A DNA stretch of 64,000 nucleotides from assembly GCA_018816555.1 (NCBI GenBank), contig JAHIVT010000086.1:36973-100972 (forward strand), given 5' to 3'. Position numbers and translations under genes: made by a program. The DNA comes from Pseudomonadota bacterium. Lineage in GTDB: Bacteria > Desulfobacterota > Desulfobulbia > Desulfobulbales > SURF-16. Below are positions 1 to 64,000 of this stretch, in pieces (within the stretch, counting starts at the first letter, position 1; every line of letters starts with the position of its first letter). The notes under the pieces are model-generated. The model ran no database searches and was not told the DNA's origin. It saw nothing but the letters and a program-made list of their open reading frames with translations.

Positions 1-438
1 CTGCCGGCCAATTTCCTGCCGCTCATGACCCTGGATACCCTGGGGCTTGAGAAAAGTGGTTCCATTTATGACGGGGTTATCTCCCTGTACCAGCATAGAT
101 ATTTCTTTGTCGCCATCATGGTGGCTTTAACCAGCCTTATTTTCCCCCTGGCCAAGCTGTCACTTCTTTTTCTGGTTTCCCTGGCTCTCAAGCTGAAGGT
201 TTATCCCCGTTTTCTCTCGCTCTGCCTTCGTTATTACCATCATCTTGATGAATGGGGGATGCTTGAGGTATACATGGTCGGCATCCTGGTGACGATTATC
301 AAGATGTATCATATGGCGCATATCCAGTACGATGCAGGTTTCTTCTGTTTCATGGGCCTGTTGTGGGTAGCCCTCGGTTCTTCCGTGGTGCTGGATGAAC
401 ATCTCTTCTGGCGTCTCATCGAGCATAAAAAAAGCTGA
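1..438 (+). CDS. pqiA: Paraquat-inducible protein A / LetA-family membrane protein (first half-gene), 5' end outside window
   Basis: Frame open from base 1 (LPANFLPLM...); PqiA motif 'EWGMLEVYMVGILVTIIKM'; several TM segments. Confidence 0.85.
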   Translation: MPANFLPLMTLDTLGLEKSGSIYDGVISLYQHRYFFVAIMVALTSLIFPLAKLSLLFLVSLALKLKVYPRFLSLCLRYYHHLDEWGMLEVYMVGILVTIIKMYHMAHIQYDAGFFCFMGLLWVALGSSVVLDEHLFWRLIEHKKS

Positions 439-474
439 CATCATGGGCAGAACCGGAGAGAGGAGAGGACCATA

Positions 475-1086
475 ATGAGCGATTTTCTCACTGCCAGGGA
501 GGCCGGACTGGCCCTGTGTCATGATTGCCATAAGCTGATCCCCTGGCAGCATGAGCAGGGAGGCACCATTTGTCCCCGCTGCGGTGCGGATGTCCATATG
601 CGCAAGCCGCACAGCATAAGCCGCACCTGGGCGCTGGTGATCACCGCGGTGATTCTGCTGGTTCCTGCCAATGTCCTGCCGATTATGGAGGTGGATTCCA
701 TGGGGTCAGCGGCTTATTCCACTATTTTAGACGGTATCATCTATTTTTTTGAAGAGGGTTCTTACGCTATCGGCATCGTCATCCTCACCGCCAGTGTGCT
801 GGTACCGTGTTTTAAAATCATCGGCATTGTCCTGATCCTGCTGTCCGTTCATTTCCGATGGAAAAGCTGGCTCAGGCACAAGACACTGCTTTTTCGGGTC
901 ATCGGTTTTGTCGGACGCTGGTCCATGCTTGATATTTTTGTCATCGCCCTGCTGCAGGTTCTGGTTAATTTCGGCTATCTGACCTCCATTGAATCAGCGC
1001 CGGCCGCCACCTATTTCACCGGGGTAGTGCTGACCACCATGTTTGCCGCCATTACTTTTGATCCACGTCTTCTGTGGGATGCGTGA
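475..1086 (+). CDS. pqiA: PqiA/LetA-family membrane protein (second half-gene) with N-terminal Zn ribbon
   Basis: CHDC...CPRC, 'RKPHSISRTWAL', 'GRWSMLDIFV', 'FDPRLLWD'; GAGGA RBS upstream. Confidence 0.9.
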   Translation: MSDFLTAREAGLALCHDCHKLIPWQHEQGGTICPRCGADVHMRKPHSISRTWALVITAVILLVPANVLPIMEVDSMGSAAYSTILDGIIYFFEEGSYAIGIVILTASVLVPCFKIIGIVLILLSVHFRWKSWLRHKTLLFRVIGFVGRWSMLDIFVIALLQVLVNFGYLTSIESAPAATYFTGVVLTTMFAAITFDPRLLWDA

Positions 1087-1102
1087 AAGGGATTTTTTCG
1101 CC

Positions 1103-3784
1103 ATGCAGACACCTGAAGTAAAGAAGAGAAGAGGCATCTCACCCATCTGGATATTGCCCGTTGTCGCCCTGCTTATCGGCGGCTGGCTGCTGTTCAAGGG
1201 GGTGCGCGAGGCCCCTATCGGCATTGTCGTCCACTTTGACAACGCCGAGGGCGTTACCGCGGGCAAGACCAGGGTGATGTATCGGGGCATTCCCCTGGGC
1301 ATTGTTCGTGATATTACGGTGGATCCTGGGTTGCAGAGAGTTGCCATGGCCATTGACATGGACAGCAGGGCCAAAGACAATCTGGTGGAAGACGTCAAGT
1401 TCTGGATTGTCAGGCCCGAGGTGTCGGCCGGCAGGATCAGCGGTCTTGATACCCTGCTTGCCGGCAGCTACATTGAGGTGCAGAAGGGCGAAAGCACGGT
1501 TGCCCGCCGTGATTTCAGCGGCCTTCCCCATGCCCCGGCAATACCGCAAAGGGCTGCCGGCCTGCATTTCAAGCTGAAGGCTGATGAGCTGGGCTCGGTG
1601 CAGCGGGGAACGAAAATCTTTTTTAAGAACATTTCCATCGGTTCCGTGCAGGGATATGCCCTTGATCCGGAGGCGGGGGTGACCATCGACTGCTATATTG
1701 ATCCGCAATACCAGCATCTGGTCCGCAAAGAAACCCGCTTCTGGAACAGCAGCGGCATTACCCTGCAGGGGGATCTTGCCGGATTCAAGATCCACATGGA
1801 GAGTATGGCCTCCCTCATCTATGGCGGCATCAGCCTGTACACCCCTGAGGAGAAGAAGGACAGCGTGCCTGCGGAAAACGGCGCGGTGTATCACCTGTAC
1901 AGGGATTTTGACGAGGCGGACTACGGCATCAAGATAACCCTGCAGCTGCCTTCCGGCATGGGGCTTAGCGCCGGTTCCTCCAAGGTGATGTATCGCGGCT
2001 TTGAGGCCGGTATTGTCAAGAGTCTGACTTTCAACAAGGATGCCAAGCATAGTGTCACCGTTCAGATTCTCATGCAGCCCCAGGCGGAGTTTGCCCTCAG
2101 GACAAAAACAAAATTCTGGGTGGTCAGGCCGCAACTGTCGGTGAACCGGGTGGAAAATCTTGACACCCTGATAAAGGGTTCCCATATCTCTTTCGCGCCC
2201 GGCGGCGGGGAATTCTGTGATCATTTTATCGTGCAGGAGCAGCCCAATTCCGAGGAGATTCTGGAGCCGGGGAGCAGGTTTACCCTTATTGCGGATAATT
2301 CCAGATCCTTTTCCCTGGGCGCCCCGGTTCTTTTTCGCAAGCTGCAGGTGGGTGAGATAACCGGTTTTGACCTTGACCCGGACGGAAACCATGTCCAGGC
2401 CCAGATTTTTATCCAGGAAAAGTATGCCCATCTGGTCAAAGCCGATTCCGTCTTCTGGAAGGTCGGCGGCATGCGCATCGATGCCGGTCTGGAGGGTATC
2501 AGTGTGGCGACGGAAACCGTGACATCCATTCTTGCCGGCGGTGTGGCCTTTGCCAGCAGGAACCTGGAACAGAAGCCCGGGGCACCGGCGGCAGAGCCGA
2601 ATGCCACGTTCACCGTGTTTGACAGCTACCGTGAGGCAACGGAGGCCATTTCTTCCCTCAAGCCCAGGGGGCTGATGGTGCAGCTTGCGGCCGAGAGTCT
2701 CAAGTCATTGTCGATCGGTTCACCTGTTTTATTCAAACAGATCGAGGTGGGCGAGATTGCCGGATTTCATCTTGATGAAAAAAAACAGGACATTGTTCTC
2801 GATGTCTTTATTGCCGAAAAGTATGCCCATCTGGTCAGAAACACCAGCAGATTTTACAATGTGAGCGGTGTCAGCGTGGAGGGCGGACTCGCCGGCATCA
2901 GGGTGCGCACGGAGTCACTCAAGAGTGTTATCGCGGGCGGCATTGCTTTTTATACCCCGGCTGAGGGAGAAGCGGTTACAGCCGATCAACTCTTTAACCT
3001 CTATGACGATTATCAGAGCGCCGAGAGCGCTGACAAGAGCACAATCACCCTGTATTTTTCAAAAGCCAACGGACTCAGAAAGGGTGTTGAAATCAGGTAC
3101 CAGGGCATCAGGGTGGGCACGGTTAATGATGTGCAGTATGGAGCGGACATGGACTCCGTGGTGGCTGAGGCGGTGATTGACCTGGGTGCTGAAAGGTTTT
3201 TCCGTCAGGACACCCAGGTCTGGCTGGTCAATCCGGAATTCAATCTTTCCGGCATAAATAATCTCGATACCATGATCCCGGGTCCTTACATTGCCGTAAC
3301 CCCAGGCCATGGCGAGGCCGCCTCCGAGCTGACTGCCCTGGACACCCCGCCGGTCCGGGAGCGGAGCAGCAGCGGCCTGGATATTGTGCTGGAGACTGCT
3401 ACCCTCGGTTCCCTGAAAAGGAATTCCCCGGTTTATTACCGGCAGGTGGCCGTGGGCCGTGTGACGGGTGCTGATCTGGGGCCGAACTCCCGCCAGGTCT
3501 GGGTCTATATCAATATCCATCCCCCCTATGAGGCCTTGATCCATGAACATACCATGTTCTGGAACGTAAGCGGCATCAGGGTGGATGCCGGGCTATTTTC
3601 CGGGGTGCAGATCGATACGGAATCCATGGAGGCAATTGTGGCCGGCGGGATCAGCCTGGCAACGCCGGAAGGGGAGGCAATGGGACGGGAGGCGGAGCCG
3701 GGCAGCCATTTTCCGCTGCATGACAAGGCGGATGCCGGCTGGCTTGGCTGGCAACCTGCCATTGAGCTGAACAATGTAAAATAA
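1103..3784 (+). CDS. letB: LetB/YebT-type multi-MCE lipid transport tunnel protein (7 MCE domains)
   Basis: N-terminal 'ISPIWILP' plus TM; seven repeats of the MCE core (G..G..V.(Y/F)(R/K)...G.(V/I)); ATG 1103 preferred to the ORF-track start at 1043. Confidence 0.85.
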   Translation: MQTPEVKKRRGISPIWILPVVALLIGGWLLFKGVREAPIGIVVHFDNAEGVTAGKTRVMYRGIPLGIVRDITVDPGLQRVAMAIDMDSRAKDNLVEDVKFWIVRPEVSAGRISGLDTLLAGSYIEVQKGESTVARRDFSGLPHAPAIPQRAAGLHFKLKADELGSVQRGTKIFFKNISIGSVQGYALDPEAGVTIDCYIDPQYQHLVRKETRFWNSSGITLQGDLAGFKIHMESMASLIYGGISLYTPEEKKDSVPAENGAVYHLYRDFDEADYGIKITLQLPSGMGLSAGSSKVMYRGFEAGIVKSLTFNKDAKHSVTVQILMQPQAEFALRTKTKFWVVRPQLSVNRVENLDTLIKGSHISFAPGGGEFCDHFIVQEQPNSEEILEPGSRFTLIADNSRSFSLGAPVLFRKLQVGEITGFDLDPDGNHVQAQIFIQEKYAHLVKADSVFWKVGGMRIDAGLEGISVATETVTSILAGGVAFASRNLEQKPGAPAAEPNATFTVFDSYREATEAISSLKPRGLMVQLAAESLKSLSIGSPVLFKQIEVGEIAGFHLDEKKQDIVLDVFIAEKYAHLVRNTSRFYNVSGVSVEGGLAGIRVRTESLKSVIAGGIAFYTPAEGEAVTADQLFNLYDDYQSAESADKSTITLYFSKANGLRKGVEIRYQGIRVGTVNDVQYGADMDSVVAEAVIDLGAERFFRQDTQVWLVNPEFNLSGINNLDTMIPGPYIAVTPGHGEAASELTALDTPPVRERSSSGLDIVLETATLGSLKRNSPVYYRQVAVGRVTGADLGPNSRQVWVYINIHPPYEALIHEHTMFWNVSGIRVDAGLFSGVQIDTESMEAIVAGGISLATPEGEAMGREAEPGSHFPLHDKADAGWLGWQPAIELNNVK

Positions 3785-3852
3785 TTCGCTCCTTTGCTTG
3801 TTTTTTTTATGCCATACTGTTTTTGTGAAAGCCCTGAAACCATGCAGATCCT

Positions 3853-6576
3853 ATGAATGAACGCCGGAAAATAATAGCCATATTCAGTACGACAGTTTTT
3901 CTGCTCATCTCCCTGGTTGTCGGCGGAAGCATCTATTTCCTCCACAAAACAGCGGTACGTGAGCAGGGCATCCGGCTGCTGGAAATGACCATCAGCAGGG
4001 CGAATTTGATTGAAGCCCTGGTCAGGGACATGAAAGCCCTTGCACCCCTCGACAGTCTGCCTGACGGTTTTGACATCAATAAGTTTCTGCTGGCCCTGAA
4101 CCTGCGTGCCGGAGAGATTGCAGAACAGTCGGAACGCATGACCTCTTTTTTTGCAGACAAAAATGAAAAGAGGAGTAAGAGTCTGGAGTTTGTTATTGCC
4201 CGCAGGGTGGGTGAGAGGGTTTATTTTATCAATTCCCGCGGCATGGAGATGCCCCCTGTGCCTTTGGCATCAGTCAGCCAAAAACCCATCGGCCAGGCCA
4301 TCCAGGGCAAGACCGGGGTCAAGCAGGTTATTGATCATCAGGGGTTGCCGGTGCTGGTGGCCTTCACCCATATTGAGGGAACCGACTGGGGACTTGCCTC
4401 GAAAATCGCCATTGATGATATGCAGACCGCTTTCTTTAAGGCGAGTTTTTTATCCATCGGCGTCGCCCTGGTGCTCCTGTTGGTCGGGGCAACCGTTCTG
4501 CTGACCATTGTCAATCCGCTCATCTACAACCTTGAATCGGCCCGGGACGAGGCGGCAGCCGCCAATCGCACCAAAAGCGAATTTCTGGCCAACATCAGTC
4601 ACGAGATCAGGACGCCGATGAACGGCATCATCGGCATGACCGATCTTGCCCTGCAGACTGATCTGAGCCAGGAACAGCGATCCTATCTCAATACGGTGCA
4701 AGGTTCGGCCAAGAACCTGCTCGGTCTGCTCAATGATATCCTCGATTTTTCCAAAATTGAGGCAGGCCAGCTGGAAATGGAAATCCTTCCCTTTGAACTG
4801 CGGGAAACCATTGAAACCTGTGTGCAGACATTTGCCGCCCAGGCCCACGAAAAGGGGGTTGAACTCTTTTCCTATCTTCCTGCCGATCTGCCGGTGGAAA
4901 TTGTCGGTGATCAGCTGCGGCTCAGTCAGATTCTCTTTAATCTGGTGGGCAATGCGGTGAAATTTACCCAGCAGGGTGAGATCGTCGTGCGGGTCGAGCA
5001 AGCGGAAGCTGATCCGGAGGATGATAATATGCTGGTCTATTATTTTTCCGTTTCCGATACCGGCATCGGCATCCCTGTGGACAAACAGGAAATGATCTTT
5101 GACACCTTCAGCCAGGCTGACAGTTCGGTGGCAAGGCTGCATGGCGGAACCGGCCTGGGCCTTTCCATTGTCAAGAAACTGGTGGAGATGATGGGCGGCA
5201 CGATCCGGGTGGAAAGCACACCCGGCGGCGGCAGTATCTTTCGTTTCACCGCCCGTTTCCGTCGGGGCGTTGCGGTGAAAGAGCAGGCTGCATTCCATAT
5301 TGATACATCGAAGCTCCCGGTGCTGGTGGTGGATGACAATGAAACAAATCGCTACATCCTCAAGGAATTTTTACGGGGCTGGAACTTCCCCGTGGCTGAG
5401 GCTGCCTCGGCCGAGGAGGCACGGCGTGAGGTGGACCGGGCAAACCGGACCTCCCAGCCGTACAGGCTTCTGATTCTCGATTATCGCATGGCCGGGCTCA
5501 ATGGCCTTGAACTGGCCGAACAGCTTGTCGAAAGCCTGGGTGAAGCCATGATGCCTTTCATTCTTCTTTCCTCCTCGGTGGAAAGAGGCATTTCCAAAAA
5601 GTGCCAGGAACTCGCCGGATGCTTTTTTCTGATGAAGCCCTTTAAAAAGGAAGAGCTGGCCCGCTGCATCCGTTTTGCCGTGAGTGGCCGACAACCGGAA
5701 GATATCCGGGAGAAGAGAAGAGACCAGGAGCAAATTGCCGGGAAGGTGAACATTCTGCTGGTGGAGGACCACTCCATTAACCGGGAGTTGGCCGGAATTC
5801 TGCTTGCCAAGCGAGGATACCAGGTGTTTGAGGCTGAGGATGGGGTTGCGGCGCTTCGTTTTCTGGTGGGAAACAGCATTGATCTTGTGCTGATGGATGT
5901 GCAGATGCCGTTGCTGGACGGTTTATCAGCAACAAAGATTATCCGTCTCTGTGAGGAAAGAAGGTTGGATGAAGCCCAGGAGCTTTTTCCTTTTCTGGCA
6001 GAAGGGGAAAACGCAGGACTGGTCGAGAAAATCTGCGATGTCTATGGTGGTGGTCATCTGCCGGTGGTGGCCATGACCGCCCATGCCATGCAGAAAGACA
6101 GGCAGCAGTGTCTTGAGATGGGCATGGATGACTATCTGACCAAGCCGTTCAATGCCCAGGCGCTGTATGGGGTGCTTGACAAATTAACCGGTGCAGGTCC
6201 CGGCGGGCCGCTGGAGGTTACGACCACACAGCCGCAAGAGTTGCCGGCCCCCGCCACGGTGCTGGAGGGCGTGCAGCTCAAACTCCAGCAGCAATATAAC
6301 TTGAAGCCGGAAAAGATCAGAGATATTGTCAAAATCACGGTGAAAAGCTTGCAGGATCATCTTGAGGAGGCGGAACGGGCAGAGGCCGCCGGCGACTTGG
6401 TTGCGCTCAATTTCGCGGCCCACGCCATGAAGGGCATTCTCCTGAATTTCTCCCTTGATGATCTGGCCCGCATGGCAAACGAGGTGGAAAGTGCCGCCAT
6501 GCGCAAGGAGGAGGCACCGTTTAAGGTGATGCTGGCCGAACTGCGCAAAAATCTGGAAGTATTTTTTGCCGAATAG
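3853..6576 (+). CDS. Hybrid sensor histidine kinase (TM-Cache-like-TM-HisKA-HATPase-REC-REC-Hpt)
   Basis: H-box '[15 protein letters not shown]', N/G boxes, two receiver domains, Hpt 'AHAMKG'. Confidence 0.93.
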
Positions 6577-6744
6577 GGTAGAATGACCACTGGAAAGTCG
6601 TTTGGTTCCGCTGACATCGGTGGTCTTGCATGGCCGGGGCAACAGGGTTTGGCTGGACAGCAGGCCTCCAGCGATCATGCAGGTATCCGGCAGGAGCAAC
6701 GGGCAGCTTTATTTTAATGAGACGTCAAGGCGAGAGATTCCTTT

Positions 6745-8208
6745 GTGACGAGACAGGCGGCAGAACTCAGATATGCAGTCCGTTTGCGGGTGGTTTTCAA
6801 GTATTTCGGGCAACTGTGTCTGGTGCTTGCGGCGTTGACTGTTGTGACGTTGCTGGTGTCCGTATTTTTCGGTGAGAGGGATATCAGCCTGCGTTATGCC
6901 ATGGTGGTTGCCGTGCTCATTGCGCTGGGAGCCGCCTTTTCCCGCCTGCCGGCGCCGTCCAGTGTCCAGCCTAATGAAGGCATGGTGCTGGTGGCTCTCA
7001 TGTTTCTCTTCACCCCACTCATGATGGTTTATCCGATGATGGCCGCGGGAATGGGCTTTGTCGACGCCCTTTTTGAGGCCATCTCCGGGGTGACCACAAC
7101 AGGGCTGAGTACCATGGCGACCCTTACCGGGGCCCCTGCCACCTTTCTCTTTTCCCGGGCCTGGATGCAGTGGTATGGCGGTCTGGGCATCGTCATCCTC
7201 TCCCTGGGACTGGCCATGCAACCTGGTCTGGTGGCCAAAGGGCTGGCTGTTACCGAGGCCGAGGCCCATGATTTGGTTGGCGGCACAAGAGCCCATGCCC
7301 GGCGGGTCATGAAGGTCTATGTCGCCTTGACCGTTATCGGCATTCTGGGTGCGTTGCTGGTTGGGGTCAGTCTGTTTGATGCGGTGCTGTATACCTTTTC
7401 TGCCGTCTCCACCGGAGGGTTTGCCCCATACGACTCCAGTCTCGGCGTCTTCGGCTGGCCTGCCCAGCTGTGGGTCAGCCTGCTCTGTCTGTCTGGGGCT
7501 GTTTCCCTGGGCTTCTACCACCGGATATACCGGCAAAGACACCTGATGCTCGGGGATTTCTCCCAGGCGCGGGCCCTGCTGGTTGCCGGACTGGTCATTT
7601 CACTGTTCCTGGGCGCAAGCATGCGCTTTGGAAGTGACATGCCCTGGGCAACAGTACTGCACCATGCGCCGGTGTTGGCCGTCTCAGCCCAGACGACCGC
7701 GGGTTTTGCTTCCACGCCGTGTTCGCAGCTGAATGCCGGCTCCAAGCTGATCCTCATCTTTTCCATGCTGGTGGGGGGAGGCGTGGGCTCCACTGCCGGT
7801 GGTTTTAAACTGTTGCGCCTGCTGATTGCGCTAAGCGTTTTTCGTTTTATCCTCCTGCGGACCTGTCTGCCGCAGCATGCCGTGGTCGAACCGCGGCTGG
7901 AGGGTCGTATTCTGGAGGGAAAGGAGATTCAGGAGGCGCTGCTGCTCATTCTGCTGTTTGTCGCGGTTGTGGCGCTCTCCTGGCTGGTTTTTGTGGCAAT
8001 GGGGTTTGATCCCCTTGACTCATTGTTTGAGGTGGCTTCGGCCACCGGGACAGTTGGGCTTTCCGTTGGCATAACAAATTCAGCCTTGCCCGCCCTGCTC
8101 AAGGGTGTTTTGTGCGTTGACATGCTCATGGGCAGGCTGGAAATCATCGCCTGGCTGGTGTTGCTCTATCCGGGCACATGGTTTGGCAGAAGAATGGAGG
8201 TCAAATGA
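6745..8208 (+). CDS. trkH: TrkH-family potassium uptake membrane protein
   Basis: Pore motifs 'SGVTTTGLS', 'STGGF', 'TTAGF', 'GTVGLS'; 'GSTAGGFK'; 'MGRLEI'. Confidence 0.92.
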   Translation: MTRQAAELRYAVRLRVVFKYFGQLCLVLAALTVVTLLVSVFFGERDISLRYAMVVAVLIALGAAFSRLPAPSSVQPNEGMVLVALMFLFTPLMMVYPMMAAGMGFVDALFEAISGVTTTGLSTMATLTGAPATFLFSRAWMQWYGGLGIVILSLGLAMQPGLVAKGLAVTEAEAHDLVGGTRAHARRVMKVYVALTVIGILGALLVGVSLFDAVLYTFSAVSTGGFAPYDSSLGVFGWPAQLWVSLLCLSGAVSLGFYHRIYRQRHLMLGDFSQARALLVAGLVISLFLGASMRFGSDMPWATVLHHAPVLAVSAQTTAGFASTPCSQLNAGSKLILIFSMLVGGGVGSTAGGFKLLRLLIALSVFRFILLRTCLPQHAVVEPRLEGRILEGKEIQEALLLILLFVAVVALSWLVFVAMGFDPLDSLFEVASATGTVGLSVGITNSALPALLKGVLCVDMLMGRLEIIAWLVLLYPGTWFGRRMEVK

Positions 8209-8888
8209 GAATTGTTTTTGTCGGAGCAGGCGAGGTGAGCATTGGCACCGCCAAGGCACTGATCAGTAAGGGGCACGAGGTGGTCATCATCGAGACCGAC
8301 AAGGTGAAGATCAGCGAGCTGTCCTCTCAGCTGGATTGCAGTTTTTTACAGGGGGATGGCAGCAGGCCGGACATTCTGCGGGAGGTAAATCCCGAACAGA
8401 CAGACGTACTGGTCTGCCTGTCCAACAGCGAACAGGCAAATGTCATCGCCAGTCTGGTGGGACGTTCTCTCGGTTTCAAACGGGTGGTGACAAGTATTGC
8501 CGATCCACAGTTTGAGAGCATCTGTCTGGAACTGGGGCTGAAGGATACCATTATTCCTTCCCGCACCATCAGCCGCCATTTGGAGGACATGATCAGCGGC
8601 GTGGAGAACCTCGAATTGTCAGTGGTCATCAAGGATGAGGCCAGGTTTTTCACCCTGATTGCCAGAGAAGAGGATGCGGTGACCGCCAGGGAATTGAAAC
8701 TGCCGGCGGAGGCCAAGGTCATCTGTTATTATCGTGATGACAAGTTTTCCCATGCCGACGAGGAAACGAAATTCCGCAAGGGGGATGAACTGATCATATT
8801 GACGCACAGCAAAAATATTCCCGCCTTGCAGGAACGCTGGCAGGCAAAACCCATGGACAAGACCGGGGCTGACTCAGCAGATCAGTAG
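8205..8888 (+). CDS. trkA: TrkA-family NAD-binding (RCK) potassium uptake subunit
   Basis: 'MRIVFVGAGEV' Rossmann start, 'GDGS'; ATGA overlap with the trkH stop. Confidence 0.9.
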   Translation: MRIVFVGAGEVSIGTAKALISKGHEVVIIETDKVKISELSSQLDCSFLQGDGSRPDILREVNPEQTDVLVCLSNSEQANVIASLVGRSLGFKRVVTSIADPQFESICLELGLKDTIIPSRTISRHLEDMISGVENLELSVVIKDEARFFTLIAREEDAVTARELKLPAEAKVICYYRDDKFSHADEETKFRKGDELIILTHSKNIPALQERWQAKPMDKTGADSADQ

Positions 8889-9181
8889 CAGGCCGGAGTA
8901 GGCGGTCAGCCTGTATGGCGTTGTTACCCGTCCGGACTGTGCGGGCGTGACCGCTCATCTTCATTAAGTTTTCTCTGAAAGGCTACCTTATAAAATCAGG
9001 CATCTGGTTTGAGGACGAGAAACGGAAAAAATAATTTCTTTCATTAGTAGTAGCCTTAAATTGCTGCATGCAGAAGGATTTTTGAGATTAGATGTGGCGA
9101 GATTAAGTCGCAGCCGACTAATGTCCTCTCAACAGTTTGTCAAAATTTCCGGCACCAACTCTAAATCGACACCTTCCAGTT

Positions 9182-11422
9182 TCATGAACATGAATTCTCT
9201 TCGATGTGTAGTTTTTCGTTCATATTTCTTTCCTGCAATATCTTCCATACTTCACCGTTCTCAACTATTTCAATAAAATGCTGAACTGTAAAACCACAAG
9301 GAAACAGGTCGTCTTCTGGAAAGTTCTTCTCTAGCAACAAATTACCACTCAGTAGTTGTCGTTCATTCCTCAAAATTACAACCAGTCCTTCTAAAGAAAC
9401 CTTCAGATATCCATCGACAATTTCCTGATCATATTCAATCGAAGTGTCCACAATCCATGCATGAATTTTCACATTTTTTTCCACAGATGATAACCGTAAG
9501 TTTGAGAGTAAAGTCTCATCACTTTCAATTGCATGCCGAACAGCAATTTGTTTACGATGTAGCTGCTGGGCTGCCTTTCGTAAAGTGGTCGTTCTATGAA
9601 TCCAGGCCTCCTGCCTTGTCTTCCTCAAATATGTTGATTTTACTTCTAAAATAAAAAGATGATTACCCTGGTAGCAAATCAGATCTACCTCCCCTGGATC
9701 AAAATCATCAATCACTTCTGGTTGATATGCCTGTATAACGGCAAACCCTCTACTCCTGAATAAATCACCTAGTCGTGATTCAATACGATGGGTCTCATCC
9801 TTACGACCTTTTCGTCTGCATCCTATCCTTCGTAAATTATTTACCGCAGCGGTCAAGTTGTTCTGAGAGGCCATTAGCCACGGCAACTGAAATCCATATC
9901 TCCCCAGTTGAATGATCGGTTGCTCATTCAATTCAGGTGTCGGCATATTGGGAACTCTGGTTAGATTAACCTTCAGCTCTAGAAGATCATTTGTCCAGAA
10001 CTCCAAAATTGCTTTTGCTGCATTGATATCACCCTCTGGATATCGTTCCGAAACCGTCCAAGACTTTATACGTTCAACCTTCTTCGATGGTTCTGTCCAG
10101 GTTAAAGGGAAACGGTTTTCTCCTGTAGCAATACCTTCCATCATTAAATGGGATAACGCTGCAATCCAGTTACCTGATTCCTGCAAATTCTCCTGAAACT
10201 TCGCAATATATGATATGTTGAAAAATGCCGTCATGAGTTCGAGAGAGTGTATCGCTTTAAACAGATCAACCTGTGTACCATTAGGCAAGGAAATCTCCGA
10301 TTCTAGCCCAAATACTTCACCCAACTGAAGATACACCTGGCATGCCTTGATATAGGCAAAACGATTAAACTCATCGTTTTCTGGCAACCCAAACTGCTGA
10401 TTGGACATATCTGACTGTGAGTATTCGAGCACGGCCCTGTTGAACCAATAACCGTGAAGTGCAGATAGTTTCCTGCCGTTGAAATCCCAATCTGATTCTG
10501 CCGGAATGTCAATCGGGTAAATGGTTAGGTGATTTCCATCAAATCGATATCGGTAATCGTCGTCAAAACAAAATTCATAGATTGTTCCATGTAAGAAATC
10601 ATTCTTTTTCACTACAGACGATATTAGCTTGCTGAATTGCTGCAATATTTCAAAACATCGTGATGGTGGCCTTTCGCCTGGTAATAACAGCGGCATCAGG
10701 TGCTGTTTCAGAGACTTCGCTAAAAATCGCTCATTTAGTCGTAGATCGTTCTCTGGCCTGCTTTTGAGCTTCCATATGAGAAGTTCACCCAATGCGTCCC
10801 AAACGCTTTGATGGTGTGTATCCCAATCTTCGTTAACGTGATGTAAATCGGATCGATTGGGCACTAAATTCTGAAAAGTGAACAAGCTCCCGTATAGCAG
10901 ATACTCAAATATTGTCAACTCATCCAGTTTCTTTTGGAGATCAAAAATAAGATTGTTGTGCTGATGCAGTTCCTTACAGAGTAGCTGGCAAACTTTTATG
11001 AACTGAAGAAAATCAGAATTCCTATCGTTGGCTATCGAAAGAATACCTGTCCATGGCTGCGAATCTGGTTGAAGGAAAACTTGGGAATATCGTATCCCAC
11101 GTTTAAGCGTCTCTGGTTCTGTCTCAAGTAAGCGCTGGAATAATTTTTCATTTGCTAAGCCCAGATGCAGCGAACGGCCGAGTGCAAATGAAATGACATC
11201 AGACGAATAATTGGTTTCAGTTACTGTTTCCCAGAAGGAGCATTCCCATAATGCAGCGGTTCGAACCTGTTGAGTATAGCCACTTTTTACAGGCCTGCCA
11301 TCGAGGTAAAAGTGAGCGCAGGCTTCGGCAGCCAGTTTTTGGGAGCCAGTTGCCTTGAGATTAACTTGAAAAAACTTCTCATACGCCTGTCTGCACTGCT
11401 CAACCGTAGTAACAGAGGTCAT
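9182..11422 (-). CDS. Large protein with C-terminal NERD / PD-(D/E)xK nuclease-like domain
   Basis: 746 aa; 'ESRLGDLF...GEVDLICYQGNHLFILEVKS...KAAQQL' fits E...D...ExK...Q; N-terminal ~530 aa unrecognised. Confidence 0.75.
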   Translation of the reverse strand: MTSVTTVEQCRQAYEKFFQVNLKATGSQKLAAEACAHFYLDGRPVKSGYTQQVRTAALWECSFWETVTETNYSSDVISFALGRSLHLGLANEKLFQRLLETEPETLKRGIRYSQVFLQPDSQPWTGILSIANDRNSDFLQFIKVCQLLCKELHQHNNLIFDLQKKLDELTIFEYLLYGSLFTFQNLVPNRSDLHHVNEDWDTHHQSVWDALGELLIWKLKSRPENDLRLNERFLAKSLKQHLMPLLLPGERPPSRCFEILQQFSKLISSVVKKNDFLHGTIYEFCFDDDYRYRFDGNHLTIYPIDIPAESDWDFNGRKLSALHGYWFNRAVLEYSQSDMSNQQFGLPENDEFNRFAYIKACQVYLQLGEVFGLESEISLPNGTQVDLFKAIHSLELMTAFFNISYIAKFQENLQESGNWIAALSHLMMEGIATGENRFPLTWTEPSKKVERIKSWTVSERYPEGDINAAKAILEFWTNDLLELKVNLTRVPNMPTPELNEQPIIQLGRYGFQLPWLMASQNNLTAAVNNLRRIGCRRKGRKDETHRIESRLGDLFRSRGFAVIQAYQPEVIDDFDPGEVDLICYQGNHLFILEVKSTYLRKTRQEAWIHRTTTLRKAAQQLHRKQIAVRHAIESDETLLSNLRLSSVEKNVKIHAWIVDTSIEYDQEIVDGYLKVSLEGLVVILRNERQLLSGNLLLEKNFPEDDLFPCGFTVQHFIEIVENGEVWKILQERNMNEKLHIEENSCS

Positions 11423-11707
11423 TAAAATTGATTTTGCAATGGATTATGGAACGCCAACTCTGCCCCCCAAGATTTCAGAAATTCGAAAAAGTAACATTCG
11501 TGGTTAATAGAGCATAAGTATATCACTGGAGATTATTATGTCCTTTCCTTTCTTGCGTAAGCACTAAAATTGAAACTATTCCTGATGATCTTCGGAAAGG
11601 CTGGCGAGAGGCAGGCACGCCAATGATTCCAAGTCGGCGATGAACAGTAGGCATGTAAACCTGAGGGTAGTTTGATATTTTAAGATGTTCGATGGGGTAA
11701 TCTTAAG

Positions 11708-11831
11708 AGATAATCGCGGTGCTGACCGGCGGCGAAGCCGCCAGGAACGACCTGCATCGCCAGCAGCCCACCCGAACTTGCCGCGTCAACGCCGCCGCGC
11801 TTCTTGCCGTCTGTGAATGCAATTGTTAGTT
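11708..11831 (-). mobile_element. Degenerate attC-like recombination site
   Basis: Minus strand reads AACTAACAATTGCATTCAC-AGACGGC...GCCGCCGGTCAGCACCGCG-ATTATCT, starting ~12 nt after the stop of the 159-aa gene; GC-rich imperfect palindrome in AT-rich DNA; internal GGCGGC-GAA-GCCGCC hairpin; R' core imperfect. Confidence 0.65.
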
Positions 11832-11843
11832 TTTTTCTTTTTG

Positions 11844-12323
11844 TTATAATAACTTATCATCTACGTAAGATCTAAAAGAAGAAGGGTGGAAATGCTTTAC
11901 TTCTTCCCATCGGCTTCGGACAAAAGGTAGAGAAAATAAATCAGCTGCATCTTTAGCGAAATTTTCGAAATTAATATTTTCAATCATTGAATTTTTATAG
12001 TCGAGAAAAATCCTTAATGTATGATTGATTAGCATTGTGGCTAGCATTTGTTGCCTAGCCTCTTCTTTGTCCATATTGACACTGGACGAAAAAACTTTTA
12101 GCAATTCATCGTTTTTAATAATTTCGAGGTATAGATCACGGTGAGCATTAATTATTGAATGTTGTATCGAGCTAGAGCTTATTAAAGATTGTTTTTTTAG
12201 CTCAAGTTGCATAAGCTCGACAGTCCTTTTAGTGGTAGACCATAATAGGAATGTGCCAAAAGTGTAAACTGCCGTACATATAGCAATAAAAACTGTACTT
12301 ATCTCACTTGCATTCACTGCCAA
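11844..12323 (-). CDS. Single-TM helical protein, DUF6082-like
   Basis: N-terminal TM, then 'HRDLYLEIIKNDEL..RQQMLA..A.DLF..P..R..W...F..YVD' pattern; start TTG 12323 or GTG 12317; overlaps the upstream gene. Confidence 0.6.
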   Translation of the reverse strand: MAVNASEISTVFIAICTAVYTFGTFLLWSTTKRTVELMQLELKKQSLISSSSIQHSIINAHRDLYLEIIKNDELLKVFSSSVNMDKEEARQQMLATMLINHTLRIFLDYKNSMIENINFENFAKDAADLFSLPFVRSRWEEVKHFHPSSFRSYVDDKLL

Positions 12324-12891
12324 GCCCCCATATTTCTGTTTCTCTTATTGGCGTTGACAATGAAATAGTTTCTTCTTTTAATTTTACATAGCTTTCAATT
12401 AAGCTGTCTGGCACTTTATTGATACCTAAAAATGTCCCTATGAAATCATACTCAAGCAAGTAACATTCTTGGTCGTCAAAGAGCCAATAATCTTTCAAAA
12501 TAGGTACACTAGTTTTAAATGAAGGAAGTGTGTTAGTTATTATTACGGAAATATCTTCACCTGCATTTTGACTAGCATGATACCCCCATGCAACCTCATA
12601 TTTTAAATATGTTGAGAAAGGCTTTCTGGCCAACCTTACTCTTTTCATTTTTGCCTCTCTCTCGCAAGCCTCATTGATTATCCCAACCCAATCTTCGTTA
12701 GCATTCAGTGGAGGAGGCTCGCCTTTTAAAAATTTCTGATATTCCTCTAACTCACCGGATACATTATATATGTCAAGCATTTCTAGTCTGAATGCATTAT
12801 TTGAAAATTTAGAAAAGCAATTAAAAAAACTGGTAATATCTACAGGTTTAAGACTCTTGAAAATTTCAATTGGCTCCATACCTAATCCCAT
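12304..12891 (-). CDS. DUF6879-like protein
   Basis: 'AFRLEMLDIY', 'W...I......MKRVR', 'STYLKYE', 'AGEDI', 'DYWLFDD' motifs; start ATG 12891 or 12879. Confidence 0.75.
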   Translation of the reverse strand: MGLGMEPIEIFKSLKPVDITSFFNCFSKFSNNAFRLEMLDIYNVSGELEEYQKFLKGEPPPLNANEDWVGIINEACEREAKMKRVRLARKPFSTYLKYEVAWGYHASQNAGEDISVIITNTLPSFKTSVPILKDYWLFDDQECYLLEYDFIGTFLGINKVPDSLIESYVKLKEETISLSTPIRETEIWGLGSECK

Positions 12892-12905
12892 ATCTATGGC
12901 TTTGC

Positions 12906-12945
12906 AAAAAACGACAAGGGGGCAGATTTAGGTTGCCCCCTTGTC
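12906..12945 (-). terminator. Intrinsic terminator-like hairpin between cassette gene 1 and gene 2
   Basis: GACAAGGGGGCA (12913-12924) / TGCCCCCTTGTC (12934-12945) 12-bp stem, followed by G-TTTTTT on the minus strand. Confidence 0.7.
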
Positions 12946-12953
12946 CCTGTTGC

Positions 12954-13184
12954 TTATTTCATATTCTGAATCAAGTTTTTCAGCAATTCTTCTGTAACCT
13001 CAACAACCGTTTCATTTTCTGGAGGGTTAATGGTTTCTGTGATATTGCTGTCAACAATGACACCCTGGACAAAAAAACGACCGTCTTTACTTTTGTAGAT
13101 CGTGGGGCATATTCCACCTTTACATATTCTTGGGCCACCACTATTGTTATAAGCGATCACTTCCAATTCAATTTTTGATTTCAT
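12954..13184 (-). CDS. Small (76 aa) protein with 'CKGGICPTIY...VQG...ETVVEV' motif, of the type seen upstream of DUF6879 genes
   Basis: Strong AGGAGG RBS before ATG 13184; motif resembles small actinobacterial DUF6879 partner proteins. Confidence 0.7.
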   Translation of the reverse strand: MKSKIELEVIAYNNSGGPRICKGGICPTIYKSKDGRFFVQGVIVDSNITETINPPENETVVEVTEELLKNLIQNMK

Positions 13185-13217
13185 TATGCCTCCTATATTT
13201 TATGTTTCTGTGTAGCA

Positions 13218-13230
13218 GGTCAATTTGACC
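13218..13230. promoter_or_regulatory. Perfect palindrome GGTCAA-T-TTGACC, candidate operator overlapping a -35-like TTGACC
   Basis: ~35-45 nt upstream of the 76-aa gene start. Confidence 0.4.
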
Positions 13231-13245
13231 CATGTTTCTTTTTTA

Positions 13246-13345
13246 GAACTCACGTCCCGAGTTGAGCGGCGCGCCACCTATATTATTATCTAGCGCGAGA
13301 TAATATCAAACCATCACTGAACATCCAATTCCGGCTACACCCCCC
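13246..13345 (-). mobile_element. Partial attC-like site (distal half) upstream of the three-gene cassette
   Basis: Minus strand ...GGCGCGCCGCTCAACTCGGGAC-GTGAGTT resembles attC ends (...TYAACTC....CGTTAG) with GTT>GTG; inner hairpin TATTATCT/AGATAATA; proximal half not found. Confidence 0.45.
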
Positions 13346-13666
13346 CCAAAAAAGCACTCCCCAAATCGTGTCATTTGGCAATATCGGGACAATGTTTTGG
13401 TATTATTACCTATCCTGACAATCTTTACAAAATGATGGAGCATATGCAAATATGGCAAATTGTCGCGGCTATTTATGAAATACACAAATCGGGAGATTAG
13501 AATTGGAAATCTAATGCATTGAATGGAAAAGGGAATTTAAGATGTTTCCTGAAAAGGTCTTGGCAAGCTGTCAGCTGGATAGTTTCCGAAATTATGTATA
13601 ACCTCTGAATGCCCTGCCACTTCGGCTTAGCAAGCTGTCCATTTCATCTTGTCCTCCTGCGTGGAA

Positions 13667-13740
13667 TTAAGCATAACGTGTCGCTGTTGAGATTTAAGCA
13701 TAAAATGGCAAAACCATTGGTTTATGCTTAAACCCACAGC
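13667..13740. repeat. Triple TTAAGCATAA motif including a perfect 12-bp inverted repeat
   Basis: TTAAGCATAA 13667-13676; TTTAAGCATAAA 13693-13704; TTTATGCTTAAA 13721-13732; outer GCTGT/ACAGC. Confidence 0.7.
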
Positions 13741-13807
13741 ATAGGGAGCATTATTGTTTTTTTCGCGATAAAGTAATCGGGCCAGAGAGCAATTTTTGAA
13801 GATGCCT

Positions 13808-15823
13808 TTAAAAAAGAACCGATTTGTTGCCGCCCCCCTCTTTGGCCCTGGTCAAGGCGTCATCAGCCATTTTTACAAACTGCTCCCTGGTAATTTCTTT
13901 GGCGAAATCAAGGGCGGAAACCCCCAGGGAGATAGTGCGGCAGATAGCCCCGCCTTCATGGTCAATCGCTAGCTTCTCTGTCTTTTGTCGTATCTGTTCA
14001 GCCAGGGCCATGGCATTTTCAGCCGTGGTACCCGGCAGGATGACAACAATTTCCTCTTCTCCATACCGGGCGACCGTGTCCACATTGCGGATCAGCGAGA
14101 CCACAAGAGCTGCCAGGGCCTGCAGAAAGGCATCCCCGGCCGCAGGGCCATGGATGTCATTGATGGATTTGAAGCGGTCAACATCTATGAGAATGAGCGA
14201 GAGAGGCCTCAGGTGGCGCATTGCCCGGTCAAATTCCTCGGTGAGTTTTGTGTTGAAATAAGGCCGGTTGAAAATGTTAGTGAGGGCATCAATGGTGACC
14301 AGACGGCGCAGTTGATGCTCCATTTTTCTCTGCTCGGAAATATCACGGGTCATGGCGGTGAAAATCCATTGCCCGTTTTCTTTGGCGACACTTACCGACA
14401 GCTGCACAGGGATCGTTCTGCCGTCGCGGTGCAGGGCGGTTACCTCCTGCTGTCTGCCGACCATGCCGGATTTGCCTCCTGCAAGAAACTGTTTGATATA
14501 CCGATCATGCTCTGCAGCCAGCGGCGGAGGCATGAGCATGTTGATGCTGCGGCCGACTGCCTCCTCCGGGGTGTAGCCGAATATGCGGGCGGCTGCCGGA
14601 TTAAAGGTGGTGATGATTCCCTGCTCGTTAATACTGATGATCCCTTCCGGGACATTATCCAGCAAGGTCAGAAGTCTGGTTTCTTTTTCCTGCAGTTTAT
14701 CCCGGGAAGCATTGCGTTGGGCGGTTATGTCGGCCAGCAGCCAGGCGGTGACGGCTAAGAGCAGGAAAAGAACGGCGTCAAAATAGACCAGGTTTTTACC
14801 CAGAGGAAAAGAGCCGCCATGCAAGCTTGTCGCCGGGACAAAGGAAATAAGCTTCCAGTAATACTCCTCGCTCTGCCCGGAATAACAGCCGCATGGCCCG
14901 TCAGGATTCAGGTAGGCCCTGCGCGGCTCAAGAACAGATAACTGCGGATAGAAGGTGATAAAGGTATAAAGCCCTTCCCCTTTGAGGATATGCCCTTTTT
15001 CTGTGAAGGAAATGGATTCCCAGGCAGAGGGAAAACGAGCCTGGAAGGTCTGGTCTTTCCTGTCCGGGTAGAGAAAACCCCATTCTGCCTGGGGCGTTGG
15101 ACCAAGCAGATAGAAACCCTGCCCGTTGACGAGATAGATTGCCCGCTGTTTTTCCTGGGCGAGTTTCCGCAGCGGTTGCAGCAGATGGTCGGCGAGATAG
15201 GTCAGGATGATGACGCCCCTCTTCTGGCCGGCGCGGTCAAATACCGCAATCCCGCAGGTAATCACCGGGGTAGGGGGATTGTCGATCTTGCCCATGTCGC
15301 TGTTCAGCGTAATGGGGGACATATAGAATTCCCCGGCTTTCAGCTTCATGATATTCTCGAAATAGTCGCGGTTTCCCACATACTGCAGTTCTTCTTGCGG
15401 GACAAATTTGGGCTGTCCGTAATTGTAGTTGACCCGGATGACTTCCTGACCCTGCCGGTCGATAAAGCGAATCCTGTCGTAGAGCTGGCGGAGGGTGGAA
15501 AAGGCAAGAAATTCGGCGGTCAGCGCAGTTAAAGAATCTTCCGTGCCATGGTTAACAAAGGCAAGCATCTCCTGCTGGGAGGCGAGCAGTTTCAGGTCCG
15601 ACACCACGGATTTAAGGGGGGGGATTAATGACTCCCGCTGATTTTCCAGCAGGAACATTTCATTGTTTTTCAGCAGTTCCTCTCTGGCGGTTGATTCTTT
15701 CTGGTAGAAGACGACGGATAGGGCGAAGAGGACAAGGATACCCGGTAGAAAAACAACAACAAAGTTTTTGAGGCGGGCCTTGGCATTTTTCCCGGTGATA
15801 GGTGAAGAATTTTTGTCATTCAT
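13808..15823 (-). CDS. Cache-PAS-GGDEF protein (variant GEEEI active-site motif)
   Basis: TM-Cache ('NRDYF')-TM, FixL-like PAS ('INMLMP...EHDRYI'), GGDEF with 'DVDRFKSIND' and 'RYGEEEI'. Confidence 0.88.
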   Translation of the reverse strand: MNDKNSSPITGKNAKARLKNFVVVFLPGILVLFALSVVFYQKESTAREELLKNNEMFLLENQRESLIPPLKSVVSDLKLLASQQEMLAFVNHGTEDSLTALTAEFLAFSTLRQLYDRIRFIDRQGQEVIRVNYNYGQPKFVPQEELQYVGNRDYFENIMKLKAGEFYMSPITLNSDMGKIDNPPTPVITCGIAVFDRAGQKRGVIILTYLADHLLQPLRKLAQEKQRAIYLVNGQGFYLLGPTPQAEWGFLYPDRKDQTFQARFPSAWESISFTEKGHILKGEGLYTFITFYPQLSVLEPRRAYLNPDGPCGCYSGQSEEYYWKLISFVPATSLHGGSFPLGKNLVYFDAVLFLLLAVTAWLLADITAQRNASRDKLQEKETRLLTLLDNVPEGIISINEQGIITTFNPAAARIFGYTPEEAVGRSINMLMPPPLAAEHDRYIKQFLAGGKSGMVGRQQEVTALHRDGRTIPVQLSVSVAKENGQWIFTAMTRDISEQRKMEHQLRRLVTIDALTNIFNRPYFNTKLTEEFDRAMRHLRPLSLILIDVDRFKSINDIHGPAAGDAFLQALAALVVSLIRNVDTVARYGEEEIVVILPGTTAENAMALAEQIRQKTEKLAIDHEGGAICRTISLGVSALDFAKEITREQFVKMADDALTRAKEGGGNKSVLF

Positions 15824-15826
15824 AAT

Positions 15827-15930
15827 TGATGGCTTCGCAAAAAAGTCCCGTTACCCAATTCCCGTGACGATAAATCAGGAAGTTATTATGCACTGTACGG
15901 CTTGTCGAGAGGGTTTTCGCGAGACAGTCA
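15827..15930. mobile_element. 104-bp MITE-like element with TAAT flanking duplication
   Basis: Ends TGATGGCTTCGCAAAAAAGTCCC / GGGTTTTCGCGAGACAGTCA form an imperfect inverted repeat; TAAT at 15823-15826 and 15931-15934. Confidence 0.6.
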
Positions 15931-16068
15931 TAATTGAAAATTCCATGCCGGAGATGAAGGTGAGTAACCTCTGTAATTCTATTGATAAAACCGGCACATA
16001 GCAAGGGAAATTCCTGTGCGTTTCTTTTATCGCTTTACCAATGATAGTAATTGCTATAAATTAAATTC

Positions 16069-19000
16069 ATGAATTCCCCCGATATTTCACTTCCTCAGGA
16101 TAACTCCCCACGTTTGCTCAGAAATGTCGTCTTTTTCGGCGTAAGTATCGGCCTGTTTATTCTTGCCTTCAACTGGTGGTCCTTCATGAAAATTAATGCT
16201 GAAAGGGATCTCTATCGTTCTCTGCAGCAGGAAATGTTTTCGCTGGAAAAGGAAGTCAACCGGGTTGTTCTGCTGGAACGGGACGTCATCAATCAGCTGC
16301 TTGAAAAAGGAGAGCTGCAGGCGGGCGTTATTAAACAGTCGAATTTCCTGAACGTCTTGGGAAAATATCAGCATCTGGCTGATACGACCCGCACCGGAGG
16401 ATTTTTCGCAGACTTTACGAAAGCGCTGCAGCGTCTGGAGGAAAATCGGATACAGGGCGCTGACTGGCGCGGACGTTACAATCAGCTGCTTGCTGAGAAT
16501 GGGAAAGTCGGGCAGAAGCCGCACGATCTTCTGGTAAAGATTAGGCAGGAACTTGCCGCGTTTGAGGAGCTGCAGCGAAAAAAAGCTAAGGGGGGGGCAC
16601 TGCGCCGGAAGATGGCGGAAAATGAGCTCTCTGTCGCCCTTGCCGGGATGCGTCATGATGTGGAGACGCTCGCCGTGCTCTGTGACTTGATAGCGGTGGA
16701 GAGAGACCGGCAGCATCTGGAACATATCGAAATCACTCATGTCCAGCAGTTGCTGGCGCAGATTGCAGGCAGCATGCATTTTTTTAACCGGCATATGCCG
16801 AATGAATTGACGGCTGTTGCCGGGCAACTCGACCAATTTGCCATAAGTTTCTGGGGGGAAAATTATCAGAAAGGGCCCATAGGTGACATCATTACCCCCG
16901 GCACCGGCGGCTTTTATCATTTCCATAGACAGCGTATTGAGCTTGAACAGGAGCATGACAGGCTGAAGAATCATATATTCCAGGATTTTATCATGGTCCG
17001 CACCGCCCAGCAGAATTTAATGGACATGGCCGGTAACTATCTGGAGATGGAAAGCCGCACCATACAGAAGGTCCTGAACCGCACCTGGTTGATCATTGTC
17101 CTGACCAGTTTCTCCATGGCGTTTCTCTTTCTTCTCTTTTCGAGACGAATCATCAGAATCTGTGAAAAAAGAATTGTAGAACGCAGCGCCATGATCAGCG
17201 AACTCAGAAATTCCCACTGCCTCCTGGATCAGGTTTTTCAGACAGCCGGCAACGGCATGCGCATGATTGGAGCGGATTTCACTGTATTAAGGGTTAATGA
17301 CGTCTTTGCTGAGCTGGTGGGGGCGCCTAAAGAGACCCTGGAGGGAGGCAAATGTTTTGAGGTATTTCCCGGTCCCTTCTGCCACACCGAACAGTGCCCT
17401 GTTTTTCTTCTGCAGGATGGCAAAGAGAGGGTCGAGTTTGAGGTTGAAAAGCTGCGCGCTGACGGAAAATTGATCACCTGCCGGCTCAGGGCGGCCCCGC
17501 TGCACAATGAACAGGGAGAATTCTTGGGCATCATTGAAGATTTCCATGACATCAGCGATATGGTGCTGGCGGAGAAGATTCTGCGTCAGGCCAAGGAGTC
17601 GGCGGAGGCGGCTAATGAGATCAAAGGTGAATTTCTGGCCAATATGAGCCATGAAATACGCACACCTTTAAACGGCATCATGGGCATGACCGATCTGGTG
17701 CTGGGAACGCAGCTTTCTGCTGATCAGCGCCGCTTTCTGGAAATGGTGAAAACCTCGGCCAACAGATTGCTCGACGTGGTCAATGAGGTGCTTGATTTTT
17801 CCAAGATCGAGTCCGGTTCCCTGGAAATTGACCATATCCCCTTCAGTCTGTTTGATGTGGTGGGTAACTCATTGAATATTCTGGCCTTCAAGGCCCATGA
17901 TAAAGGCCTGCAGCTCACCTATGAAATCGAGCATGATCTGATTGACGGTTTTATCGGCGATCCGGGTCGTCTGCGGCAGATTCTTGTCAACCTGGTGGGA
18001 AACAGTATTAAATTCACCAGTGCCGGCAAGGTGTTGGTGACGGTAACAAAGGCAAAACCGGATGAATACCCGGAAAGGATCAAGCTGAAGAAAGGGGAGA
18101 GGGATATGGGCCTGCATTTTACGGTGGCGGATACCGGCATCGGCATCGCTCCTGAGATGCAGGAAAGAATTTTCCAGGCCTTCAGCCAGGTTGACGGTTC
18201 CTCTTCACGCCAACATGGCGGCGCCGGGCTCGGGCTCACCATCTGCGCTGAACTGATTAGCATGATGGGCGGCGAACTATGGCTGGAAAGTCAGCCGGGG
18301 GCGGGAACCACCTTTCATTTCACACTGCTGCTGCAGACCCAGGTCAAACAAACCAGGAAGTTTGAACCGCTGCCGGTGGGGGAACTGCAGCGCATGTCCT
18401 TCCTGGTGGTTGCCGGCGAGGCCTCTGGACGTTTTGTGTTAAAGGAGATGATCAATGAATGGACAAAGGATGTGCTGATTGCGGGTTCTGCAGAAGATGC
18501 CTTGAAGATGACGGTTGAGAAACGATTCAACGTGATTGTTCTCGATTCCCTGCCTGAGCATGATCAGCTGTTTGCTGTCGCCCACAAATTGCACCACATT
18601 GACAGAAATGCCAGGATCATCATGCTGACTGCCGCCGGCCAGCGTGGTGACGGGCAGCGTTGCCGGGAAGTGGGTATTGTCTCCTATCTGCTCAAGCCGG
18701 TAAGTAAGACCGAACTTCTCGAGGCTCTGCGTATGGTGTTGAGCAGGCCGGGAGATGCCGGACTGGAGATGCCCCTGGTGACCCGGCATTCCATCAGGGA
18801 AAGCCTGCATACGCTTAATGTGCTGCTGGCCGAAGATGAGGAGATCAACAGGGTGCTTGCCGTTGAACTGATCCGTGCCCAGGGATGGCGGGTGACCACG
18901 GCGGAAAACGGCAGGCAGGTTCTTGATGCCTTGCAGGATGACTCTTTTCATGTCATTTTAATGGACATGCAGATGCCGGAAATGGATGGATTCGAGGCGG

Positions 19001-19575
19001 TTTCCCTGATCCGGAAACGGGAGAAGCAGAGCGGTGAGCATATCCCGGTTATCGCCCTGACCGCCCATGCCATGACCATTGACCGGCAGAAATGTCTGGA
19101 TGCCGGGATGGATGGTTATGTGTCCAAGCCCATTGACATGAAGATCCTGAGGCAGGAAATGGAAAAGGTTCTCGGTATGGATTTGGCTATGAAAACAGTG
19201 ACCCTCACCCCGAAGAAAAAAGGGGCGGAATTTATTGATTACGATGCCTTCCTCTATGACAGCTGTAACGGTAAAGTGGAGCTTGCCAGGAAACTGCTCA
19301 GGCATCTGCTGCAGGTGAGCGGCCCCCAGTGGCTGGAGGAAGTGGAGGCCGCCATCGCTGCCGATGATGAGGCGAGACTGAGAAAGGTATGTCATTCCCT
19401 GAAGGGGACCGCTGCCACGGTATCCGCCCATGCCTTTGCCGAAGCCGGGGCGGAGCTGGGTAAACTTGCCCGGGAAGGCAGAATGAGCGAAACGCCGAAA
19501 GGATTTGAACAACTCAAAAAAGAATTTAATCGGATCGTGGAATGGGCCAGGGCAAGCGATCTTGATTTGCTTTAA
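16069..19575 (+). CDS. Hybrid sensor histidine kinase (TM-periplasmic-TM-PAS-HisKA-HATPase-pseudoREC-REC-Hpt)
   Basis: '[15 protein letters not shown]'; Cys-containing PAS 'KCFEVF...FCHTEQCP'; first REC lacks the acidic pair; Hpt 'CHSLKG'. Confidence 0.93.
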
Positions 19576-19586
19576 CGGCAGGCGAG

Positions 19587-19923
19587 GGGGATAAGGGATA
19601 AGGCATTAGGCACAAGGCATAAGGGGATTAGGCACAAGGCATAAGGCACAAGGCAAAAGGGAAGGGGGATAAGGCGAGAGGCAAGAGGCAGAAGGTAGAA
19701 GGCGAGAGGCAGAAGGTAAGAGGTATAAGGGGGCGATAAATAAGTGAGGATTTGGGATTGGGGATTGCGGAATGCGGATTACCGGTTTAATCTTAGGCAA
19801 CAAGTTGGAATTGCCAGAAGAAAATATTTTACACCAACCCCATGATCATGCATTATTTTTGTGCCTTGTGCCTTGTGCCTTGTGCCTTATGCCTAATCCC
19901 CTTATGCCTAATGCCTTATGCCT
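19587..19923. repeat. Inverted pair of heptamer tandem-repeat arrays (GGCACAA/GGCATAA ... TTGTGCC/TTATGCC)
   Basis: Left array ~19587-19730, right array ~19858-19923 in reverse complement; both share the irregular GGGGATTA unit. Confidence 0.85.
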
Positions 19924-19947
19924 CTTTCCTTCTCACTCTTAAAAAAA

Positions 19948-21207
19948 ATGTTCAAATTCCTGCATACCGCTGATATTCACCTAGACAGCCCCTTAAAGGG
20001 CCTGGAGTCCTATGAGGACGCCCCGGTGGAGGAGATCCGCGAGGCCTCACGGCGGGCCTTTGACAATCTCATTGATTTCGCCATGGACGAGGAGGTCGAT
20101 TTCATCCTCATCGCCGGCGATCTGTATGACGGCCCCTGGAAGGACTACAATACCGGCCTCTTTTTTGTCAACCGCATGGGACGGTTGAAGAATGCCGGCA
20201 TCAGGGTGTTTATCGTTGCCGGCAATCATGATGCCGCAAGCCATACCACCAAGGCATTGTCCCTGCCGGATAATGTCACCCTCTTTTCGTCAAAAAAGGC
20301 TGAAACGAAACTGCTGGACGAGCTCCAGGTGGCCATCCATGGACAAAGCTATCCTGCCGGCGCTGTCAGTGAAAACCTCGCCACCCTCTATCCACCCAGA
20401 CACCCCGGTTATTTCAACATCGGTCTCCTGCATACCGCACTCACCGGCCGGGCTGGTCATGAGCCCTATGCGCCCTGTTCGCTGGATGATTTGCGCTCCA
20501 GAGGATACGATTACTGGGCTCTTGGTCATGTGCACCAGCAGGAAGTCGTGGCTCGCGACCCGTGGATCATCTTTCCCGGTAATCTCCAGGGCCGCCATAT
20601 CCGGGAAACAGGGGCCAAAGGGGCGACCCTGGTAACCGTTGCAGAAGGCCGGGTCACGGCAATGGAACCGCGGGAATTTGATGTGCTGCGCTGGGTACAG
20701 TGCCGGGTTGATCTGTCGACCTGCGAGACGATGGACGCGGTTTTCGAACAGGTACGGCAGGGGATCGAAACCCATCGGCTGACAAGGGACGGCAGGCCGC
20801 TGGCCATGCGGCTGATCCTCGTCGGTGCCTGTCCTGTGCATGCCGACCTTATTGGCCGGTGGACCCGGCTGATCGAGGAGTTTCGCGGCGTGGCCGCGGC
20901 CAGCGGTGAGGTGTGGCTGGAAAAGGTGCTGCTGCAGACCCGGCGCAGGTCGGATCTGGCCGAGCTTGTCGGCCGGGATACCGCGCTGGCCGGTATGCTT
21001 CACTCCCTGGATGAGCTGCAGCTGGGTACGGAGGAACTCGTTGCCCTGGTGCCGGATCTGCCGGCCTTTAAAAGCAGGCTGCCCCATGAACTCTTTGAAG
21101 GTGAGGAACCTTTCCTGGCCGACTCCCCGGAGCAGATAAACGCCCTGCGGGATGAGGTAAGGGAGCTGCTGGTGGCAAGACTCCTCCAGCATGGAGGCCA
21201 GGGATGA
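19948..21207 (+). CDS. Mre11/SbcD-like metallophosphoesterase (YhaO family)
   Basis: 'HTADIHLDSP', 'AGDLYD', 'GNHD', 'GLLHT', 'YWALGHVH', 'PGNLQGRH'. Confidence 0.92.
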   Translation: MFKFLHTADIHLDSPLKGLESYEDAPVEEIREASRRAFDNLIDFAMDEEVDFILIAGDLYDGPWKDYNTGLFFVNRMGRLKNAGIRVFIVAGNHDAASHTTKALSLPDNVTLFSSKKAETKLLDELQVAIHGQSYPAGAVSENLATLYPPRHPGYFNIGLLHTALTGRAGHEPYAPCSLDDLRSRGYDYWALGHVHQQEVVARDPWIIFPGNLQGRHIRETGAKGATLVTVAEGRVTAMEPREFDVLRWVQCRVDLSTCETMDAVFEQVRQGIETHRLTRDGRPLAMRLILVGACPVHADLIGRWTRLIEEFRGVAAASGEVWLEKVLLQTRRRSDLAELVGRDTALAGMLHSLDELQLGTEELVALVPDLPAFKSRLPHELFEGEEPFLADSPEQINALRDEVRELLVARLLQHGGQG

Positions 21208-24200
21208 GGATCAGGCGTCTTGATCTGAAGGCCTTCGGTCCTTTCACGGGCAGTACCCTGGATTTTCACGGCGAAAGTCCCGGCCTGCATATCATCTATG
21301 GCCCCAATGAAGCGGGCAAAAGCAGTTCCCTGCGTGGGCTCAAGGCCTTGCTCTACGGTTTCCCTGAGCGGACTGCGGATAGTTTCCAGCATGCCAATGA
21401 GAATCTGCTGGTGGCGGGCTGTCTGCAGGCCGATGACGGCCGGGAGATCAGTTTTCAGCGCCGTAAGAGAAGAAAGGCGGATATTCTTGACCCCTCTGGC
21501 AATCCCCTGGAAGATGGCGCCCTGTCCGCCTTTCTGCCCGGTATTGACCAGGGGCTTTTTGAGTCTCTCTACGGCATCGATCATGCCGTGCTGGTGCAGG
21601 GAGGGGAGGATATCCTGGCCCAGAAGGGAGAGGTGGGGCAGGCCCTTTTTGCCGCTGGTTCCGGCATTTCTTCCCTGCGTGCCATCCTCGGTTCCCTGGA
21701 CGCGGAGGCGGATGAGCTGTTTAAGGCACGAGGTTCAAAGCAGCAGATTAATACGGCCATTGCCGAATACAAGGAGCTGCAGAGGACGGTCAAGCAGGCC
21801 AGTCTTTCCCGCCGGGAGTGGCAGGAGCATCGAAAACAGCTCGACGATGCGGTAAGTCAACGGCAAAGGCTACAGGATGAGCGCGAGGCAAAACAAAAGC
21901 AGGTGTATCATCTTGAGCGGTTAAAGCGGGCCATTCCCTTTCTCGCCACTCGGGCAAAACACATACAGCTGCTGCACGAGATGGGCGAGGTACAGGTATT
22001 GCCCCTGGATCTTGCCGACAAGAAGAGAGAAGTTGAACAGCAGCAGCGTGAAACCGGATTGCAGCTGCAGAAGGCCCGCGGCAGGCTGGATCTGCTCGGA
22101 AAGAAGAAGGAAGGGGTAGGATTTAATCAGATGCTGGTGGAGCATGCCGGGGCGATTGTTGATCTGCACCAGAGGCTTGGTCAATACCGTACTGAGGGAC
22201 GAGACCGGGAAAAAAATGAAGGAATGCGGATTGGCAGCCGGACAGAGGCGGCGGAGCTGCTGAAGCGCATTCGGCCGGATCTGGCGCTGGCGGATGTTGA
22301 GTTGCTGCGGTCGGTGCTGCTCAGGAAAAATACAATCCAGGAGCTGATCAACAGCCACCATGCCCTGGATCTGCAGGTTGCCCAGGCAAAAAAACATGCC
22401 GGGGAGGCGGAACGGCAACTCAAAAGCATTGCCGAGGTTTTAGGGAGGTTGCCGGAGGCAAAGGATGTCGGCTCTCTGGCCCGGGCGGTAAAACACGCAG
22501 GGAAGACCGGGGCAATCGATGCTGATATCAAGGCAAAAATCCGTGAAATAGAGAGTGATAAAAAGGAGTGTGCGGCTGATCTCAACCGGCTGGGTCGCTG
22601 GTCAGGGGAGCTGCACCGGGTCGTTGATCTGCCCGTGCCGCTGCCGGAGACGATTAAAGAATTTGCCGCCCGTTATCAGGAGCTGGAGGATGCCAGGCGT
22701 CAGCTGGCAAAAGAGAGCAGGGAGACAGACAGGGAGCTGCAACAGGCGGTTGCCGAGAAAAAAAAGATTGAATATGGCGGGGAAGTGCCCACCGAGGAGG
22801 AGCTTGCGCTGGTACGCGGCAAGCGTGACAATGGCTGGGGGCTTCTGCGTCGAAAGTGGCTGGCAGGAGAAGATGTAGACCGGGAAAGCCGGGAATATGA
22901 CCCTCGGCCTTTGCCTGAGGCCTATGAACAGTATGTGTCTGCCGCTGATACCCTTGCCGATCGTCTGCGCCGGGAGGCGGACAGGGCGGCCGGTTTTGCC
23001 GCCAGCAGGGCCCGCCTGGAAAGTCTGGAGGCGAAAAAGCAGGATCTTGTCCGCAGGCAGGAGGAGTTGGCAGAAGAGGTGCAGGTCTTTGCCGTCGGTT
23101 GGCAGGAGATTTGGCAGGAAAGCGGTATTGAACCACTGTCACCTGCGGAAATGGCCTCCTGGCTCAATGAGTTTTCCGGCATCCGTTCCAGAGTGAAGGA
23201 GATCGGTAGAAAAGAGCAGGAACTGGACGGAAAAAAAGAGCAGCGGCAGATCTTACAGCAGAGCCTGATCATGGAACTCGAGCTGCTGGGTGAGGCAAAA
23301 AAAATCACCAGTGAAGAACTGGAGCCGGTTATTGTCTTCAGTGAAACGGTGGTGACGGAACATGAAGCAAATCAGGCCGGACGGGAGAGGCTTGCCGAGA
23401 AAAAAAAGGAACTGCAGGAGAGCCTGGCCGCTGCCGCACTTAATCTGCAAACTACGAAAAATGACTTGGTAGAGTGGCAGGGGAAATGGCAGGACGCCGT
23501 GCAGGGTTTGGCAGCAGCGGGTAATACCCTGGCGCCGGCTGATGTCAATACCATGCTGGATGAGCTGCAGAACTGCTTTGCCAAGCTCAAGGACGCGGAG
23601 GTTTCCCGTAAGCGTATTGCCGGCATGAGCAAAAACATGGAAAAATATGAACAGGACGTCAAATCCCTCCTGCAGCGTGTCGCCCCGGAGTTGGCCGGTT
23701 TACCGCTTGAATTGGCGGTGACCAGGCTGCAGGCCATGCTGGGCAAGGCAAATGAGGACAGAGCCCTGTTGGCCAAATACGCGGAGGACATGGAAAATCT
23801 TGCAGAAGAGATCCTCCATGGCGAAGAAACCCTGCAAAGCCTGAATGGGCAGATGGGGGAGTTTCTGCGACTTGCCGGCTGTCAGGACCTCAAGGCACTG
23901 GACAAGGCAATTGACCGGTCTGCTGAGTGGCGCAAAATCAAGGACATGCTCGTTGATGTCGAGACAACGCTTGCTGAAATTGCGGAGGGCCTTTCCCTCG
24001 AGGAAATCAGCCGGGATACCCGGGGTATCCAGTCAACAGACCTGCAGGGACAGATCGATACCATCAAAAGAGAGATCAGCGAAGAGCTGAGCCCGAAGAT
24101 TGATGAATTTTTCGAAGTAATCGGTCGTGAAAAAAACGAACTGGGAAAAATGGACGGCAGCTCCCGTGCCGCCGAGGCAGCGGAGCAAGCCGAGCAGGTG

Positions 24201-24710
24201 CTGGCCAGGATTCGGCGGCTTGCCGACCGCTATGTGCGGGTGAAACTTGCGGCAAGGGTGCTTCAGCAGGAAATCGAACGATATCGGGAAGAGCATCAGG
24301 ATCCGATCCTCAAGCTTGCAGCCGGCTATTTCAGGGAATTGACCCTGGGTTCCTTTACCGACCTGCGCACCGATCTGGCTGATAACGGGCAGCCGGTGCT
24401 GGCCGGCCTGCGTCCTGATGAGGCGCGGGGGGTGTATGTGCAGGGGATGAGTTCCGGCACTCGTGATCAGCTCTATCTTGCCCTGCGGCTGGCCACCCTG
24501 GAATGGCGCCTGCAGAGCGGTGAAACCATGCCCTTCATCGTTGATGACATCCTCATCAACTTTGATGATGAGAGAGTCAAGGCGACCATCAGGGTGTTGG
24601 CCGGCCTGGCGGAGAAAACCCAGGTGATTCTCTTTACCCATCACCGGCAGGTGGTGGAGGATGCCCGGGCGCTTGCGCAAACTGCCCAGATTATGATCCA
24701 TGAGCTGTAA
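21204..24710 (+). CDS. YhaN-family SMC/Rad50-like coiled-coil ATPase
   Basis: Walker A 'GPNEAGKS', long coiled coil, signature 'MSSGTRDQLYLALR', 'DDILINFDD', 'FTHH'; ATGA overlap with the upstream gene. Confidence 0.92.
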   Translation: MRIRRLDLKAFGPFTGSTLDFHGESPGLHIIYGPNEAGKSSSLRGLKALLYGFPERTADSFQHANENLLVAGCLQADDGREISFQRRKRRKADILDPSGNPLEDGALSAFLPGIDQGLFESLYGIDHAVLVQGGEDILAQKGEVGQALFAAGSGISSLRAILGSLDAEADELFKARGSKQQINTAIAEYKELQRTVKQASLSRREWQEHRKQLDDAVSQRQRLQDEREAKQKQVYHLERLKRAIPFLATRAKHIQLLHEMGEVQVLPLDLADKKREVEQQQRETGLQLQKARGRLDLLGKKKEGVGFNQMLVEHAGAIVDLHQRLGQYRTEGRDREKNEGMRIGSRTEAAELLKRIRPDLALADVELLRSVLLRKNTIQELINSHHALDLQVAQAKKHAGEAERQLKSIAEVLGRLPEAKDVGSLARAVKHAGKTGAIDADIKAKIREIESDKKECAADLNRLGRWSGELHRVVDLPVPLPETIKEFAARYQELEDARRQLAKESRETDRELQQAVAEKKKIEYGGEVPTEEELALVRGKRDNGWGLLRRKWLAGEDVDRESREYDPRPLPEAYEQYVSAADTLADRLRREADRAAGFAASRARLESLEAKKQDLVRRQEELAEEVQVFAVGWQEIWQESGIEPLSPAEMASWLNEFSGIRSRVKEIGRKEQELDGKKEQRQILQQSLIMELELLGEAKKITSEELEPVIVFSETVVTEHEANQAGRERLAEKKKELQESLAAAALNLQTTKNDLVEWQGKWQDAVQGLAAAGNTLAPADVNTMLDELQNCFAKLKDAEVSRKRIAGMSKNMEKYEQDVKSLLQRVAPELAGLPLELAVTRLQAMLGKANEDRALLAKYAEDMENLAEEILHGEETLQSLNGQMGEFLRLAGCQDLKALDKAIDRSAEWRKIKDMLVDVETTLAEIAEGLSLEEISRDTRGIQSTDLQGQIDTIKREISEELSPKIDEFFEVIGREKNELGKMDGSSRAAEAAEQAEQVLARIRRLADRYVRVKLAARVLQQEIERYREEHQDPILKLAAGYFRELTLGSFTDLRTDLADNGQPVLAGLRPDEARGVYVQGMSSGTRDQLYLALRLATLEWRLQSGETMPFIVDDILINFDDERVKATIRVLAGLAEKTQVILFTHHRQVVEDARALAQTAQIMIHEL

Positions 24711-24731
24711 GGAATTGCGATGCGGCCCCGG

Positions 24732-26705
24732 TCAGCGCATCTCCTGCTTTTTCGGCTGCTTGCATTCGTACATCAGGTTGTCCGCCCTGTTCATCAACTC
24801 TTCAATGGAGCTGGGATGTTCTGGATCATAGAGCACCACGCCGATGCTCAGTGAGAGTTCATAGCTCCGCTGCTCCAGGTTGTTTTTTGCCCGCAGGTTC
24901 TTTTCAAGACGATTGATGACGGATTTTTCGTCGGCCGGATCAATGAGCAGGACGGCGAATTCGTCGCCGTCGAGCCGGGCGATGGTATCCGAATCCCTGA
25001 AGGTGGAGCGGAGCAGATCGGCGGTCTCCGTCAGCACCTGATCACCGGCATGGTGACCCAGGTGGTCATTGACCCATTTCAGATTGTTCACATCGGCATA
25101 CATCAGGAAGACATTGCCCTCCCGGCGTTTGGCCACCTGCAGCTGTTTGGTGGCCATGGTCATGAAACCGCGCCGGTTGAGCAGGGAGGTCAGTTCATCG
25201 GTGATGGCGATTTCCCGCAGTTTGGCTTCACTCTGCCGCAGGGCCATTTCCATTTTTTTGCGCCTGGAGATATTGATAGCCAGGCAGACGATGCCGTAAA
25301 TATCTCCCTTGCTGTTCTTCATCGGCGAGGCGCTGAAATGGACCGGGATTTCCCTTCCCCATTTCGTCAGGTAGATCAGCTCGCATTCCCTGAGAATTTC
25401 CCCTTCATCCAGGTTGCTGAAAGGGCAGCCTGCCACTGCTTCATCATTTTTCAGGATGAATTCCAGCGGTTTGCCGGTCAACTCTTGTTTCTCATAGCCA
25501 AGCATGACGATGGTGGAGTTGTTGATGGTCTCGATCTTGCCGTCCCGGCCCAGGACAATGAGGCTCTCCTGCATGGAACTGAGAATGGTGTTGAAATAAT
25601 CCCGGGAAATGGTGGTCTCCTGCAGATTCCTGGTCATGATATTGAAAGAGCCGATCAATTTGCCGATCTCGTCCCGTGATTTGATGTCGATGATTTCATT
25701 GAGATTTCCCTGGGCAATGGCCTTTGCCGCCCGGGTGAGCCTGGCCAGGGGCATGGTGATGCCGTTTGCCAGTAGATAGGAGAGAATACTGGCCAGTACG
25801 AAGAAGATGACGAACAGGATAATAAAGCTGACCCGCAGCTTTTTCACCTGCTGCATGAATTCCTCATGGGGTAGAACCGCCATGACCGTCCATTGCAGCT
25901 CCGGAATGGAGGTTGTGGCGACAAAGGAATCAACGTCCCGCACATTGGCGCGCTGAAAGTATGGTATACGGCCAGGATCTTGCGGGGGAAGAAAAACCGC
26001 GAACTCTTTTTCATCCTTTGCACGGCTGATGCTGATCTGCTCTGCCGATGCGTGGGTAGATGGGTTAGTAATGGTCATGATATTGCCGACCCCGTCACTT
26101 ACCAGGAGATAACCGGCAGCGCTGAACCTGATATCAGCCAGGCTCGCTGCAATTTTCCGGTAGGGCAGGGTAGCCAGCAGCAGACCGGCAAATCGGTCCT
26201 CAAAATACTGGTGCTTGGCAATGGCCAGCCGCAGCACCGGCTCTTTGGTCTGCTGCATCGGCTCATTCTGAAAGATGAGAACCTTGTTCGGATGGGCAAG
26301 GCTTTCGGAGAAAAAAGAGCTGTCGCTGTAATCAGCAACATTCTGGGCAATTTCACCGTCGGTTACCCGCAATTCTTCGATACCCTGCCGGTTGATGAAA
26401 CTGAGATTGGAAAAACTGCTGTGGAATCCGGCCAGGTATGAAGCAAGGGCGGCTTCCCGGAAGTTGATGGAATAATTGATCACCTCCGGACCATCGGCAA
26501 TACGTTCCAGCAGGTCAGACTTGTTTTTAATAGAGCTGTTGATGGTTTGCACGGCATGCCGGGTAATGAATTCAAGGTATTGTTTCTGGCTGTTTTCCAG
26601 GGTGTTGATCAGATAAAAATAGGAAACATTGGCCAGCAGAAGGTTGGTGAGCAGAATAATACCGGTGTGGGAGAGAAGAAGGGTAATTTTGAGGGAACGA
26701 AACAT
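24732..26705 (-). CDS. Cache-HAMP-PAS-GGDEF protein (variant DGDEF motif)
   Basis: Two TMs, HAMP 'DEIGKL...FN.M', PAS, GGDEF with 'DELTSLLNRR' and 'RLDGDEF'. Confidence 0.88.
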   Translation of the reverse strand: MFRSLKITLLLSHTGIILLTNLLLANVSYFYLINTLENSQKQYLEFITRHAVQTINSSIKNKSDLLERIADGPEVINYSINFREAALASYLAGFHSSFSNLSFINRQGIEELRVTDGEIAQNVADYSDSSFFSESLAHPNKVLIFQNEPMQQTKEPVLRLAIAKHQYFEDRFAGLLLATLPYRKIAASLADIRFSAAGYLLVSDGVGNIMTITNPSTHASAEQISISRAKDEKEFAVFLPPQDPGRIPYFQRANVRDVDSFVATTSIPELQWTVMAVLPHEEFMQQVKKLRVSFIILFVIFFVLASILSYLLANGITMPLARLTRAAKAIAQGNLNEIIDIKSRDEIGKLIGSFNIMTRNLQETTISRDYFNTILSSMQESLIVLGRDGKIETINNSTIVMLGYEKQELTGKPLEFILKNDEAVAGCPFSNLDEGEILRECELIYLTKWGREIPVHFSASPMKNSKGDIYGIVCLAINISRRKKMEMALRQSEAKLREIAITDELTSLLNRRGFMTMATKQLQVAKRREGNVFLMYADVNNLKWVNDHLGHHAGDQVLTETADLLRSTFRDSDTIARLDGDEFAVLLIDPADEKSVINRLEKNLRAKNNLEQRSYELSLSIGVVLYDPEHPSSIEELMNRADNLMYECKQPKKQEMR

Positions 26706-26813
26706 GATGAGCCGTTAAATGGAGTAATGGCCGAAAGCAGGATTAGGGAAACCGGCAGGCTGAACAGGGCGTGGGGTGCCGCGGCATGATTTGGTGAGAC
26801 TGTCTCGCATATT

Positions 26814-27662
26814 TTACCGTTTTGTTAAGGCTGAAAATGCGCCATGGTCAGCCATGATCTTCTCGGCCGCCGGGCTGTAAAGAAAATCGATAAAGTTTTT
26901 CACCTCCCGGCCATGTTCATTTTTCCATACCAGACCGAGTGGCGCAACGAGTTTGTACGCTCCTTTTGTCACGTTATCCCGATCCGGCGAGACGTTTTCA
27001 AACTGCAGAACAACGATGTCAGGCTGGTTACCGGCCTCGGCCAGGCTCGCGTAGCCGATGGTGTTCTTGTAGCGGTTGATTGCGGCAACGTTTTCCGGCG
27101 TTGTATAGAGGGTCTGTCCCACCGGTTTGTCGATGGCGTTGAATGCCGGAATGTATTTTTCGATAACGGAACGCGATGAGTCACCCTTTTCCCGGTTGGC
27201 CACGTAAATTTTTCCATGGGGGCCGCCCAGTTCGCTCCACAGGGTGATGGCACCCGAGAAGATGCCCACAGCCTGCTGAGCGGTGATGCTCCTCACTCCC
27301 TTCACGCTGCTGTTGACCAGGAAAATCACTGGAGAGTCGGCAAAAAGAAGATAGTCAAGGTTGAGTTCCTTCTCTTTTTCCTTTAAAGGGCGGGCCACCC
27401 GGCCCAGATCGCATTTGCCGCCCGCCGTGGCCTTGACCCCGCCGCCGCTGCCGATGGAATCCGGCACGTCAATGCTCATGTTCGGATGGGATTGTTCATA
27501 GGCTGCAGCCAGATGACGCAGAAGATTCTGGCTGTCGCCGGAGCCGCAGATGACCAGCGTCTTCTTTGCCGTGCCTGGTTCGCCATCGTTGGCGGACTTA
27601 CTGTTGGTTGCTGTGCCCAGCAGGAGGAACAGAGAGGCCATAAGCAGCCATGCATTTTTCAT
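26814..27662 (-). CDS. PstS-like (PBP2) periplasmic substrate-binding protein
   Basis: Signal peptide from ATG 27662; 'GSG', 'SIGSGGG', 'W..LGG', 'REKGDSSR', 'IGY'. Confidence 0.8.
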   Translation of the reverse strand: MKNAWLLMASLFLLLGTATNSKSANDGEPGTAKKTLVICGSGDSQNLLRHLAAAYEQSHPNMSIDVPDSIGSGGGVKATAGGKCDLGRVARPLKEKEKELNLDYLLFADSPVIFLVNSSVKGVRSITAQQAVGIFSGAITLWSELGGPHGKIYVANREKGDSSRSVIEKYIPAFNAIDKPVGQTLYTTPENVAAINRYKNTIGYASLAEAGNQPDIVVLQFENVSPDRDNVTKGAYKLVAPLGLVWKNEHGREVKNFIDFLYSPAAEKIMADHGAFSALTKR

Positions 27663-28117
27663 ACTGATGGTTCTCCGCTGTTTTGCAGAAGGGAAAATAC
27701 CTGGATCGTTATTCAATAACAGGAAGAGCTGTTTTGTCAAGTATTAGTGGTCAGGCAAATCGAATGCGGCGGATTGTCAGTCGTTATGAAGTTGTGATGT
27801 GCTATTTGTGTAAAATGTTTCATTTTTTTTAGAGAGAGCAACTTGATTTCCGTTGCCTGATCACCTGGTGCGGATAGACAAATCATGTGTGGAAAAAAAC
27901 GACATTGTAGCAAAGTTTGTGATATGATTTTTCATGTCTTGGATCGCCTTGTGCAAGTACCTTGTCGAATATATCCAGGTCCTAATTTATTATTTAACAA
28001 TGCGATCAGGAAATCTGCCGGGTTGAGGAGATTTCCCGGGATCGTCTCTCTGTCTGCCGGATTATCCCAGGTGCCGACAAATACAGAGCAGAGTATGTCT
28101 TTTTGATCGGTTAACAG

Positions 28118-31100
28118 ATGACCAGAGTGACTGAAGTGAAGAAGCTTGGGCTGGGCAGCGCCATAGCGGCGGTGTTGATCGTCGGGGTGCTTCTGGCCTG
28201 GTGGTCGGTGCAGGCGGCTGACCGCCGCATGCGTGAAGACCTGCTCCGCCATACCCGTCTGGTGGCCCAGGCAATCGACGTGCGCCGGGTCAAGGCGCTG
28301 TCCGGAACCGAGACCGACCTGGCCTTGCCTGAATACCAGCGGTTCAAACAACAGCTGATCGCCACCCTGACGGTCTTCCCACGCTGCCGCTTTCTTTATC
28401 TGATGGGCCGCAGGCCGGACGGCAAGGTTTTTTTCTATGCGGATTCGGAACCAGCCGGTTCTGCCGATGAATCCCCTGCCGGGCAGATTTATGAGGAGAT
28501 CTCCCCTTATTATCTCCGGGTTTTTGATACCGGGGTGGAGGGAGCCGTTGGCCCGGTTACCGACCGCTGGGGAACATGGGTGACCTCGCTGATCCCTCTC
28601 ACCGATCCGGACACCGGTGATCTGCTTGCGGTGCTGGGCATGGATATTGATGCCCGCGACTGGCAGTGGGAGACGGTGAGGGCCGGTTTTTTCCCTCTGC
28701 TGGTCACCGTGGTCCTGGTGGCACTTCTTCTGGCCGGCAATGCGGTGCTGGCATGGCGCGGTCGGCTGGGGGGCAGATATGGCAATGGGTTGCGCCATGC
28801 CGAAGCGGTGCTGGCTGGAATCATCGGCCTGACGCTGACCCTGGCAGCGGCCCTAGCTGATGATCAGGCGAAGGACCGCAGTCATGTCGAGAGGTTTTCC
28901 CCGCTGGTGAGCAGCCAAACCAGCCGTGTTGCAGCGGTCTTCGAGGCACTGGGCGATATTGAGCTGGAAGGCCTGGCTCGCTTCATCTCATCCAGCCGGC
29001 AGGTGAATAAACAGGAGTTCGGCGCATTTACTGAATACCTGGTGAGGAAAAACACCATCCAGGCCTGGGAATGGATCCCTGTGGTCCCCGCAGAGGAAAA
29101 GGACTTTTTCGAGCAGGAGAGGCGGCAGGAGGGCTTGCCTGATTACAGGATCTGGCAGAAGGATGCGGCAGGAAAACCCGCGCCGGCGGCAGGTCGGCAG
29201 TTCTATTATCCGGTTCTCTACGTGGCACCATTGGCCGGCAATGAAAGTGTCCTGGGTTTTGACCTCGGTTCTGAACCGGTCCGCCGGTCAGCCCTGGAAG
29301 AGGCGGCGCGCAGCAGGTTGCCCACCTGCACCGATCCTATCTCCCTGGTGCAGGAGACAGACGGTCAGCAGGGTCTGCTGGTGTATCGGCCTGTTTATCC
29401 CGACAAAGAAACCGGCAGTCCTCAAGGTTTTGCCCTGGCCGTGCTGCACCTGGGGACTTTTTTGCAGAACGCCGTCGGTCCAAGCCTGGGCAAACCAGCC
29501 ATATACCTGGATCTGTATCAACTGCGGGCAGGGGAACCGGCCCTGTTGCTTGCTTCAACATCAGCAGCAAAAAACAAGACGCCACTCACGGCACCGCTTC
29601 CCGTTGTCCGCCCTCTTTTCGTATTCGGTAAAACCTTTGCCGTGGTTGTCCGTCCGGGACCCGCCTTTACCGCACTCCATCCGGCTGGTCACGGCTGGAT
29701 GACGGTTCTTGCCGGTCTGGTGATGACAGGAGCCATTGCCCTGGTCATCGGTTTTATCACCCACCGGCGGGAGGAACTGGAACTCCTGGTGCAGGAGCGC
29801 ACCACCGCTCTCGTGGAAAGCGAGAGTCTTCAGCGTCTGCTCATCAATAATCTCGGCGCCGGGGTCATGATCATCGATGCCCGAACCCATGTGGTTGAAC
29901 GGGTAAATCCCTGGGCTGCAAGACTTATCGGCACCCCGGCCGAGGAGATTGTGGGACGGGTGTGCCATGGTTTTGTCTGCCCTTTCCTGCCGGAAAATTG
30001 CCCGGTAAAGAATTCCTGCCACAGCAGCGACAATATGGATCGGGTCATTCAGCGGCCTGATGGCAGCCAGGTGTCCATCATGACCTCGGTGCAACGCATC
30101 CGTATTCAAGGCCGGGAGAAGTTGCTGGAAACATTTGTCGATATCACCGATCGCAAGCGGGTGGAGGAGGGGATACGCCAGAGCAGAGAACTCCTGAACA
30201 CCCTCATTGAGGCCATTCCCATTCCGGTGTTTTACAAGGATGTGCAGGGAGTTTATCTGGGCTGCAACACCTTGTTTGCCGAATTCCTGGGAAAGCCGAC
30301 GGAGGCGATCGTCGGCAAGACTGCCTTTGATATTGCCCCTCACGACCTGGCCAACTGCTATCACCAGGCGGACCTTGATTTAATGGCAAGCGGTAAAACC
30401 CAGATTTACGAGGCAGCGGTTGTCCACGCCGATGGTTCCCGCCGGCAGATCATGTTCCACAAGGCGCCCTTTTTCAGCGCCGGGGACGATCTGCTCGGGC
30501 TTGTCGGGGCAATGCTGGACATCACCGACCGCAAGCAGGCGGAGGATGAATTGCTCCATATGAACCGTCAGCTTGAGGTGGCCACTGTCAGAGCCAACGA
30601 CATGGCTGTCAAGGCGGCGATGGCCAGTGCCGCCAAGAGCGAGTTTCTGGCCAATATGAGCCATGAGATCCGTACCCCAATGAACGGCGTAATCGGTATG
30701 ACGGGACTGCTGCTGGAAACGGACCTGAGTGACGAACAGCGCCGCTACGCCGAGATTGTGCTTGCCAGCGCAGATTCGCTGCTCGGACTCATCAATGATA
30801 TTCTGGATTTTTCCAAGATCGAGGCCGGGAAACTGGACCTGGAGATTCTGGATTTCGATCTGCATAATCTGCTGGATGACTTTGCCTCTTCAATGGCCTT
30901 GCGGGCCCACGATAAGGGGTTGGAGCTGCTCTGTTCCGCCGCTCCGGAAGTTCCCGCTTCTTTGCGGGGTGACCCGGGCCGCTTGCGCCAGATTCTGATT
31001 AATCTGATGGCTAATGCGATCAAATTCACCCCTGCCGGAGAGGTGGCCATACGTGTTACCCTGCTCTCGGAAAGAGAGGGAGAGGTGCTGTTGCGCTTTG

Positions 31101-32635
31101 CGGTGCTTGACACCGGAATCGGCATTCCCAAGGATAAGATCGGCCTGCTTTTTGGCAAGTTCTCCCAGGTGGATGCCTCAACCACGCGCCAGTATGGCGG
31201 AAGCGGACTGGGACTGGCCATCTCCAAACAGCTGGCCGAGATGATGCATGGTGAAGTGGGTGTTGTGAGCGAAGAGGGCCGGGGTTCGGAGTTCTGGTTC
31301 ACCGCAAGACTGTCCAGGCAGTCGGAAGGGAAGCAGGCGGAATCGCCACCGGCCATGGACCTGCGCGGCCTGAGGGTTTTGATCGTGGATGATAATGCCG
31401 CCAGCCGCGAGATTCTTTCAACCCGTCTTGCCTCCTGGTTCATGCGTCCGGCCCAGACCAAGGACGGCCGGGAGGCTCTTGACATGCTGCATCAGGCGTT
31501 GGATGAAGGTGATCCCTTCCCTATCGCGGTAATTGACATGCAGATGCCATTCATGGACGGAGAGGAGCTGGGAAGGCTGATTAAGGCGGATGTGAGGTTG
31601 GCGGATACCCAACTGGTGATGTTGACCTCCCTTGGAACACGGGGTGACGCCAGGAGGTTTGAGGAGATCGGCTTTGCAGCTTATCTGACCAAGCCGGCCC
31701 GCCATCATGAATTATATACTGTTTTATCCGCTCTCCCGCGGTTTTTGCCGGATATCCATGATCAGCCGGGTGGAGGGCTGCTTCAGCAACGTCGGCCTAT
31801 TGTGACCCGTTATTCGGCCCGGGAACTGCGGCACCTGTTTGCCGGTTCAGGTGCGCGGATTCTGGTGGTGGAGGATAACGCCACCAACCAGCAGGTGGCA
31901 CTGGGCATCCTCGGTAGACTCGGTCTGCATGCCGATGCCGTGGCCAATGGCGCTGAGGCGGTGAGGACATTGGAGACCATTCCCTATGACCTGGTGCTGA
32001 TGGATGTGCAGATGCCGGTGATGGACGGTTATGAGGCAGCCCGGCAGATTCGCCGGCGTTCCGCCATTCTCAATCCGCGAATCCCCATCATCGCCATGAC
32101 CGCCCACGCCATGCAGGGTGACCGGGAAAAATGTCTTGCCGCCGGTATGAACGACTATCTGGCCAAGCCCGTTTCCCCCCAGGACGTGGCCGAGAAACTT
32201 TACAGGTGGCTCGGTCCCGAGGGGGAAGTCAGAAGCAGGAGACAACAGGCAAGAGAATACGTTACATCTGCAGAAGGTAAATCAGCAGCTGTATTCGATC
32301 TGGAGGCCATGCTGAAGAGGCTGCTGGAGGACAAAGCCCTGGCGTGCATCGTCATAGAAGGTTTTCTGCAGGATATCCCCCAGCAGATGCAGGAGCTGAA
32401 AGAGGTGCTGGCAGGTGACGATGTTGCCACTGCCGAACGCCAGGTACATACCATCAAGGGTGCGGCGGCCAGTGTCGGCGGGGAATGCATGCAGGCGGTG
32501 GCCCAGGAGATGGAAAAAGCCGGTAAGGCGGGGAACCTGGCCTTCATGCGGCAGCGGATGACTGCGTTGGAGGAGGAGTTCGACCGGTTGCGACAGGCCA
32601 TGGAAAAAGAGATGGAAAAACTCACGGAATTGTGA
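28118..32635 (+). CDS. Hybrid sensor histidine kinase (periplasmic sensor, CHASE, 2xPAS, HisKA, HATPase, 2xREC, Hpt)
   Basis: CHASE '[21 protein letters not shown]'; '[15 protein letters not shown]'; Hpt 'HTIKG'. Confidence 0.93.
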
Positions 32636-32718
32636 AAGACGCCGAGGATCCGGAGGGCGCCGGTGCTGTCTCTCCACAGGTTTGCCGGCCGGAACATAGA
32701 TCAGGCAAGGAGAACGCC

Positions 32719-33342
32719 ATGCGTATTTTGATCGCTGAAGACGACTTGACGTCACGCTTCATGCTGTCCGCCGTGTTGAAAAAAGATGGACATGAGGTGG
32801 TGGAAACCACCAATGGGCCGCAAGCCCTGGACACCCTGCTGAAATCCGACGCGCCGCGACTGGCCATTCTCGACTGGATGATGCCCGGCATGGACGGGCT
32901 TGAAGTGGTACGCCGGATCCGTGCCATGCCATCCCTGTTGCCGCCCTATATCATCATCCTGACCACCAGGGGAGGAAAGGCGGATGTCATCGCCGGACTC
33001 GATGCCGGGGCGGATGACTATCTGGCCAAGCCGTTTGATCCCGGAGAACTCCGGGCCAGGATCGAGGTGGGCCGACGCATGATCCGGATGCAGGAAAGAT
33101 TGACCGCACAGATGCAGGAACTGCGCGAAGCCGTGGACCACATCAAAACCCTGCAGGGCATCATACCCATCTGTTCGTTCTGCAAGAAGATCCGTGACGA
33201 TGAGGGCTACTGGGACCAGGTTGAGGCCTATTTCAGCCGACATTCCGAGGCCCGGTTCAGCCACGGTATCTGTCCCGAGTGCCTGCAAAAGAACTACCCT
33301 GAATGTGCAGACGATGTTGATGGCCAAGAGGGGCCGACATGA
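32719..33342 (+). CDS. Response regulator with C-terminal CxxC...HxxCxxC domain
   Basis: 'MRILIAEDD', 'DWMMP', 'KPF'; tail 'PICSFCKKIRDDEGYW...FSHGICPEC'; AAGGAG RBS before ATG 32719. Confidence 0.88.
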   Translation: MRILIAEDDLTSRFMLSAVLKKDGHEVVETTNGPQALDTLLKSDAPRLAILDWMMPGMDGLEVVRRIRAMPSLLPPYIIILTTRGGKADVIAGLDAGADDYLAKPFDPGELRARIEVGRRMIRMQERLTAQMQELREAVDHIKTLQGIIPICSFCKKIRDDEGYWDQVEAYFSRHSEARFSHGICPECLQKNYPECADDVDGQEGPT

Positions 33343-36300
33343 AAATACCCACATCTGACCAGCCGACGGCACGGGCGGTGGTGGTCAACGATGACGTGAC
33401 TCAGCTCAATGTGCTGGCCGGCCTGTTGCGCAGGGAAGGGCTTGATGTTCGGACATTCCAAAGCGCGGAGGCTGCCCTTGTCGCCATGGACCGTGACCGG
33501 CTGGTTGAGCTCATTGTCACCGACCTTTACATGCAGGGTATCGACGGCTGGCGTTTCTGCCGTCTGCTCCGCTCCCCTGAATACCAATTCTGCAATCATA
33601 TTCCGATTCTGGTCGTTTCAGCCACCTTTGCCGGTGAAGAGGCCTCCCGCATCACCGAGGAACTGGGCGCCAACGCCTTCCTGCCCTCACCGGTGGACGG
33701 CACTCGGTTTCTTGCCCAGGTGCGGGGACTTCTCTCAGGCAGTTTGCCGCGTCCCGTTCGCCGGGTTTTGATTGTGGAGGACAGCAAGACCCTGGCCAAT
33801 GCCCTGCAGAAGGTTTTTACGACCCATGGTTACCTGGCCGATACGGCATTTACCGCTCGGGCTGCGGCAGAAGCCTTCAGCCGCGAGGTTTATGACATTG
33901 CCCTGCTGGACTATCATCTGCCTGATGCCAAGGGGGACAGGCTGCTGGCGGATTTTTGCCACGGGCGGCCCGATTGCGTCTGCATCATGATGACCACCGA
34001 TCCCAGTCCGGAACTGGCCCTGGCCTGGATGAAGCAGGGTGCGGCAGCCTATCTGCGCAAACCCTTTGACCCGGAGTATCTTATTGAAGTCTGCGCCCGG
34101 ACCTGCCGGGAAAGATCCCTGCTGCGGGTGGAAGATCTGCTGGAAAAAAGAAGCCGCGAACTGCGGGAGGCCGAATGCCGCTATCGCGTTTTCTTTGATC
34201 AGGGGCCGGACGGAGTGGTGATCCTCAATCCGGAAACCGCACAGCCGCTTGAGTTCAATGAACAGGTCTGCCGGCAGCTGGGCTATTCCCGGCAGGAGTT
34301 TGCCCGGCTGAGCCTTGCCGATATCGAGGCTGCGGAAACGGCCGAACAGACCCGGGCTCACATCCGCCGGGTGATGCAAGAGGGAAGCGACTCGTTTGAT
34401 ACCATGCAGCGCACCAAGCAGGGTGAAATCAGACATGTGCACGTAACGGCCCAGGTGCTTGATGTGGCAGGCCGCCCCGTCTACCACTGCATCTGGCGGG
34501 ACATTACCGCACGCAAGCGGGCAACGGAGATGCTGCGGCTCAGCGAGAAGCGAGTCAGGGCCAAGCTTGACGCCATTCTGTTGCCGGAAGGAGATATCGG
34601 CCTGCTTGATTTGCGCGATATCCTGGATGTGCAGGCGATCCAGGAGCTGATGAACGATTTTTATAAACTGACCCATATCGGCGTCGGCATTGTCGATCTG
34701 CGCGGCAAGGTGCTGGTGGCCACCGGCTGGCAGGATATCTGCCTCAAGTTTCACCGCCTCCATCTTGAAACCCGAAGAAACTGTATTGAAAGCGACACGG
34801 AGCTGTCCGCCGGGGTGCCGGCCGGCACATTCAGGATCTACAAATGCAAAAACAACATGTGGGATATTGTCACGCCGATCACCGTGGGGGACAGGCACAT
34901 GGGCAACCTGTTTCTCGGCCAGTTCCTCTTTAGCGAAGACAGGCCGGATCGCGAAACCTTTGCAGCCCAGGCCAGGCTATACGGGTTTGCTGAGGATGAG
35001 TACCTGGCTGCCCTGGAGCGGGTGCCGCGCTGGAGCCGGGACACCGTCAACACCATCATGAATTTCTACGCCTGTTTCACCACCCTGCTTTCAACCCTGA
35101 GCTACAGCAACATCAAGCTGGCCCGCGCCATGGAAGAGCGCAGGTTGGCCGAGGCGGCGCTGCGGGAAAGCGAGGCCCGGCTGGCCAAATCCAACCAGCT
35201 CATGGCCGGGGTGCTGGAACATACCCATATGATGGCGGCTTACCTTGACGTTCGGTTCAATTTTATCTGGGTCAATCGCGCCTATGCGGCGACATGCCGC
35301 CACGATCCTGCCTTTTTCCCGGGCAAGAACCACTTTGATCTCTATCCCCACGCAGAGAACCATGCGATTTTTCAGCAGGTCGTGGATACGGGGGAACCCT
35401 TTTTCGTGGCGGCAAAACCTTTCGAGTTCCCCGATCAACCCCAGCGCGTGACCTATTGGGACTGGAGTCTGATCCCCACCAAGGATTCGACCGGTAAAAC
35501 CGCGGGACTTGTTTTTACCCTGGCCGAGGTCACCAGCCGCGTCAGAGCCGAGGAAGAGCTGCGCCAAAGCGCCAGGGAACTGCAGTGGCTCTTCAAGAGT
35601 ATGATCAACGCTTTTGTTATTTTTGAGTCTGTTTTTGACGCCGATAACAATTTCATCAGTTATCGGTTTGTCTACATTAATGACGCATATGAACGCATCA
35701 CCGGGGTGAAGAACGAGGAGGTTAAGGGCAGGACGGTCCATGAGGTATGGCCCGAAACCGAACCGGAATGGATCAGGAAGTATGGTGAGGTCGCGGTTTC
35801 CGGTGTTTCCCAGTCCTTTGATATGTATCATGATCCGACCAGGAAACTTTATCATTGTAATGTCTATCGGCCGTGGGATACCAGGGATCGCTTCTGCGTA
35901 ATTTTCGAAGACATTACCGAACGCAAGAAAGCGGAGTCGGAACGGGAACGGCTGCTTTCGGCCATTGAACAGTCCGGCGAGATCATCGTCATCACCGACC
36001 CCGCTGGGATCATCCAGTATGTCAACCCGGCCTTTGAACGGACAACGGGCTACAGCCGCGACGAGGTTGTCGGCCGTAACCCGCGTATTCTCAAGAGCGG
36101 CAAGCAGGATGCGGCCTTTTATGAGCAAATGTGGCGTGAGATATCCGGCGGCCGTAACTGGCAGGGGCGTTTCGTTAATAAACGTAAGGACGGCACGCTC
36201 TTTACCGAGGAGGCCACCATCTCGCCGGTGCGGGATACAGGGGGGCGGATCATCAACTACGTGGCCGTCAAACGCGACATTACCGAGCATCTGCGCAGCC

Positions 36301-37484
36301 ACGAGGAGAAAGTCAAACTGGAGGCCCAGTTTCAGCAGGCCCAGAAACTTGAGTCCGTCGGCCGCCTGGCAGGCGGCGTGGCCCATGATCTCAACAATCT
36401 GCTTGCCCCGATTCTCGGGTACGGCGAGATGCTGCTGGATGATTTCAGCGAGGAGGACGCCCGCAAAGAGGACATGGGGGAGATCGTCAAGGCGGGCAAG
36501 CGAGCCCGGGATCTGGTGCGCCAGCTGCTGGCCTTAAGCCGCAGACAGGTGATGGAGTTCAATTCTATTGACCTGAACAGCGTTTTGACCCAGTTTGAGA
36601 AGCTGTTGCGACGCACCATCAGGGAAGATATCGTCATTGATGTCATCCGGAGTCCTTCACTGCCGCACATCATGGGTGATATCGGCCAGCTGGAGCAGGT
36701 GATCATGAATCTGGCGGTCAACGCCCAGGACTCCATGCCCGAGGGCGGCAGGCTGAGCATTGAAACGGAGATGGTTGAGGTGGATGAGTCCTATGCCGCG
36801 GAAAAGCCTGGCATGACCGCCGGTCCATACGTCAGGCTGGCTCTCAGCGACACGGGCTGCGGCATGGACTCCGAAACCCTGACCCACATCTTTGAGCCTT
36901 TTTTCACCACCAAGGCCAAGGACCAGGGCACCGGCCTGGGTCTGGCCACTGTTTACGGCATTGTCAAGCAGCACGGCGGCAGTATCTGGATCAACAGTGA
37001 ACCAGGTAAGGGTTCGACCTTCAAGCTTTACTTTCCCGTTGCCGAGACCCCGGCAGCGGCAGCGGAAGCCCCTGCGTCAAAGCCTGCGGACATGGGCGGC
37101 TCAGAGACCATTCTGCTGGTGGAAGATAATGAGCAGGTAAGAAATCTTGCCCGTACCATTCTCAGCCGCCGGGGCTACTCGCTCCTCATCGCCCATGACG
37201 GTAATGACGCGCTGCGTATACTCGATCAACACCAGGGGCCGGTACACCTGCTCCTCACCGACGTGATTATGCCCGGGATGAGCGGCAGAGAGCTTTTTGA
37301 TCGGATTGCCGCCCTTCATCCTGATATCAGGGTGCTCTATATGTCGGGTTATACCGATGATGTCATTGCACATAGCGGCGTGCTTGACGCGGGCGTCAAC
37401 TTTATCCAGAAACCCTTTACCGTTCATGCCCTGCTGACCAAAGTCCGGGAAGCGCTGGAGCAGGTTGCCGGTAATATTTCCTGA
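33339..37484 (+). CDS. Cytoplasmic hybrid kinase (REC-REC-PAS-PocR-PAS-PAS-PAS-HisKA-HATPase-REC)
   Basis: PocR '[11 protein letters not shown]...C..SD...YKCKNNMWD'; H-box '[10 protein letters not shown]'; C-terminal REC; no TM. Confidence 0.92.
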
Positions 37485-37615
37485 TATCCCTTCACCCTTG
37501 ATTTCCTGAGTCGAGGTATGCTTCCGGCCGGAGTGCTTCGAGCCGGAAAGCACATCCCGCTGTTTGTCTCATGCATTTCACCACAGAAAATGGCAATTCG
37601 ACATTTTGCCGTCTG

Positions 37616-37637
37616 CGCTCGACAATAGTGTCGAGCG
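37616..37637. promoter_or_regulatory. Palindromic candidate enhancer (UAS) for a sigma54 activator
   Basis: CGCTCGACA-ATAG-TGTCGAGCG, ~105 bp upstream of the -24 element. Confidence 0.5.
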
Positions 37638-37742
37638 ACGGGTGTCAAAAAAGGTGTTTCTCTTGGTATCCTCCAGCCTCAATCCGGCAAAATAAAAAGA
37701 AATAACCATGAAATTGATAAGTTATGAAGTTTGTCGCGGTGT

Positions 37743-37757
37743 TGGCACGCAAGTTGA
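37743..37757 (+). promoter_or_regulatory. Sigma54 (-24/-12) promoter
   Basis: TGGCAC-GCAAG-TTGA versus consensus TGGCAC-N5-TTGC, upstream of a ZraP/Spy-like gene. Confidence 0.65.
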
Positions 37758-37824
37758 AATAGAAGGGATCAAACAGCGCAAAATTCAGCTTAAAAAAAGT
37801 TCCTACATAAAAAGGAGGATCATC

Positions 37825-38307
37825 ATGAAAAAAGTACTGGCAGCACTGGCATTAGCGGCAACAATCGGTTTTTTCGGCATCCAGCAGGCAGACGCGCAGC
37901 GTGGCCCCATGGGTTGGGGCGGAGGGCCTGCCGGGGTTAACTGCTGGAAGGCAAACACCGGACAGAATGGTCAGGTGATGGATGAGGAAACCAAAAAGGC
38001 CTATAATGCCTTTATGGACGCAACGGTTGATCTGCGCCGGGAAATGTTCAGCAAAAATGAGCAGATGCGCGCCTTGACCTTTGCCGCAACTCCGGATGAA
38101 GCAAAAATCGATGTATTGTCCAAGGAAATGTTTGACCTGCGCACCCAGATTCAGGAAAAGGCAGACGAGCTTGGCTGGCAGGGCGGAATGGGCGGCCCCG
38201 GCTTTGCCTGTGGCGGTCCTGGTCGGGGCATGGGCATGGGGATGGGCATGGGTAATGGCATGGGTTCCGGACGGGGAGGCAATGGTCCCTGTCCTAAATG
38301 GAATTAA
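37825..38307 (+). CDS. ZraP/Spy/CpxP-family periplasmic chaperone with Gly/Met-rich tail
   Basis: AGGAGG RBS; signal peptide; 'T..LR.....K..+.AL....PDEAKI..L.KE+.DLR'; GMGMGMG tail. Confidence 0.78.
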   Translation: MKKVLAALALAATIGFFGIQQADAQRGPMGWGGGPAGVNCWKANTGQNGQVMDEETKKAYNAFMDATVDLRREMFSKNEQMRALTFAATPDEAKIDVLSKEMFDLRTQIQEKADELGWQGGMGGPGFACGGPGRGMGMGMGMGNGMGSGRGGNGPCPKWN

Positions 38308-38345
38308 TATAGTTTCTTCACTTCATTTTTCCCCCCTCTCCTCAT

Positions 38346-38386
38346 AAGCAAGCCCCTGTCATATGGCAGGGGCTTGCTTTTTTTTT
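38346..38386 (+). terminator. Intrinsic terminator
   Basis: AAGCAAGCCCCTG / CAGGGGCTTGCTT stem plus poly-T, between convergent genes. Confidence 0.85.
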
Positions 38387-39884
38387 ACGCATCGGCCTGC
38401 TGAGGGGTTTTGGTCGGCGCGGCAAAGAGACTTGCCAGGGCCTTGTCCATGGAAAAGCCGGCGGGAAAATTCTGCTGGTAGAGAGTTGTCGCCAGATTCC
38501 ACTCCTTTTTCACCGATGCCAGATCGCCCATTATCTGTTTCTTGAAGGAGGCGGCGTTCTTTTCCTCGGCAAATTCGCCGTAAAGCAGATAATCATTGCC
38601 CTTGCGGAAAAGCATCACCGAATCTGTCCCCTGCTCACTGCCCCATTCTGTGGTGGTTTTCAGCAGACTCTGGCCGAGCTCATCAAGGATCTGGTCAGCC
38701 ACCACATGGCCGATTTTCTGCTGAAATTCTCCGAAGGTGGGAATATCTATGAAAAAGAGGTCGTAGGGCATGGTGTTGTTTCGTAACAGTTGCGCATCGT
38801 CCAGAAAATAGAGATAACGATAATTGTAAAAGTCTGTCAGCGGTTCCCGGAAATAGGTTTTCCGGCGGAACACCTCGATGTCTTTCATGAAGCCGGCGGT
38901 CACCTGGGGTGGAGGAGCAATATCCTCCGGGATTTCCGGGGCTATCTTTTTCAGCACATTGACAATGTCCTGATCCAGTTGGCCGGCCTTTGCCTCTTTA
39001 TCCACAATGGCAAGGGCCTTGTCCCGTGACATGGGCTGTTTGTATGGTCTTCTTGCCATAAGAGACTCATAGGTGTCCGCCACGGCGACGATTCGTGAAA
39101 AAAGATCAATCTCATCGCCCTTGAGGCCTGCGGGATAACCGCTGCCGTCGAGACGTTCGTGGTGATTGAGGATAATGTCGGCTATCCGATCGTCCTGCAG
39201 GTGCCGGGCAAATATTTTGGCGCCGACCAAGGGATGATACTGCATGATGAAGCGATCCTGGGGATCGAAACGGCCCGGTTTTAACAGGACATCATCAGGA
39301 ATGGCGGTTTTGCCGATGTCATGGACCAGGCAGCCGAATTCAATGATTTTCAGATCATCGTCGCTTAATTTCATTTCCAGGCCGATAAGTCCGGCAATTT
39401 TGGCTACCTGGGCGGCATGTTCAAAGGTGTGCAGGTCCCGGTTAGCGATCATTTCCGCCATGATTTCCAGGATATCATGCAGCATTCTATCGCTTTGCTG
39501 GCGGATCTTTTCTTCCGCCGCACGCCGGACGCGAACCTCTTCGGCCAGCAGAATATTGTTTTCTTTCAGCTGATCCTCACCTGCCTTGATCTTGGCAATG
39601 GTGCTTCTGGTAAAAATGATGACCAGGAAAACAAAAATGGCGCCGCCGAATAAAATGAGCGAGACGAAGACCTGCCTCGGGGAAAAGGTATGTTCCCCGA
39701 GCAGCGGCAGAAAGGCGATATAGCCGAGGAGAAAGAGCGTCATGAGACAGAGGAGCGGAATCCAGTTGTTCTGCAGTTCAATGGGCAGGCTTTTGGTCAT
39801 TTTCCTGCCCAGGATGAGGGAGGCGGACATGAAGATGATGCCGAGAAGGATAAGAGCTGCCGATATGATTGTGGAAGTTGTCAT
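38385..39884 (-). CDS. 3-TM HD-GYP phosphodiesterase with degenerate C-terminal GGDEF-like domain
   Basis: 'HDIGK', 'HHERLDGSGYP', 'RPYK'; C-terminus 'EPLTDFYNYR...GHVVADQIL...FRKGNDY'. Confidence 0.88.
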   Translation of the reverse strand: MTTSTIISAALILLGIIFMSASLILGRKMTKSLPIELQNNWIPLLCLMTLFLLGYIAFLPLLGEHTFSPRQVFVSLILFGGAIFVFLVIIFTRSTIAKIKAGEDQLKENNILLAEEVRVRRAAEEKIRQQSDRMLHDILEIMAEMIANRDLHTFEHAAQVAKIAGLIGLEMKLSDDDLKIIEFGCLVHDIGKTAIPDDVLLKPGRFDPQDRFIMQYHPLVGAKIFARHLQDDRIADIILNHHERLDGSGYPAGLKGDEIDLFSRIVAVADTYESLMARRPYKQPMSRDKALAIVDKEAKAGQLDQDIVNVLKKIAPEIPEDIAPPPQVTAGFMKDIEVFRRKTYFREPLTDFYNYRYLYFLDDAQLLRNNTMPYDLFFIDIPTFGEFQQKIGHVVADQILDELGQSLLKTTTEWGSEQGTDSVMLFRKGNDYLLYGEFAEEKNAASFKKQIMGDLASVKKEWNLATTLYQQNFPAGFSMDKALASLFAAPTKTPQQADA

Positions 39885-39981
39885 TTTTCCTGTGAGACGT
39901 TTTGCATAACCGCATGATCTGAATGGTGTTTGACGGTCTCTTGCCTTCTGCTGGTTGAAATTAAAATGGTAATAAAAAAAA

Positions 39982-40359
39982 CTACAGAAATCCCCGGATC
40001 AGATATGCCGTCAATATCAAACCAAGCAGGCCCAGCACGGCATTGGTAATGATGCCGATATGGCGGTTGTAGCCGGCCGGCATTTCGGCGGGATTGAGCG
40101 TTTTCAGTACCTTAATATGCTGAAAAACCGAATAGATGGCCACAAAGGAGGCGAGCAGCACAAAGGTAATGCCCACGGAGAAGGAAAAATGACGCTGGAA
40201 TGTGAATGTCTTGAGGCTTTCTCCCGCTGATATCTGCAGAAACAGGCCGAAACGTTCGATGACGAAACCAAAGGCCATGAGCGAGGAGCATGTTCTGTTC
40301 CAGGCCAGCAATGTTCGTTCAGCGGCAAAGAGAACTCTCGGATCTTGCAATTCGGACAT
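39982..40359 (-). CDS. YidH/DUF202 inner membrane protein
   Basis: 'DPRVLFAAERTLLAWNRT', 3 TMs. Confidence 0.85.
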   Translation of the reverse strand: MSELQDPRVLFAAERTLLAWNRTCSSLMAFGFVIERFGLFLQISAGESLKTFTFQRHFSFSVGITFVLLASFVAIYSVFQHIKVLKTLNPAEMPAGYNRHIGIITNAVLGLLGLILTAYLIRGFL

Positions 40360-40473
40360 CTGCGGTCGGTCCCTGATGAAGGTCTCTGTCTATTGATGCG
40401 CGGCGGATCGTGGTATAGTGGAGAAAAAGAATGCCCCCGCCCGTATCCGCCATAATAACAAAGGAAAACTATC

Positions 40474-41202
40474 ATGCCTGATTTACAGAAAACATTAGGA
40501 TATCGTTATCTGCATGACACCAAGTTTACCAGAAAAAACATCAGAGAGAAAGAGAGACCTGCCATTGCCCCGGCCCCGGCCTTTAAGGATTATCCCGGAG
40601 CGGAAAAGATTGATTTGCCGAAAAACCCGCAAAAGCCCGCGGCTGATCTATGGCAGTTGCTGCAGCAGAGGAGATCCCTGCGTAATTTTTCCGGCAGCCC
40701 CATGAGCCTTGATGATCTGGCGCTGCTGCTCTGGGCCTGCCAGGGGATAACCGCTCGGGCGGGAGCCTATCTGCTGCGCACCGCACCCTCGGCCGGGGCC
40801 CTGTATCCCATTGAAACCTATGTGGCGGCTGATCGTATCGAGGGGCTGGCGCCCGGTCTGTTTCATCTCAATGTCGGAACCTTCCAGCTTGAACGTCTCA
40901 CCGATAAGCCCGCCGGGGCGCTGGTGGCCCAGGCAGCCCTTGATCAGTCCTTTATTGGCCAGGCTGCTGCGGTTTTTGTCTGGTCGGCGGTTCTGCGCCG
41001 CAATATGGCCAAATACGGCCAGCGGGGCCTGCGCTATATCTGCATGGATGCCGGGCATATCTGCCAGAATCTGCAACTGGCGGCCGAGGCGCTGGGCAGG
41101 CGGAGCTGCCCGGTGGCGGCGATATATGATGATGAGCTGGGTGACCTGCTGGGACTTGACGGGGTGGAAGAGAGCGCGATCTATCTGGCCCCTGTGGGCT
41201 GA
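40474..41202 (+). CDS. SagB/ThcOx-like nitroreductase-family protein
   Basis: 'RRSLRNF', 'RTAPSAGALYPIETY', 'KYGQRGLRY..MDAGH..QN'. Confidence 0.88.
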   Translation: MPDLQKTLGYRYLHDTKFTRKNIREKERPAIAPAPAFKDYPGAEKIDLPKNPQKPAADLWQLLQQRRSLRNFSGSPMSLDDLALLLWACQGITARAGAYLLRTAPSAGALYPIETYVAADRIEGLAPGLFHLNVGTFQLERLTDKPAGALVAQAALDQSFIGQAAAVFVWSAVLRRNMAKYGQRGLRYICMDAGHICQNLQLAAEALGRRSCPVAAIYDDELGDLLGLDGVEESAIYLAPVG

Positions 41203-41217
41203 TGGCCGTATGTGCGG

Positions 41218-43005
41218 TTATTCGGTGAGTTTCGGCACAGTGCGGCATTCAAGAAAGATACGCTTGGTGCAGCGGGCGCAGATCTGTTTGTCAAGTTTGT
41301 CGAAAATCTCGGCAATGGCCTCGGCCTTGGATTCGTAAATATAATCCGTGCCGATATCAAACAGATAGCCCGCCAGCCTGAAATGAGTGCAGATCCCCTC
41401 CTTGATGTCGTAGAGGTACAGTCTGCCCCCTGCTTCCTCTTTCTCTTTGGCTAGATGGGCAAGGAACTCCGCTCCGGCCATATCGATGAAATTAATGCCG
41501 CTTGCCACCACCAGCAGATGTTTTTGCCCCGGATTCTCGCATTGCATCTCAAGCAGTCTCTCCTGAGCATGATTCACCGCCCCGAAATAGAGGGAGCCGT
41601 CGATACGCACTATTTTTAGCTGGGGACACTCCGGCAGTATGGGGTCGGTAACAAAAGCCCGTTCATTATGACGGGGGTCGGGAACCCTGGAGAGAAGGCG
41701 CGGGTGAGAGGTACGGTTCAGGTACATGACCAGTGACAGCATAACCCCCAGCAGGATGGCGAACTCAAGTTCCAGGAACAGGGTGGCGAAAAAGGTAGTG
41801 CACATGATGACGCTTTCGAGGCGGCTGGTCCTGAGTATCTTGGCGATATGGGGGAAATCGATCAGGCCCTTGGCTACCAGGAAAAGAATACCGGCCATTG
41901 CCGCGTTGGGGAGATATGCGGCAAGAGGCGCCACCAGGATGACCAGCAGAATGAGCAGACCGCCGGCAAAGATGGCGGCCAGGGGGGTTTTAGCCCCGGC
42001 CTGGTAGTTCAGCCCGCTGCGGTTGAATGAGCCGGTTGCCACATAGCCCGAGAAAAAACAGCCGACGATATTGGACAGCCCCTGGCCGATGAACTCCTGG
42101 TTGCCGTCCAGGTTCTGCCCGGTGCGGTCGGCCAGGGAACGGGCGATGGACACGGCCTCGGTAAGGGCAAACAGGGTTGTTGCCACCGCTGCCGGGGCCA
42201 GCATCCTGATATTGCCCAGGGTGAAATGGGGGGCCGACAGGGGAGGCAGGGTCTGCGGCAGGGCGCCCACAGAGGCAATATTGGCCACATCAGGTCCCAG
42301 CATGCGGTTCATGAGCAGGGCGGCAAGGCTGCCTATGAGCATGGAGACGATCATGTAGGGGAATTTCGGCCAGAAGCGCCTGACCAGCAGGCCGGAGATC
42401 AAGGTGATCACCCCCACGGCGGCGACATAGAGATTGATTTCGTGCCAGTGACTGATCACTCCGTAGATCGTCTCATGGAAATGCCTGGTGCGGGGCAGGA
42501 TGAGTCCCAGGAAATGTTTGAACTGACTGGAGGCAATGAGGATGGCCGCCCCGGCGGTGAAGCCCACCACCACGGAATGGGAAATAAAGTTGACCAGGAC
42601 GCCGAAACGGGCAAGGCCCATGACAAACTGGATGAGCCCCACCATCATGGTGAGCGTCAGGGCGAGCTGTACGTACTCCACGCTGCCCGGAGCGGCATGC
42701 ACGCTGAGCGATGAATAGAGGACGATGGATGCTGCGGTGGTGGGGCCGGAAACCAGCAGCCAGGATGAACCGAAAAGAGCGGCGACAATTGCCGGTACCA
42801 TGCCGGCATAAAGACCGTATTCAGGCGGCATGCCGGCGATGGTGGCAAAGGCCACCCCCTGGGGCAGGGCAACGATGGCGCCGGTGATGCCGGCGACGAG
42901 ATCAGCGCGAACCGTCCTGGTGGTGACATTGGGCCACCATTTCAGGAAGGGAAGAAAGTAACCCTGCCAGCCTTGCTGGTCTGCATGGCAACATTTTTGT
43001 TCCAT
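41218..43005 (-). CDS. SulP/SLC26 anion permease with STAS domain
   Basis: 'DLVAGITGA..ALPQGVAFA..AGMP..YGLY', 'NQEFIGQG', STAS 'RIDGSLYFG'. Confidence 0.92.
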   Translation of the reverse strand: MEQKCCHADQQGWQGYFLPFLKWWPNVTTRTVRADLVAGITGAIVALPQGVAFATIAGMPPEYGLYAGMVPAIVAALFGSSWLLVSGPTTAASIVLYSSLSVHAAPGSVEYVQLALTLTMMVGLIQFVMGLARFGVLVNFISHSVVVGFTAGAAILIASSQFKHFLGLILPRTRHFHETIYGVISHWHEINLYVAAVGVITLISGLLVRRFWPKFPYMIVSMLIGSLAALLMNRMLGPDVANIASVGALPQTLPPLSAPHFTLGNIRMLAPAAVATTLFALTEAVSIARSLADRTGQNLDGNQEFIGQGLSNIVGCFFSGYVATGSFNRSGLNYQAGAKTPLAAIFAGGLLILLVILVAPLAAYLPNAAMAGILFLVAKGLIDFPHIAKILRTSRLESVIMCTTFFATLFLELEFAILLGVMLSLVMYLNRTSHPRLLSRVPDPRHNERAFVTDPILPECPQLKIVRIDGSLYFGAVNHAQERLLEMQCENPGQKHLLVVASGINFIDMAGAEFLAHLAKEKEEAGGRLYLYDIKEGICTHFRLAGYLFDIGTDYIYESKAEAIAEIFDKLDKQICARCTKRIFLECRTVPKLTE

Positions 43006-43219
43006 TTCATCCGCCGGATAAGGAGAACATTATGTAATGACGTTTGTCGATATGACGAGAATCAGAGGGTTCTAAGCTGTCAGCCTGCCCGGTTGTTTGC
43101 ATGATGCCTGACTTGACAGGTTAATTCTTTATAGTATATCACACAGATGAAGGCAAGAGGCAATCAAAGGAAATTTTTCTTGAAAATGAATGCTTTACTA
43201 TCTCTAGACAAGGGAGGAA

Positions 43220-45847
43220 ATGTGGGGCAAAGCTGTAGGCGGGTTGACAGTGGAAGCAGATAAGGAGCAGCGTATTTCCGCAAACACTGCCCGGAAAATC
43301 AAAACGATCATCGCCCCGCTGGTGGCCTTGACCCTTTTTCTGCTGGCCATCATGATTCTGCACCGAATTGTTGCGCACTATCATGTCGCCCAGATCCGCA
43401 AGGCTTTCCACACCATTGCCCCGCCGCAGCTTTTGCTCTGCTGCGCCTTTTCCTGCCTGAGCTACCTGGCGCTCAGCATATACGATTTCCTGGCCTGGCG
43501 GTATATCGACAGGCAGCTGTCCTACCCCAAAATCCTGCTCACCTCTTTTCTCAGCTATGCCTTTGCCAACAATACCGGCAGCCTGGCCATCATCGCCAGC
43601 GGCACCGTGCGTTACCGCCTGTACGGCGGCTGGGGACTTTCCGGCGAGGAGGTGGGGCGGATCATGGGTTTTTGTCTGGTGACCTTCTGGCTCGGCTTTC
43701 TGTGTCTCGGCGGCTGGGCCTTTGTGCTGGAACCCCTCTCCCTGCCTCCTGAGCTGCACCTGCCGGAGCATTTTTCGGTGATGCCGGTGGGCATACTGTT
43801 TCTGGCCATGGTTGCCGTCTATCTGCTTGCCTGCCTCTTCATCAAAAAACCTCTGCTGATCAGAGGCGTTGAGGTATTTCTGCCGCGGCCTGCCCTGGCT
43901 CTGGGGCAGATAGCGGTTGCCGTGGCGGATTTTCTTTTCATCTGCGCCGCGCTGTATGTGCTGCTGCCGCACTCCGACCCGTTGCCATTCGCCGTTTTTG
44001 TCGGCCTCTATCTGCTGGCGCTTATTGCAGGGCTTATCAGCAATGTGCCCGGCGGGCTTGGAGTTTTCGAATCACTGATGGTCCTTATGCTGGCGCCGTT
44101 TACCGCCGGTCCGCCGGTGATCGCCGCCCTGCTGGTGTTCCGGGGGATTTACTATCTGCTGCCCCTGGGGCTTGCGGCCCTGCTGCTGGGAGGCATGGAG
44201 CTGCATCGGCGCAGGAGCGGCCTTGTCCGGCTGGCCACGGGCCTGAACCGGGTTACCTCCATGCTGGTGCCGCAGATCATGGCCCTGGCCACCTTTGCGG
44301 CCGGTGCGGTGCTGCTTTTTTCCGGCACCATGCCGGCGGAGGGATCCCGTCTTGCCTGGCTCGGGGAAATTGTTCCCCTGCCGGTGGTGGAATTGTCCCA
44401 TTTTTTCGGCAGTGTGGCCGGCATGGGACTGCTGATTCTGGCCGCCGGTCTGCGACAAAGGCTGGATATGGCCTATTTTCTTTCCCTGATCCTGCTGGCT
44501 GCCGGCATCCTGTTCTCGCTGCTCAAGGGGCTTGATTATGAAGAGGCCGTCTGGCTGGCTGCCATGCTCTTTGCCCTGTACAGCAGCAGGTCCCAGTTCT
44601 ATCGGCGCACCTCTTTTTTTGCCGAACCCTTTTCCGCCGGCTGGTTTGCCGCCGTTTTCATCGTCCTGAGCGGCAGTATCTGGCTCGGTTTTTTTGTCTA
44701 TCGCCACGACAGCTATGCCAATGAACTGTGGTGGCGTTTTGCCCTGCACGGCGACGCCCCCAGGTTTCTGCGGGCCACGGTGGGGGCGGTGGCGGTCATG
44801 CTGGCATTTGCCGTGATCCGTCTGTTTAGGCCCTATCAGCCGCCTTCAGCCGCACCCACCGCCGAAGAGCTTGCAGAGGTTGCCGCCCTGTGCCGGCGGT
44901 CAACAAATACCACTGCCTGTCTTGCCCTGCTGGGGGATAAGTCCTTTCTTTTCAGTGACAGCAGGGATGCCTTCCTCATGTATGCGGTCAAGGGCAGAAG
45001 CTGGATCGTCATGGGCAATCCCATCGGACCGGAACTGGAGGCGGATGAACTTGTCTGGCGGTTCAGAAGTCTCTGTGACACCTATGGCGGCTGGCCGGTG
45101 TTCTATGAGGTGGGCAAGAATCATCTGGCCAGATATATCGATCTGGGTCTGAACGCCGTAAAAATAGGGGAGGAGGGCCGGGTGCCCCTGGCGAATTTCA
45201 CCCTGGCCGGCAGTGGCAAAAGAACCCTGCGCTACATTCACAACCGGCTTACCAAGGAGGGATATGTTGTCGATATCATTTCTGTAGAAGGTGTTCAGCC
45301 ATTGCTGCCCGAGATGAAAGCCGTATCCGCTGCCTGGCTGGCCAATAAAAATACCCAGGAAAAAGGTTTTTCCCTGGGGTTTTTCGATGAAAAGTATCTG
45401 TCCCATTTTCCTGTGGCAGTGGTGCGAAAGGAGGGCAGAATGCTCGCCTTTGCCAACCTCTGGCCCGGGGCAGAGCAGCATGAGCTGTCCATCGATCTGA
45501 TGCGCTATCTGCCCGAAGCACCCCAGGGCATCATGGATTTTCTCTTTATTGAGATCATGCTGCAGGGCCGGGAGCTGGGCTACCAGTGGTTCAGACTGGG
45601 CATGGCACCCCTTGCCGGACTTGAGTACCGCAGAATCTCCCCCCTGTGGAGCAATATCGGCGCCTTTGTCTATCGCCACGGTGAACATTTTTATAATTTC
45701 AAGGGACTGCGGGAATACAAGGACAAATTTGACCCGGTATGGGAACCCAGATATCTTGTTTTCCCGGCCGGCTACCATCTGCCGGTAATTTTTGCCAATC
45801 TCACCTCGTTGATCAGCGGTGGTCTGAAGGGGGTTTTGACGAAATGA
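43220..45847 (+). CDS. mprF: Bifunctional aminoacyl-phosphatidylglycerol synthase/flippase MprF
   Basis: 'PGGLGVFE', many TMs, 'EKGFSLG', 'DLMRY', 'LGMAPL', 'FYNFKGLREYKDKF'; start may be GTG 43250. Confidence 0.92.
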   Translation: MWGKAVGGLTVEADKEQRISANTARKIKTIIAPLVALTLFLLAIMILHRIVAHYHVAQIRKAFHTIAPPQLLLCCAFSCLSYLALSIYDFLAWRYIDRQLSYPKILLTSFLSYAFANNTGSLAIIASGTVRYRLYGGWGLSGEEVGRIMGFCLVTFWLGFLCLGGWAFVLEPLSLPPELHLPEHFSVMPVGILFLAMVAVYLLACLFIKKPLLIRGVEVFLPRPALALGQIAVAVADFLFICAALYVLLPHSDPLPFAVFVGLYLLALIAGLISNVPGGLGVFESLMVLMLAPFTAGPPVIAALLVFRGIYYLLPLGLAALLLGGMELHRRRSGLVRLATGLNRVTSMLVPQIMALATFAAGAVLLFSGTMPAEGSRLAWLGEIVPLPVVELSHFFGSVAGMGLLILAAGLRQRLDMAYFLSLILLAAGILFSLLKGLDYEEAVWLAAMLFALYSSRSQFYRRTSFFAEPFSAGWFAAVFIVLSGSIWLGFFVYRHDSYANELWWRFALHGDAPRFLRATVGAVAVMLAFAVIRLFRPYQPPSAAPTAEELAEVAALCRRSTNTTACLALLGDKSFLFSDSRDAFLMYAVKGRSWIVMGNPIGPELEADELVWRFRSLCDTYGGWPVFYEVGKNHLARYIDLGLNAVKIGEEGRVPLANFTLAGSGKRTLRYIHNRLTKEGYVVDIISVEGVQPLLPEMKAVSAAWLANKNTQEKGFSLGFFDEKYLSHFPVAVVRKEGRMLAFANLWPGAEQHELSIDLMRYLPEAPQGIMDFLFIEIMLQGRELGYQWFRLGMAPLAGLEYRRISPLWSNIGAFVYRHGEHFYNFKGLREYKDKFDPVWEPRYLVFPAGYHLPVIFANLTSLISGGLKGVLTK

Positions 45848-46004
45848 ATTTTCGTCGGCGGATACCCCTCCAGGGGAAGAGGTCTCTGCTGTGAAAGAGT
45901 GGTTGTTTGGTCTCTCAACAGGTCAGGCTATTGAAAAAGTTGCCCACATGGGATAATGAGGAATGCATCATCCTGAACAAACAGCAAAGCAGAACTGAGG
46001 GAAA

Positions 46005-46541
46005 ATGCAGGATCGGCCACTTTATATATATTTGCGGGCAATCTGCCGGGCCATCGACGGGGTCAATTTCTGGCTGGGTCGGGGAGTTGCCTGGCTGACC
46101 GTGCTGGTGGTGCTGGTGGTTTTCGCCAACGTGCTGCTGCGCTATCTGCTGCACAGCAGTTTTGTCTTCATGCAGGAGCTGGAGTGGCATCTTTTTGCCA
46201 TGATTTTTCTGCTGGGCGGGGGCTATACCCTGCTTCAGGACGGCCACGTGCGGGTGGATATCTTTTATCAGCGTTTAAGCCCCAGGGGAAGGGCCTGGCT
46301 GAATCTTATGGGCGTGCTGCTTTTTTTGCTGCCCGGCTGTTATCTGGTTATCAGTACGGCAATGCCCTTTGCCAACTCTTCCCTGCAGATGATGGAGGGA
46401 TCGCCTGATCCGGGCGGCATGCCCTATCGTTTTATTTTAAAATCCATGATTCCCCTGGGATTTCTGCTCATTGCCCTGCAGGGTGTGGCCCTGGGCCTCA
46501 GAAGCGTGCTGACCATCGCCGGAGGGGAAATTGACGGATAA
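46005..46541 (+). CDS. dctQ: TRAP transporter small permease
   Basis: 'QELEWHL', 'HVRVDIFY', 4 TMs. Confidence 0.9.
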   Translation: MQDRPLYIYLRAICRAIDGVNFWLGRGVAWLTVLVVLVVFANVLLRYLLHSSFVFMQELEWHLFAMIFLLGGGYTLLQDGHVRVDIFYQRLSPRGRAWLNLMGVLLFLLPGCYLVISTAMPFANSSLQMMEGSPDPGGMPYRFILKSMIPLGFLLIALQGVALGLRSVLTIAGGEIDG

Positions 46542-46571
46542 ACGCCTTCTCATACAGGGGTTGCCACGCTG

Positions 46572-47873
46572 ATGTTTGTCGATCTCCTGCCCCTGTGGAT
46601 GTTTGTTGTGCTCACCGTGCTGCTCATGGCCGGCTTCCCGGTGGCCTTCACCCTGCTCGGCACCTCCCTCTGTTTCGGCCTCATCGGTTTCGGCTGGGGA
46701 TTTTTCAACCTGCTGCCCCTGCGTATCTGGGGCATTATGACCAACGGCACCCTGCTGGCCGTTCCCCTGTTTATCTTCATGGGTGTCATGCTGGAACGCT
46801 CCGGTCTGGCCGAGGAGCTGCTCGATACCATGGGCATGCTTTTCGGCCGCATCAAAGGCGGGCTTGCCGTATCCGTGGTTATTGTCGGCGCTCTGCTCGG
46901 GGCCTCCACCGGCATTGTCGGGGCCACGGTGGTGACCATGGGTCTGCTTGCCGTGCCCACCATGCTCAAACGGGGTTACAGCACGGAGCTGGCCTGCGGC
47001 ACGGTGGCGGCCTCCGGCACCCTGGGCCAGATCATCCCGCCCAGCATTGTGCTTATTCTGATCGGTGATATTGTCGGGGTGCCGGTGGGGGATCTTTTTC
47101 TCGGCGCGGTGCTGCCGGGCTTTGTGCTGGTCGGCCTTTATATTGTCTATATCCTGATTTACGCCAGGCTCAAACCAGCCAGCGCCCCGACCATTGCCTG
47201 GGATGATGGGCAGGGGTTGATATGGAGCAGGGTGGCCAAGGCCCTCTTCCCCTCGCTTATTCTCATGGTGGGAGTGTTGGGGTCCATTTTCGCCGGTATC
47301 GCCTCGCCCACCGAGGCGGCGGCGGTGGGCGCCGTGGGGGCCACCTGTCTGGCCCTGGTCCATGGCGGGTTTTCCGTCAAAATGGTTGACGAGGTGGCCC
47401 GGTCAACCATGCAGCTCACCTCCATGGTCTTTATCGTTCTGGTGGGCGCTGCCGCCTTTGGCCTGGTTTTCCGGGGGACCGGCGGCGACGGCCTGGTGCG
47501 CCACGCACTCGGCACTCTGTCTGCGGGTCTTGGACCGTGGTCCGTGCTGGCGATTGTCATGCTTTTTATTTTTGTCATCGGTTTTTTTCTTGATTTCATC
47601 GAAATCACCTTTATCCATGTGCCGGTGCTTGCCCCGGTGATGATTGATCTGGGCATTGATCCCCTGTGGCTCTGCATCCTGATTGCGGTCAATCTGCAGA
47701 CGTCTTTTCTTACCCCGCCTTTCGGGTTTTCCCTTTTTTATCTGCGGGCGGTTTCGCCGCCCGGCGTGACCACCGCCCATATTTACCGAGGTATCATACC
47801 CTTTGTCCTGTTGCAGCTTGTCGGTCTGCTGCTGGTTTTCTTTTTTCCCGGCCTGGTCACCTGCCTGCTGTAA
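46572..47873 (+). CDS. dctM: TRAP transporter large permease
   Basis: 'GTLGQIIPPS', 'SPTEAAAVG', 'SFLTPPFG'. Confidence 0.92.
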   Translation: MFVDLLPLWMFVVLTVLLMAGFPVAFTLLGTSLCFGLIGFGWGFFNLLPLRIWGIMTNGTLLAVPLFIFMGVMLERSGLAEELLDTMGMLFGRIKGGLAVSVVIVGALLGASTGIVGATVVTMGLLAVPTMLKRGYSTELACGTVAASGTLGQIIPPSIVLILIGDIVGVPVGDLFLGAVLPGFVLVGLYIVYILIYARLKPASAPTIAWDDGQGLIWSRVAKALFPSLILMVGVLGSIFAGIASPTEAAAVGAVGATCLALVHGGFSVKMVDEVARSTMQLTSMVFIVLVGAAAFGLVFRGTGGDGLVRHALGTLSAGLGPWSVLAIVMLFIFVIGFFLDFIEITFIHVPVLAPVMIDLGIDPLWLCILIAVNLQTSFLTPPFGFSLFYLRAVSPPGVTTAHIYRGIIPFVLLQLVGLLLVFFFPGLVTCLL

Positions 47874-48145
47874 AGAAAGACGTTTTTCTCCCCACATCGT
47901 GCTAAATTTACACGATAATTCACTTGAAAAGCAGACATCTATGGTGTAGTTGATACTAAGCGAATTCCGGTGCTGACGAGGACGGTTCCGGGCTGCTGCA
48001 ACAAATCAAAAGGAGATGGAATACTCTGCCCGGGAAGGAGTTGCTGCCCTGGTTTGCTGAAAGAATTGCTGTGCGATATGCATGGTCGAGGATTTGAATT
48101 GAGAAAAATGGGGTGAAGTGAAAATTTTTTGATGAGGGAAGGGGA

Positions 48146-48457
48146 ATGACGAGCAATTTGAACGATAATATGTCAGATGGCAGGCTTGCCCAGAGAATTT
48201 CTGCTGAAAAATTTGCTGAAAATTCTCCGATGTCACTGACCATCCGTAATGTGAGAATGGAAACAGTGGAGGCTACCCTGTTAAATATCAGCGAAACGGG
48301 TATGGCTGTCTTAAGCGATCATGAACTTGTCCTCGGACAGCTGGTAAGTATAGCGACTAACTTTAAAAATAAAATTCCTCATAAGGCCGTGGTCATGTGG
48401 TCATGCAAGGATGACAACCGCTATCGCGCCGGATTAAGGTTTGTCAGCTCCTTGTGA
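48146..48457 (+). CDS. Stand-alone PilZ-like domain protein
   Basis: 'RLAQR', 'NISETG', 'V.W', 'YRAGLRF'. Confidence 0.7.
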   Translation: MTSNLNDNMSDGRLAQRISAEKFAENSPMSLTIRNVRMETVEATLLNISETGMAVLSDHELVLGQLVSIATNFKNKIPHKAVVMWSCKDDNRYRAGLRFVSSL

Positions 48458-48668
48458 TTGTTCTTTGCCAAATCGTTAGCAGTCCGGCCTGATTTTCCGC
48501 CCATCATTTACGGGAAGTTGGGCTTTTTTTTTTGACCATTAACCGGTTCCAGTCGGAGGATTTCCGGGAAGTCCAAGATATCTCCGTGATGTGGCTGAAA
48601 CAGGGTGTAAGCAGTTTTTTCTGATCTGCCTGAAATCAGAAAATATTCCGTAATGGAGCGACAACAGT

Positions 48669-49751
48669 ATGGAACGACGAGATTTTTTAAAAAAAGCAGG
48701 TGCGGCGGCCCTGTGCACCGCCGGCGCAGCAACCCTGAAAACGCCGGCAGCGTGGGCCAAAGGCGAAAAGTTTGTCTGGAATATGGTGACCACCTGGCCG
48801 CCCAGCATGACGGTTCTCCAGACCGGGGCGCAACGTTTTGCCGATAGAATTAAAGAGATGAGCGAGGGTCGGCTGCAGATTCAGGTCTATGCCGGGGGAG
48901 AGCTGGTGCCGCCCATGGAGGTGTTTGAGGCGGTTTCCGGCGGCACGGTGCAGCTCGGCAGCGGGGCTTCCTACTACTGGGCGGGCAAGGTGCCGGCGGC
49001 CCAGTGGTTTACCTCCGTTCCCTTCGGCCTCAACGCCCAGGGCATGAACGCCTGGCTTGGCAGCGGCGGCCTCAAGCTGTGGGAGGAGATCTATGAGCCT
49101 TTTAACCTGGTCCCCCGGCCCTTCGGTAATACCGGTATGCAGATGGGCGGCTGGTTTCGCAAGGAGATCAACTCGGTGGATGATTTCAAGGGGCTGAAAA
49201 TGCGCATCCCCGGTCTGGGCGGCAAGGTGGTGGCCAAGGCCGGCGGCACTGTGGTGCTGAAGCCTGCTGCCGAGATTTTCACCAGTCTGGAACGCGGGGT
49301 GATTGACGCCACCGAATGGGTGGGGCCGCTGCATGATCTGCGTATGGGCTTTTACAAGGCCGCTCCCTACTACTATTATCCGGGCTGGCATGAGCCGGGC
49401 AGCACACTTGAGTTACTGATCAATAAACAGGCCTATCTCTCCCTGCCCAAGGATCTGCAGATGCTGGTGGACTGTGCGGCCGCGGAATGCAATATCTGGA
49501 CATTGAATGAATTTGAGGCCGGCAACGGGGCGGCATTGAAGGAACTGGTGGAAAAACACAAGGTACAGGTACGCCGTTTTCCGGATTCACTGCTGCGCAC
49601 CTTAAAAAAACTGTCCGATGAGACCCTGGAAGAGGAGGCTGCCAAGGAAGAAACATCCCAGCGGGTCCATACGGCCTTCAAGAAATTTCAAAAGGAAATC
49701 GGCGGCTGGGGAGCGATTTCCGAGAAGGCCTATTACGAACTCATCGCCTGA
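48669..49751 (+). CDS. dctP: TRAP substrate-binding protein (TakP-like), Tat-exported
   Basis: 'ERRDFLK' twin-arginine signal; 'GNTGMQMGGWF', 'KMRIPG', 'YPGWHEP'. Confidence 0.92.
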   Translation: MERRDFLKKAGAAALCTAGAATLKTPAAWAKGEKFVWNMVTTWPPSMTVLQTGAQRFADRIKEMSEGRLQIQVYAGGELVPPMEVFEAVSGGTVQLGSGASYYWAGKVPAAQWFTSVPFGLNAQGMNAWLGSGGLKLWEEIYEPFNLVPRPFGNTGMQMGGWFRKEINSVDDFKGLKMRIPGLGGKVVAKAGGTVVLKPAAEIFTSLERGVIDATEWVGPLHDLRMGFYKAAPYYYYPGWHEPGSTLELLINKQAYLSLPKDLQMLVDCAAAECNIWTLNEFEAGNGAALKELVEKHKVQVRRFPDSLLRTLKKLSDETLEEEAAKEETSQRVHTAFKKFQKEIGGWGAISEKAYYELIA

Positions 49752-49798
49752 TTTTCCGGTAAATGTAATCCCGATGGGCTCATATTTATGCCGATACA

Positions 49799-49824
49799 AG
49801 GGGCGGTTCGCGAACCGCCCCTAC
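49799..49824 (-). repeat. GTAG-type REP palindrome
   Basis: Minus strand GTAGGGGCGGTTCGCGAACCGCCCCT; perfect 24-bp palindrome. Confidence 0.7.
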
Positions 49825-49903
49825 ACGTACCGTCCGTAAAGTCTTTAATTTACAGTTATTATTATAAGATCAACAACCTTCTTTGCTGCAAACAGGAGCC
49901 GGC

Positions 49904-52351
49904 ATGGCACAGGAAACTGATCAGAACATCTTTGTCATGTTCGACAGGCTGCGGGACAGTCTGAAGCAGATTATCTTCGATCAGGATAAGGCTATAGACG
50001 AGGTGGTGGATGCCTTCATCCATATGGCTTACAAACCGGTTGATACACCGCCCAAGGTGATTTTCACCTTCCTGGGACCTGCCTCGGTGGGCAAGAAGAG
50101 CCTTGCCCGCGCCCTGACCTCTCATCTTAAGGAGTATGCGGCTTTCAAGCAGTTTGACATGGAGCAGTTCACTGACCCTGAAAGCGGTGCGCAGCTGCTC
50201 GGCCAGAGAATGACCCCTGACGGTGTCCAGGATGGGGAGTTGACCGGTTTTATCAAGGATCATCCCCAGTCAATTATTCTCTTTGATTCCATTGAAAAAG
50301 CGGACAATCAACTGCAGCTGGCCCTTTTTAATCTGCTTACCCGCAGCGAGGAGGAGAGCGGCATCGACTGCAGCGGCGTTATCGTCATTTTTACCTCCAG
50401 CCTGGGCTGCGGATTTTTCAAGGACAGAAAATACCAGGAGGCATTCAAGGAAAACAAGCTGCGCGCCCAGGCTCTGGTCATGGACGCCCTTGCCAAGGAA
50501 AGAAAGGCGGTCTACGATACGGTCCAGAGTGCCATTGCCCCAAAGCTGCTGGCCGCCATGGCGCGCAATTTCATCATCCTGTTCAATTCCCTGAGTCTGG
50601 ATACCCTGGTGCGCATCGGCGGTGAATCATTGAGCGCTCATTCCCGGCAGTTTGCCGACGTCAGTGGAATGAAGGTCGAATATCATGATTTTGACCGGAT
50701 TGCCGCTTTGCTGACCCTGTCATTTTCTCCTGATATCAGCGTCAACAGGCTCAAACAGAAACTGCCGGATCTCGTTCTGGGCAGGGTCACCAGCTTTGTC
50801 CGTGACCAGAGGAAATATCCCGAGCATATCGTCTGCAGGATTTCCAAACAGGCCGATTCTTTTCTGGAGAAAATCTGCCAGGATAAAGAGACATTGCCGA
50901 CCAGGCTTTATAAGAAAAATGAAACAGTGGATATCTCCTGGAAAGAGACCCTGCGGGGCCAGAAGCTGACCTGCACCATTCACAAGGCGGAATTGAAGAG
51001 ACTGCCGCCGGCCAGTGAATTTTTCCGCGAGCTGCAGCCCATGGTGGAATTTTCCACCATGGGCTTTAAGGATATAGCCGGCAATAAAAGTACCAAGAAG
51101 AATCTTAAGCAGATCGTCAAGATTCTCAGGGAGCCGGGACTGCTGGAAAAATTCGGCATCGACATGCCCAAGGGCATGCTGCTCTATGGACCTTCCGGCG
51201 TGGGCAAGACCATGCTGGCCAAGGCCTTTGCCCGGGAGACGGAAAGACCTTTTGTCTATGTGTCCAGAAGCGACCTGTTTGATCCTGGCTATATCCGCAA
51301 TGCCTATGTCAAGGCCAGGGAATTTGCCCCGAGCCTCGTCTTTCTTGACGGCATTGACGTCAAGGGGCTGATTGAGGGGGTTTATACCTCCATGCCGGAT
51401 GACCAGTTGACCCTGGAGCTTGACGCCCTGTCCGGGGATCCCGAGGATTCCGTCTTCACCATCGCCACTGCCCAGAACAAGGCCGATGTCAGTCCCCGGC
51501 TCATTGCCCCCAACAGAATCGATATCTTTGTCGAGGTACCCGAGCTTGATCGGGACGCCCGGCGCTTTTTCATTGAAAAGATTCTTGAGAAACCAAACGA
51601 CGGCAAGATCAACGTTGAGAGGGTGATCCGGTATATCTCAGGCATGAGCGGCTATGATCTGCAGCGTATCGGCAAGGAGGCCTCTCTCTATGCCATCCGC
51701 AATGATCTTGACAGCATCACCGAAGATATCCTCATTGAGGAGATCAACATCATCAAGTACGGTTATAAGCTGGAGAAGAAACGCATCAGAAATCTTGAAC
51801 AGGATCTGAAAATCACCGCCTACCATGAGGCCGGGCACGCGGTGCTGTCCCATCTGCTGCTGCCGGACATCAAGATTGAACAGGTGACCATCGCACCGCG
51901 GCTGAAATCCATGGGATTCATCTCTTACAGCATGGAGGATTTCCCCGGCAACATCTCCAAGGATGAGGTCTTTGACAACATCTGCGTGCTGCTCGGCGGG
52001 CGCACGGCCAGCATCAGGAAGTTCGGCAGCAAGGGGATCGACACGGGTGCGGCAAACGATCTGGAGGTGGCCACCCATCAGGCCTATGCCGCTGTTGCCA
52101 GTCTGGGCATGGATGAGGAGATCGGCTATGTGCACACCGATACCCTTTCCCAGAATGTCAGTAAACAGATATACCTGGCCAAGGTTGCGGAACGGATCAG
52201 CCATTGGATGAAAGAGGCGAGTATCAAGGCCGAGACGCTGATTGAAAAGCACTGGGAAAAAGTGGAGCAGCTGGCCTCCATCCTTATCCGCCAGGAAATT
52301 GTCGACGGTGCCGAGTTGGAAAAGATCATGAAGGGGCTGAAAGAGTCCTAG
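49904..52351 (+). CDS. Soluble Clp-D2-like AAA + FtsH-like AAA + peptidase M41 fusion
   Basis: 'FLGPASVGK..FDMEQF..LFDSIEKA'; 'PKGMLLYGPSGVGKT'; 'TAYHEAGHA', 'GAANDL'; no TM; CAGGAG RBS before ATG 49904. Confidence 0.88.
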   Translation: MAQETDQNIFVMFDRLRDSLKQIIFDQDKAIDEVVDAFIHMAYKPVDTPPKVIFTFLGPASVGKKSLARALTSHLKEYAAFKQFDMEQFTDPESGAQLLGQRMTPDGVQDGELTGFIKDHPQSIILFDSIEKADNQLQLALFNLLTRSEEESGIDCSGVIVIFTSSLGCGFFKDRKYQEAFKENKLRAQALVMDALAKERKAVYDTVQSAIAPKLLAAMARNFIILFNSLSLDTLVRIGGESLSAHSRQFADVSGMKVEYHDFDRIAALLTLSFSPDISVNRLKQKLPDLVLGRVTSFVRDQRKYPEHIVCRISKQADSFLEKICQDKETLPTRLYKKNETVDISWKETLRGQKLTCTIHKAELKRLPPASEFFRELQPMVEFSTMGFKDIAGNKSTKKNLKQIVKILREPGLLEKFGIDMPKGMLLYGPSGVGKTMLAKAFARETERPFVYVSRSDLFDPGYIRNAYVKAREFAPSLVFLDGIDVKGLIEGVYTSMPDDQLTLELDALSGDPEDSVFTIATAQNKADVSPRLIAPNRIDIFVEVPELDRDARRFFIEKILEKPNDGKINVERVIRYISGMSGYDLQRIGKEASLYAIRNDLDSITEDILIEEINIIKYGYKLEKKRIRNLEQDLKITAYHEAGHAVLSHLLLPDIKIEQVTIAPRLKSMGFISYSMEDFPGNISKDEVFDNICVLLGGRTASIRKFGSKGIDTGAANDLEVATHQAYAAVASLGMDEEIGYVHTDTLSQNVSKQIYLAKVAERISHWMKEASIKAETLIEKHWEKVEQLASILIRQEIVDGAELEKIMKGLKES

Positions 52352-52597
52352 CGGAATTGCCGGCAGGCAGATGTGTCGCCATTTTGCCGACACCATAAAA
52401 ATGCAAGTAATTTATTATACTGCTGATATTTATTTCCCTTTACTGGTTGTAAAAGGGGAGGTAATATCAAAAAAAATATCCTGGGAGGGAGAAAAAAATC
52501 CCTTTGCAGCGTTAAAGGAATAGGCAAGCGGTTCATATCCATCCTGTCAGAGATACTGTAACCCTTTATCAACAACCAATAATTGAGGAAGAATTCA

Positions 52598-52861
52598 ATG
52601 AAACTGATGAAGAAGACTGTTGCTTTTGTCCTTATGTCCTTACTGGCCACCGGTATATGCGCCTGTGATCAGAAAAAAGAAAAAGCTGAAGTGACACCTG
52701 CCCCGGCAGTTGAGCACCAGGCCGCCCCGGCCATGGAGCAGCAGGCTCCTGCCGCCACAGAACCGGCACCGGCCGAAGGGACACAGCCAATGGATGTTCC
52801 TTCACCCGACAGTGCAGAGCAGCCAGCTCCTGCAACCGAAGCGGCACCCAGCCAGCATTAA
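52598..52861 (+). CDS. Small Pro/Ala/Glu-rich lipoprotein
   Basis: Signal peptide ending 'ICAC', low-complexity APA repeats. Confidence 0.65.
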   Translation: MKLMKKTVAFVLMSLLATGICACDQKKEKAEVTPAPAVEHQAAPAMEQQAPAATEPAPAEGTQPMDVPSPDSAEQPAPATEAAPSQH

Positions 52862-52873
52862 TTCATGAAGATT

Positions 52874-52908
52874 ACCCGTGGCGGGGTTGTTGTCCTGCCA
52901 CGGGTTTC
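52874..52908 (+). terminator. Terminator-like hairpin between convergent genes
   Basis: ACCCGTGGCGGG / CCTGCCACGGGT stem (with G-U pair), short T run. Confidence 0.6.
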
Positions 52909-52954
52909 TCATTGCGGCCCATTGCGGCCGATCAGTTAATCTGCGGCTGGATTC

Positions 52955-54043
52955 TTAAGCCTCATCCTCTTCTTCCGGGCTGTTTTCCTCATCAATCCGG
53001 CGGATGCCGTCCATCAGCAGTTTCATGAATTCGCCGATCTCCGCCGCTTTCATTTCCTGGGGTGAGAGGCCGGCGTTGAATTTGAAGCGTCCGCCTTTTC
53101 TTTCGGCAATGATGCGGTAAATCGCCTCCTGGTTTTTTTCTCCTGCATAGCTGGCGTTGATGATGCACCCCTCCCTGAAGGAAATGCGTGCCTCTCCATC
53201 CGGCAGCTCAATGGTCAGTACCCCTGTTTTGCCGTTCATGTGAAAGAGTTGGAATAATTCCACCTGGGGCATTTCCGCCAGTGAGCCGCTCATGGCATAG
53301 GCGACCTCCTGGAGACGGGCGGCATTGCTTTTGGTGAGACGGTCCGAGAGAAGGCGCAGGAAATAGATATAAAGGGAGGGATTCTTGTTCAGCAGGTTTT
53401 TCATTTCCTGGCCGTCGATGCAGAGCACTTCGGTGGGATCAATGGTTCTTACCGTAGCGCAGACCGCCTGGGAGGTGAGTTGACTCATTTCGCCCAGAAC
53501 CTCCCCTCGGCCAAGAACGGCAATGCGCTGATCGCCGTCAAGCACAGCCACCTTGCCGGATAAGATGATGACAACATTGCCCGCTTCCTCTCCCTTACGA
53601 AATATGTCCGATCCCGGGCTGAATTTTTTGTAGGTGAAGCAGGGAAGAATTCTGGCCAGATTTTTTTTCTCAATGACCTGAAAGAGACCGATAGTACCCA
53701 GTCCGTCAACCAGTCTGTGCGGCACATTTATTTCAGTGCCCAGGATCTCGGACAAAGAGGTGGCTGCTTCGTCTTCCGTGGCGATTGTATTGTAATTCAT
53801 TCGGAACTTGATCAGACCGGAGCAGCCTGAGCAGCTGAAGAGTTTTTCCGGGTCATGCCCGTCTTTATCCTGGGAGAGAAGGGCAAATAACAGTTCGGTC
53901 ATTTCCCTGGCCAGGATAAGGCAGACAGGTTTATCCTGCGGAGGCAGCAGGGCCTTGTCCGTCAATTCCAGTCGGTCATCCAGTTCATAGAGAGGGCATT
54001 TTTTATTCTCCACGATCTGGAAGATTGACCTGAAAGAGCTCAT
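52955..54043 (-). CDS. Cys-rich N-terminal domain + cNMP-binding domain + DUF4388 (PatA-N-like)
   Basis: 'CPLY..PVC..CSGC'; 'GEVLGEMS..ATV'; 'MSGSLAEM...ELFQLF....KTGVL'. Confidence 0.82.
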   Translation of the reverse strand: MSSFRSIFQIVENKKCPLYELDDRLELTDKALLPPQDKPVCLILAREMTELLFALLSQDKDGHDPEKLFSCSGCSGLIKFRMNYNTIATEDEAATSLSEILGTEINVPHRLVDGLGTIGLFQVIEKKNLARILPCFTYKKFSPGSDIFRKGEEAGNVVIILSGKVAVLDGDQRIAVLGRGEVLGEMSQLTSQAVCATVRTIDPTEVLCIDGQEMKNLLNKNPSLYIYFLRLLSDRLTKSNAARLQEVAYAMSGSLAEMPQVELFQLFHMNGKTGVLTIELPDGEARISFREGCIINASYAGEKNQEAIYRIIAERKGGRFKFNAGLSPQEMKAAEIGEFMKLLMDGIRRIDEENSPEEEDEA

Positions 54044-54288
54044 GGTTCGTTACCTTTTTTCTGTCGTGAGTTGGTCGAGCCTTCATTTGGGACCATAACC
54101 GAGAACGCAAACGCTGTCCTGTTTTCAGCTGCAGCCATTCAGTTAATTCTTGTTCAAGTCTTTAACTTTAGCTATTCTTAAGAGTAAAGTCGAGAGCATG
54201 GTTGTCAGGAGACAATTATGCTGCCATAATCCTCATTGTACCAACAAAAAAACAACAGATTTTTTATCTTTTTGAGATCCTATCCGCC

Positions 54289-56382
54289 ATGTCCGTATCC
54301 AACAGCCAACTCGCCGATGAATATGAGGAAATAAAGAGAAGATTTTCCGCCTCTCCTTATATCCGGATAACTGCAACCAGCGGAAATCCGCCGGACAATT
54401 ATGAGGTTACCTACCATGTCAAGGGAATAAGCCAGGTGACGGACGGCCGGGCAGATATTAATGACAGCCACCGGGTGAGTATTGTTCTCCCCTTTGGTTA
54501 TCCCCATTTTCCGCCGAATTGTAAACCGCTTACCGCAATTTTTCATCCTGATTTTGACCCGGATGCCATCTGTATCGGGGATTTCTGGAATTCCTCCCGC
54601 TCCCTGCCTGAACTTATTGTGCATATCGGCAGGTTGATTTCCTATCAAACCTATAGCCGAGAGGATGTCTTCAATCGTGAAGCCCTTGACTGGACCCGGG
54701 CCAATGGTGATTTGCTGCCGCTTGACCAGGCCGATTTCAGGGTCCAGACGACGGAGGCACAACCTGAAGTTGTTACGGCTGACACGCAGCAAGGTCTTAT
54801 TCCCGCAGAATTATTGCCGGCAAGCGGTGACGCGCCGATGCCGCCGGCAATCGCACCTCAAGCAGGGGAAGGGCGTGAAAAAACAAAAGATGGAAGAGGT
54901 AAGGCTGCTTCTTCTGCCGGCAAAATCACAGGCAACAAAAACAGGAAACCCTTGCTGTTTGCAGTCTGCGGGGTATTGTTGCTTGCCGTTGTTGCCTGCG
55001 CCCTGCTCGTGCTTGACCTGCGCAATTATGCAGGAGCGGTGCAGAAGTGGGCCGGGGTGGCGCCCCTGGTCAGTCAAAACAGATTCGCCGAGGCGGATAC
55101 CCAGGTGAAAGATGTCCAGGCCCTGCTGGATAAGATCCGTTTTCTCAAAAAAGGGGAAAAACAGGCACTGCTGCAGGAAGTCAGAAAGCTGGCCGACTCC
55201 CAGGAATTTAAAGAGGGTCTGCAGGGCAAGATACTGGTGAACGGCCGCTACCTCACGATCCGGCAACAGCAGGATATCAAGGCAGTGAGCGAATTGCTCG
55301 CCAAAGCGCAGTCCCTGGCGGATGCCGGCAAGCGGCAGAATGCTGGAGAGGCCTACTCTTTGGCTGCAGAAAAAACTACGGGCCTTGGCGATCTTGCTCC
55401 CGTACCCCTGGACAAGGTCGAAGAGCTGGCACAGAAGAGTCGCCTGCAGGGTCAGATGGAGGAGGGCAATCTGTTCAGGTCCCGGCAGAAGTGGGATCAG
55501 GCGCAAGGTAATTACCAGGAGGCGATGAAGATACTGGCCGGCATGAAGAAGGATGAACAGTGGGAGGCCACCAGAAGGGAGATCCAGACCCTCATGACCG
55601 AGATGGCTTTTTCTTCAGCTGTGGAACACGGTAATCAATTCTTTGCCGATAAACAATGGTCTCAGGCCGCCGACAGTTATGAGAACGCCTTGAAGATGAT
55701 CGATAATCAGGGTGGAGAACCGGCCCCGGCAGTGAAGAAAATCCAAGGGCAGCGTGATGTGGCCAGATTCAATTTTTATTATGAGGCAGGACTGAAAGAT
55801 TTCAGTGGGGGTCAATGGGATGCCGCCATTGCCAATCTGGAAAGAGGTGAGGGACTGCTGGCCGCTGCCAGGGCAGCCGGCGGGGCTCGTGAGATCAGCC
55901 GGACAACCATTAAGGGGAAAATTCTCAGTGCCACGATCAATCGTGGAGAGGGCGCGGTGGCTGCATATCTGGCAGAGGAGAAATACAGCCAGGCAGTCAA
56001 GGTGCTGCAAGCAAGTATCAACGCCATTGACCACAATCAGCTTGGGTCAGAGAAAGAATTTGCCGCAGCCCGAAAGTCTGCGGCTGAAAGAATCAGCAAG
56101 TATCGGTTTCTGGGTGATATTCAGCAGAAGATTGCCTACCTGCTCAGCAGGTATGAAACGATTTTCAAGGATTTTTTCCCCTCAGCCGCCCGGTCAAAAC
56201 TGTCGGAACCGCAAATCACCTTTGTCAGACAGGAAGGAACCCTTCTCATCTTCAAGATGCAATGCCTGGAAGAGAACAGGCGGCAGAAATTTACCCTGGA
56301 GATGAATTATCAGTATGACGGCAAGTCAGGGCAATGGAGCCCCACACTCCATGCGGATGGCGCAGGCAGCGCGGGCAAGTAA
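54289..56382 (+). CDS. Ubiquitin-conjugating (E2/UBC)-like domain fused to a TM helix and TPR-like repeats
   Basis: 'YPHFPP....TAIFHPDFDPDAICIGDFW...L.ELI..I...I.YQ.Y....FNREA..W'; TM 'LLFAVCGVLLLAVVACALLVL'; repeats 'G..F....W..A...Y..A'; ATG 54289. Confidence 0.75.
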   Translation: MSVSNSQLADEYEEIKRRFSASPYIRITATSGNPPDNYEVTYHVKGISQVTDGRADINDSHRVSIVLPFGYPHFPPNCKPLTAIFHPDFDPDAICIGDFWNSSRSLPELIVHIGRLISYQTYSREDVFNREALDWTRANGDLLPLDQADFRVQTTEAQPEVVTADTQQGLIPAELLPASGDAPMPPAIAPQAGEGREKTKDGRGKAASSAGKITGNKNRKPLLFAVCGVLLLAVVACALLVLDLRNYAGAVQKWAGVAPLVSQNRFAEADTQVKDVQALLDKIRFLKKGEKQALLQEVRKLADSQEFKEGLQGKILVNGRYLTIRQQQDIKAVSELLAKAQSLADAGKRQNAGEAYSLAAEKTTGLGDLAPVPLDKVEELAQKSRLQGQMEEGNLFRSRQKWDQAQGNYQEAMKILAGMKKDEQWEATRREIQTLMTEMAFSSAVEHGNQFFADKQWSQAADSYENALKMIDNQGGEPAPAVKKIQGQRDVARFNFYYEAGLKDFSGGQWDAAIANLERGEGLLAAARAAGGAREISRTTIKGKILSATINRGEGAVAAYLAEEKYSQAVKVLQASINAIDHNQLGSEKEFAAARKSAAERISKYRFLGDIQQKIAYLLSRYETIFKDFFPSAARSKLSEPQITFVRQEGTLLIFKMQCLEENRRQKFTLEMNYQYDGKSGQWSPTLHADGAGSAGK

Positions 56383-56442
56383 GGCCTGGAGTGTTTTCCC
56401 CTGTTTTTCTGATCAGCAACGTACCGTATTATTCAGCAACCG

Positions 56443-57309
56443 TCAGCTGTCCGCGCCGATGACCACAACCCTGTCGCGACCGTCATTTTTTGCCTGATAG
56501 AGGGCCTTGTCGGCATTTTTGATCAGGGTATGCAGGTCAACAGCTGTCGTCTGGCCATGGTTGAAGCCTGCCACCCCTATGCTCACGGTGATTGTGATGG
56601 CAGGATGGCAGGATTCTTCATCCTGGGTGGCCATTTCCTCCATGGCGATTTTGTGGCGTAAACGCTCAGCCAGAACAGCCGCGTGCGTTGCGGTGGTGTT
56701 CGGCATGATGACAAGTATCTCTTCCCCGCCGTATCGCGCCACAATGTCAATATCCCGCACAGTTGATAAGATCAACTTGGCGAGGTTTTTTAATACAAGG
56801 TCCCCTATCTGGTGCCCGCAGGTGTCGTTGACCATTTTAAAGCGGTCAATGTCCAGCAGCAGGACGGCCAGAGGGAGATTATATCTTTGCGACCGCAGAA
56901 ACTCTTCCTTGAGGCGGCGATCCAGATACCGGCGGTTAAAAATACCCATCAGGGAGTCGGAGATGTTTTCCTGCTCCAGGATATTGATCCGCTGCAGATC
57001 AATGACTGTTTTAAAAGACAGTAAGCAGACCAGCAGTACAAAAACGGCGCCGCCCAGAAACACTCCCGGCACGAGAAGCTCGGAAAAGGAACTGCAGTTC
57101 CTCCAGTTGACAAATGCGTAAGTAATGTAACCGGCGATAAAAAAAAGGATCATCAGGGTCAGGACATTCCACAGAGAGCGGGCGGACCCTGGAGGAAGCT
57201 CCTTGGTCAGTTTCCAGACCGGAAAGAGGGCGATGGTCAGAATGGCCGTCCCCGAGAACAGTAGTCCGTTCATGAGGTAAAATGTGACATTATCCATTGA
57301 TACGTGCAA
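56443..57309 (-). CDS. 3-TM diguanylate cyclase
   Basis: 'DIDRFKMVND', I-site 'RDID', 'RYGGEEI', 'ADKALYQAK'. Confidence 0.9.
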   Translation of the reverse strand: MHVSMDNVTFYLMNGLLFSGTAILTIALFPVWKLTKELPPGSARSLWNVLTLMILFFIAGYITYAFVNWRNCSSFSELLVPGVFLGGAVFVLLVCLLSFKTVIDLQRINILEQENISDSLMGIFNRRYLDRRLKEEFLRSQRYNLPLAVLLLDIDRFKMVNDTCGHQIGDLVLKNLAKLILSTVRDIDIVARYGGEEILVIMPNTTATHAAVLAERLRHKIAMEEMATQDEESCHPAITITVSIGVAGFNHGQTTAVDLHTLIKNADKALYQAKNDGRDRVVVIGADS

Positions 57310-57789
57310 TAATCGAATTTTTTTTGAAAGGCAGCCGCTGTTACGTGGCTTTTAAAAGCTTATTTACGGACAAGCTCTCCATCTCTTGAGTTATCAATCC
57401 GGCAGATCTCCCCGCTGGCCTGTTAAATTATGCGGTGCAGGAGGTTCACCGTGTCCGCTTCTGTCATGTAACGAACGGCCTATTGCCATTGTAGCATGGT
57501 GTCCTGAAATTTATTTAAAATTTCAGCAGGTAATCAGAACTGGCCGCAGATTGGTATTCTTTTGGGAACTCATCCGGCGGGAAAGCAAATTAACCTCCAT
57601 TGCCGGCAATTGCCAGACTTTTGTGACACCGATTATTTTTCTCAATTCCAAATCTGCATTTTTTTAGGCAGGCGGAGAATGATAAATGCCGAGACAATGA
57701 GTGGCTGAATGAAATGTCTGGGGAAATGTAGCAATGAAACCTGGAGGTTGTGTAATTTCCTAACAAATTTAATTAGTTAATTAAACTTG

Positions 57790-57833
57790 TTGATAATGAA
57801 TTTCAAAAAATTATATACTGATAATCATAATGA
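57790..57833. promoter_or_regulatory. Two Fur/PerR-box-like sequences upstream of the MCP gene
   Basis: TTGATAAT-G-AATTTCAA (57790-57806) and TGATAAT-C-ATAATGA (57819-57833) resemble the 7-1-7 box; region is AT-rich. Confidence 0.35.
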
Positions 57834-57984
57834 ATAGAATCGTCGGCATCACTTTAAGGTCAATGTTGCCTGATTTGCTGATTTCACGGATTGCAAAACA
57901 AATAATGGGGTTGGCGGTAATTTTCCGGCATTCGGGGTCTGGGCTAAAAGAGACAGATTACACCTACAATGGAGATATTGCATC

Positions 57985-59655
57985 ATGAATAACATGTCAA
58001 TCAGAATGAAAATTTCTTGCATTATGATTCTCATCGGAGTTGTGACCGCCTGCTTTTTTGCTTTTTTCATTTACCAGCGCAACATCAACGAAGCGCATGC
58101 TGATGCCCGGGTTAACGCCGATAATCTGCTGGCAAGAACCGTGCAGATGTTCATGGTGTCAACCACCAAATTTCATGAAGACTTTCAGCGGACCCAAGGC
58201 AATCCCGACGAAAGGCAAAAGATCCTGGATGATTGGAACCGAACGATCTTTGCCGTGGATCAGGCGGTTATTCATGACCATGGAGCGGATAAGCCGCGGG
58301 TGCGACTGATTGGCGATAAGCAGGTTTTTCAGTATGCCCCGCTGGGTGGCGACAATACGAAAATAGAGATACCCTTTGAAGCGGAAGCAGGCAAGTTCCT
58401 GGCGAATGGCGACAGTAAATTCGAAAAGATTGAGAACGGTTTTCTGCGGGTGGCCATTCCGCTGTGGAGTGATGTATTTATCGGATGTGCTGAATGCCAT
58501 ATTGCCAAGGTTGAAAATGATCAGGCCGATATGAACCGGCATATTCTGCTGGGGACCTTGAATGCCTATGTCCCTCTGCAGCAGATGGTGGCCCAGGCAA
58601 AAATTAATGCGGTCGTCATCATTTCGCTGTTCATGCTTGCCGTATTTCTGCTGATCGGCATTGTTTATCTGTTTGTCAGCCGCTCCTTGGTGAAGCCGGT
58701 TGTGCTTGAAATCAACAGTCTCAATGACAGTGCCGAGCAGGTAACCGTTTCCTCCAGGCAATTAAATTCCGCCAGCCTTGCCATGGCAGAGGGTGCTTCG
58801 GAACAGGCGGCATCCATCGAGGAGACATCCGCATCCCTGGAAGAAATGTCCTCCATGACCAGACGCAACGCGGATAATGCCCATCAGGCTGACAGTTTTA
58901 CCCGGGAAGCAAGCCAACTGGTGGACAAGGCCAATGATTCCATGGGCAAACTTAATGATTCCATGGAAGAAATTTCCAAGGCCAGCGCTGAAACATCGAA
59001 AATTATCAAAACCATCGACGAGATAGCGTTCCAGACAAACCTCCTGGCTCTCAATGCTGCCGTTGAGGCCGCCCGGGCCGGGGAGGCCGGCGCGGGGTTT
59101 GCCGTGGTTGCCGACGAGGTGCGCAACCTCGCCCTGCGAGCCGCCGAGGCAGCAAGGGACACAGCCGGGCTGATCGAGGCGACCGTGAACAAGGTGAAGG
59201 ATGGAAAAAATCTGGTCGGCGAAACAAACAGTTCTTTTGCCGAGGTGTCCATCAGTGTCGGCAAGGTCAGCCAGCTTGTGGCTGAAATCGCTTCCGCGTC
59301 CGGTGAGCAGGCCAAAGGGATTGATCAGATCAACTCGGCTGTGACTGAAATGGACAAGGTTATCCAGCGGAATGCGGCCAATGCGGAGCAATGCGCCGCG
59401 ACATCAGAGCAGATGGAACTGCAGTCCGGTAAGATGAAGCGTGTAGTGCGACATTTGCTGGGTTTATTTAAAGGGGGTGACCGTGACAGCGACTCCGTTG
59501 CCGCGCCCCCCGTGACAAAATCAGCAGCAAAAAAACAATCTGCCGCTCCGCGGGCTCAGGTGACGCCAAAAGGACAGAAGTTCATTGCTGCGCCCAAAAA
59601 AATGGCTTTCAAGAAAGATAATCCTGAACATGACAATGATTTTGAAGATTTTTAA
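57985..59655 (+). CDS. Methyl-accepting chemotaxis protein with periplasmic c-type heme motif
   Basis: TM-sensor (CAECH)-TM; '[34 protein letters not shown]'; C-terminal 'DFEDF' pentapeptide. Confidence 0.93.
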
Positions 59656-59717
59656 CCACCCTGCAACGCAGAGTTTGCGCACGCGATATCATGTTTCATC
59701 CCCTTGGCGCAAACTAC

Positions 59718-59758
59718 AGGCCATCTTTAAAAATCAGGATGATTTTTAAAGATGGCCT
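59718..59758. terminator. Perfect 19-bp inverted repeat between convergent genes
   Basis: AGGCCATCTTTAAAAATCA-GGA-TGATTTTTAAAGATGGCCT, abutting the rSAM stop codon. Confidence 0.6.
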
Positions 59759-62096
59759 ACATATAACTGATTTGCCGGTCAAGCAGGTCATCCATCCTCT
59801 CTAGGTAGATTTCCAGGGGCTGCTGTCTCAGTGAGGCAAGACCTACCCGCAGATCCAGGGCCTGGATATCATGGGAGAGAGCGGGAGAGCCGACAATTTT
59901 TTCCGCCTCGTCATAGCGTTTCAGCTTGATCAGGGCCTTGGCGCAATTGGTGGCCGCTTCCGTACTGCTGTCTGCAATGGTGCTGAGGAGCTCATACGCC
60001 TTTTCAGGCCAGCTGTCGGCCAGCAGTATTCGACCCGCGTGTTCAAGGGTTGATCCGTTCCGGGGCAGAAGGTCAAGCAGGGGTTCCGCCTGTTGTCGGA
60101 AGCCCAGTTTCAGGTAGAAATTGATCAGGCTGAGAAAATCGGTCATCTCCTGTATGAGTTTCTGCGGCAGGGAGTCCTTCAACACCATGTAATACATGGT
60201 TTCATTCTGTTTGCGCAGCCCTTCCAGATCATTGAAGCGGTAAATATTCTGCGGCGGTTTATCCAGCAGCGCGTCCATATGCTCCATGATAACAGGCTCC
60301 ATCACCTGGTGGAGAAAGACCTGGAACATGACGCTCCGCCCGGCGAGTTCACTGTGTCCGTAATCAGCAGGAAACCTGACTGGAAACTGGCTCACCCTAC
60401 CCGCCTTCATGCCCAGCAGCCCGGCCTCGAAATCAGGAAGAAGTTTGCCGCTGCCCAGCACGGCATCCTGATAGTAGGCCTCAGTGGCCGGTACCACCTG
60501 ACCGTTCAGGATACCCTTACAGTCGTAAATTACCCTCCAGCAGGGGGCGGCAATGCCGCGGCGTTTGAAACGAAAGCCGGTAAACGGTCCGGCCAGGAAG
60601 TGTCGGACCTGCGCATCATGGAGAAATTTTTCTTTGAGCCGGACCATGCACTGATGGGCGGCGGGAAATTCCTCCAGGGTCAGATAAATCTGCGCCAGCA
60701 TGAGCAGGGCCTCGGGACGGCAGGACAGCGCCTCGAAGTTTGCGGTGATGAAGCCCGCCACCTCAAAAAGGTTGGTGCCGGAGGCAATATTTTCCTGGAA
60801 ATCCTGGCGATTCAGGCGCCACAGCATGCTCATCCAGCGGATCTCATCCTTGCTCATGGCATCGGTGGCGAAATCGCGGCAAATGCTCTGGTAGGCTGGT
60901 TTGGTAACGGCCAGCGGCTTGATGCCATGGGCCTCGGGGTCGTCAAGAATGGGGATACCGAAGAAGAGATGCAGCTGCTGGGAAATGGAATTGCCGCTGA
61001 CGCTTACCTTGTTGGCCTTGACAAAATCCAGGGTTTTCTGGGCATGGGAGAATGATTCCCCGGGCAGGCCGAAGAGGGTGAAGAGCTCGACATTGATGCC
61101 GGCTTGCTGGACTTCTCCGATGACTGTGGCGAGTTTTGCAGGATTGAGTCCCTTATTGATTTTGCCCAGCACGTTGTGGTCCGCCGATTCTAGTCCGAAG
61201 GCAAGGGTATGGGCACCCGCTTTTTTCAGCAGAGCGAGCAGCTCGTCATCAATGAGATTGTATCTGGTCTGGCACCAGAAGGTGATGGGCGGGCATTCCG
61301 TAATGATTCTCTGCAGGAGCGCAACGAGCCGTGTGCGGGAAAAGGCAAAGTTGGGGTCGGCAAACCAGAAGTCTCTTATGCCCCTGGCCTGCAGATATTT
61401 GATTTCGGCAATGACCCGGTCAAGGGAATGAAATCTGACCTTTTTATTGCTGGCGCGGGTGGTGTAACAGAACGTGCAGGGTGACGTGCAGCCCCGGGAG
61501 GTAAGGAGGATCACGCGGCTCTTCGAGGCAGTGTCGATGATCCCTTCCAGGTAGGGGGAAGGCAGGAGGTCAAGGTCTTCCACCACCTCAGTCTGCGGGG
61601 TGTCAACTGCTTTTCCCTGCTCCAGGTAGCAGATGCCAGGCACCTCCGAGAGCGGTCTGCCCGTGTCCAGCGCCCGGCCAAGGGCGGGCAGGACGGTTTC
61701 TCCTTCCCCGCGGCAGAGGATGTCAACATCCTTCATCTGAGCCAGGGCCTCGCAGGGCATGAAGGTGATCTGGGGGCCGCCCAGGATTATCAGGATTTCG
61801 GGCCGGAGCTGTTTGGCATGCCGAGCCCAGACCAGTACCCTGTTGATGTTTTCTTCGTAAACCGAAAAACCGAGCACATCGGGTTTTTCTGATGCAAGAG
61901 TGTCGCGGAAGAGTTTCGGCGGCAAAGGGCTGCCCTTGTAATCGCCGAGAATGGTGCCGCTGTAACCGCATTTTCTGAGAGTGGCCAGGGCGTAAGCCTG
62001 GGAGATGGGAATGGTATCCGGGGAGTCGATGGTGGACCATTCATTGACATGTATGAAAAGAAAGTTCGTCCTGTCTGTCTGTCTGTTTCGATTCAT
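59757..62096 (-). CDS. B12-binding radical SAM protein with FKBP (trigger factor-like) and TPR-like C-terminal domains
   Basis: 'GFSVY..GGPQIT..GEGE'; 'TSRGCTSPCTFC'; 'GLES'; 'LGSGKLLPDFEAGLLGMKAG....V.FPADY....LAG....F.V'. Confidence 0.88.
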   Translation of the reverse strand: MNRNRQTDRTNFLFIHVNEWSTIDSPDTIPISQAYALATLRKCGYSGTILGDYKGSPLPPKLFRDTLASEKPDVLGFSVYEENINRVLVWARHAKQLRPEILIILGGPQITFMPCEALAQMKDVDILCRGEGETVLPALGRALDTGRPLSEVPGICYLEQGKAVDTPQTEVVEDLDLLPSPYLEGIIDTASKSRVILLTSRGCTSPCTFCYTTRASNKKVRFHSLDRVIAEIKYLQARGIRDFWFADPNFAFSRTRLVALLQRIITECPPITFWCQTRYNLIDDELLALLKKAGAHTLAFGLESADHNVLGKINKGLNPAKLATVIGEVQQAGINVELFTLFGLPGESFSHAQKTLDFVKANKVSVSGNSISQQLHLFFGIPILDDPEAHGIKPLAVTKPAYQSICRDFATDAMSKDEIRWMSMLWRLNRQDFQENIASGTNLFEVAGFITANFEALSCRPEALLMLAQIYLTLEEFPAAHQCMVRLKEKFLHDAQVRHFLAGPFTGFRFKRRGIAAPCWRVIYDCKGILNGQVVPATEAYYQDAVLGSGKLLPDFEAGLLGMKAGRVSQFPVRFPADYGHSELAGRSVMFQVFLHQVMEPVIMEHMDALLDKPPQNIYRFNDLEGLRKQNETMYYMVLKDSLPQKLIQEMTDFLSLINFYLKLGFRQQAEPLLDLLPRNGSTLEHAGRILLADSWPEKAYELLSTIADSSTEAATNCAKALIKLKRYDEAEKIVGSPALSHDIQALDLRVGLASLRQQPLEIYLERMDDLLDRQISYM

Positions 62097-62654
62097 GACT
62101 GTTTTGCTCCTGCTTCATCATTTCTCGATGTATCGAGTTATTTTTTTGTAATGTTGTTTTTCCTTTCGCCCTGGTGAGCTGCCTGTCGAATCGGCAATCC
62201 GTTGACCTGGAATGACACGGTGTTGCTCTGTCGGGCCGTCAATTGGTAAATTGTTGGAAGAAAGCCATGTGCCGGTTTCTCCATGGAAAAAGTGCAGAGA
62301 GATGGCCATGACTCAAAATTGAACAGTACATTATCGTGTGAAATTTCAGTTGTCAATCGGTCCTGTGCATTTAATGCCGTGACGAGGTTGCCTGCCATGT
62401 TTGCCATTAGACTGACTGATATGTATCATTCTGAAATTACAATATTAATGGTAATTGTCCCCCATGCTGAGCATTGCAAGGCCGATAGGCCAGCGTGAAA
62501 AAAAGCGGCATGAGCAAAAAGGACGGGGTTCAGCGGGGAGATTTTCGTTTGTCCTGCATTGTTCTGGTTGACAAAAACTACATTTACAGATAAATCAGGT
62601 TGTAATGTAGGTATTGATACCTAATTGGTTTGAAAATTTTCTTTCCCCTCGGAA

Positions 62655-63626
62655 ATGACCCAATACAGACCTCTAACCATAATCAGTCATCCGCATTACC
62701 TGGCACATGACACAGGAGGCGGAGATCATCCGGAATGCCCTGCACGTCTGCGTCTCATTGACAAGCAGCTCAAGGATAGCCCTCTATTCCCTTACATTAC
62801 AGAAAAAACAGCCAGGAAGGCGCTGCGGGAGGATATCCTCGTCTATCATGCGGAGTCCTATCTTTTCCGCCTGGAAGAAACGGCGCTGAGAGGGCAGACC
62901 TATATTGATCATCATGACAATCAGATCTGTTTTGAATCCTATGAGGCGATTCTGTTATCAGCCGGTGGCTGTCTGAGTGGTATCGATCTGCTGGAAGAAG
63001 CGGCCAGCGACCTGGTTTTCTGCTGCATCAGGCCGCCGGGTCACCATGCGGAACGGGCCATGGCCTTGGGCTTCTGTTTTGTCAATAATGCGGTGGTGGC
63101 CGCCAGGTATTGGCAGAGGCGTCACGGCCGGCGGAAAATTGCCGTCATCGATTGGGACGCCCATCACGGCAATGGCATCCAGGATGCCTTTGAAGAGGAC
63201 CCGGATGTTTTTTATATCAGCATCCATGAGCATCCCACTTTCAGTTTTCCAGGCACAGGCTATGCCGAGGAAAAAGGACTGGGCGCAGGCGTCGGCACTA
63301 CCTTGAACATCCCCCTGCCTCCAGGGGCCGACGACGACATGTTTCTCCGCGCCATGAGTAAATTCGTGGAGCCTGCCCTGGATTTATTCCAGCCGGAGGG
63401 GATTATCGTTTCCGCCGGCTTTGACGGGCATGTGCTTGATGACATGTCAGGACTGTCCTACAGCACGGAGCTTTACGGCGTGATCGGCGAGAGGATGGCA
63501 GCCCTGGCCGACAGGTATTGCCAGGGGAAAATCCTGTCGATACTTGAAGGCGGTTATCATCTTGAAGCCCTGGCCGCCAGTGTGGAAGGTTATCTCCTTG
63601 GCCTGGCCAAGTGTAAGCCGTTGTAA
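62655..63626 (+). CDS. Zn-dependent HDAC/AcuC-family deacetylase
   Basis: 'HPE', 'RPPGHHA', 'GFC', 'DWDAHHGNG', 'SAGFD', 'LEGGY'. Confidence 0.92.
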   Translation: MTQYRPLTIISHPHYLAHDTGGGDHPECPARLRLIDKQLKDSPLFPYITEKTARKALREDILVYHAESYLFRLEETALRGQTYIDHHDNQICFESYEAILLSAGGCLSGIDLLEEAASDLVFCCIRPPGHHAERAMALGFCFVNNAVVAARYWQRRHGRRKIAVIDWDAHHGNGIQDAFEEDPDVFYISIHEHPTFSFPGTGYAEEKGLGAGVGTTLNIPLPPGADDDMFLRAMSKFVEPALDLFQPEGIIVSAGFDGHVLDDMSGLSYSTELYGVIGERMAALADRYCQGKILSILEGGYHLEALAASVEGYLLGLAKCKPL

Positions 63627-63837
63627 AAAAAATAACTGCTTCATCGCCATACTGTGAACGGCATAACAGGCCGTAATGAAATGGTTAGAGATGTAGTGGT
63701 TATTCCGCAACGGCCCTAGCCGATACAAAAAAAATAATATCGTCGTCCGGATGTCAGAGACGGTATAAGGGGCCGTAACGAACTGCTCAAAAATGAAGAG
63801 ATTCTGTCGTAGCGGACCCTCAATAAAGGAGTAGAGA

Positions 63838-64000
63838 ATGTATATAGCACGTCATATGACCTCACCGGCTCTGACAGTTTCCCCGGATACGCTGCTGCCG
63901 GATGTCCGTGAAATGATGAATAGCCGTAAGTTCAGGCACCTGCCGGTGGTGGATGAGGAGCAGCGCCTGATCGGCATGATCACTGACCGGGATCTGCGTT
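63838..64000 (+). CDS. CBS-domain protein (AcuB-like), truncated by window end
   Basis: AAGGAG RBS; reads MYIARHMTSPALTVSPDT...FRHLPVVDEEQRLIGMITDRDLR; not in ORF track. Confidence 0.8.
   Translation, partial: MYIARHMTSPALTVSPDTLLPDVREMMNSRKFRHLPVVDEEQRLIGMITDRDLR

Follow-up and report, generated by a model that had tools for sequence, protein, structure and literature searches.

Here, we describe gene P0001, which encodes a membrane protein with a UBC/E2-fold domain and is best read, at a probability of about one half, as an orphaned pseudo-E2 that has been reused as a transmembrane scaffold. Its family has lost ubiquitin-system partner genes and part of the active site, and the E2 domain therefore probably serves as a docking or signalling module. 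The family would be a natural case of a bacterial E2 enzyme becoming a pseudo-enzyme, in which the catalytic position of one orthologue is Cys, Arg or Lys depending on the sister lineage. It would offer a comparative series for the role of the E2 fold once ubiquitin is gone, with full Ubl-E1-E2-RING-JAB systems as the closest relatives, and a route to the function of the poorly understood PATAN domain and of a new 4-Cys domain in sulfur-cycling Desulfobulbales. Three families of the order carry the gene almost universally (80/96 sampled genomes, the window's own excluded), so that its role likely lies in basic cell biology.

The window (the whole stretch of DNA that was analysed, 64,000 nucleotides) comes from a groundwater sulfur bacterium. 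From N- to C-terminus, P0001 consists of a UBC/E2-fold domain (residues 1-150), a linker, one transmembrane (TM) helix, TPR-like repeats and, at the C-terminus, a small beta domain, with the following features:

54289..56382, plus strand: whole gene P0001, 697 aa (full-length AF2 model with mean pLDDT 83.5; 41 homologues)
54289..54738, plus strand: UBC/E2-fold domain, predicted to be cytoplasmic, aa 1-150 (domain model, VIA, Foldseek and profile against the PDB)
54520..54522, plus strand: codon of Cys78, a second conserved Cys within PPNCKP (Cys in 39/41 homologues; common to the sister family)
54544..54552, plus strand: HPD motif, aa 86-88, where E2s have HPN (HPD in 41/41 homologues and 81/85 copies)
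54571..54573, plus strand: codon of Cys95, at the alignment column of the E2 catalytic Cys
54739..54948, plus strand: linker, aa 151-220, disordered and Pro/Ala-rich, its end rich in Lys/Arg (aa 154-221 modelled with pLDDT below 50)
54949..55020, plus strand: single TM helix, aa 221-244 (Kyte-Doolittle peak of 3.07 at aa 223-241; model helix from aa 222)
55057..56175, plus strand: predicted periplasmic TPR-like solenoid, aa 257-629 (helix hairpins in the model; location from the predicted topology)
56197..56340, plus strand: small C-terminal beta-sheet domain, aa 637-684 (strands in the model; invariant C659 and W683)

An earlier sequence-only reading of this DNA had placed the open reading frame and its UBC motif string correctly: the frame spans 54289-56382 (+), and YPHFPP, TAIFHPD, AIC with Cys95 (54571-54573), W100 and N129-x-E-A are all found. 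The ATG at 54289 is the start common to 41/41 homologues, and an alternative, longer TTG start at 54202 falls within a plus-strand promoter-like site (TTGTCA-17-CATAAT with TG, 54202-54230; consensus match only). That reading knew of no description of this architecture, and literature searching likewise turned up none: no relevant publication on an E2-TM-TPR protein was found in a search that lay outside Burroughs 2011 and Arcas 2013, and the available portions of Iyer 2006 (PMC1779556), Grau-Bove 2015 (PMC4327156) and PMC8567305 make no mention of it. Homologues are already auto-annotated as 'ubiquitin-protein ligase' or 'E2 family protein'.

The resemblance of the N-terminal domain to E2s is far beyond chance, and the UBC/E2 fold claimed earlier is backed by four lines of evidence. 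The domain model has a pLDDT of 92.7 and a pTM of 0.90; the top 28 chains in VIA-align are catalytic E2s (Z 9.1-13.1; best match 1zdn with Z 13.1, rmsd 3.1 and 133 aligned residues); Foldseek returned 302 PDB matches at E<=1e-3; and the family profile matched 261 PDB sequences at E<=1, the best 60 of which are all E2s, with UBE2C at the top (9.8e-9). P0001 alone matches Pfam UQ_con (PF00179) with E 8.6e-4 and 19.4 bits, below the 27-bit cut-off; both the fold and the family-level sequence similarity to UQ_con that mark the UBC/E2 superfamily are present. Eukaryotic E2s (UBE2S, UBE2C, UBC12, UbcH5, Ube2K) share the UBC fold over aa 1-144 (Z 11-13) at 15-21% identity, with their catalytic Cys aligned to the Cys column of P0001, from which they differ in having HPN rather than HPD, no such membrane anchor, and a ubiquitin system. 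Comparison with E2 folds that lack thioester chemistry gave Z 7.1-8.8 for UEVs (Mms2, Tsg101, Vps37A) and Z 11.6 for AKTIP/Fts; 46/85 copies of the family likewise lack the Cys, but there is no specific sequence relation to these proteins, P0001 itself has the Cys, and there is no ubiquitin for it to bind. Overall the fold is nearer to catalytic E2s (Z 9-13) than to UEV/RWD domains (Z 7-8.8), which counts against a non-catalytic reading.

The closest sequence relatives of the E2 domain are UQ_con proteins encoded in Ubl-E1-JAB-FHA-RING operons of other phyla (Acidobacteriota, Planctomycetota, Verrucomicrobiota, Riflebacteria, Sumerlaeota); these sister E2s carry HPN and Cys in 115/115 sequences and pass the Pfam UQ_con cut-off. 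Operons of this kind, with YukD-like Ubl, ThiF-type E1, JAB, FHA, Prok-RING and E2 genes, are described by Burroughs, Iyer and Aravind 2011 and by Arcas et al. 2013, as cited in PMC4197634 and PMC8382908. Where sister loci extend at least 5.5 kb upstream (38 loci), the E1 cluster occurs in 35, the FHA cluster in 35 and the JAB cluster in 30, on the same strand (Pfam names of the clusters were taken from loci L139, L119 and L147). A tree connects the P0001 family (ingroup) and the sister outgroup through a single branch, and the two share a shortened HPx-to-Cys spacing and the second Cys, which in the sister family is Cys79, invariant in alignment A4. Two operonic E2s, P0179 and P0184, also bear TPR-like and TM extensions. 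The differences are equally clear: operonic E2s are encoded by the last gene of an operon that also holds Ubl, E1, JAB, FHA and RING genes, whereas the P0001 genome is without those genes; they keep a strict HPN and Cys, against HPD and a variable Cys; the P0001 family places its TM helix between the E2 domain and the repeats; and it has a PATAN partner, of which the sister loci show 1 partner-like match in 65. Judged by these sequence relationships, the E2 domain descends from operonic prokaryotic E2s, an origin that the sequence-only reading had missed.

The active site has decayed across the family, which was sampled as 85 copies from 83 genomes. Position 95 is Cys in 39 copies, Arg in 27, Lys in 11, Tyr in 2, Ala in 2, Pro in 2, Gly in 1 and His in 1, and in one whole bacterial family (f16) neither Cys95 (0/30) nor Cys78 is found in any of the 30 copies. 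In a separate count, Cys was found in 64 of 121 HPD-type cluster representatives. E2 catalysis depends on the Asn of HPN. The family as a whole keeps neither that Asn (HPD in 81/85 copies) nor a conserved catalytic Cys, both features of catalytic E2s: when conservation of the Cys and HPD was checked, the Cys proved to be kept in under half of the copies, and HPN was replaced by HPD. Two observations count against a non-catalytic reading, namely that P0001 itself retains Cys95 and Cys78, and that conservation peaks in the segment surrounding the former active site. Clades that keep the Cys do so in 39/42 copies at 51% mean pairwise identity, with the position within the top 35 of 148 columns, and a Cys-dependent role of some kind is plausible there.

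No dedicated ubiquitin-system genes accompany the family. Within a sample of 201 genomes of P0001's order, JAB and YukD-type Ubl were each found in 0/201 and Prok-RING_1 reached its cut-off in 0/201, and the window's own genome has no Prok-JAB above cut-off; its only real ThiF adjoins ThiG and a radical-SAM gene, a thiamine operon. ThiF was rejected as a marker of carriers: it is present in 199/201 genomes and thus does not tell carriers from non-carriers. The sequence-only reading had noted that E1, Ubl and JAB partners are absent from the window, and this extends further: the window's contig holds no E1, JAB or second E2 (genome-wide matches lie on other contigs), none that is dedicated was found in the genome or the order sample, and no Ubl, E1, JAB or RING gene lies beside the family E2 in 21 loci. 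The neighbours of P0001 encode an FtsH-like AAA protease, a cNMP/PATAN protein, a GGDEF protein and an MCP. The protease was rejected as a functional link, its upstream position being conserved only within the genus (3 loci). CBASS Cap2, E2-CBASS, Bil and Bub likewise include bacterial E2-fold proteins, but P0001 differs from these defence E2s in its vertical single-copy inheritance, and a defence-system reading was rejected, with no match to PADLOC defence models at E<=0.01 and no CD-NTase, E1 or JAB nearby.

The sequence-only reading had preferred an output by conjugation or Cys transfer. With the Cys unconserved, HPN changed to HPD and dedicated E1, Ubl, JAB or RING genes not found, which is largely the outcome it had named as contrary to itself, that preference is not supported, and its fallback, an E2-fold binding module, gains support. 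The preferred output could survive as an active E2 that forms a Cys95-linked intermediate in Cys-keeping lineages, the window's genus included, is charged by a housekeeping ThiF/MoeB-type E1 or acts free of E1 as in E2-CBASS, and modifies or processes a substrate such as the PATAN protein upon a periplasmic signal. Its appeal lies in the presence of Cys95 and its retention in the Cys clades, in nearest folds that are catalytic E2s, in a sister family of operonic E2s, and in the CBASS example, for which the available part of one report describes an E2 that acts without E1, with peptidase-like processing (10.1101/2022.05.25.493364). That precedent counts against a non-catalytic reading. We regard an active E2 as unlikely nonetheless: the Asn of HPN is Asp in 81/85 copies, orthologues of whole clades have Arg or Lys and are still conserved, JAB, Ubl and RING were not found in the 201 genomes, the sole ThiF of the window's genome belongs to a thiamine operon, and the C-terminus of the partner protein is a variable acidic tail without a conserved Gly.

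The remainder of P0001 follows the layout proposed from sequence, with the Pro/Ala linker, a Lys-rich stretch and one TM segment all present, and with one hydrophobic segment per protein in 41/41 homologues. The N-in, single-pass topology is supported as a prediction; in P0001 the 15 flanking residues contain 4 K+R N-terminally of the TM segment and 2 C-terminally. Beyond the membrane lie about 370 aa of helical hairpins, which match Pfam TPR_11 with E 4.9e-6 and 26.6 bits against a 26.8-bit cut-off, other TPR matches being weak, and which in Foldseek resemble Hop, LGN/Pins, BamD and P58IPK at low TM-score. Of the TPR-like repeats claimed earlier, the helical hairpin solenoid therefore stands, the Pfam TPR match is single and near-threshold, and together with the Foldseek matches this makes 'TPR-like' the right wording. 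The C-terminal beta domain matches no Pfam or NCBIfam family, and in the Atlas it has weak small alpha+beta look-alikes only, such as NTF2-like TcaA and DUF3298.

P0001 behaves like a gene passed down vertically in single copy within its lineage, not like one carried on an island. Carriers have one copy in 81/83 genomes and two in the other 2, an internal stop occurs in 0/85 copies, and the gene is present in 19/32 genomes of family f1, 30/32 of f16 and 31/32 of f17; named homologues from these three families come from Desulfurivibrio, Desulfobulbaceae and Desulfocapsaceae MAGs. In both f16 and f17, KpsF-like (SIS+CBS) and SecDF genes flank the locus. This setting, together with an ectodomain that resembles BamD, Hop and LGN and with the invariant residues of the C-terminal beta domain, would suit a protein whose function lies in the periplasmic solenoid, for instance in organising an envelope or secretion complex as BamD-like TPR proteins do, with the E2 fold as a stable cytoplasmic cap. 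Such a role is distinctly unlikely, as conservation within the family is highest in the E2 domain rather than in the repeats, distant homologues align over the E2 domain only (20-28% of the query), total protein length varies from 579 to 913 aa with the repeat region, and f1 does not keep the housekeeping genes on either side.

The sole conserved neighbour of P0001 is a divergent gene that is upstream and adjacent in 64/85 copies and was overlooked in the sequence-only reading. The locus on that side has the following features:

54044..54288, no strand: 245-bp intergenic region separating the divergent genes (each strand has a promoter-like site, that of the minus strand at 54244-54215; consensus match only)
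52955..54043, minus strand: divergent partner gene P0042, 362 aa (Pfam cNMP_binding 1.5e-17, DUF4388 7.1e-21; alignment A2)
53774..54043, minus strand: N-terminal 4-Cys domain of the partner, aa 1-90 (C16, C41, C71 and C74 invariant, 42/42)
53381..53629, minus strand: cNMP-binding domain of the partner, aa 139-221 (Pfam and profile against the PDB)
52985..53290, minus strand: PATAN domain (DUF4388, PF14332) of the partner, aa 252-353 (Pfam)

The 4-Cys domain is found in 81/83 carriers and in 17/118 non-carriers. The partner is not adjacent in 21/85 copies, including those of all 3 g55 and all 3 g64 genomes, which counts against the main reading; a relaxed search of these 21 loci found none, and some of the genomes concerned (G175, G074) hold a strong partner copy on another contig. 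Complex prediction of P0001 with the partner lends weak support to an interaction, with a score of 0.48 against 0.00 for the best of 3 controls (0.48 was attained by 116/157 solved complexes and 2/215 mismatched pairs, and scores of 0.60 or less occurred in only 18/157 solved complexes); contact agreement in these runs was at least 43% and partner pLDDT at least 75.

Within the partner, the 4-Cys domain has no Pfam or NCBIfam match and no usable Atlas match, and among the 60 matches listed of the 254 that the partner profile has in the PDB at E<=1, none lies outside the cNMP-binding region. We can only infer a metal or Fe-S role for this domain. The cNMP-binding domain is missing from the short partner forms of f16, of f1 groups g4, g5 and g11, and of f7, so defining two forms that co-vary with the E2: Cys-type E2s occur with long (cNMP) partners in 32 rows and non-Cys types with short partners in 29, with 2 exceptions in 63. 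This pattern, the pair of conserved Cys that the Cys clades have in their E2 domain and the four invariant Cys of a partner domain of no known family could together point to a thiol or metal switch in these anaerobes, in which Cys78, Cys95 and the partner's four Cys would respond to redox state or hold a metal or Fe-S centre, and the Arg/Lys lineages would be frozen in a single signalling state. We find such a switch very unlikely; no metal-binding family was matched, and the link between Cys state and partner form was rejected as evidence, the co-variation resting on 1-2 independent tree pairs (sign test p = 1) and so possibly reflecting shared ancestry.

Under the preferred reading of an orphaned pseudo-E2, an operonic E2 would have become an orphan in three families of the order as its operon partners were lost, HPN would have changed to HPD with the catalytic Cys becoming dispensable, and the E2 domain would have gained a TM helix and a periplasmic TPR-like solenoid by fusion. 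The product would be a single-pass inner-membrane protein with its E2 domain in the cytoplasm, as the predicted topology suggests, and would most likely work non-catalytically in the manner of a pseudo-E2 or UEV. Its E2 fold would form a membrane-tethered docking surface linking a periplasmic ligand of the repeats to a regulator in the cytoplasm; the most probable one is the 4-Cys/(cNMP-binding)/PATAN product of the divergent gene, to which the E2 fold may bind physically. In Cys-keeping lineages, the window's genus among these, an E1-independent chemistry of Cys95 (thioester/acyl transfer or peptidase-like) might act on the partner, gated by the periplasmic repeats. This is a long shot; if true, it would amount to a transmembrane pathway with a ubiquitin-free E2 reaction as its output and with the Arg/Lys lineages as its naturally 'locked' forms.

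PATAN elsewhere acts on type IV pilus motor proteins, and a tie of the P0001-partner pair to pili or polarity is conceivable; no type IV pilus genes were found in the loci examined, which counts against a pilus link. The available portion of one report equates DUF4388 with PATAN and describes PATAN domains that bind PilB1 and PilC in Synechocystis and locate to the inner membrane (10.1101/2021.06.11.447907). P0042 shares PF14332 with PATAN regulators (PatA-type PixE and PixG; Myxococcus SgnC), from which it differs in having no REC domain, in carrying the novel 4-Cys domain, which a cNMP-binding domain accompanies in the long partner forms only, and in being paired with an E2-fold membrane protein.

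The gene assigned to 54289-56382(+) by the sequence-only reading encodes a protein of 697 aa (P0001), and these coordinates are correct, since the Met at 54289 is the common start in 41/41 homologues and the alternative TTG start at 54202, which would extend the frame, lies inside a promoter-like site (54202-54230). The AF2 model of full-length P0001 has a mean pLDDT of 83.5, and the protein is divided as follows:

aa 1-150, globular N-terminal domain
aa 151-220, Pro/Ala-rich linker of low model confidence, Lys/Arg-rich at its end
aa 221-244, single hydrophobic helix
aa 257-629, helical hairpin repeats
aa 637-684, small beta domain

All 41 homologues (41/41) have one hydrophobic segment each. 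Because P0001 is without a signal peptide, and its segment is flanked by four Lys and Arg residues on the N side vs two on the C side, an N-in/C-out topology would be the natural inference.

P0001 alone matched Pfam UQ_con at E 8.6e-4 (19.4 bits, under the 27-bit cut-off) and its matches to PDB E2s did not get below E 0.004. A profile built from 85 orthologous E2 domains (A3) and run against PDB yielded 261 sequences at E<=1, with E2s in all of the first 60 places; UBE2C was matched at 9.8e-9, and the catalytic Cys of PDB E2s aligns with the Cys column of the family. With the E2-domain model (pLDDT 92.7, pTM 0.90), VIA-align against 48,161 chains placed catalytic E2s in the top 28 positions (Z 9.1-13.1; 1zdn, Z 13.1, rmsd 3.1, 133 aligned), followed by UEV, UFC1, FANCL and RWD domains (Z 7-8.8), and Foldseek returned 302 PDB matches at E<=1e-3. 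The E2 fold of aa 1-150, first proposed from a UBC-like residue pattern, is real.

A homology search with P0001 returned 41 proteins, the named ones from Desulfurivibrio, Desulfobulbaceae, Desulfocapsaceae, Desulfofustis and generic delta-/Thermodesulfobacteriota MAGs, with one labelled Pseudomonadota. Among 201 sampled genomes of the window's order, 83 carry the gene, in 85 copies with no internal stops. Carriers fall in families f1 (19/32), f16 (30/32), f17 (31/32), f7 (1/16) and f10 (1/3); the gene was not found in the other 12 families of this sample (e.g. f5 0/32, f6 0/19), and a 201-genome sample of the phylum gave a match outside the order in one further family only (f44, 2/2). The gene therefore has the pattern of a single-copy lineage gene passed on vertically. 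The E2-like proteins of f44 (locus L206; open frames of 1061-1066 aa) keep HPN and have Asp at the Cys position, which would make them a further, independently arisen E2 derivative without the Cys. In two f17 genomes of genus g51, the second copies (L095 and L096) are shorter (open frames of 553-565 aa) and have an HPE motif, Pro at the Cys position and no adjoining partner gene; on the tree they cluster with the f16 copies, pointing to transfer or to a duplication long ago.

Residues at the catalytic site in all 85 copies, aligned to the family HMM
Position 95 (catalytic Cys column): Cys 39, Arg 27, Lys 11, Tyr 2, Ala 2, Pro 2, Gly 1, His 1
Positions 86-88 (HPN motif): HPD 81, HPA 2, HPE 2

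The catalytic Cys noticed in the window's copy is thus not conserved across the family, being present in only 39/85 copies, with HPD in 81/85. Position 95 is Cys in 30 f17 copies (Tyr in 1) and in 8 of f1 genera g1/g2/g7, Lys in 11 of f1 g4/g5/g11, and Arg in 1 of f1 g6. In f16 it is Arg in 26, Ala in 2, Gly in 1, His in 1 and Cys in 0/30, and Cys78 is also missing from 30/30 copies, leaving a domain without any conserved Cys. A quick maximum-likelihood tree rooted on HPN-type outgroups has at least four switches between Cys and non-Cys. Within the Cys-keeping clades, whose mean identity is 51%, Cys is found in 39/42 copies and its column is one of the top 35 of 148, so position 95 is not free to vary there. 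Taken as a whole, these residue counts indicate that the catalytic site of the family is decaying.

The lack of dedicated E1, Ubl and JAB partners, first noted for the window, extends to its genome and to the order sample. The window's own genome (97% complete) has one ThiF above cut-off, adjoining ThiG and a radical-SAM gene, no Prok-JAB above cut-off, and UQ_con matched only at the P0001 gene. In the 201-genome order sample, JAB PF01398 and YukD were each found in 0/201, and Prok-RING_1 gave 9 weak matches, none above cut-off; ThiF presence is uninformative as a marker of carriers, since 199/201 genomes have it. PADLOC models gave no match. Sub-threshold Prok-JAB-like matches in 109-aa frames of the own genome (C158:59-232 and C92:59-253), at equal offset from two contig starts, probably reflect a repeat located where the assembly breaks.

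With these Cys and partner counts, the proposed conjugation or Cys-transfer output is not supported as the family function, and whatever role is conserved throughout the family cannot rest on a Cys thioester or a ubiquitin-like cascade. Conservation along the protein is nonetheless highest in the E2 domain. That this domain acts as an active-Cys E2 is unlikely, a reading retained because the copy in the window has the Cys and because E2 chemistry without E1 is reported for E2-CBASS. The simplest account is a pseudo-E2 serving as a membrane-tethered interaction module.

In ORF clustering over 21 loci, a single gene was consistently linked, namely the one lying upstream in divergent orientation, which in the window is at 52955-54043(-) (P0042). 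It is upstream and divergent in 64/85 copies (gaps of 78-750 bp), and was not found in the retrieved flanking DNA of the remaining 21/85. Its domains are:

N-terminal domain, ~90 aa, with four invariant Cys (C16, C41, C71, C74)
53381-53629(-), aa 139-221 in the window's partner, optional cNMP-binding domain
third part of the protein, PATAN/DUF4388 domain

No Pfam or NCBIfam family matched the 4-Cys domain, which occurs in 98/201 order genomes, usually as 2-4 paralogues, and in 81/83 E2 carriers vs 17/118 non-carriers. Long partners with the cNMP-binding domain (~326-388 aa) occur in f17 and f1 g1/g2/g6/g7, and short ones (~201-228 aa) in f16, f1 g4/g5/g11 and f7. In the window's partner, the Arg of the phosphate-binding cassette is apparently missing (GEMSQLTSQAVCATV), so the ligand may be neither cAMP nor cGMP. 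Cys-type E2s pair with cNMP-type partners in 32 rows and non-Cys E2s with short partners in 29, with 2 exceptions, a link set aside as evidence because it amounts to only 1-2 independent contrasts. A second 4-Cys/cNMP/PATAN-type paralogue (372 aa) lies outside the window on another contig of the same genome (C136:24161-25279(+)), preceded by three genes (769, 136 and 292 aa), with no E2-like gene adjoining.

Complex prediction with the predicted cytoplasmic part of P0001 (aa 1-221) and the partner scored 0.48 (best of 3 controls, 0.00), graded 'weak support'; the complex-score mark is reached by 116/157 solved complexes and 2/215 mismatches, and only 18/157 solved complexes score <=0.60. Contacts agree by at least 43% between runs, with partner pLDDT at least 75. 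PATAN domains of Synechocystis PatA-type regulators are described in 10.1101/2021.06.11.447907 as localising to the inner membrane and binding PilB1 and the PilC N-terminus. As a pseudo-E2 module, the membrane-tethered E2 fold would connect the predicted periplasmic repeat domain with the PATAN regulator.

An exhaustive profile search gave 2185 cluster representatives at E<=1e-3 (329 at E<=1e-30); at the lower end of the best 150 of the 2185 were shorter HPN+Cys proteins with C-terminal Zn ribbons, FHA or TPR domains, which score above the UQ_con cut-off. Searching from one of these relatives yielded 866 proteins from Planctomycetota, Hydrogenedentes, Sumerlaeota and other groups. This sister family, the likely source of the domain, keeps HPN and Cys in 115/115 alignable proteins and has 425 loci in species-representative genomes, of which 65, each at least 8 kb, were analysed and the E2 ORF recognised in 50. 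Same-strand clusters in the 38 loci with at least 5.5 kb upstream include E1 (35), FHA (35) and JAB (30), in a sample with many loci from related Acidobacteriota; the gene order is also kept in Brocadiaceae, Planctomycetota, Verrucomicrobiota, Riflebacteria and Sumerlaeota loci. Pfam searches of three loci identified a trypsin-like protease, YukD-like Ubl, ThiF E1, JAB, FHA, Prok-RING_1 membrane proteins, GYF_2, DUF2752 and E2. Related operons of Actinobacteria, Planctomycetes and Acidobacteria are credited to Burroughs et al. 2011 in PMC4197634, and E2s of Planctomycetes to Arcas et al. 2013 in PMC8382908. Some E2s inside full Ubl-E1-JAB-RING operons are already long (542-549 aa; sister loci L117 and L119). 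One long sister E2, P0179 (from a Sumerlaeota MAG, as is L117), combines a Zn ribbon with TPR-like helices and with TM segments at its C-terminus; the Desulfobulbales architecture may have arisen from such proteins.

Upstream of the pair, and conserved there only within the genus, 49883-52351(+) encodes an FtsH-like protein of 822 aa in which an additional ClpA/B-D2-like AAA domain at the N-terminus precedes a second AAA domain and Peptidase_M41 (HExxH at aa 647); a clear TM segment is lacking (Kyte-Doolittle at most 1.65). Between the protease and partner genes, a 92-aa ORF (52583-52861(+)) with a lipoprotein-like signal, a Pro/Ala-rich tail and no Pfam match is kept in same-genus loci. A second-messenger/taxis gene cluster surrounds the pair (HD-GYP-like HD_5 and GGDEF, PilZ, GGDEF, and MCP; 38385-39884, 48146-48457, 56443-57309 and 57985-59655). 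Also kept in same-genus loci is the gene at 59757-62096(-), whose 779-aa product joins B12-binding, radical SAM, FKBP-type PPIase and TPR domains in one chain.
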